Assembly (NCBI GenBank): GCA_037916645.1
Contig: JBAIXJ010000103.1
Location: forward strand, 1-31,343
Direction: 5' to 3'
DNA: 31,343 nt
Origin: Opitutales bacterium
Lineage (GTDB): Bacteria; Verrucomicrobiota; Verrucomicrobiia; Opitutales; Opitutaceae
Shown: positions 1-31,343 of the stretch, in pieces
Layout of the letters: every line of letters begins with the position of its first letter
How positions within the stretch are numbered: position 1 is the stretch's first letter
Notes under the pieces: model-generated
Seen by the model: only the letters and a program-made list of their open reading frames with translations
Told to the model about the DNA's origin: nothing
Databases searched by the model: none
Translations under genes and position numbers: made by a program

Positions 1-392
1 TCGGCAACGAGTTTCTTTTGATCGGCCTCGAGTTTGATTTGATCCGCTTCAATCTGGCGGCGCGCCTCGGCGATCTTCAACTGGTTGGCCTTCATTTTCA
101 ACTGCTCGGCGTTGAGCTTCGCCTGGATCGCCTCGAGCTTCTGCTGGTCGGTCGAAAGCTTGAGCTGGGCCGCCTGCACCCGCGCGATCTCCGCCTGGAG
201 AATCTTGCCCTGGTCGGCGGTGATCTTGTGCTGGTCGACCAGCAGCTTGATTTGCTCCGCCGAGAGGAGATGAACGGTTTCGGCCGCCTGGAGCAACGGG
301 CTCATGCTGACGCCCAGGGAGCAGCCGAGGGTGAGGAGCGCCGCGGTCAGCGGACCGGAGCGGAAGCCGGAGATTTTGGAGGAAGTCTGCAT
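1..392 (-). CDS. Secreted heptad-repeat coiled-coil protein (3' end runs off the window)
   Basis: Hand translation from ATG at 392, open to the window edge (not in ORF track): MQTSSKISGFRSGPLTAALLTLGCSLGVSMSPLLQAAETVHLLSAEQIKLLVDQHKITADQGKILQAEIARVQAAQLKLSTDQQKLEAIQAKLNAEQLKMKANQLKIAEARRQIEADQIKLEADQKKLVA. Signal-peptide-like N-terminus, then repeated [LIVM]-x-A-[DE]-Q-x-K heptads; GC-rich third positions; canonical promoter just upstream. Confidence 0.85.
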   Translation of the reverse strand, partial: MQTSSKISGFRSGPLTAALLTLGCSLGVSMSPLLQAAETVHLLSAEQIKLLVDQHKITADQGKILQAEIARVQAAQLKLSTDQQKLEAIQAKLNAEQLKMKANQLKIAEARRQIEADQIKLEADQKKLVA

Positions 393-415
393 CGGGGCAT
401 CTGGGTAGAGAATAA

Positions 416-444
416 AATCTATTCACCCAAGAACCGGCTGTCAA
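416..444 (-). promoter_or_regulatory. Sigma70-type promoter for the heptad-repeat gene
   Basis: Minus strand TTGACA (444-439), 17-nt spacer, TAGATT (421-416), ending 23 nt upstream of ATG 392. Confidence 0.7.
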
Positions 445-506
445 CGGGGCGGTCGGTTGCGCCGGCGCCTCGCCTGGCTTCTGAATCGGTGACCTGCCGC
501 CGTCGG

Positions 507-2900
507 TCAGCCAAGCGTGGCCACGATTTTCGCGCCGTCCTTGAGCTGATTCGCCGGGACGAAGCTGCCGGGCACCAGCCGGCCGTTGACGGTGAGGGAG
601 GCGATGCCGCGGTTCACGCCGTTCGGGTTTTTCACTTCGATGAGCACCGTCTTGCCGCGGAACCGCCGGCGCATGGTGAATCCCGACCAGCCTTTCGGGA
701 TGCAGGGATCGATCCGCAGGCCGTCGACCTCGGGCCGCACGCCGAGGATCCATTGCGTGGCGGTGTAGTGCGCCCAGGAGGCGGTGCCGGACAGCCACGG
801 CACGCGCGACCGGCCGAATTTCTTCGAGGTCGGGGCGTGGGTGCTTTGGCAGTGCACGTAGGGCTCAATCTCGCGGATCTCCGCCCGGTCGTTCTGCGCG
901 GCGGGCATGAACGCCCGGTAGTACGCGTACGCCTGGTCGCCGTTGCCGCGGGCGATCTCGGCCAGCACGACCCAGCTCTGGGTGTGACTGAAGATGCCGC
1001 CGTTCTCCTTGTTGCCCGGATTGAACAGCACCGCGCGCATCACCCGCACCGGCGTCTTCGCGAACGGCGGGTCGCACAGCGCGACGCCGAACTCGGAGGC
1101 GAGGTGCTGCTTCACCGCCACGAGCGCCTTCGCCGTCTGTTCGGGAGTGGCCGCGCCGGAGAGCACGGCCCAGCTTTGGGTGTTCACGTAGACGCGGCCC
1201 TCCCTGGACTTCCGGGAGCCGAACACCGTACCGTCCTCCGCAATCGCCCAGATGAACCAGCCGCCGTCCCAGCAGGTCCGGGCAATCGTCCCGTCGAGCT
1301 TGACGAGTTCGGCCCGCGCCCACTGCCGCTCCTTGGGGTGGCCGAGGCGGGCCGCGATGTCGGCGTAGGTCTGGAGCCCGAAACGAAGCTGAAACGCGAC
1401 GAACACGGACTCGCCGCGGTAACCGAGCCGCAGGCAGTCGTTCCAATCGGCGTGCAGGCCGCACGGCAGGCCGTGGCGGCCCGTCCGCGCGAGGTTGAAT
1501 TCCAGCGCGCGCCGCAGGTGGCCCAGGACGGTGGCCCGGCCCCGGTCCGCGTAGGGCACGACCTCCCGGTAGAAGGCGACGTCGCCCGTCTCGGCAACGT
1601 AGGCCGGGATGGTGTTGAAGAACCACAGGCAGTCGTCGCTGCGGTAGCGGTCCGGCGGCGTGGGCTTCATCCGGCCCGGGCGGTGCGACCACGGGCGGAT
1701 TTCGGGCTGGGCGCCGCCGGTCGCGTCCTGCCCGGAGAGCATCAGGATCAGGCGCGCGCGAACCTCGCGCGGGAGCATGCCGGCGACCCCGAGCATGTCC
1801 TGGACCGTGTCGCGGAAGCCGAAGCCATCGCGCTGGTCGCCAGTGTAGACAAGCGAACAGGAGCGCGACCACTCGAACGTCATGAGGGCGTTGTAGGCGC
1901 CCCAGACGTTCGTCATGTGGTCGAAGTCGGCGTCCGGCGTCTTCACCCGGAGCGTGTCGACCAGGCCGTGCCAGTGACGCTTGAGCCGGGCGAGTTCGCG
2001 CTCGCAGGCGGTGACCGTGCCGAACGCCGCCCGCGTCCGCCGTGCCACCGGGGCGCGGCCGATGCCGAGCAGCACGAGCACGTCGGCCGACGCGCCGGGC
2101 GCGAGCTCCAGGTCGCTCTGGATCGCCCCGCAGCCGTTGTCCGAAAAATGCCCGCTGTTGCCGCAGGCGCCGCGCTCCACCGCCTCCGGCCGGTCAAAGC
2201 TGCGGTAGGCGCCGAGGAACTTTTCGCGCTCGCAGTCGTAGCCGGCGATCGTGCCGCCAAGCTGCGTCATCCACCACCAGCGCGACTGGTCCCAATTGGC
2301 GAAGTTCGCCGGATCTTCGGGCAGCCGGCGGCAGGAGGACGCGAGGATGAAGCCGTCGCGCCAGACGGCGTCGGAGATGTACTGCGCGTACTGGAGGTTC
2401 AGCAGGTCCTGCTGGATGTTCCACTCGGTGGTGAACTCGCAGAACGAAAACACGCTCAGGCGCCGCGGCGCGGCGCCGGTGTTGGTGACCTTCAGGCGCC
2501 AGTATTCGAAGTCGCGGTCGAGCGGCACGAAGTACGTCGCTTCGCTCCGGATCCCGCGCCACTCGCTCGTGATGACGGCGTAGCCGAGGCCGAAGCGCGT
2601 CGTGGTCTGGAACTCCGGCAACGGTTTTCCCACCGGCTGCCAGGCGGCCGACCAGAAGTCGCCGCTGTCGCGGTCGCGCAGGTAGAACTGGCGGCCGGGC
2701 AGGTCCATCGGCACGGCGTTGTACCGGTGGCGAAGAAAACGGCCCGACGCCGGCGAGCGCGTGAAGCTGTAGCCGCCGGCGTGATGGGTGATGATCGCGC
2801 CGTAGCGGCGGGAGCCGAGGTAGTTCGACCACGCCCGGGGGGTGTCGGGGCGGGTGATGACGTATTCGCGGGCTGCGTCGTCGAAATGGCCGTAGTTCAT
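507..2900 (-). CDS. GH94 glycoside phosphorylase (cellobiose/cellodextrin/chitobiose phosphorylase family), 797 aa
   Basis: Start taken at MNYGHFDDAAREYVITRPDTPRAWSNYLG, a typical GH94 N-terminus; GFGFRDTVQD, catalytic GLHADWNDCL, NKENGGIFSH and C-terminal WLSGTASW motifs. The 45 extra N-terminal codons in the ORF track look non-coding. Confidence 0.93.
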   Translation of the reverse strand: MNYGHFDDAAREYVITRPDTPRAWSNYLGSRRYGAIITHHAGGYSFTRSPASGRFLRHRYNAVPMDLPGRQFYLRDRDSGDFWSAAWQPVGKPLPEFQTTTRFGLGYAVITSEWRGIRSEATYFVPLDRDFEYWRLKVTNTGAAPRRLSVFSFCEFTTEWNIQQDLLNLQYAQYISDAVWRDGFILASSCRRLPEDPANFANWDQSRWWWMTQLGGTIAGYDCEREKFLGAYRSFDRPEAVERGACGNSGHFSDNGCGAIQSDLELAPGASADVLVLLGIGRAPVARRTRAAFGTVTACERELARLKRHWHGLVDTLRVKTPDADFDHMTNVWGAYNALMTFEWSRSCSLVYTGDQRDGFGFRDTVQDMLGVAGMLPREVRARLILMLSGQDATGGAQPEIRPWSHRPGRMKPTPPDRYRSDDCLWFFNTIPAYVAETGDVAFYREVVPYADRGRATVLGHLRRALEFNLARTGRHGLPCGLHADWNDCLRLGYRGESVFVAFQLRFGLQTYADIAARLGHPKERQWARAELVKLDGTIARTCWDGGWFIWAIAEDGTVFGSRKSREGRVYVNTQSWAVLSGAATPEQTAKALVAVKQHLASEFGVALCDPPFAKTPVRVMRAVLFNPGNKENGGIFSHTQSWVVLAEIARGNGDQAYAYYRAFMPAAQNDRAEIREIEPYVHCQSTHAPTSKKFGRSRVPWLSGTASWAHYTATQWILGVRPEVDGLRIDPCIPKGWSGFTMRRRFRGKTVLIEVKNPNGVNRGIASLTVNGRLVPGSFVPANQLKDGAKIVATLG

Positions 2901-3029
2901 GCGACGGAGCGGAGTCGAACAGGCGCGCAGGGGAGGGCGCAACCGAAACGGCTTAAGCCCATTTGCGCAAGACGTGGCTTCGGCCCGCGGGAACGGGAGT
3001 TCGATCGTCGGGCGGCGCCGCCGGCAGCA

Positions 3030-3058
3030 TTGCATCTCCCGGCGCGCTCACCTAAGCC
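3030..3058 (+). promoter_or_regulatory. Possible promoter for hisC
   Basis: TTGCAT (3030-3035), 17-nt spacer, TAAGCC (3053-3058; imperfect -10), 19 nt before ATG 3078. Confidence 0.35.
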
Positions 3059-3077
3059 TCTGCCGCAAACACCCGCC

Positions 3078-4169
3078 ATGGACGCCGCACGCTTCGCCCA
3101 GCCGCAAATTCTGAATCAGCCGGTCTACCTGCCCGGACGGCCGATCGCCGATGTGGCCCGGGAATTCGGCCTCGACCCGGCGCAGATCGACAAACTGGCC
3201 TCGAACGAGAATCCGCTCGGCCCGTCGCCGAAGGCCGTCGCCGCGGCCGCCGCCGCGTTGCCCGCCCTGAACCTTTATCCCGACGGCGGCTGCTGGGAGC
3301 TCACCGCCAGGCTCGCCGCGCACCTCGGCGTCAACCGCGAACAGCTCGTGTTCGGGAACGGCTCCAACGAGGTGCTGGAGCTTGCGGCCCACGTCTTTCT
3401 GGGCCCGGGCACGGAGGCAGTCATGGGCGTGTACGGATTCGTGGTCTACAAGCTCGCCACCCTCCTCATGGGCGCCCGGGCCGTCGAAGTGCCGATGCCC
3501 GGCTTCCGGCACGACTTGGCGGCGATGCGCGCCGCCGTTACGCCGCGGACCCGGATCGTGTATCTGGCCTGCCCGAACAATCCCACCGGCACCGCCGACA
3601 CCGAGGCCGAGCTGATCGCCTTCGCCCGCAGCCTGCCGGAGGACGTCCTGTTCGTGCTCGACCAGGCTTACGCCGAATTCCAGGAGCGCGCGCCGGACCT
3701 GCGTCCGCTGATCTCCGAGGGCCGGCCGGTGCTGTGCGCGCGGACGTTTTCGAAGATCTACGGCCTGGCCGGCCTGCGGGTCGGGTACGGCTACACGCGG
3801 CCGGACATCGCCGCGCTGCTGCATCGGGCCCGGGCGCCGTTCAACATCAGCTCGGTGGCGCAGGTGGCGGCGGTGGCGGCGCTCGACGACACGGAATTTG
3901 TGCGCCGCAGCCGCGAGAACAATGCCGCCGGCCTGAAACAACTGGCCGCCGGCTTCCGCGCGCTTGGGCTCGAATTCGTGCCCTCTGAGGCCAACTTCAT
4001 CCTCGTGAAGGTGCCCGACGGCGGGGCGGTGTTCCAGTTTCTCCAGCGCCGGGGCACGATCGTCCGGCCGTTCGGCAATCTCCCTGAATACGTGCGCATC
4101 ACGGTCGGCACGCCCGGGCAGAACGAGCGCTGCCTGGCCGGGTTGCGCGCGTATCTCGCGTCCCGCTGA
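3078..4169 (+). CDS. hisC: Histidinol-phosphate aminotransferase, 363 aa
   Basis: C-terminal part of the 1383-aa track ORF, from MDAARFAQPQILNQPVYLPGRPI; KLASNENPLGPSP, YPD, GNGSNE, CPNNPTG, DQAYAEF, RTFSKIYGLAGLRVGY (PLP lysine), SEANF, RITVGTP motifs. Confidence 0.93.
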   Translation: MDAARFAQPQILNQPVYLPGRPIADVAREFGLDPAQIDKLASNENPLGPSPKAVAAAAAALPALNLYPDGGCWELTARLAAHLGVNREQLVFGNGSNEVLELAAHVFLGPGTEAVMGVYGFVVYKLATLLMGARAVEVPMPGFRHDLAAMRAAVTPRTRIVYLACPNNPTGTADTEAELIAFARSLPEDVLFVLDQAYAEFQERAPDLRPLISEGRPVLCARTFSKIYGLAGLRVGYGYTRPDIAALLHRARAPFNISSVAQVAAVAALDDTEFVRRSRENNAAGLKQLAAGFRALGLEFVPSEANFILVKVPDGGAVFQFLQRRGTIVRPFGNLPEYVRITVGTPGQNERCLAGLRAYLASR

Positions 4170-4232
4170 ACCGGCCGGGAGTCGGAGTGCGACTTCTCGC
4201 GCTTCGCACGGTCCGGCGCGGGGACCGTTGCC

Positions 4233-4799
4233 TCACCCGGCGGCGAACCACGCGCACGCGACGCCGGCGAGGAGGCCGAAGAGGTGCCCCTCCCACGAGG
4301 TGCCATCGCGCGCCGGCTTCAGGCCGGCGAGCATGCCGCCGTAGAAGAGGAGCACGCCGCCGGCGACAAGCAGGTCGGGCGGCGTCCGCGTGAACCAGGC
4401 GGTGGCAAGGAGGAAGCCAAAAAACCCGAAGATCACCCCGCTCATGCCGACGTGGGCCGCGTTGCGCCCGAAAAGCCAAAGCAACGCGCCCTGCGCCAAG
4501 GCAATCGCCACGGCGATCTCGATGAACTGAATCCCATGGCGCCGCAGCACGAGGGTGCCGAGGGCGATGAAGGGAGGCAGGTTCGCCGCGAGGTGCGCCG
4601 CGTTGAGGTGGATGAACGGCGAGGTGACGATTCCCACCAGACCCGCCGCATGACGCGGCACCACCGCCAGGCACGCCGCCGATTTGCCCAGGACCAGCGC
4701 GAGGATTGTCCCCGCGACCATCGCCGCCGCCGGCCACGCCAGGTAGCACTCGGGGGGCTCGAAATAGAGCCGATGCAGGAACTCGAACGCGCGGTCCAT
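4233..4799 (-). CDS. Rhomboid-family intramembrane serine protease, 188 aa
   Basis: Multiple TM segments; FIHLNAAHLAAN, catalytic GMSG (HVGMSGVIFG) and catalytic His in SWEGHLFG. Confidence 0.88.
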   Translation of the reverse strand: MDRAFEFLHRLYFEPPECYLAWPAAAMVAGTILALVLGKSAACLAVVPRHAAGLVGIVTSPFIHLNAAHLAANLPPFIALGTLVLRRHGIQFIEIAVAIALAQGALLWLFGRNAAHVGMSGVIFGFFGFLLATAWFTRTPPDLLVAGGVLLFYGGMLAGLKPARDGTSWEGHLFGLLAGVACAWFAAG

Positions 4800-4804
4800 G
4801 TGAC

Positions 4805-4846
4805 CAGAGGACAGAGGTCAGCAGTCGGAAGTCGGCACACAGAGGA
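4805..4846. repeat. Degenerate 7-bp tandem repeat, 6 in-phase units
   Basis: CAGAGGA CAGAGGT CAGCAGT CGGAAGT CGGCACA CAGAGGA in exact 7-nt phase, filling most of the gap between two genes. Confidence 0.6.
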
Positions 4847-4865
4847 CGCCGGACATTTTCGGGAG

Positions 4866-5951
4866 TCAGGGCGCCGCGACGAATGGCTCGATCGGACGGA
4901 ACCCCGGCCGCCCGCAGGCAGCGTCGCGGGCCGGAACCCCGGAGAACAGATACACCGCATAGCCGCCGAAGCCGCCACCGCAGTATTTGCAGGCGCGCAT
5001 GCCGGCGATGTCAGCCGGGAGCGGCGCCATGCCCTCCGCGGTTTGCGCCGCGTAGGACTGCCGCACCGCATCCGCGAGCAGTTCGACCTCCTGCCGCCAG
5101 ACGGCATCGCGGGCGGTCTGGCCGGCGCGGGCGATGGCGGCATAATCGCGTGGCCGCTCGGCGAGGTCCGGCGTGGAATGCGACCGGCCGGTCCAGAGCA
5201 GCGCCAGGCGGCCGCGCAGCATGGCGCCGTCGCTCTTCACTTCGAGCTCGGGCCGGGAGCCGCTGCGCCAGACGCAAAGGCCGGTTTCGCCGATCACCGC
5301 CGGATCCTGCCAGCCGACGCCGAGGTTGAGCTCGGAGGCGACGCTGTCGCGTCCGTTGAGCAGGGCCCAGGCGCCGCTCCCGCCGAGGCCGGCATTGCGC
5401 TCATAGGGCCAGGTGCGCAGCGAGACCGTGGGGGAGATCGCGCAATTGACGATGTAGCCGCCCGGTTTCGCAAAACGGGGCACGTCGAGCCAGCCGCCGG
5501 CGAAGTCCACCCGCAGCGGCGCCTCCTGCGGCGCCCGGATCCAGCGGACGATCTCGGAGGTCGAGAGGGGCGGGAACTGGGGCGCCGTCTTGGGCAGGAC
5601 GACGTAGCGGGCGCCGATGCGCGAGCACAGGGCCTGCTTCTGGGGCCCGTACCGGTCGTCCTCGGTCACGGCCAGGATGTCGGGCCGCAGCCGGAGGAAC
5701 TCGTCCTGGAAATCGAGCCCCTCCTCCAGGCCGGTGCCGATGACCACCTCGTCGACGGCGGCGAGCGACGCCAGCAGGGCGCGCTTGTGTTCATCGGGCA
5801 GCGAGCTCCGCCGCTGCCGGTAGCGCCACAGCACCTCGGCCGAGGCAAACGACACGGTGAGGTGGTCGCCCAGGGCCCGCGCCTCGCGGAAAAACTGCAC
5901 GTGGCCGGCGTGCAGGAGGTCGTAGAAGCCGGAGACAAAGACCTTGATCAT
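4866..5951 (-). CDS. Fusion of a HIGH-type cytidylyl/adenylyltransferase domain and a compact GHMP-kinase domain, 361 aa
   Basis: N-terminal VFVSGFYDLLHAGHVQF (HxGH), RPDILAVTED and STSEI resemble RfaE-II/TagD-like nucleotidyltransferases; C-terminal PLRVDFAGGWLD..GGYIVNCAIS, AGLGGSGA, GVGWQDP and KYCGGGFGGY resemble HddA/fucokinase-type GHMP motifs. Confidence 0.8.
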   Translation of the reverse strand: MIKVFVSGFYDLLHAGHVQFFREARALGDHLTVSFASAEVLWRYRQRRSSLPDEHKRALLASLAAVDEVVIGTGLEEGLDFQDEFLRLRPDILAVTEDDRYGPQKQALCSRIGARYVVLPKTAPQFPPLSTSEIVRWIRAPQEAPLRVDFAGGWLDVPRFAKPGGYIVNCAISPTVSLRTWPYERNAGLGGSGAWALLNGRDSVASELNLGVGWQDPAVIGETGLCVWRSGSRPELEVKSDGAMLRGRLALLWTGRSHSTPDLAERPRDYAAIARAGQTARDAVWRQEVELLADAVRQSYAAQTAEGMAPLPADIAGMRACKYCGGGFGGYAVYLFSGVPARDAACGRPGFRPIEPFVAAP

Positions 5952-6055
5952 GGCTGGGGATGAGCACGGCGCACCGCCGCCGCGCCGTCAACACGATGCG
6001 GCCGGCCGCCCAGTACGCCTTTGCCAAAGCGGCGGAATTCTGGTCCGTTAGCCGC

Positions 6056-6493
6056 ATGCGCATCGCGGTACTGGCCGACACGCACGATCGCTACCCCCCC
6101 GGACTGCCGCAACGCCTGCAGGACGCCGACGAAATCTGGCACCTCGGCGACGTCTGCGATCCCGCCGTGCTGCGCGAGTTTGAACAACTGGGGCCCCCGG
6201 TGCGGGTGGTGCTCGGCAATTGCGACTGGCATGCCGGCTGGCCGCACGAGCTGCGGTTCGACCTCGCCGGCCGGCAATTCCTGCTGACGCACGTGCCGCC
6301 CGCGAAACTCCCCGCGCAGACCGGGGTCGTGCTCCACGGCCACACCCATGTGCCACGCGACGAGACGGACCGCCGCGGCGTGCGCTGGCTCAACCCGGGC
6401 TGCATCTCCCGGCCCAACCGCGGCGCCCCGCCGAGCTTTGCCTGGCTGACCGTCACGGGGGACCGGCTCGAGTGGCGGCTCATGCCCGTGTGA
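6056..6493 (+). CDS. YfcE/MJ0936-type metallophosphoesterase, 145 aa
   Basis: MRIAVLADTH, HLGD, VLGNCD, LTH, HGHTH and NPG calcineurin-like metal-binding motifs. Confidence 0.9.
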   Translation: MRIAVLADTHDRYPPGLPQRLQDADEIWHLGDVCDPAVLREFEQLGPPVRVVLGNCDWHAGWPHELRFDLAGRQFLLTHVPPAKLPAQTGVVLHGHTHVPRDETDRRGVRWLNPGCISRPNRGAPPSFAWLTVTGDRLEWRLMPV

Positions 6494-6501
6494 TCTTCCT
6501 G

Positions 6502-7092
6502 ATGAAGGCGCTCCCCAATCTGCTCAGCGCGCTGCGGCTCCTTCTCGCCCCCACGATGGTCGGAGCGGCCGCGGCCACCGGATCGCGACGGTGGTTCCTG
6601 ATCCTGTTCGGCCTGTCCCTGTTGACGGACGCGCTCGACGGGTTCCTCGCCCGGCGTCTGCACGCGGAATCGGACCTGGGGCGGCGGCTGGACAGCTGGG
6701 CCGACTACGTGATGACCGCGGCGGCGGTGGCGGCGATCTGGCTGCTCTGGCCCGAGGTCGTGCGGCGGGAATGGCCGTGGTTTCTGACGACGGTGGTCGG
6801 GTGCTTTGCGATCGTCGTGTACGGGCTGATCCGCTGGCGGCGGGTGCTGGGCTATCACACCTGGCTGGCCAAAGGGATGGCGGTCGTGCTGCCGATCGGG
6901 GTCGTCGTACTGCTGGCCGGATGGACTCCGCTGGCCTTCCACATTGCCGTGGTGCTGCAGGTCTTGTGCGGCATCGAGGAGATGATGATCGCCTTCCTGC
7001 TGCCCGGCTTTTCGGGGCCTGTGCCCAGCGTCTGGCATGCGGCCCGGTTGCGGCGACCGAAGACGCCGCCCCCAATGTCGACCGGTTGTTAG
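6502..7092 (+). CDS. CDP-alcohol phosphatidyltransferase family protein, 196 aa (alternative GTG start at 6490 overlapping the upstream stop)
   Basis: LPNLLSALR N-terminus and the signature DALDGFLARRLHAESDLGRRLDSWAD; hydrophobic TM segments. Confidence 0.88.
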   Translation: MKALPNLLSALRLLLAPTMVGAAAATGSRRWFLILFGLSLLTDALDGFLARRLHAESDLGRRLDSWADYVMTAAAVAAIWLLWPEVVRREWPWFLTTVVGCFAIVVYGLIRWRRVLGYHTWLAKGMAVVLPIGVVVLLAGWTPLAFHIAVVLQVLCGIEEMMIAFLLPGFSGPVPSVWHAARLRRPKTPPPMSTGC

Positions 7093-7433
7093 GACGATCG
7101 GCTGAACCCGTAGGCGCGTTCGACGCGGGCCACGCGGACCTCGTAGGCCTCGTACCAGGTCTCGCGGCCCCCACGCTGCGCCACCCGGTGCTCGGCGTCG
7201 CGTTTCCAGGCGTGAATCGCCGCCTCGTCCCGCCAGTAGCTGACGGTGATCCCGACGCCCTCGGCATTGCGGGCGCTCTCCAGTCCGAGAAAACCGTCGC
7301 AGGCGGAGCCCAGCTCCTCCATGCGTTGGGCCATCGAGGCGTAGCCGTGGTCGCCCGCCGTCCGGCGGGACGTGAAGATCACGGCGTAGTACGGGGGTTC
7401 GGGCGTGCGGGCGAGTCCTTTCGGGTTGCTCAT
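7089..7433 (-). CDS. Antibiotic biosynthesis monooxygenase (ABM) family protein, 114 aa
   Basis: PYYAVIFTS, GFLGLESAR, GITVSYW, AWKRDAEHRVAQ, WYEAYEVRVARVER pattern; promoter placement supports ATG 7433. Confidence 0.85.
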   Translation of the reverse strand: MSNPKGLARTPEPPYYAVIFTSRRTAGDHGYASMAQRMEELGSACDGFLGLESARNAEGVGITVSYWRDEAAIHAWKRDAEHRVAQRGGRETWYEAYEVRVARVERAYGFSRSS

Positions 7434-7440
7434 GTCCGGC

Positions 7441-7468
7441 ACGCTACGAGGCGCCGGCGGCGAGGCAA
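7441..7468 (-). promoter_or_regulatory. Promoter for the ABM gene, leaderless geometry
   Basis: TTGCCT (7468-7463), N16, TAGCGT (7446-7441), N7, ATG (7433). Confidence 0.6.
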
Positions 7469-7547
7469 ATGGACCGCGCTGTCGCGACGGGGGCAAATGG
7501 CGGCTCGTGTCCCCGCCGGGAATCGCTTTAGTGCGCCGGCAACAATC

Positions 7548-8255
7548 ATGGATGGGGCGCAATCAGCCGAGGAGGCGGCCGGGGCGGGGGCGACGGAGGT
7601 CGTCTATGTCCGAAGCGACCGGGCCCGGCAGTACCGCCTGACGCTGCGGCGCGACGGCGTTGCCGTGGCGACGATTCCGCGGCGCGGCTCGGAGCGGGAG
7701 GCGCGGCTATTCGTGTCCCGCCACCTTCGCTGGCTGGAACGCGCGCGGGCGCGCCTGCGGGCGCAGCCGCTTTCGGTGGCCGAATGGCGGCCCGGCACGG
7801 TGGTACACTGGCGCGGCGCCGAGGTGCCGATCGAAGTGCGGCCCGGGGCGGCGCGGCCCGAGGTGGCGCTCGGGGCCGACGTGTTCCGGGTGCCGCGGCT
7901 CGAGGGGGACCTGCGGCCCGCGCTGCAGATCCGGATGGCGCACCGGGCCCGCATCGAACTGCCGGCCCGGGCGTGGGAACTCGCCGCCGGGACGGACACG
8001 CCGATCACGAACGTGGTCGTCCGGAATCAGCGCGCGCGGTGGGGGTCGTGCTCGGCCCGCGGGGTCATCTCGCTGAACTGGCGGCTGATCCAGGCGCCGG
8101 ACGCGGTGCGGGACTACCTCATCTATCACGAGCTCATGCACCGGCGGGAAATGAATCACTCGGGACGCTTCTGGCGGCACGTCGAGGAGGTCTGCCCCGG
8201 ATGGCGCGCGGCGGAACGCTGGTTGAGGGGGCACGCGGGTCTGCTCGGCGGGTGA
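7548..8255 (+). CDS. M48-like/YgjP (DUF45, SprT-like) zinc metallopeptidase domain protein, 235 aa
   Basis: RNQRARWGSCS, ISLNWRLIQAP, DYLIYHELMH (HExxH), MNHSGRFW motifs. Confidence 0.87.
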   Translation: MDGAQSAEEAAGAGATEVVYVRSDRARQYRLTLRRDGVAVATIPRRGSEREARLFVSRHLRWLERARARLRAQPLSVAEWRPGTVVHWRGAEVPIEVRPGAARPEVALGADVFRVPRLEGDLRPALQIRMAHRARIELPARAWELAAGTDTPITNVVVRNQRARWGSCSARGVISLNWRLIQAPDAVRDYLIYHELMHRREMNHSGRFWRHVEEVCPGWRAAERWLRGHAGLLGG

Positions 8256-8279
8256 CCCCGTTGCGGCCCGCCGGCGGAC

Positions 8280-9245
8280 TCAGGCCCGCGGCGCGGGCCG
8301 CTCCGCGATCAGGGCGCTCGCCAGCACGGCGGTGGCGAGGACCCCGCCGATGACGCCGAGCGAGACCGTCGTGGAGATTTCAATCCAGGGCGCGATCAGC
8401 ATCTTGACGCCGATGAATTCCAGAATGATGGCGAGGCCAAGCTTGAGGTAACGGAATAGCTTCATGACGCCACTCAGCGCGAAATAGAGGGAGCGCAGGC
8501 CGAGGATGGCGAAGATGTTCGAAGTCAGGGCCACGAAGCCGTCCTTGGTGATCGCCAGCACCGCGGGGAGGGAATCGAGGGCGAAGACCAGGTCGGTGGT
8601 CTCGACGACGAGCAGCACGACGAACAGCGTCGTCGCAGCCCGCCGCCCGCGGTCGCGCGTGAAGAAGTGCCCATCGTTCGACCCGGGCACGACGGGGAAA
8701 AACCGGCGGAACACCCGGACGGCGAGATTGTGGTCGGGATTGACGTCGACCTCGGACCGGCGCGGCAGGGCCATCTTGATCCCGGTGTACACGAGAAACG
8801 CGCCGAACAGATAGAGCACCCAGTGAAACCGCTGGATCACGCTCACGCCGGCGAGGATGAAAGCCGTCCGCATCGCCACGGCGCCGAGGATGCCCCAGAA
8901 GAGCACCCGGTGCTGCCAGCGGGACGCGACCTTGAAGTAGGCGAAAATGACGATGAAGATGAACACGTTGTCGACGCTCATGCAGAGCTCGACGAGGTAG
9001 GAGGCGAGGAACTGGTTGCCGAGTTCCGCACCCCGCCAGCGGTAAACCAAGCCGTTGAACAGCAGCGCGAGCGTGATCCAGACCCCGCACCACGCCAGCG
9101 CCTCCTTCATCCTCACTTCGTGCGCCTGCCGCTGAAAGATGCCGAGGTCGAGCGCCAGCATGACCGCGATGAACCCAAAGAAGCCGAGCCACGCCCACCA
9201 CGGAAGCGAGGGAAGTGTGTCGATGGCGGCGATCAGCGGTTGCAC
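8280..9245 (-). CDS. TerC/Alx family integral membrane protein, about 321 aa (GTG start; alternative ATG 9269)
   Basis: MLALDLG, YLVELCMSVDNVFIF, QHRVLFWGILGAVAMR, VETTDLVFALDSLPAVLAIT, SNIFAILGLRSLYF motifs. ATG 9269 falls inside a predicted promoter, favouring GTG 9245. Confidence 0.9.
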   Translation of the reverse strand: MQPLIAAIDTLPSLPWWAWLGFFGFIAVMLALDLGIFQRQAHEVRMKEALAWCGVWITLALLFNGLVYRWRGAELGNQFLASYLVELCMSVDNVFIFIVIFAYFKVASRWQHRVLFWGILGAVAMRTAFILAGVSVIQRFHWVLYLFGAFLVYTGIKMALPRRSEVDVNPDHNLAVRVFRRFFPVVPGSNDGHFFTRDRGRRAATTLFVVLLVVETTDLVFALDSLPAVLAITKDGFVALTSNIFAILGLRSLYFALSGVMKLFRYLKLGLAIILEFIGVKMLIAPWIEISTTVSLGVIGGVLATAVLASALIAERPAPRA

Positions 9246-9259
9246 CAGAGAGGGCAGGC

Positions 9260-9287
9260 ATTGTCCCATCCCGCCGGGGCAGCGCAA
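9260..9287 (-). promoter_or_regulatory. Possible promoter for the TerC gene
   Basis: TTGCGC (9287-9282), N16 ending in TGG (extended -10), GACAAT (9265-9260). Confidence 0.45.
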
Positions 9288-9377
9288 GCGGAAGCGTTCG
9301 GCGGGCCCGCGGCGGCCGGGTCCGGGCATATTCTTTGACTTTCCCGCGCGGGCCGCTTTTACCGAGACCTCCTTGCG

Positions 9378-10616
9378 ATGATGACGCGCGCCCGCTCCCT
9401 GCTGTTCTCCTTCGGCCTGCTGCTGACCGCGATGGTCGCCGCCGGGGCGGCGGCCCGGCCCGCGGCGCCCGAGGCATTGTCGGACAGCCTGCTGAACCGG
9501 ACGGTCGACTGGGTGCTCGCGCTCTTCAAGGCCGAGCCCGGGAGCAACTCCGTCGGCCACTATGCCGCCGCCGGCCTCCTGCTGGTGACGGCCGTCCTGC
9601 TGCGCCGGGCCATCACCCATGTCATCTTCGCCTGGCTGAAACGGCTGGCGGCGCGGACGACATCGACCCTCGACGACAAGCTGCTGCCCGCGCTGGAGGC
9701 GCCGGTGGCGTGGCTGGTGTTTGTCTTTCTGGCTTTCGCCGGTCTGGAGGTGCTGGTGCTCCCCCCGACGGCCGAGGCGTGGATCGGCCACGCCTTCGAC
9801 GTCGTCTGGGTGGCGGTCCTCTTCTGGGGCCTGCTCCGGGCGCTCAACGCCGTCGTCGACCACCTGGTCGAACGGGACACGCAGCGGGGTCTCGGCCTGA
9901 GCCACTTTGTGCCGCTGATCAAGAAGACGCTCGCCGTGGTGTTCATCGTCATGGCGGCGCTGACCGTGGCCCAGCGTCTGGGCGTCCAGGTGGGGGCGTT
10001 CATCGCCGGCCTCGGGATCGGCGGCCTCGCCTTCGCCCTCGCCGCCCAGGAGACGATCGCGAATTTCTTCGGCTCGCTGGTGGTGGTGATGGACCGGCCG
10101 TTCCGGGTGGGTGAATTCGTGCGCATCGCCGGCAGCGAGGGCACGGTGGAGGACATCGGCCTGCGCTCGACCAAGCTCCGCACCGCCGCGCGCACCCTGG
10201 TCGTCATTCCCAACAAGCTGGTGGCGGCCGAGGCCATCACCAACTTCTCGCGCATGCCGCAGCGCCGCGTCGACCAGACGATCGGCCTGACCTACGCCAC
10301 CGCGCCGGAACAGATGGAGGCCATCCTCGAGGACATCCGCGGCATCCTGCGCGGCGATCCCGAGGTGCATCCGCAGACGATCGCGGCGTATTTCGCGGGC
10401 TACGGCGAGTCATCGCTCAACATCGAGATCATCTACTACGCCGCTGATCCCGACTGGGAGCGCCACATGAAGCTGCGGGAGCGCGTCAACCTCCGGATCA
10501 TGCGGGCCGTGGCGGCGCGCGGACTCTCGTTCGCGTTCCCGACCCAGACGCTGCACGTGGAGGACGACGTCGCGCGGAAGCTGGCCGGCGTGAAGCCGGC
10601 CGCGCTGGGGTCGTAA
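9378..10616 (+). CDS. MscS-family mechanosensitive channel (YnaI-like), 412 aa
   Basis: AGLGIGGLAFALAAQETIANFFGS, DRPFRVGEFVRI, GTVEDIGLRSTKLR, IPNKLV, NFSR, SFAFPTQTLHV motifs. Confidence 0.92.
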   Translation: MMTRARSLLFSFGLLLTAMVAAGAAARPAAPEALSDSLLNRTVDWVLALFKAEPGSNSVGHYAAAGLLLVTAVLLRRAITHVIFAWLKRLAARTTSTLDDKLLPALEAPVAWLVFVFLAFAGLEVLVLPPTAEAWIGHAFDVVWVAVLFWGLLRALNAVVDHLVERDTQRGLGLSHFVPLIKKTLAVVFIVMAALTVAQRLGVQVGAFIAGLGIGGLAFALAAQETIANFFGSLVVVMDRPFRVGEFVRIAGSEGTVEDIGLRSTKLRTAARTLVVIPNKLVAAEAITNFSRMPQRRVDQTIGLTYATAPEQMEAILEDIRGILRGDPEVHPQTIAAYFAGYGESSLNIEIIYYAADPDWERHMKLRERVNLRIMRAVAARGLSFAFPTQTLHVEDDVARKLAGVKPAALGS

Positions 10617-10624
10617 TGGGCGGT

Positions 10625-11941
10625 TCAGGGGCCGGCGCCGACCGCCCGGTCGTACGCCGCCCGGTCGGCCAGGAAGGTCCAGCGGGCCGCGGCCAGGGAC
10701 GCCTCGGCGCGGGCCAGCACGGTCTCCGTGTCGAGCAGGTCGGTGACAAGGGCGGCCCCGTTTTGATAGCGCTCGCGGACGACGCGCAGGCTTTCCGTGC
10801 TGGCGCGGACCCCCGCCTCGTTGGCGGCGATGGAGTCCCATGCCCGCTCGAGCTCGGCCGCGGCCGCCCAGACTTCCTGGCGGATCTGCAGGACCCGGCT
10901 GTCGTACACGGCCTGTTCCCGGGCCAGATCCGCCCGGGTGCGGGCGAGGCGATGGGCCCGGCTGCCGGCGTCGAACACCGGGAGGTCGACCGAGACGCCG
11001 AGCTGCCATTCCTTGGTTTCAGGCAGGAAACCGGTGTCGTTCCAGCCGAAGGCGCCGTCGGCCCTCAGCTTGGGAGCGCGGGACGCGCGGGCGCCCTCCA
11101 CGCTGGCGCGGGCGGCCTCCAGGCGCTGCTGCGCGGACTTGAGTTCGGGCCGGTTCGCCACGGCCCGGCGCACGGCCTCCTCCAGGTCGGCCGTCGTCGG
11201 CGGCGGCGCCGCGGCGGCCGGGGGCGCGATCGCGACCGGGGTCTCGGCCGGGCGCCCCATGGCGGTGTTGAGCTGGCCGGAAGCCACCCGCACCTGGCTG
11301 CGTGCGCTGATGAGCTGGAGGCGGGCGGTGGCGACGTCGGCCTCGGTGCGCAGGACGTCGGCGTCCGGAACAGCGCCGGCGTCGCGCCGGACCTTGGCTA
11401 GGCTCCAGTGGCTCTCCGCCCGGGCGAGATTGCGTTCGGCGACGTCACGAAGATCGCCGGCGGCGGCCAGACCGTAGAAAGCCGCCTCCACCGAAAGGCG
11501 GACGTCGGCGCGCGTCGCGTCCGCATCGGCCTGCGCGCTGCCGAGGCGGGCGCGCGCGGCATCCAGTCCCGACCGGCGCTCGCCGAAGTCGAACAACGTC
11601 AAGCGGGAGGCGAGGCCCCCGTTCCAATCGTCGAGCGGCCCGATGAGCTCCGGGATCTCGTGTCCGGGAAGGGTCAGGCCGGAAGGCAGGAAGGCGCGCC
11701 GCTGCCAGCGATGATAGCCCGCGCTCAGGTCAACCTGCGGCCAGTACGGCGCCCGGGCCTCGCCGACGGCCTCGGTGGCGGCGGAGACCCCGGCGGCGGC
11801 GGCGGCCAGCAGCGGCTGGCTGGTCTGGGCGAGGCGGATGCAGTCGTCGAGCGTCAGCGGTGAGGGCGCCGGATCGGCGGCGGCGCCGCGGAGGACGGTG
11901 GCGGCGAGCAGCGGCGCGAGGGAGAGGAGGCGGGTTTTCAT
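10625..11941 (-). CDS. TolC-family outer membrane efflux protein, 438 aa
   Basis: Signal peptide MKTRLLSLAPLLAATVLRG; two OEP-like repeats (YWPQVDLSA..LTLFDFG; RAPKLRADG..VDLPVFDAG); ERYQNGAALVTDLLD; last gene of the ABC operon. Confidence 0.88.
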   Translation of the reverse strand: MKTRLLSLAPLLAATVLRGAAADPAPSPLTLDDCIRLAQTSQPLLAAAAAGVSAATEAVGEARAPYWPQVDLSAGYHRWQRRAFLPSGLTLPGHEIPELIGPLDDWNGGLASRLTLFDFGERRSGLDAARARLGSAQADADATRADVRLSVEAAFYGLAAAGDLRDVAERNLARAESHWSLAKVRRDAGAVPDADVLRTEADVATARLQLISARSQVRVASGQLNTAMGRPAETPVAIAPPAAAAPPPTTADLEEAVRRAVANRPELKSAQQRLEAARASVEGARASRAPKLRADGAFGWNDTGFLPETKEWQLGVSVDLPVFDAGSRAHRLARTRADLAREQAVYDSRVLQIRQEVWAAAAELERAWDSIAANEAGVRASTESLRVVRERYQNGAALVTDLLDTETVLARAEASLAAARWTFLADRAAYDRAVGAGP

Positions 11942-11981
11942 GGCCGGGGAGGGGGAAAGGTCGGGCGGATGACGGACGGAA

Positions 11982-13112
11982 TCAGGCGAGCGTTTTGTGA
12001 AAGCGCTTGACGGCAAAGAGCATGACGCAGAGTCCGATCGCGAAGAGGGAGGCCAGCTGCGGCCAGAGCACCTCGACGCCGATGCCCTTCAGGAACACGC
12101 CGCGGATCACGATCAGGTAGTGCCGCAGGGGATTCAGCAGCGTGAGCCACTGGATGGCCTGCGGCATGTTGGCGATCGGGTAGACGAACCCCGAGAGAAG
12201 CATCGCCGGGAAGAAGAAGAAGAACGTGGTCATCATCGCCTGCTGCTGGGTGCCGCTTACCGTGGAGATGAACAGGCCGATGCCGAGGGTGCTGAGGAGG
12301 TAGAAGGAGGTGCCCAGCAGCAGCAGGCCGAAGCTGCCCCGGATGGGGATCTCGAACCAGAACACGCCGACGAGGGTGACGAGCGCCACGTCGGCGAAGC
12401 CGATGGCGACGAAGGGCGCGCACTTGCCGAGGATGAACTCCACCGGCCGGATCGGCGTGACCATGATCTGCTCGATCGTGCCGACCTCCTTCTCGCGCAC
12501 GATCGCCATGCTGGTCAGCATCAGGCTGATCAACATGACGAGGAGGGCCATCACGCCCGGCACGAAATAGTTGCGGCTCTCGAGATCCTCGTTGAACCAG
12601 GCACGCGGCCGGAGATCCACGCTGCCCGCGGCGATCGTGCGGCCGGCGCGGCGCTCCGCCTGTTCGAGCATGATCGCGCTGTTATAGGCGGACGCGATGA
12701 GGGTGCTGTAATTGAGCACGAGGCGCGCGGTGTTGGAGTCGGCGCCGTCCACGATGAGCTGCGCCGGGGTCGTGCGTCCGCCCCGCAGCTCGTTCGCGAA
12801 GCCCGCGTCAAGCTGCAGGACGGCGCTGGCGTCGGCGGCGTCGATCATCGCCTGGGCGCGGCGCTCGTCGGTGGTCTGCGCCACGACGTCGAAGTAGTCC
12901 GAGCCGTCAAACCGCGCGACGAGAGCCCGGCTTTCGGGCGTCTGGTCGCGATCGACGACGACGAGCCGCACGTGCCGGACGTCCATCGTGACCGCATAGC
13001 CGAAGATCAGGGTCTGGATGACGGGCACGCCGAAGATCACCATCCGCATGCGCGGATCACGAAACACGGAGCGGAACTCCTTGAGCAGGATCGTGAGGAT
13101 GCGTTCGCCCAT
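11982..13112 (-). CDS. ABC-2 type permease (YbhR-like), 376 aa
   Basis: MGERILTILLKEFRSVFRD, AIVREKEVGTIEQIMVTP, LSGFVYPIANMP, LNPLRHY motifs. Confidence 0.9.
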   Translation of the reverse strand: MGERILTILLKEFRSVFRDPRMRMVIFGVPVIQTLIFGYAVTMDVRHVRLVVVDRDQTPESRALVARFDGSDYFDVVAQTTDERRAQAMIDAADASAVLQLDAGFANELRGGRTTPAQLIVDGADSNTARLVLNYSTLIASAYNSAIMLEQAERRAGRTIAAGSVDLRPRAWFNEDLESRNYFVPGVMALLVMLISLMLTSMAIVREKEVGTIEQIMVTPIRPVEFILGKCAPFVAIGFADVALVTLVGVFWFEIPIRGSFGLLLLGTSFYLLSTLGIGLFISTVSGTQQQAMMTTFFFFFPAMLLSGFVYPIANMPQAIQWLTLLNPLRHYLIVIRGVFLKGIGVEVLWPQLASLFAIGLCVMLFAVKRFHKTLA

Positions 13113-13114
13113 GG

Positions 13115-14248
13115 CTACTCCAGTCGTTTGCGGAACTTCGCGATGGCCGCCGCCGCCACGACGGTCGAGAAGACGAGCAGGAAGACGGCGTCCTGCCAGA
13201 GTGTCTCGAGCCCGACGCCGCGCTGGTAGATGCCCTTGACCAGGGCGACGAAATAGCGGGCCGGAACGATGTAAGTGATGGCCTGGACGACGGTCGGCAT
13301 GTTCGGGATGGCGAACATGAAGCCCGAGAGCAGGAAGGCGGGCAGGAAGGTGGAGACCATCGCGACCTGGCTGGCGAGGAGCTGCTGGCGCGCCAGGGTG
13401 CTGATGAGGATGCCCTGCGCCAGGGTGCCGACGATGAACAGGGCCGCCATGGCAAACAGCAGCGGCACGCTCCCGAGCAGGGGGACATCGAAGAGATAAA
13501 CCGCCATCACCACGGCGATGAGCACGTCGACCATGCCGATGACGAAGTAGGGCACGAGCTTGCCCAGGATGATCTCGGGGGCCTTGACCGGGGTGGAGAT
13601 GAGCTGCTCCATCGTACCCCGCTCCCATTCGCGGGCGACGGTCAGCGACGTCAACAGGGCGGCGATCAGCCCCATGATCACGGCGATCAGGCCGGGGATG
13701 ATGAAGTTCCGGGACTTGAGATCCTCGTTGAACCACACCCGCGGACGGAGGTCGAGGGCCGTGGCCGGCGCGCCGCCCGTCGTGCGCCGGATCTGCTCGA
13801 GGGCGATCCGCTGGTTGTAGGCGGCCGTGACCGCCTGGGTGTAGCCGAGGATGATGGCGGCGGTGTTCGAGTCGGAGCCGTCGATCACCGCCTGGACGGG
13901 CGCCGCCCGGCCGGATTCGATCCGGGAGGCAAAATCGGGCGGGACCACCAGGGCGATGGCGGCGTCGCGGGTGTCGATCGCGTGTTCGAGGTCGCGGTAG
14001 CGCGCCACCGGGCCGACGTACTGGAAGTAGCGTGAGCCCGTGAATTGCGCGAGGTAGTCGCGGCTCGCCACGGTGTCGCTCTGGTCCCAGACGACAAGCG
14101 GGACCCGGTCGACGTCGAGGGTCAGCGCATAGCCGAACATCAGGAGCATCAGCATGGGGATGCCGATGGCGAGGCCGAGGCTGCGCGGGTCGCGCCGGAT
14201 GTGCAGGGTTTCCTTGCGGGCGACGGCCCAGAGACGGCGCAGGTTCAT
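13115..14248 (-). CDS. ABC-2 type permease (YbhS-like), 377 aa
   Basis: KETLHIRRDPRSL, AREWERGTMEQLISTP, LSGFMFAIPNMP motifs; ATGA overlap with the upstream ATPase stop. Confidence 0.9.
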   Translation of the reverse strand: MNLRRLWAVARKETLHIRRDPRSLGLAIGIPMLMLLMFGYALTLDVDRVPLVVWDQSDTVASRDYLAQFTGSRYFQYVGPVARYRDLEHAIDTRDAAIALVVPPDFASRIESGRAAPVQAVIDGSDSNTAAIILGYTQAVTAAYNQRIALEQIRRTTGGAPATALDLRPRVWFNEDLKSRNFIIPGLIAVIMGLIAALLTSLTVAREWERGTMEQLISTPVKAPEIILGKLVPYFVIGMVDVLIAVVMAVYLFDVPLLGSVPLLFAMAALFIVGTLAQGILISTLARQQLLASQVAMVSTFLPAFLLSGFMFAIPNMPTVVQAITYIVPARYFVALVKGIYQRGVGLETLWQDAVFLLVFSTVVAAAAIAKFRKRLE

Positions 14249-15231
14249 CGGCGGACCTCCCGGGGCGTGCCGTTTGCGTTCTCCCGCGCCTCGATGAGCG
14301 AGACAAACACGTCCTCGAGGGTCGGCGTGATCCGCTCCAGGCGCGCGAGCGAGAAGCCGCCGGCGGCCAGGGCGCCGCGAATGGCGCGGCCGGCCGCCTC
14401 GGCGTCGGCGGCCACCGCGTGCAGGCCCTTGCCGAACAGCGCGACTTCCTTGACCTCGGGCAGACGCTCGAGCACGCCCATGGCGTCGCTCGGCCGCGCG
14501 CAGTCAACCTCCAGCACGGCCTCCGGCATGTGCCGCGTCTTCAATTCGCGCGGGGTGCCGAGGGCGATCAGCTCGCCGCGGTAGATCACCCCCAGCCGGT
14601 CGCAGTACTCCGACTCCTCCATGTAGTGCGTGGTGACGAACACCGTGACGCCGCGCTCCGCCAGCGCGTAGATCAGGTCCCAGAATTGCCGCCGGCTGAT
14701 GGGATCCACCCCCGAGGTTGGCTCGTCGAGAAAGAGAATGGGCGGTTCGTGGAGCACGGCGCAGCCGAGGGCCAGGCGCTGCTTCCAGCCGCCCGAGAGG
14801 GTCGCCGTGGGCGCGAGCCGGTGCGCCTGGAGGCCCGCCATCTCCAGGACCCAGGCCTTGCGCTCCGCCTTCTTGGCGCGGGGCAGGCGGTAGATGCCGC
14901 TGTAGAAGTCGATGTTCTCCTCGACGGTGAGCTCGTCGTAGAGGGAGAACTTCTGGCTCATGTAGCCGATGCGGGTCTTGATCCGCTCGGTGTCGTGCAC
15001 GATGTCGAACCCGGCGACGCGGCCCGAGCCGGCGGTGGGCGCCAGCAGGCCGCAGAGCATGCGGATGGTGGTGGATTTGCCCGCCCCGTTGGGGCCGAGG
15101 AAGCCGAAGATCTCCCCGCGGCGGACGGAGAAGGAGATGCCGGCAACCGCCTTGAAGGCGCCGAAATGTTTCTCCAGGCCATGGACCTCGACGATCGGCG
15201 CAGCGGCCGCGGTGGATTCGGCGCCCTTCAT
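14245..15231 (-). CDS. ABC transporter ATP-binding protein (single NBD), 328 aa
   Basis: Walker A GPNGAGKST, signature LSGGWKQR, Walker B LFLDEP, TTHYMEE; GGAGGA ribosome-binding site just before ATG 15231. Confidence 0.92.
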   Translation of the reverse strand: MKGAESTAAAAPIVEVHGLEKHFGAFKAVAGISFSVRRGEIFGFLGPNGAGKSTTIRMLCGLLAPTAGSGRVAGFDIVHDTERIKTRIGYMSQKFSLYDELTVEENIDFYSGIYRLPRAKKAERKAWVLEMAGLQAHRLAPTATLSGGWKQRLALGCAVLHEPPILFLDEPTSGVDPISRRQFWDLIYALAERGVTVFVTTHYMEESEYCDRLGVIYRGELIALGTPRELKTRHMPEAVLEVDCARPSDAMGVLERLPEVKEVALFGKGLHAVAADAEAAGRAIRGALAAGGFSLARLERITPTLEDVFVSLIEARENANGTPREVRR

Positions 15232-15323
15232 GATTCCTCCGAGCCGGAATGCGGGCGGTCGCCGCCGGGTTCCGTCGCGACGAGAATGATGAGCATCACG
15301 AGAATGATGACGATCGCGATCAT
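15228..15323 (-). CDS. Putative 31-aa single-pass micro-membrane protein MIAIVIILVMLIILVATEPGGDRPHSGSEES
   Basis: Hand translation (below the track cut-off). Its ATG overlaps the upstream ATPase stop (ATGA 15323-15320) and its TGA overlaps the downstream ATPase start (ATGA 15231-15228); about 24 of 30 codons end in G/C; 16 hydrophobic residues followed by a polar tail. Confidence 0.6.
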   Translation of the reverse strand: MIAIVIILVMLIILVATEPGGDRPHSGSEES

Positions 15324-16249
15324 GGCGCGGCCGGCGGGCCGGGAAGCACGGCGACAAAGACATCCTCGAGCGAGGGCTCGATGCGGCGGAGCGACGCCAG
15401 CTCGAGGCCGGCGGCCGCGAGCTGCGCGCGGACCGCGGCTTCGGCCGCCACGGGATCGGCGGCGGCGACATGGACCCGGTCGCCGAACAGACCCACGGTG
15501 GCGCCCGGCACCTGCGCGCGGAGCAGGGCGGCGGTGCGGCGCGGGGCGGCGGTCCGCACCTCGAGCAGGGCCCCCGGCATCAGGGATTTCACCTCGTCCG
15601 GCGTGCCGAGGCCGAGGAGACGGCCCTGATGGAGGAGGGCGAGGCGATTGCAGCGCTCCGCTTCGTCGAGATACGCCGTCGAGACGAAGATGGTCACCCC
15701 TTCGCGCACGAGCTGGTAGAGGATGCGCCAGAAGTCGCGGCGGGAAACGGGGTCGACCCCGTTGGTCGGTTCGTCGAGAAGAAGGACGCGCGGCGTGTGG
15801 ATGAGCGCGCAGGCGAGCCCGAGCTTCTGCTTCATGCCGCCGGAGAGGTTGCCCGCCAGGCGCTGCTGGAATGGGGTCAGGTTGCTGAAGCCCAGCAGGC
15901 GCTCGGCGCGGGCGGCGAATTCCCGCCGCGGCACGCCATAAAGGTCGGCATAGAAGGCGAGGTTCTCCCGCACGGTGAGGTCGGGATAGAGGCCGAAGCG
16001 CTGGCTCATGTAGCCCAGATGTTCCTTGAGCCGCTCGGCATCGCGCGCGACGTCAAAGCCCGCCACCTCGGCGCGGCCGCCGCTGGGCGGCAGAATACCG
16101 GCGAGCATGCGCATCGTCGTCGTCTTTCCCGCCCCGTCGGGCCCGACGAGGCCGAAGATCTCGCCGTCGGCCACGTCGAGGTCGAGGCCCGCGACGGCGA
16201 CAGCCTCACCGAAGACGCGGCGCAGGCCGGTGGTGCGGATGGCGGACAT
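15320..16249 (-). CDS. ABC transporter ATP-binding protein (single NBD), 309 aa
   Basis: GPDGAGKTT, LSGGMKQK, LLLDEP, STAYLDEAE motifs. Confidence 0.92.
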   Translation of the reverse strand: MSAIRTTGLRRVFGEAVAVAGLDLDVADGEIFGLVGPDGAGKTTTMRMLAGILPPSGGRAEVAGFDVARDAERLKEHLGYMSQRFGLYPDLTVRENLAFYADLYGVPRREFAARAERLLGFSNLTPFQQRLAGNLSGGMKQKLGLACALIHTPRVLLLDEPTNGVDPVSRRDFWRILYQLVREGVTIFVSTAYLDEAERCNRLALLHQGRLLGLGTPDEVKSLMPGALLEVRTAAPRRTAALLRAQVPGATVGLFGDRVHVAAADPVAAEAAVRAQLAAAGLELASLRRIEPSLEDVFVAVLPGPPAAP

Positions 16250-16264
16250 GGCGGGCGGGGCCGT

Positions 16265-17287
16265 TCAGGGCGCGGCGGGGATGGACACGTCCGCCGCCAT
16301 GCCGGGCTTGAGCTCGTCGCGCGGATTGGCGAGGTCGACCTTGATCCGGAACACGAGCTTCACGCGCTCCTTGGCCGTCTGCACGGTTTTGGGCGTGAAT
16401 TCGGCCTCGGAGGAGATGAAGCCGATGGTGCCCTCGTAGGTCTTGCCCGGGAAGGTGTCGGTGCGCACCTGCACCTTCTGGCCGTGCGCGATGCGTCCCA
16501 GGTCCGTCTGGCTGATGTACGTGCGCACCCAGACCTGCGCGAGGTCGGCGACGGTGACCACTGGCGTCCCGGGGGACACGTATTCGCCCGGCTCGACGTT
16601 GTGGGACAACACCACGCCCGAAAGCGGCGAGGCGAGACGGGTGTTGTCCACCTGGGTTTCGGCGAGGGCGACGGCCGCGCGCGCCTGCTCGAGCCGGGCG
16701 CGACCCTGGGCGATGTCCTCGGCGCGTGGCCCCTCCTGCACGAGCTTGAGGCGTTCGGCGGCCTCGTTCGCGCGCGCCTCGGCCACCTTGAGCTGGGCTT
16801 GCGCCGCCTCGAGTTCCCGATCCGCGATGGCATTCTTGCTGCGCAGCTCCTGCTGCCGCGCAAAGTCGAGCCGGGCCCGGTCGCGCTCGGCTTCGGCGCT
16901 GTGGAGCGCGGCGGCGGCGGCGGCGATTTCCTGCGGCCGCGAGCCCGCCTCCAGCTCGGCCAGGGCCGCCTGGGCGGCGGAGAATTCGGCGCGCCGGAGG
17001 GCGAGCTGCTCCCTCTGCTCGGCGTCGTCCAGCCGGGCGATGAGCTGGCCGGCCTGGATGTGGTCACCCTCGGAGACCGTGCGTTCGGCCACGCGCCCGG
17101 GGATCTTGAAACCGAGCTGGGCGTCGGTGACCTCGATGTTGCCCGAAAGGACCAGGGGGCCGGAACGGGCGCCGCCGGAACAGGCGGCAAGGAGCAGCGC
17201 GGCAAGGGCCGCCGGAGCACCGGCAAGGAGGCGAGCCGCGGATTCAGGCCGCGGCCGGTTTCGTCCGGGAAGCGAGGAGCTTTTCAT
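16265..17287 (-). CDS. HlyD/YbhG-like membrane fusion (periplasmic adaptor) protein, 340 aa, possible lipoprotein
   Basis: Start MKSSSLPG; hydrophobic stretch ending LLLAAC (lipobox-like); LSGNIE, VSEGDHIQAGQLIARLD, coiled coil, SPLSGVV, GEYVSPGTPVVTVAD, EFTPKTVQT, LKPGM motifs. Confidence 0.9.
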   Translation of the reverse strand: MKSSSLPGRNRPRPESAARLLAGAPAALAALLLAACSGGARSGPLVLSGNIEVTDAQLGFKIPGRVAERTVSEGDHIQAGQLIARLDDAEQREQLALRRAEFSAAQAALAELEAGSRPQEIAAAAAALHSAEAERDRARLDFARQQELRSKNAIADRELEAAQAQLKVAEARANEAAERLKLVQEGPRAEDIAQGRARLEQARAAVALAETQVDNTRLASPLSGVVLSHNVEPGEYVSPGTPVVTVADLAQVWVRTYISQTDLGRIAHGQKVQVRTDTFPGKTYEGTIGFISSEAEFTPKTVQTAKERVKLVFRIKVDLANPRDELKPGMAADVSIPAAP

Positions 17288-17909
17288 AGTCTTTGTGGCC
17301 AGAGGAGGTGAGAAGTCCGCTGAAAAAGAGGTGGAGCGCCCGTTCGAGGGTCTGGCGCGGCGTGAGTCCGGTGTGCTCGAGCATGTCGGGCTGGACGAGC
17401 CCGCGGATGGCCTGCAGCCAGAACTCGACGGCAAAATCGGGATCGATCCCGGCGCGGACCTTGCCTTCCGCGAGGCCGGCGCGGATGAGGCGCCCGAAGA
17501 CGACCGGGACGTTGCGCCGGCGGACGTCGTCGATCCGCTGGTAGAGCTCGGGCGCATACCGCTGGAGGTCGTGCAGCATGCCGGGGCTGGCCTTGGCGAG
17601 ATTCGAGCCGACCACGTCGATCACCCCGGCCAGCTTCTGCGCAAAATTGAGCTGGGGATCGGTGAGGATCGCGTCCATGCGGCTGCGGATGGCCTCGCCG
17701 ATGCCGTCAATGATGGCGCCAACGATGGCCTCCTTGCCCGGGAAGTGAGCGTACAGCGTCTTCTTGCTCATGCCCAGTTCGCGGGCGAGTTCGTCCATGA
17801 TCAGGGCGCTGTACCCGTAGGTAAACAGGCGGGCGCGGGCGGCCTCGAGGATGCGCGCCGGGACGGCCGGGGGCGCCGGGCGAGGGGCGGAAGGAGCGGA
17901 ACTCTTCAT
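17244..17909 (-). CDS. TetR/AcrR-family transcriptional regulator heading the ABC export operon, 221 aa
   Basis: ILEAARARLFTYGYSALIMDELARELGMSKKTLYAHFPGKE helix-turn-helix. Confidence 0.92.
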   Translation of the reverse strand: MKSSAPSAPRPAPPAVPARILEAARARLFTYGYSALIMDELARELGMSKKTLYAHFPGKEAIVGAIIDGIGEAIRSRMDAILTDPQLNFAQKLAGVIDVVGSNLAKASPGMLHDLQRYAPELYQRIDDVRRRNVPVVFGRLIRAGLAEGKVRAGIDPDFAVEFWLQAIRGLVQPDMLEHTGLTPRQTLERALHLFFSGLLTSSGHKDYEKLLASRTKPAAA

Positions 17910-17918
17910 AAAACCTAA

Positions 17919-17952
17919 GGAAACTGTAGTAGTATTTTGGGTTTCCGTGCAA
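17919..17952 (-). promoter_or_regulatory. Promoter with overlapping inverted repeat (candidate TetR operator)
   Basis: TTGCAC (17952-17947), N18, TACAGT (17928-17923), N13, ATG. Inverted repeat GGAAAC-N16-GTTTCC (17919-17946) spans the spacer and -10. Confidence 0.55.
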
Positions 17953-18019
17953 GTTCTTTTTCGTTTTTCCCGCGGCGGGCCGGGCGGGCGGCCCGGCCGC
18001 GGGGTTCCGGTCCGCCAAC

Positions 18020-18047
18020 AAAAAGGCCGGGCGCTGGGGCCCGGCCT
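18020..18047 (-). terminator. Intrinsic terminator after the RRM gene
   Basis: Minus strand GGCCGGGC-CCCAGC-GCCCGGCC followed by TTTTT. Confidence 0.75.
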
Positions 18048-18077
18048 CGGAAGAGTTGAGACGATGGATGGCGGAGT

Positions 18078-18428
18078 CTAGCGACGGAAGCCGCGGTCCC
18101 CGCCCCGGCGGTCGCCACGATCGCTGCGGAAGCCTCCGCGACGCTCGCCGCCGCCTTCGAACTGGCGCGGCGGACGCTCCTCTTTCGGCCGCGCCTCGTT
18201 CACCGTGAGGTTGCGCCCCTCCATGGCGAAGCCGTGGAACTTTTGGATCGCCGCCTGGGCCTCTTCGGGTGTCGCCATGGTGACGAACGCAAAGCCGCGG
18301 GAACGGCCGGTAAATTTGTCGAAGATCAGGTCAACGCCGGCGACGGTGCCGGCCTGGGCAAACAGGTCCTGGAGGTCCTGCGCCGTGGAAGCGAAGGGCA
18401 AATTGCCCACGTACAATTTAGTGCTCAT
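18078..18428 (-). CDS. RRM (RNP-1/RNP-2) RNA-binding protein with Gly/Arg-rich tail, 116 aa
   Basis: KLYVGNL (RNP-2), RGFAFVTM (RNP-1), GRNLTVNEARP, and an RG-rich tail (GGGERRGGFRSDRGDRRGGDRGFRR). ATG at 18428; the track start at 18431 is a TTG. Confidence 0.93.
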   Translation of the reverse strand: MSTKLYVGNLPFASTAQDLQDLFAQAGTVAGVDLIFDKFTGRSRGFAFVTMATPEEAQAAIQKFHGFAMEGRNLTVNEARPKEERPPRQFEGGGERRGGFRSDRGDRRGGDRGFRR

Positions 18429-18631
18429 CAATATGTCTTTTACTGCTTGGCCTAATCTTCTGCCCGTTCCCGACGATCGAGTTTCGAATCACCACTGAAC
18501 CAACGTTCACCTGACAATCCACCAAGCAGACGACTCAAACCACAAGCGGGGGCAGGTTTGAAAGGGGCTGCAGTGAAGGCAAGTCAAAACGGGCTCCCCA
18601 AGGCGCGGGGACGGGATTCGAATAGTCACGC

Positions 18632-18659
18632 TTGTGTCGCCCCCAGAGGGGCTTAGCAT
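18632..18659 (+). promoter_or_regulatory. Possible promoter for the VOC gene
   Basis: TTGTGT (18632-18637), N16, TAGCAT (18654-18659). Confidence 0.35.
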
Positions 18660-18709
18660 AACGGCGTTGTTTGGCCTATCCTCACCAACCTGCTGCGACG
18701 AACCCCAAC

Positions 18710-19087
18710 ATGCCTGTCTTCCTGCACACCCGAATTCGTGTCGGCGACCTCGAGCGCACCATCGCCTGGTACAAAGAGCTGGGATTTGACTGCGTCCGGC
18801 GTGTCCCCCGGTCGCCCCAGGGCAATTACCTCGCGTTTCTGCAAATCCCGGGAAGCGCCCACCTGCTTGAACTCTGCTGGCAACCGGGGGTCAAACCCAA
18901 CGTGTCCGAGGACTTGATGCACACCGCGGTCGGCTACACCGACCTCATCGCGAAATGCGGTGAGCTGGAGAGGAAGGGGTACGAGATCTGGCCGGAGGAC
19001 TGGCGCGAGACGTTTCCGACGGGCCGGCGCATGGCGTTCGTCACGGATCCCGATGGCTATGAGGTCGAACTCCTGGAACACAAATGA
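18710..19087 (+). CDS. VOC/glyoxalase (lactoylglutathione lyase-like) protein, 125 aa
   Basis: FLHTRIRVGDLERTIAWY, LLELCW, LMHTAVG, MAFVTDPDGYEVELLE motifs. Confidence 0.88.
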   Translation: MPVFLHTRIRVGDLERTIAWYKELGFDCVRRVPRSPQGNYLAFLQIPGSAHLLELCWQPGVKPNVSEDLMHTAVGYTDLIAKCGELERKGYEIWPEDWRETFPTGRRMAFVTDPDGYEVELLEHK

Positions 19088-19170
19088 AAGGAGGCGCGGC
19101 CTGGCCTCCGGGCCCGTCACGCGTTACTTGACGGGCTGACCGGGCGTCATTTGGCTTGCTTGATCCGACC

Positions 19171-19806
19171 ATGCGCGTGGGAGCTGCAATCCGATGCTGG
19201 TCCGCGCCGCTGTTTGGCGTGTTGGCCATGGCGCGGCCGTTGACGGCGGACTCGAACCTGCTGGAGAACTCGCCGTTTCTGCCGCCGAATGTCTCCGGGG
19301 CCGCCGGGGCGGTGGCCGCGCCGCTGGAATTGCGGAGCATCATCCGGGAGGGCGGGGAGTATGAATTCAGCCTCTACGACACGGCGAAGCGCCAGAGCAC
19401 CTGGGTCAAACTGAATGAGGCCGGTCATGATTTTGTCGTCAAAGGCTTCGACCCGGCCGACGAGAGCGTCACCGTGGAGCAACAGAACCGGACGTACAAG
19501 CTGGCGCTCAAGGAGGTGAAGATAACTCCACTCGCCATCGTGGCTGTCCCCGGCGCCAATCAGCCGCCGATGCCGGCGGGATTCCCACCGGGAGCGATGC
19601 CGTTGCCGGGGGGGCGCGCGCAGCCCGGGACTGCGGTCCCCGCCATGGGACGTACCGCCGCCATGCCGGGGCCGACACCGGCTTTGACGCCGGAGCAACT
19701 TCGCAATCTCGAGGCCGACATAAATCGTCGGCGGGAATTACGACGCCAAGCCGCCGCCGCGATGGCGCAGCCTTCGCCATCCGCGCCGCAACCTCAGCAA
19801 CGTTAG
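19171..19806 (+). CDS. Exported protein with GspC-HR/PilP-like beta domain and Pro/Ala/Gln-rich tail
   Basis: Signal-like N-terminus; LELRSII..YEFSLYD..TWVKLNE..FVVKGFD..SVTVEQQNRTYKLAL has the spacing of the GspC homology region/PilP fold; low-complexity C-terminus. Start codon uncertain (19156 or 19171). Confidence 0.6.
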   Translation: MRVGAAIRCWSAPLFGVLAMARPLTADSNLLENSPFLPPNVSGAAGAVAAPLELRSIIREGGEYEFSLYDTAKRQSTWVKLNEAGHDFVVKGFDPADESVTVEQQNRTYKLALKEVKITPLAIVAVPGANQPPMPAGFPPGAMPLPGGRAQPGTAVPAMGRTAAMPGPTPALTPEQLRNLEADINRRRELRRQAAAAMAQPSPSAPQPQQR

Positions 19807-20022
19807 GTTCGGCGGGTCGCCCTTGCCTCGCGGCGGCAGCCTGATGCAGGCGGAGGCGCTCGGCAGTTCATTGCCGACCCGACAGCCCCGGTTGCGGGAG
19901 AAGGTGGCGCACTCTGCCATGGCAGGGGGGTGCGGCCCATCGTGTCCGATCGTGATTGCCATTGGTCCAGGCTGGACTGCTCTACTTTAAGCAATGATGG
20001 TCAATGTCTTAAGATCTGGATA

Positions 20023-20051
20023 TTCAAAAAATACAAGGCCGGTGCTAATTT
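20023..20051 (+). promoter_or_regulatory. Promoter for the feo cluster
   Basis: TTCAAA (20023-20028), N17 ending in TGC (extended -10), TAATTT (20046-20051), in an AT-rich patch. Confidence 0.55.
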
Positions 20052-20054
20052 TGT

Positions 20055-20069
20055 TGAAACTGAGTCTCA
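20055..20069. promoter_or_regulatory. Fur-like 7-1-7 operator
   Basis: TGAAACT-G-AGTCTCA (arms match at 6 of 7 positions); keeps the TGAnAnT-n-AnTnTCA skeleton of the Fur 7-1-7 box; overlaps the predicted transcription start of feoA. Confidence 0.65.
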
Positions 20070-20096
20070 GTGTATTTTCCTTCGTGGCTCTTCTCC

Positions 20097-20357
20097 ATGC
20101 CTGCGAATCGCCACAAGAAGCAGAACCGTTTGTCCCTTTCTGAACTGCCGGAAGGGACGCAGGGTCGGGTGGCCGAATTGAATGGGAAGGTGGACTTCTG
20201 CCAGCGCCTTCGCGAGATGGGCTTTTGTGAGTCGAGCGTCATCCAAAAGATTGCCGGCCGGAGCATGCTGATCTGCCAGCTCTGTGGAACCCGCGTGGCG
20301 TTGAGCGACCAGGCTGCACGGCAGATCGTGGTTGAACCGCTGCGTGACGGCGGGTGA
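20097..20357 (+). CDS. feoA: Ferrous iron transport protein FeoA (first copy), 86 aa
   Basis: LSELPEGTQGRVAEL, QRLREMGFCESSVI, TRVALS SH3-like FeoA pattern. Confidence 0.88.
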   Translation: MPANRHKKQNRLSLSELPEGTQGRVAELNGKVDFCQRLREMGFCESSVIQKIAGRSMLICQLCGTRVALSDQAARQIVVEPLRDGG

Positions 20358-20388
20358 GGGCACCCAAGGGGATGCTCGCGGAGGATCT

Positions 20389-20634
20389 ATGTCATCGGTG
20401 GTGAAATTATCGGATCTTGCCGTCGGTTCACGGGCGATCGTCCACGGATTCCCCGGGCAAGGCGCCGCCTTCCTCCGCCTTCGCGAGATGGGCGTTCTTC
20501 CGGGTACCTCGATCACGCTGGTGCGCACCGCCCCACTGGGAGATCCGCTCGAAATTCAGGTGCGTGGCTACAGCCTGACCTTGCGGAAAAGCGACGCCGA
20601 GCACGTGACCGTGGATGTGCCCAATGGCCAATGA
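20389..20634 (+). CDS. feoA: Ferrous iron transport protein FeoA (second copy), 81 aa
   Basis: RLREMGVLPGT, RTAPLGDPLEIQVRGYSLTLRK; GGAGGA ribosome-binding site. Confidence 0.92.
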   Translation: MSSVVKLSDLAVGSRAIVHGFPGQGAAFLRLREMGVLPGTSITLVRTAPLGDPLEIQVRGYSLTLRKSDAEHVTVDVPNGQ

Positions 20635-20706
20635 CGCCCTGATCGGCGGCCCGAAGGCGTCCGGCAACTTGGTGGCGGCGGAGCCTCGCGCCCACTCGAG
20701 TGCGCG

Positions 20707-22830
20707 ATGAACGAATCCATCCAGTCAGCAAGCGGGCCGGCGCGCATGCCGGTGTATGCGCTGGTCGGCAATCCGAACTCGGGGAAGAGCACCCTGTTCA
20801 ACGCCCTCACGGGCCTGAAACAGAAGGTGGGCAACTATCCGGGCGTCACGGTCGAAAAGAAGACCGGCACCACCTACTCGCAGCACGGCCGGCCGATCAC
20901 GGTCATTGATCTGCCCGGGACCTATTCGCTGGCCGCGCGGTCGCCGGACGAGGCCATTGTGCGTGACGTATTGCTGGGACGCCGGGCCGACGTGGCCCAG
21001 CCGGACCGGATCATCTGCATCGTCGACGCCTCCAACCTCGAGCGAAACCTCTATCTCGTCCACCAATTGCTCGACCTCGGGCGGCCGGCCATTCTCGTGC
21101 TCAACATGATGGACCTGGCGACCGCCGCCGGGACCAGCGTGCGGGTCGCGCGCCTGGAGCACGAACTCGGCATTCCCGTGATTCCGTGCGAGGCGGTCAA
21201 CGGCAAGGGGCTGCTGGAGCTGCGTCTGGCCATGAGCCGGACCGATCTGCCGCTGCCGCGCCACCGCTGGGACATTCCAGCCCCGATCGCGCCCGCCGTG
21301 GCTGAATTGCAGGCCTCGCTCGTTGAGGATGACCGCAAACAGCCACTCATCGCCCGCGCGGAGGCGTTGCTCCTGCTGACCGACCAGGATCCCGTGCGCG
21401 TGGCTGGATCGACGCCCCTTAGCGCGAGCACCGCCTCGATCCTGGCGGGGTGGAAACGCCGCTGGGAGGGCGAGGGCGTCGATTGGTCGGGCACGCTGGT
21501 CAACAGCCGCTACGAGGCCATCACGCGGCTTTGCGCCGAGGTCCTACAGCGCGCCGCGCCCGCCGGGCCCGCCCTCTCCGACCGCATCGACGCGATCGTC
21601 GTGCACCCGCTGTGGGGCTGGCTGGTGCTCGGAGCGATCATGGCGGCGCTGTTTCTCTCCATTTTCACGCTGGCCGAGTATCCCATGAACCTGATCGACG
21701 CGCAGGTGGCCGCCCTCGGCGGATGGGTGAAGGGGGTCATGCCCGCCGGCGACCTGCGGGACCTCCTGACCGACGGGGCGATCGCGGGCGTGGGGGGGGT
21801 TGTGATGTTCTTGCCGCAGATCCTCATTCTCTTCTTTTTCATCGGGCTGCTGGAAAGCACGGGCTACATGGCGCGCGCGGCCTTCATCATGGACCGCCTG
21901 ATGAGCCGCGTGGGCCTCAACGGGAAATCGTTCATCCCGCTGTTGAGCTCCTACGCCTGCGCGATTCCCGGCATCATGGCGACCCGCACGATCGAGGAGC
22001 CCAAGGACCGTCTGGTGACCATCCTGGTGGCGCCGTTGATGAGTTGCTCCGCCCGCCTGCCGGTGTACCTGCTCATGATCGCCGCGATGCTGCCCGGCAG
22101 CCGCGTGCCGGTCGGCACCAAGGTCGGCCTGATGCTGCTCATGTATGCCCTGGGCACCGCCGGAGCGTTCGGATTCGCCTGGCTCTTCAAGAAATACCTG
22201 CTGCGCGGCGAACCGCCGCTCATGATCATGGAGCTGCCGCCCTACCGCCTGCCGCGCCTGAAGGACGTCCTGCTGCACATGCTGGAGCGCGCCGGGATCT
22301 TCCTCCGTCGGGCCGGCACGATCATTCTGGGCATCTCCATCGTGCTTTGGTTCCTCGCGGCTTACCCGAAGCATGCCGGGGACACCACGGCCCAACAACA
22401 GATCGCCCACAGCCTAGCCGGGACGGCGGGCCGCGTGATCGAGCCCGTGATCAAGCCGCTGGGCTTTGACTGGCGCATCGGGATCGGCCTGGTCAGCTCG
22501 TTTGCCGCCCGCGAGGTTTTTGTCAGCTCCATGGCGGTGGTCTTCAGCGTCGACAATTTCGAGGGGGGCAAACACGCCGATGTGACGCCGTTGCGGCGAT
22601 CCCTCGCCGCCGCCGTCTGGCCGGACGGCGCTCGGCTCTTCACGCCGCTCGTCTGCCTCACGCTCATGATCTACTACGTCTTCGCGATGCAGTGCATCAG
22701 CACGGTGGCGGTGGTGAAACGGGAAACGAACTCCTGGCGCTGGCCGCTGTTCCAAATCGCCTACATGACCGGCACCGCTTGGGTGGTCTGCTTCGTTGTC
22801 TACCAGGCCGGCCGGGCATTGGGATTTTGA
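20707..22830 (+). CDS. feoB: Ferrous iron transporter FeoB, 707 aa
   Basis: GNPNSGKS, NYPGVTVE, DLPGTYSL, NMMD GTPase motifs; membrane domain with ESTGYMARAAF, MSCSARLPVY, FAAREVFVS, QCISTVAV. Confidence 0.96.
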   Translation: MNESIQSASGPARMPVYALVGNPNSGKSTLFNALTGLKQKVGNYPGVTVEKKTGTTYSQHGRPITVIDLPGTYSLAARSPDEAIVRDVLLGRRADVAQPDRIICIVDASNLERNLYLVHQLLDLGRPAILVLNMMDLATAAGTSVRVARLEHELGIPVIPCEAVNGKGLLELRLAMSRTDLPLPRHRWDIPAPIAPAVAELQASLVEDDRKQPLIARAEALLLLTDQDPVRVAGSTPLSASTASILAGWKRRWEGEGVDWSGTLVNSRYEAITRLCAEVLQRAAPAGPALSDRIDAIVVHPLWGWLVLGAIMAALFLSIFTLAEYPMNLIDAQVAALGGWVKGVMPAGDLRDLLTDGAIAGVGGVVMFLPQILILFFFIGLLESTGYMARAAFIMDRLMSRVGLNGKSFIPLLSSYACAIPGIMATRTIEEPKDRLVTILVAPLMSCSARLPVYLLMIAAMLPGSRVPVGTKVGLMLLMYALGTAGAFGFAWLFKKYLLRGEPPLMIMELPPYRLPRLKDVLLHMLERAGIFLRRAGTIILGISIVLWFLAAYPKHAGDTTAQQQIAHSLAGTAGRVIEPVIKPLGFDWRIGIGLVSSFAAREVFVSSMAVVFSVDNFEGGKHADVTPLRRSLAAAVWPDGARLFTPLVCLTLMIYYVFAMQCISTVAVVKRETNSWRWPLFQIAYMTGTAWVVCFVVYQAGRALGF

Positions 22831-22875
22831 CGGGCGCCGCCTGACAAAATGCGCCCGATGGTTTGATTGGTCGCA

Positions 22876-23046
22876 ATGGCTACATCCTGGCAGACAGTGG
22901 CAGCGTTGCTGGTGGTCGTGATCGCCGCGGCAGGGTTGGTGCGCGCCGCCGTGAAAAGAGGCCGTTCGCCCGGATGCGGGAGTGAAGGGTGCGGCGCCGT
23001 CAGTCCCGACGCCAAGGCGCTGCTCCGACGGCTCAAGAAACCCTGA
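22876..23046 (+). CDS. FeoB-associated Cys-containing small membrane protein, 56 aa
   Basis: Hand translation (below the track cut-off): MATSWQTVAALLVVVIAAAGLVRAAVKRGRSPGCGSEGCGAVSPDAKALLRRLKKP; N-terminal TM helix, basic linker, GCxxxGC; 45 nt after the feoB stop. Confidence 0.8.
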   Translation: MATSWQTVAALLVVVIAAAGLVRAAVKRGRSPGCGSEGCGAVSPDAKALLRRLKKP

Positions 23047-23099
23047 CCGCCGCGGCCGGCTCCGATGACGGGAACCGCGAGGGCAGAATCCGGGCAATC

Positions 23100-24098
23100 A
23101 TGAACGCGGCGGTGCTCGAAGGTATCAGCCAGCCCCTGAGGGTCCGGCCGGTGCCGGACCCGGCGCCCCATCCCGGGGGAGCGGTGGTGCGCCTGCGCGC
23201 GGCCGCGCTGAATCATCGCGATGTCTGGATTCAGCAGGGCCGGTATCCCGGATTGAAATTCCCGATCATCCCCGGATCGGATGGCGCCGGGGTGGTGGCG
23301 GCCGTGGATCGCGACGCGGACCGCGCGTGGGTGGGGCGTGCGGTGGTCATCAATCCGGCGCTGGACTGGGGGCGGGATCCGCGCGCCCAGGGCCCGCATT
23401 TTCGGATTCTCGGATTGCCGGACCACGGCACGTTTGCCCAGGCGGTCGCTGTGCCCGTCGCAAGCCTGGCCGACCGGCCGGGACATCTTTCGGCCGAGCA
23501 GGCGGCAGCCCTGCCGCTTGGCGGGCTCACGGCTTGGCGGGCGTTGTTCACCCGGGGCGGGCTCCGTGCGGGCGAGACGGTGCTGGTCACCGGGGCGGGG
23601 GGAGGTGTGGCGGTGTTTGCGCTGCAGTTTGCCGTGGCCGCAGGCGCCCGCGTCTTTGTCACCTCGAGCTCGGTCGAAAAGCTGGCCCAGGCCCGCGAGC
23701 TCGGCGCAGCCGGCGGAGTCAATTACCGTGAGGCGGGCTGGCCGGTCACACTGCAAAAGGCGGCGGGACCCTTCGACTTGGTGGTCGATGGCGCCCAGGG
23801 TGAAGGCTTGGCCTCCCTGATCGAGCTGACCCGGCCCGGCGGGCGGATCGTGTTCTATGGCGCCACAGCAGGCAATCCGCCGGGTTTTGACGCCCGCAAG
23901 GTCTTCTTCCGGCAGATTTCCCTGCTCGGAAGCACCATGGGTTCGCCGGCCGACTTTGCGGCGATGCTGGAGATGGTTTCGGCCCGGGCCATCGTGCCGG
24001 TGATCGATGCGGTCATGCCCCTGGCGCAGGCGGAGGCCGCGATGCGGCGCCTCGAGGCCGCAGCGCAGTTCGGCAAGATCGTCCTGACCGTGGGGTGA
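23100..24098 (+). CDS. MDR-family (zinc-binding dehydrogenase/quinone oxidoreductase-like) oxidoreductase, 332 aa
   Basis: AAALNHRDVW, IPGSDGAGVV, AAALPLGGLTAWRAL, VLVTGAGGGVA, GSTMGS, FGKIVL; lacks the Cys cluster of classical zinc alcohol dehydrogenases. Confidence 0.88.
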   Translation: MNAAVLEGISQPLRVRPVPDPAPHPGGAVVRLRAAALNHRDVWIQQGRYPGLKFPIIPGSDGAGVVAAVDRDADRAWVGRAVVINPALDWGRDPRAQGPHFRILGLPDHGTFAQAVAVPVASLADRPGHLSAEQAAALPLGGLTAWRALFTRGGLRAGETVLVTGAGGGVAVFALQFAVAAGARVFVTSSSVEKLAQARELGAAGGVNYREAGWPVTLQKAAGPFDLVVDGAQGEGLASLIELTRPGGRIVFYGATAGNPPGFDARKVFFRQISLLGSTMGSPADFAAMLEMVSARAIVPVIDAVMPLAQAEAAMRRLEAAAQFGKIVLTVG

Positions 24099-24122
24099 GC
24101 GGCCGGGTTGGGCCACCGCAGG

Positions 24123-25214
24123 TTACTCCGCTTCGCTTTCGGGATCGCCGGCCGCCGGAGTCATGGGTCGGCCGATGTTCTCGCGCAGGGTGTCGAGGTT
24201 CTCCCGGACCAAGTCGCCCATCGTTTGGCACCGATGGTATCGCTCGGACCGGAAATGCTCGGCGAGGCCCTCGCGCAGTTCGATCACCTTGTCGTCGGGC
24301 GCGATGCGGTCGCCGGACATGACTTGGAGCAGAAAACCGAGACGGTGCGCGGCGATCTCGGAGCGCTGGAGCATCAGCGTCTGCTCCTCGCGCTGGTATT
24401 GGAGCGAGGTCTCATAGCGGAGATGCTTCAGGCAGTAGAGCGCGAGGGGGGTGTTTTCCTTGAAGAACTGCGGGAGATAGAAGTTCTTGCGGCCGTTGTA
24501 GGATTGCTGGTCAAAATCCATCGCGCGGATGCGGATCTGGGCGTCCTCAAAGTCGGGCATGATCACGAAAACGAAGTTGTATGATCGCATGTCGCCGAGG
24601 AGCCGGATGAAACAACGCTCGTTGAATTTCACCAATTCCTTGGCCACGCGCACCGGCTTCAGCTCGTGATTGTGCAGCCAGCGCTCGATGAAGACATCGC
24701 CCGGGATGCCGGGAATGTGCTCCTCGACGAGCGTGTTGCCGCTCGTCAGGAAGCTGAGGCGGTTGGGTGAAAGGAGGTGTTCGAGTTCGAGGCCGTAAAC
24801 CCGCGAGGCATCGGCCTTCTTGATGTAGAAGTAGTCGGCGTTGTCGTTGTACGCGTTGACGATGCGGATGCGAAACGGCTGGGAATTGCCAAAGGCGCAG
24901 AAATCGACCCGATCGATGTAGAGGTGGGCCATGACGGAGAAGTCGCCGTCGACCTTGAGCAGGGCGTAGATGCGTTTGAGGTCCTCGTTGAGGGCGCGCA
25001 TGTTTTCCGCCTGATAGAGCACGGTCTCCCACAGCGTGAGCTGGCCGCTTGCGTCCACGAGCTGGGCCGTGTCGCTGTAATCCCGCAGGCGTTCATAGGT
25101 CACGGGCAGTTCGCGGTCGCGCCGGTACCGGCGCAAATAGCTCCGGAGCTCATCGATGATCGGATAGCTCGGCTTCTTCTGCGTGCGGAGGATGTTCGCC
25201 GCGTCAGCGGGCAT
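24123..25214 (-). CDS. Uncharacterised protein with protein-kinase-like (PI3K/PI4K/HipA-like) catalytic motifs, 363 aa
   Basis: Clearly coding; YFYIKK (beta3 Lys), LVEEHIPG (hinge-like), LLGDMRSYNF (D-x4-N catalytic loop), IRAMDFDQ (DFG-like). Start at 25214 supported by promoter geometry. Confidence 0.7.
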   Translation of the reverse strand: MPADAANILRTQKKPSYPIIDELRSYLRRYRRDRELPVTYERLRDYSDTAQLVDASGQLTLWETVLYQAENMRALNEDLKRIYALLKVDGDFSVMAHLYIDRVDFCAFGNSQPFRIRIVNAYNDNADYFYIKKADASRVYGLELEHLLSPNRLSFLTSGNTLVEEHIPGIPGDVFIERWLHNHELKPVRVAKELVKFNERCFIRLLGDMRSYNFVFVIMPDFEDAQIRIRAMDFDQQSYNGRKNFYLPQFFKENTPLALYCLKHLRYETSLQYQREEQTLMLQRSEIAAHRLGFLLQVMSGDRIAPDDKVIELREGLAEHFRSERYHRCQTMGDLVRENLDTLRENIGRPMTPAAGDPESEAE

Positions 25215-25221
25215 GCAGGGG

Positions 25222-25249
25222 AGCATAGCAGAGAGCGAAGGGCAGGCAA
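25222..25249 (-). promoter_or_regulatory. Promoter for the kinase-like gene, leaderless geometry
   Basis: TTGCCT (25249-25244), N16, TATGCT (25227-25222), N7, ATG (25214). Confidence 0.62.
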
Positions 25250-25329
25250 CCCGCCATCTTCGGACACCGGGTGGCCTTGCGGTCTCCGCCGCGCTGCGGG
25301 CATGACGCCTCCCGCGACGACGGCCGCGC

Positions 25330-26235
25330 TTACCCGGACGCCAGCAACAGCCGACGGACACCCTCGATGGGTGGCTCAAGGATCGGCTGCAGGCGGACCG
25401 GCCACGCGCGGTTGGCGGCAAGAGCCTGCAACGCCTGGAGGCAGGGGGGGGTATTCAACAGCGCCCCGGAAACCCCGCAGGGGATTGGCCTCTCGGCGGT
25501 CGCGCGCGGGAAGAGGCGTTGCAGCATGGCGTCCACCAACGCGGCCATTTCGGCGATGGAATCGGCGACGATGCGTTGGGCCGCAACGTCGCCCTGCCCG
25601 GCCAGCTCGACCACGTGTGGAGCAAAGGACGCGATGCTGGCATGGGCGTCCGGCGCCAGATGGAAATGCCGGGAGTTGGCGATGTAGTCGGTGAGCCCGG
25701 TATGCTGGCGGAGGGCCGCGGCCAGCCGGGAGGGTTCCGCCCAGCCCTGCAGCTCGAGCAGGGCGCGCGCGATGCCGCGGCGGCCGACATCGTAGCCGCT
25801 CCCGCAATCGCCAAACCGCCAGCCGAGGCCTCCCGCATAGTGCAGAGCGCCGTCCGTGGCACGTGCGGCAAGAAAGGAGCCCGTGCCGGCGTGCAGGACC
25901 AAGCCCGGCTGTCCACGGGTGGCAAGCTCAAGCACGGGAAGCGAATCCGGAGCAGTCTCCACGGGTCCATAGCCTTCGAGCAGGGAGGCCGCCTCTTTCC
26001 AGAACGAGCGACTGCCCGCCAGGCACAGCAGGGTGCGGCTGATCGGGTCGGGGGACCGTCCGGCCATCAACGCTTGCAGCGCTTCGCGCAGAATCACGGG
26101 GGCCCGCTCGTGTCCCACCAGGCTCGGATTGCAGCCCGGCGCGGTGTGACGGTTGGCAACCCGCCCGGCCGCATCGAGCAGGATGCATTCGGTCTTGGTG
26201 CCGCCTCCGTCGACGCCGATCCTCCAGGCATTCAT
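25330..26235 (-). CDS. BadF/BadG/BcrA/BcrD-family ATPase, N-acetylglucosamine-kinase-like, 301 aa
   Basis: IGVDGGGTKT, LCLAG, VLHAGTGS, GGLGWRFGDCGSGYDVG motifs. Confidence 0.85.
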   Translation of the reverse strand: MNAWRIGVDGGGTKTECILLDAAGRVANRHTAPGCNPSLVGHERAPVILREALQALMAGRSPDPISRTLLCLAGSRSFWKEAASLLEGYGPVETAPDSLPVLELATRGQPGLVLHAGTGSFLAARATDGALHYAGGLGWRFGDCGSGYDVGRRGIARALLELQGWAEPSRLAAALRQHTGLTDYIANSRHFHLAPDAHASIASFAPHVVELAGQGDVAAQRIVADSIAEMAALVDAMLQRLFPRATAERPIPCGVSGALLNTPPCLQALQALAANRAWPVRLQPILEPPIEGVRRLLLASG

Positions 26236-26315
26236 ACCCGTGACGGGCAGGCGCCGCCGGGGGGCGGAGACGCCGGGGATTCTATCTTCGAGAGAAGGAT
26301 TTTCATTTTTGCGGC

Positions 26316-27209
26316 TCAGGGCTCCCAGCGCCCGTAGATCCCGCAGGGAAGCGCGCGCCCGTCAGAGGCGATCGGCAGGCCGATTTCGCCGGCGCTGATC
26401 TGCCCGTCGCCCGCCGGAAGCAGTCCGGCCAGCAGGTTGAGCAACACCGTCGGCGAAAGCCGGGCGGTGTAGGCGTTGACCAAGAAGAACAGGGGTCGGT
26501 CGCCCAAGAGGCGGCGGCAATCAATCATCAGGTTCCACAGGTGGTCCTCGAGCTTCCAGAGCTCACCGCTGCCGCCGCGGCCGTACGTGGGCGGATCCAT
26601 GACGATGGCGTCGTACCGGCGCCCGCGCTTCAATTCCCGCCGCACGAATTTGAGGCAATCGTCGACGATATAGCGGATCGGAGCAGTTTCGAGGCCCGAA
26701 AGGCCCGCATTGTCGCGGCACCATTTCACCATGCCCTCCGCAGCGTCGACATGGCAGACGCTGGCGCCGGAAGCGGCCGCCACGCAGGTCGCCGCGCCGG
26801 TATAGCCGAAAAGATTGAGCACGCTGACGGGCCGATCGGCGGTGCGGATTTTCGCGGCGCACCAATCCCAATTGACCGCCTGTTCGGGAAACAAACCGGT
26901 GTGTTTGAACCCGGTGGGCCGAATCTTGAACGTGAGGTTGAGGGGTGCGTACCGGATGGTCCAATGCTCGGGCAAAGGGCGACGGAATTCCCATCGGCCG
27001 CCGCCGCTGGCGGAGCGATGATAATAGCCGTCCCAGTCCCGCCAGGGCGCCCCGGCGGGTTGCCCGTGGCGCGGCCATATGATTTGCGGATCCGGGCGCA
27101 CCAAGGTGTAGGGGCCCCAGCGTTCCTGTTTCATGCCATCGCCGCAATCGAGCAGCCGGTACTCGGTCCAGCGGTCTGCGAGCAGGAACCCCGATCGTTC
27201 GACGCGCAT
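26316..27209 (-). CDS. Class I SAM-dependent methyltransferase (RlmI/RlmK-like), about 297 aa
   Basis: DCGDGMKQERWG, KHTGLFPEQAVNW, VLNLFGYTGAAT, HVDAA, DCLKFV, DAIVMDPPTYG motifs. Start uncertain (27209 or 27233). Confidence 0.85.
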   Translation of the reverse strand: MRVERSGFLLADRWTEYRLLDCGDGMKQERWGPYTLVRPDPQIIWPRHGQPAGAPWRDWDGYYHRSASGGGRWEFRRPLPEHWTIRYAPLNLTFKIRPTGFKHTGLFPEQAVNWDWCAAKIRTADRPVSVLNLFGYTGAATCVAAASGASVCHVDAAEGMVKWCRDNAGLSGLETAPIRYIVDDCLKFVRRELKRGRRYDAIVMDPPTYGRGGSGELWKLEDHLWNLMIDCRRLLGDRPLFFLVNAYTARLSPTVLLNLLAGLLPAGDGQISAGEIGLPIASDGRALPCGIYGRWEP

Positions 27210-27275
27210 GCCAGGGATGGTTTGAGCGTGCACGGTGAGGACGCCGCCCGGAATTGTCGAGGAAAGGCGGCGGCG

Positions 27276-27893
27276 TCAGGTTCCGTACAGCCGGTCGCCG
27301 AAGTCGCCCAGCCCTGGAAGGATGTATTTCCGGGCGTTGAGTTCACGGTCGAGGGCCGCCAGAAAGATGGACACGTCGGGATGCCGCTGCTCGACCAAGG
27401 CCACGCCCTCGGGCGCGGCGACGATGCAGACCAGGGCGACGTCCCGCCCGCCGGCCGCCTTGACCACATCGAGCGCCTGCACCGCGGAACCTCCGGTCGC
27501 CAGCATCGGGTCCACGATCAACACCCGCGTGCGACCGAGGGGCGGCAGCTTGCAGTAATAGGAGTGCGCGATGGCCGTGGCGTGATCGCGCTCCAGGCCG
27601 ATGTAGCCGACGCTGACGTCCGGGAACAGGTCCAGAAAGGGGTCAACCATGCCGAGTCCGGCGCGCAGGATTGGCACGATCACCAGGGGCTTGGCGAGGA
27701 TGCGCCCCGTCGCGGGCTCCAGCGGCGTTTCAATGGGCTTCTCTTCAGTCGCGAGGTCGCGCGTTGCCTCCAAGGCGAGCAGCAACGTGATTTGGTCGCA
27801 CAGGGTGCGGAAAAGGGCCGGCTTGGTGGTCCGGTCGCGCAGATGCGTGAGCACGTGAGCCGCGAGGGGGTGCTGGATGATGATTGGGGTCAT
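27276..27893 (-). CDS. upp: Uracil phosphoribosyltransferase, 205 aa
   Basis: HPLAAHVLTHLRD, VPILRAGLGM, IGLERD, PRPP-binding DPMLATGGS, YILPGLGDFGDRLYGT. Confidence 0.96.
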   Translation of the reverse strand: MTPIIIQHPLAAHVLTHLRDRTTKPALFRTLCDQITLLLALEATRDLATEEKPIETPLEPATGRILAKPLVIVPILRAGLGMVDPFLDLFPDVSVGYIGLERDHATAIAHSYYCKLPPLGRTRVLIVDPMLATGGSAVQALDVVKAAGGRDVALVCIVAAPEGVALVEQRHPDVSIFLAALDRELNARKYILPGLGDFGDRLYGT

Positions 27894-28075
27894 GGCGAAG
27901 GCCGGCTCGGTGGGCGGCAACAGCCAAGCAGAACGACGGACCACTTGCCAAACCCCAAAGCGGATGGCTGGGCCGCCGTTCGGCGCGCCGCGGCCAGGGA
28001 GACGGGATCCCGGGTTCGGCGCGCGGTTTGGCTGGCGTGAAGCCGGAGCCGCCGCATGATGGTCGCCGGCGCGCC

Positions 28076-28161
28076 GCCCGGGTGGCGGAATGGTAGACGC
28101 TGGGGACTTAAAATCCCCTGACCGCTAGGTCATGCGGGTTCGATCCCCGCCCCGGGCACCA
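28076..28161 (+). tRNA. tRNA-Leu, anticodon TAA
   Basis: Acceptor stem GCCCGGG/CCCGGGC, discriminator A and encoded CCA; D arm GGCGGAATGGTAGACGC; anticodon arm GGGGA-CTTAAAA-TCCCC; long variable arm; T loop GGTTCGATCC. Confidence 0.97.
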
Positions 28162-28493
28162 GTCTTCGCTCTCGCGGCCGCGCGACGAAGATTGGGGTCT
28201 ACGCCAAAAATTGGGGAGGGGGTTGGTTGGGGGTTGAGGTTCATGGGTTAGCCGCACTGCGCGATGACGCGCAGCCCTCGCCGTCCGTGTCGGCCATAGA
28301 TATCGTACGAGGGTCGTCGTGGTGCAGGATGCCCTGGGTTGCTGCACTGAGGCGGGGCCGTCAGCCGATCCGTAGGTTGCTTTGGCCTTGCCCATGCTCG
28401 AATCCGTTCTAGGTGTGAACACGGATCGCGAATTCGCATGACCTGCCATCGTTACCAACCCCGGGGAGTCCGATCCCCAGACGGGCGACCGGC

Positions 28494-29072
28494 TTGAAGA
28501 TCGGATTCCTAGGCGGCAGTTTCGACCCGGTGCATTTCGGCCACCTGCTGGCGGCGCAGGATGTGTACGAACAGTACAGGCTTGATCGGCTCTTCCTGGT
28601 GCCCGCGGCCCAATCACCGCTTAAGCCGCAGGAGATGCAGTCCGCCGTCGAAGACCGCTTGGCGATGCTGCGCGCAGCCATTGAGTGGGACCGGAGGTTT
28701 GAGATTTCCGATGTGGAACTGCAGCGCGGGGGAATAAGCTATACCATTGATTCGGCGCGCTACTTTCGGGCCAGGTTCCCCCAGGATGAACTCTATTGGA
28801 TCATTGGCGGAGACCAGTTGCCGAAGATGAATCTGTGGAAGAACATCGCGGACTTGGCCGGCATGGTGGAGTTCATCTTCCTTGAGCGTCCACGGCACCC
28901 GGCAAAGGAAACGTCGCAGATCCCGGGCCTTCGCCTGCATCGCTGTGATGGCCACCTCATCGAGATAAGCTCAAGCGAGCTTCGACAGCGGGTGCGGCAA
29001 GGGCTGTCGCTGCACTACTTCTGCCCCCAGAAGGTCATCGCGTACATTGAGGCCAGGAAACTCTATCGATAG
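28494..29072 (+). CDS. nadD: Nicotinate-nucleotide adenylyltransferase, 192 aa (TTG start)
   Basis: GGSFDPVHFGH, PAAQSPLK, GGISYTIDS, WIIGGDQ, ISSSELR motifs. Confidence 0.95.
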   Translation: MKIGFLGGSFDPVHFGHLLAAQDVYEQYRLDRLFLVPAAQSPLKPQEMQSAVEDRLAMLRAAIEWDRRFEISDVELQRGGISYTIDSARYFRARFPQDELYWIIGGDQLPKMNLWKNIADLAGMVEFIFLERPRHPAKETSQIPGLRLHRCDGHLIEISSSELRQRVRQGLSLHYFCPQKVIAYIEARKLYR

Positions 29073-29077
29073 GCTGA

Positions 29078-29536
29078 ATGAAGAAAACCGCCCGATCCCA
29101 CCGTCCCGTTTTCAAAGCACCGAAATCGCTGCAGGTCGTGGTTCGCACCCTCGACGACAAGAAGGCGGAAGATCTGAGGGTCCTAAATGTGCGCGCGCAG
29201 TCATCCCTGACCGACTATCTGGTATTGGCGACCGGGACATCAGGTCCGCATCTCAGGGCATTGCGCACTGAACTGGAGAAGGCGCTCGACGGCGCCAATG
29301 TTTCAATTGTCGGGATGGAAAGCACGGAGGGTAGCGGTTGGACGGTATTCGATGCATTTGAGGTCATGGTGCATCTCTTCACGGCTGAGACCCGCGCGAA
29401 ATACCGTCTCGAGTTGCTGTGGAAGGACGCCTTCGAGGTGCCGGTCGGCCAAATCCTGCCCAAGCCCGTGCCCGCCAAGCCCTCGCGCAGCCCCAGAACA
29501 TCTCGGAACCGGATGGCAAGGGATAGCGAAGGTTGA
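29078..29536 (+). CDS. rsfS: Ribosome silencing factor (Iojap/RsfS), 152 aa
   Basis: LDDKKAEDLRVLNV, TDYLVLATGTS, WTVFDAFEVMVHLF, YRLELLW; nadD-rsfS adjacency is a common arrangement. Confidence 0.92.
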   Translation: MKKTARSHRPVFKAPKSLQVVVRTLDDKKAEDLRVLNVRAQSSLTDYLVLATGTSGPHLRALRTELEKALDGANVSIVGMESTEGSGWTVFDAFEVMVHLFTAETRAKYRLELLWKDAFEVPVGQILPKPVPAKPSRSPRTSRNRMARDSEG

Positions 29537-29910
29537 TCAAGCTCGGCGTGGCGGAGCGTTGCTCCGGCGGATCGTGACGGCTGACACGAATTGCCAGGGT
29601 CTTGAATGCCATCTTGAGTGATGGGATAAGGCCGCCAGGCTGACCAAGTCCCTGAATCGCGTCCTTAAGCCGGTAGTCAAAAGATTGACATTAAATAGCT
29701 TGTAACCCTCGAGTCTGGTTTGCCGGGTCGATTGGCGCGCATCAACACCGCGCGACTCGGACGATGCTTTCAGGGTTTCAATCGTTTTTCATAATAAGGA
29801 TCCAATTGCATCTTGCAGTGATCGTGCATCTGTACTGCACTTGAGGCTCCGGCTTCACAAACGAGGTCGGTTCATATCATACCATAGTCCAAAAAATAAA
29901 AATCCACACA

Positions 29911-30261
29911 ATGAAAGCAATTCGGTCGAACAAGGGCTTCACGCTCGTTGAGATCATGATCGTGGTGGTTATCATCGGCTTGCTCGCGGCGATGGCCATC
30001 CCGGCGTTCCAGAAGGTGCGTGCGGCGTCGCAGGACAAGACGGTGCTCAACAACATGCGCCAGCTGGGTGCGGCTGCTGACCAGTACTTCCTGGAGAACG
30101 GTACCTCCACGGCTGCAATAACCTCACTCGTGGGCTCTTCGGCGTACGTGAAGGCGCTTAACACGGTTGCCAATGAGACGTATCCTGACAGCTACACTCA
30201 GGGCACGCCCATTACGGTCACGGGCATCGCGGGCGCCCGCACGATCACCTACGTTCAATAA
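29911..30261 (+). CDS. Type IV prepilin, copy 1 (116 aa; 107 aa mature)
   Basis: Basic leader MKAIRSNKG, class III cleavage site G/FTLVE, hydrophobic helix IMIVVVIIGLLAAMAIP; no cysteines. Confidence 0.93.
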   Translation: MKAIRSNKGFTLVEIMIVVVIIGLLAAMAIPAFQKVRAASQDKTVLNNMRQLGAAADQYFLENGTSTAAITSLVGSSAYVKALNTVANETYPDSYTQGTPITVTGIAGARTITYVQ

Positions 30262-30287
30262 CGGGCTGATTGTTAATTAATTGATCG

Positions 30288-30320
30288 AACCGCCTGCATC
30301 CCAATGCAGGCGGTTTTTTT
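30288..30320 (+). terminator. Intrinsic terminator after pilin copy 1
   Basis: AACCGCCTGCAT-CCCA-ATGCAGGCGGTT perfect stem running into a T-tract to 30320. Confidence 0.9.
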
Positions 30321-30400
30321 GTACAACGAGGGGCCCCATTGACCTGCCTGTTCCAAATATGCTCTTGCAGCCTTACGGGTTTTGTAATGGGGTTGCGGCT

Positions 30401-30430
30401 GTCATTTCGCTCCGAAATGACTCCTATAAT
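30401..30430 (+). promoter_or_regulatory. Pilin copy 2 promoter: perfect palindrome over the -35 position plus consensus -10
   Basis: GTCATTTCG-CTC-CGAAATGAC (30401-30421) and TATAAT (30425-30430), ending 26 nt before ATG 30457. Confidence 0.65.
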
Positions 30431-30456
30431 CCAACAATAAGATCATCCGAAAAACT

Positions 30457-30807
30457 ATGAAATCCATTCGTTCCAGCAAGGGTTTCACTCTTGTTGAAAT
30501 CATGATCGTGGTGGTCATCATCGGTTTGCTCGCGGCGATGGCCATTCCGGCGTTCCAGAAGGTGCGTGCCGCATCGCAAGACAAGACGGTGCTCAACAAC
30601 ATGCGCCAGCTGGGTGCGGCCGCTGACCAGTACTTCTTGGAGAACGGCACCTCCACGGCGGCGATCACGTCGCTCGTGGGTTCTTCGGCCTACGTGAAGG
30701 CTCTCAACACGGTGGCCAATGAGACGTATCCGGCGAGCTTTACCCAAGGTACGCCGATCACGGTCACTGGCATCGCGGGTGCCCGCACGATCACCTACGT
30801 GCAGTAG
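30457..30807 (+). CDS. Type IV prepilin, copy 2 (116 aa; 107 aa mature)
   Basis: MKSIRSSKG/FTLVEIMIVVVIIGLLAAMAIP; differs from copy 1 at only 4 residues. Confidence 0.93.
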   Translation: MKSIRSSKGFTLVEIMIVVVIIGLLAAMAIPAFQKVRAASQDKTVLNNMRQLGAAADQYFLENGTSTAAITSLVGSSAYVKALNTVANETYPASFTQGTPITVTGIAGARTITYVQ

Positions 30808-30830
30808 GTTTTTTGAGGTTTCCCCCGTCG

Positions 30831-30863
30831 AGCCGCCCGCACAAGATGCGGGCGGCTTTTTTT
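30831..30863 (+). terminator. Intrinsic terminator after pilin copy 2
   Basis: AGCCGCCCGCA-CAAGA-TGCGGGCGGCT stem followed by a T-tract ending at 30863. Confidence 0.88.
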
Positions 30864-30864
30864 G

Positions 30865-31343
30865 ATGAACAAGCGTCTCGTGCTGTTGACGTTGGTCGGC
30901 GTCCTGGCGCTGACGTTGGGGTTTTTCAGCTTTGCGCCCTGGCAGGCGGTGACGTTGACGCGTCTCGGTGGCTATTGGCTGGTGCTTCTGACGACCATCC
31001 TGTTTGCCATCGCCCTCATTCGCAGCCTGCGCGACGACGCAGGCGCGGTCCGGGATTGGCGGGCGTGGTGGCGGCCGGCCTTGGTGGCAGTGGCGGCCGC
31101 GTTGTTTCTCCACGTGCATGAGCGGCATGAATTCAAGATCGTGGCCGACGAAGTGGTGCTCCAGCTCACGGCGCAGCGAATGCACTTCGACCGGCAGGCG
31201 GCCGTCGTGGTGCGCGGCTATGACTATGCCGGAGACTTCACCCCCTTCACCACGTTCGTGGACAAGCGTCCGCTGTTCTTTCCCTTCCTGTTATCCGTGG
31301 TGCATGACCTCACGGGTTACCGCGTAACCAACGCGTTTTGGCT
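30865..31343 (+). CDS. Polytopic membrane protein, GT-C-like (ArnT/PMT-type) glycosyltransferase N-terminus (runs off the window)
   Basis: Hand translation, open to the edge (not in track): MNKRLVLLTLVGVLALTLGFFSFAPWQAVTLTRLGGYWLVLLTTILFAIALIRSLRDDAGAVRDWRAWWRPALVAVAAALFLHVHERHEFKIVADEVVLQLTAQRMHFDRQAAVVVRGYDYAGDFTPFTTFVDKRPLFFPFLLSVVHDLTGYRVTNAFW. Three TM segments, then a loop with ADE and DKRPLFFP. Coding status is strong; the family call is moderate. Confidence 0.65.
   Translation, partial: MNKRLVLLTLVGVLALTLGFFSFAPWQAVTLTRLGGYWLVLLTTILFAIALIRSLRDDAGAVRDWRAWWRPALVAVAAALFLHVHERHEFKIVADEVVLQLTAQRMHFDRQAAVVVRGYDYAGDFTPFTTFVDKRPLFFPFLLSVVHDLTGYRVTNAFW

Follow-up and report, generated by a model that had tools for sequence, protein, structure and literature searches.

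Which reactions are catalysed by a protein that joins a nucleotidyltransferase of the HIGH type to a strongly shortened kinase of the GHMP superfamily, and on which substrate it would act, are the questions raised by a gene of an Opitutaceae bacterium. The gene is located on the minus strand at positions 4866-5951 of a contig stretch of 31,343 nucleotides, which is here referred to as the window. It starts with an ATG, at a position that is identical in its homologues, and encodes a protein of 361 residues. An earlier note on this DNA had described the pairing as neither HldE nor FKP and had proposed a two-step activation of an unknown sugar or alcohol, leading via its phosphate to an NDP derivative. 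Our analysis suggests that the protein is probably a compact enzyme of L-fucose salvage, which would perform the function of FKP with other components. Both of its catalytic activities, as well as the identity of the sugar and of the nucleotide, are predictions from sequence comparison and from a structural model. The features on which the argument relies are the following:

4866..5951, minus strand: entire coding sequence of the predicted bifunctional nucleotidyltransferase/mini-GHMP kinase of the Amuc_1591 type (361 residues plus stop; from homologues and the model)
5538..5951, minus strand: N-terminal HIGH-type (TagD/HldC/ECT-like) nucleotidyltransferase domain, residues 1-138 (PF01467, 30 bits; TagD 1coz, Z 18.3)
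5901..5912, minus strand: HxGH motif, H14-A-G-H17 (H14 and H17 present in all fused viral copies)
5550..5567, minus strand: LSTSEI, residues 129-134, second nucleotide-binding motif of the ISTT type (not of the (F/L)xxGRSTT form of promiscuous heptose transferases)
4875..5528, minus strand: C-terminal truncated GHMP kinase domain, residues 142-359 (structure matches with Z 20-22; profile matches to FKP, WcbL and HddA)
5478..5513, minus strand: GHMP motif I, RVDFAGGWLDVP, residues 147-158 (R147/W154/D156 equivalent to FKP R592/W599/D601)
5394..5432, minus strand: 13-residue connector PTVSLRTWPYERN, residues 174-186 (replaces the FKP segment of about 92 residues with D644, M645, P666 and I669)
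5370..5393, minus strand: GHMP motif II or P-loop, AGLGGSGA, residues 187-194 (S192 equivalent to FKP S719)
5295..5336, minus strand: E207 to G213-W-Q-D216 (Q215/D216 equivalent to FKP Q761/D762, the latter the proposed general base; D216 invariant; GGGWQDQ in the alignment)
4962..4988, minus strand: GHMP motif III, KYCGGGFGG, residues 322-330 (G327 equivalent to G326 of Amuc_1591, at which the mutation G326E confers resistance)

Domain architecture and the shortened kinase

The layout of the protein, in which a domain with the HxGH motif is followed by a short GHMP domain within about 360 residues, is that of the Amuc_1591-type fusion. The combination of a HIGH-type transferase with a miniaturised GHMP kinase, distinct from both HldE and FKP, is borne out by its motifs, by an AlphaFold2 model obtained with 44 homologues (mean pLDDT 94.6, pTM 0.82) and by superposition. 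Residues 1-138 superimpose on TagD (1coz; Z 18.3, rmsd 1.9 Å, 126/126 residues; Foldseek TMt 0.87-0.88) and also on 3GLV, Fom1 and HldC. Residues 142-359 superimpose on mevalonate kinase, WcbL, galactokinase and FKP (Z 20-22, rmsd 2.1-3.0 Å, 204-217 residues), with the matched GHMP kinase chains being 302-390 residues long, and they display the fold of this superfamily together with its motifs I, II and III.

In family models, these relationships are reflected to different degrees. The N-terminal domain belongs to the cytidylyltransferase-like superfamily (TIGR00125, 30.9 bits against a cut-off of 27.7), with its HxGH and ISTT-type motifs located, and Pfam recognizes only residues 7-75 of the protein as CTP_transf_like (PF01467, 30 bits against a gathering cut-off of 21). 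The Pfam models GHMP_kinases_N and GHMP_kinases_C find no match in the window protein, PF08544 is touched by two of 37 family members (E 0.12), and a Pfam scan of the C-domain family returned no significant family. The more specific models of NCBIfam remain below their cut-offs, as found for TagD (TIGR01518, 35.6 against 165.4 bits), for the archaeal PPAT model, which gives a sub-threshold match at the N-terminus, and for FKP (NF009948, 16.7 against 721 bits, confined to residues 143-172).

The best NCBIfam match of the N-domain is rfaE_dom_II (TIGR02199) at 47.8 bits. Together with the naming of phrog_7878 as HldE and the presence of WcbL and HddA among the fold matches, it would be in line with a hybrid heptose enzyme that replaces HldE by combining an HddA-like heptose-7-phosphate kinase with an HldC-like heptose-1-phosphate adenylyltransferase. 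We regard this role as very improbable, since the score is far below the cut-off of 181.5 bits, the protein lacks the STTR5 motif, a phosphatase has to intervene in the heptose route and the sugar pocket described below matches FKP residue for residue. The score for the second HldE/HldC model (NF008454) is 38.8 bits against a cut-off of 521, and the (F/L)xxGRSTT form from which LSTSEI departs has been defined for promiscuous heptose transferases (PMC11573728). HldE and HldC likewise represent a HIGH-type transferase for a beta-sugar-1-phosphate fused to a kinase, but the kinase of HldE is of the PfkB type and N-terminal, whereas that of the window protein is of the GHMP type and C-terminal. 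The filling of an HldE gap was considered separately and rejected, as the same genome carries individual HldC-like (144 bits) and HldA-like (325 bits) genes.

Within the C-domain, about 80 residues are absent between the second strand and the P-loop. The interval from NCAIS to AGLGGSGA, previously estimated at about 12 residues, comprises exactly 13, compared to about 92 in FKP, where the strand ends at residue 619 and the glycine loop extends from 712 to 720 (PMC11982464). The survey of homologues for this deletion, which the earlier note had proposed, has revealed a short connector of 12-20 residues as a trait of every family member examined. In an ATP-bound model of FKP, five residues hold the base, namely D644, M645, P666, I669 and L722 (PMC11982464, section 9), the first four of which fall between the NLAIE strand and the glycine loop and have no counterpart in the window protein, which does not contain the full N-terminal lobe of GHMP kinases with its ATP-base segment. 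The loss of four of the five modelled base residues has not been reported before, and their location in the deleted segment implies that kinase activity or the choice of the donor may be atypical. All elements of the site for the triphosphate and the metal are conserved (G188, G190, S192, E207 and motif III). The suspected GHMP kinase with an ATP site thus holds with respect to its fold and the site of the triphosphate but not for the segment that contains most of the modelled contacts to the base.

The absence of this segment, and with it of the base pocket, could be interpreted in terms of a sugar-binding module without kinase activity, in which case the N-domain would nucleotidylate a sugar phosphate provided by another enzyme, and a study from 2026 refers to the C-terminus of the related Amuc_1591 as the substrate-binding part (PMC13313206). 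We consider such a division of labour improbable. G188, G190, S192, E207, D216, R147, K322 and the glycines of motif III are nearly invariant in bacteria and phages at 41-58% identity, a pattern that is expected for catalysis and not for binding alone. Moreover, the mutation G326E in motif III gives rise to resistance (PMC13313206), a separate fucokinase is not apparent, and searches of carriers for FKP gave no match.

The sugar pocket and the relative in Akkermansia

The equivalence of the kinase to the fucokinase part of FKP concerns the residues that engage the sugar. In crystal structures and mutants of FKP, D762 is the proposed general base and R592 stabilises the leaving group; the ring of fucose and its hydroxyls at C3 and C4 are kept in place by W599, D601 and Q761 (PMC11982464). 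A profile alignment assigns these positions to R147 (R592), W154 (W599), D156 (D601), Q215 (Q761) and D216 (D762) of the window protein, and five of the six catalytic and fucose-binding residues are identical, the exception being T602, which is replaced by V157. Variation at the five pocket positions is absent or minimal among 44 homologues and 36 distinct viral copies. FKP from Bacteroides fragilis (PDB 5YYS, 9IIP, 9IIT) shares with the predicted enzyme the proposed two-step salvage and a GHMP fucokinase with the same catalytic and sugar-binding residues. In contrast to the 361 residues of the window protein, FKP is 949 residues long, its N-terminal transferase is a pyrophosphorylase of the GT-A type that includes a beta-helix, instead of a HIGH-type Rossmann domain with TagD fold, and its kinase is of full size (about 356 residues) and contains the base-binding segment that is missing here.

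A relative with 60% identity over 358 residues, and thus over its full length, is encoded at L181:9122-10210 on the minus strand of an Akkermansia genome of 2,664,102 bp, directly upstream of murJ and an aminotransferase gene. On the basis of features including synteny, we take this genome to be that of A. muciniphila BAA-835 and the gene to be Amuc_1591. The encoded protein contains V176 and G326 at the published positions, with V176 and G327 as equivalents in the window protein, which together with the degree of identity defines the latter as an orthologue in a family known from genetics and modelling. Amuc_1591 was proposed in June 2026 (Gut Microbes) as a 'previously uncharacterized fucose-nucleotidyltransferase' that supplies the fucose of the LPS core, with an adenylyl/cytidylyltransferase domain at its N-terminus, followed by a C-terminal domain similar to the fucokinase of FKP (9IIP), and as part of the murJ transcription unit (PMC13313206). 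This assignment is based on suppressor genetics and modelling: 12 of 12 D-arabinose-resistant suppressors were mutated in Amuc_1591 (V176G, G326E or a frameshift), so that its loss of function confers resistance, and the toxicity of D-arabinose, a phenotype reported for A. muciniphila only, was relieved by L-fucose or mucin (PMC13313206).

Both proteins agree in their two-domain architecture, their length (361 compared to 363 residues) and their motifs, whereas their genes differ in location, with Amuc_1591 adjoining murJ and the gene of the window, from an Opitutaceae MAG, being flanked by a rhomboid gene on one side and by a divergent YfcE gene on the other. With the description of Amuc_1591 in 2026, the fusion architecture is no longer novel. 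What had been regarded as an unusual pairing has therefore found a described family, whose description consists of genetics and modelling; a search for published work on a fusion of GHMP kinase and cytidylyltransferase as such returned nothing relevant. Some genomes of an Akkermansia-like genus carry a second copy (L177:7380-10820, L183:7349-11050), which is located between genes for a glycosyltransferase of the WecG/TagA family and an acyltransferase (Acyl_transf_3).

The same two-step chemistry could serve a look-alike of fucose, such as D-arabinose, L-galactose or another 6-deoxy or methylated hexose, with fucose merely competing for the site. D-arabinose is evidently accepted by Amuc_1591 (PMC13313206), the exchange of FKP T602 for V157 is found in nearly all members, the phage copies described below are located beside varied glycosyltransferases, methyltransferases and epimerases, and the arabinosylation of phage DNA employs kinase and transferase fusions of other folds (PMC13326640). 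We still judge a different native sugar to be unlikely, although it is the alternative that we take most seriously, because L-fucose rescues the growth of Akkermansia (PMC13313206), because these bacteria, as the same study argues, live in habitats where D-arabinose is rare (PMC13313206), and in light of the mutual exclusion with FKP and the linkage to gmd and fcl-like genes, both of which are features of the genomes.

Distribution, gene neighbourhood and the proposed pathway

With more than 2500 homologues, the family does not represent a chance match. The best 120 of these are proteins of about 361 residues from Opitutaceae/Verrucomicrobia, which are named only 'cytidyltransferase-like'. A search with the C-domain among 1.8 billion representatives yielded 242 clusters at 50% identity, which include fused (about 360 residues) and stand-alone (about 215-245 residues) forms, and no canonical GHMP kinase is found among the 150 matches listed. 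The fusion is present in 58 of 151 Opitutaceae genomes with a patchy distribution by genus, which suggests an accessory gene. In a sample of 401 genomes of Verrucomicrobiota, it is found in 13 of 35 Opitutaceae, 19 of 26 members of a sister family (f3) and 28 of 31 members of one genus with genomes of 1.7-3.3 Mb, which includes the Akkermansia genome described above, and it is almost absent from the other groups. Copies with 72-73% identity to the C-domain of the window protein are contained in MAGs labelled Myxococcales (L047, PMCK01000116) and delta proteobacterium (L059, CAWEUH010000036); as they nest inside the Opitutaceae clade, mis-binned contigs or a recent transfer are suggested.

In the genomes searched, the fusion and FKP do not occur together. 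Full-length FKP is encoded in 18 of the 151 Opitutaceae genomes, with an overlap with the 58 carriers of the fusion of 0 compared to about 6.9 expected (kinship ignored). Among 52 genera, the 26 with the fusion and the 10 with FKP are disjoint (P about 3e-4, kinship ignored), and in the sample of 401 genomes from the phylum, 64 with the fusion and 54 with FKP show an overlap of 0 compared to 8.6 expected (kinship ignored). About half of the genomes carry neither of the two.

In the window, the gene order is rhomboid, fusion and then, in divergent orientation, YfcE and a CDP-alcohol phosphatidyltransferase. Of 84 related loci, 7-8 have retained this order, all at 80% identity or above, and it is absent in Horticoccus, other Opitutaceae, family f3 and Akkermansia. 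The divergently adjoining genes for the YfcE phosphoesterase and the CDP-OH_P_transf protein, and the resemblance of the N-domain to the cytidylyltransferases ECT, CCT and TagD, could evoke a Kennedy-type pathway, in which the fusion would provide a CDP-alcohol for transfer to a lipid by the nearby phosphatidyltransferase (6505-7092), an assignment that we find barely credible for a protein with a kinase pocket of the sugar type. An operon with YfcE and the CDP-alcohol phosphatidyltransferase was considered as well and rejected, since the synteny is found only in relatives at 80% identity or above and thus within the genus.

Three further observations concern the surroundings of the gene. The CDP-alcohol phosphatidyltransferase (6505-7092, plus strand, 195 residues) scores below every NCBIfam equivalog cut-off (ClsA, PgsA, PssA, PIP synthase). 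Two long frames on the plus strand of 1388 (3-4169) and 559 residues (4284-5963), which are antisense to or overlap with real genes (GH94 and the fusion gene), are artefacts of the 70% G+C content and not genes. An open reading frame of 696 residues (8280-10370, minus strand) contains a TerC domain only at residues 457-659, and its N-terminal part of 450 residues, which is without family match, may be due to an incorrect start or to domain fusion.

Two other loci place the fusion near genes of fucose metabolism. At L026:3192-7552, the fusion, gmd, an fcl-like epimerase gene and an ABC-2 (Wzm-like) transporter gene follow in order, and at L059:968-8681, gmd and an fcl-like gene are also present within 6 kb. 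These gmd and fcl-like genes constitute the de novo route to GDP-fucose. In the genome from which the window originates, at least six full GH29 fucosidases are encoded, which would be a source of free fucose. A search for gmd in this genome, which is 85% complete, gave no match; the gene is present in a genome of the same genus and in the Akkermansia genome.

It is the preservation of the pocket residues of FKP, the mutual exclusion with this enzyme, the clustering with gmd and fcl-like genes and the GH29 fucosidases that lead us to favour L-fucose salvage. Where the earlier note had left the substrate as an unknown sugar or alcohol, the pocket, the orthology to Amuc_1591, the exclusion of FKP and the gmd-fcl neighbourhood point to L-fucose or a very close analogue, and neither heptoses nor polyols are indicated. 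The proposed sequence of a phosphate and an NDP derivative remains the mechanism that is best supported by sequence and model. In the first step, the mini-GHMP domain would phosphorylate the anomeric hydroxyl of free L-fucose with D216 as general base, while the gamma-phosphate would be held by R147, the GLGGS loop and a metal ion. In the second, the HxGH domain would condense fucose-1-phosphate and an NTP to NDP-L-fucose, in parallel to the action of HldC on heptose-1-phosphate, and the product would feed the fucosyltransferases of the envelope. GDP-fucose is the likeliest product, since gmd and the fcl-like gene supply the same pool. No HIGH-type transferase is known to make GDP-fucose; the N-domain would be the first HIGH-type enzyme to act on fucose-1-phosphate, with HldC and its heptose-1-phosphate as the nearest precedent. 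The presence of gmd in the genome of the same genus and in Akkermansia suggests that the enzyme would operate in salvage beside a de novo route, as does FKP in Bacteroides.

Phage copies and implications for the family

Besides bacteria, the family extends to uncultured phages, on whose contigs (L097-L142 from IMG/VR; L092 and L095) we have identified at least 36 distinct fused or split copies with a G+C content ranging from 27% to 69%. The 46 loci from IMG/VR, at 40-56% identity, are mostly fused copies. All catalytic and sugar-pocket residues are kept in the phage proteins. This phage branch of the fusion family has not been described before. A tblastn search of GenBank phage records with the C-domain and with a phage-type copy gave no matches, and viral copies were found in IMG/VR contigs only. 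In a quick tree, the bacterial branches are shallow and the viral ones deep, and the tree does not settle the direction of transfer between phages and bacteria.

The copies reside in modules for replication and nucleotide metabolism or beside glycosyltransferases, with glycosyltransferase family 2 being most recurrent among 150 neighbouring proteins. On T4-like contigs, the gene follows those for the clamp-loader, RegA and primase and precedes a fusion of HAD and NTP_transferase domains; in a lineage of low G+C content, it has the gene for a MazZ-like diphosphohydrolase on one side and, on the other, that for a glycosyltransferase and then DnaB; and on a contig of 115 kb, it is contained in a large cluster for sugar modification. 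A stand-alone mini-GHMP gene follows a separate CTP_transf_like gene in L095, a type of contig with terminase and portal genes, and another is found in L092 together with GT2, GT4, APS-kinase and PAPS-reductase genes. The fusion of a HAD_2 hydrolase and an NTP_transferase (phrog_3980; 458 residues at L097:8668-10041, plus strand; also in L113, L115 and L121) is encoded by the gene directly following that of the enzyme in L097, L115 and L121 and lies two genes farther along in L113; it may constitute a second step of sugar-nucleotide synthesis. A comparable supply of sugar donors by phages is provided by AfhE, RB69 gp52:53 and DLP3 gp82, which are fusions of arabinose kinase and UDP-arabinose pyrophosphorylase (PMC13326640); their GT-A-type transferase and APH/protein-kinase-like kinase domains are, however, without sequence relationship to the family of the window protein.

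A more far-reaching proposal is one that we consider speculative and put forward with low expectation. In this case, the mini-kinase, deprived of the canonical base pocket, would take its phosphate donor in a new way: it might accept any NTP, or its pocket might be completed by a dimer partner or by the transferase to which it is fused. The nucleotide of fucose or arabinose formed by the HIGH-type domain would be new to this fold and perhaps not GDP-linked, and the many phage copies, located in replication modules next to glycosyltransferases, would serve to glycosylate phage DNA or the surface glycans of virion or host.

The salvage of fucose into surface glycans is central to the use of host mucin by gut Bacteroides and, apparently, by Akkermansia. 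Opitutales and Akkermansia degrade fucose-rich polymers, and in these organisms the fusion family seems to provide a second answer, unrelated to FKP, to the problem that FKP solves. If the proposed activity holds true, the protein would define the smallest working GHMP kinase and extend the substrates of HIGH-type transferases by a new class. It would then also offer an alternative of 361 residues to the 949 residues of FKP for the chemoenzymatic synthesis of fucose nucleotides, and it would explain the toxicity of D-arabinose in Akkermansia. The occurrence of the family in phages points to an as yet unexplored use of this sugar donor by viruses.
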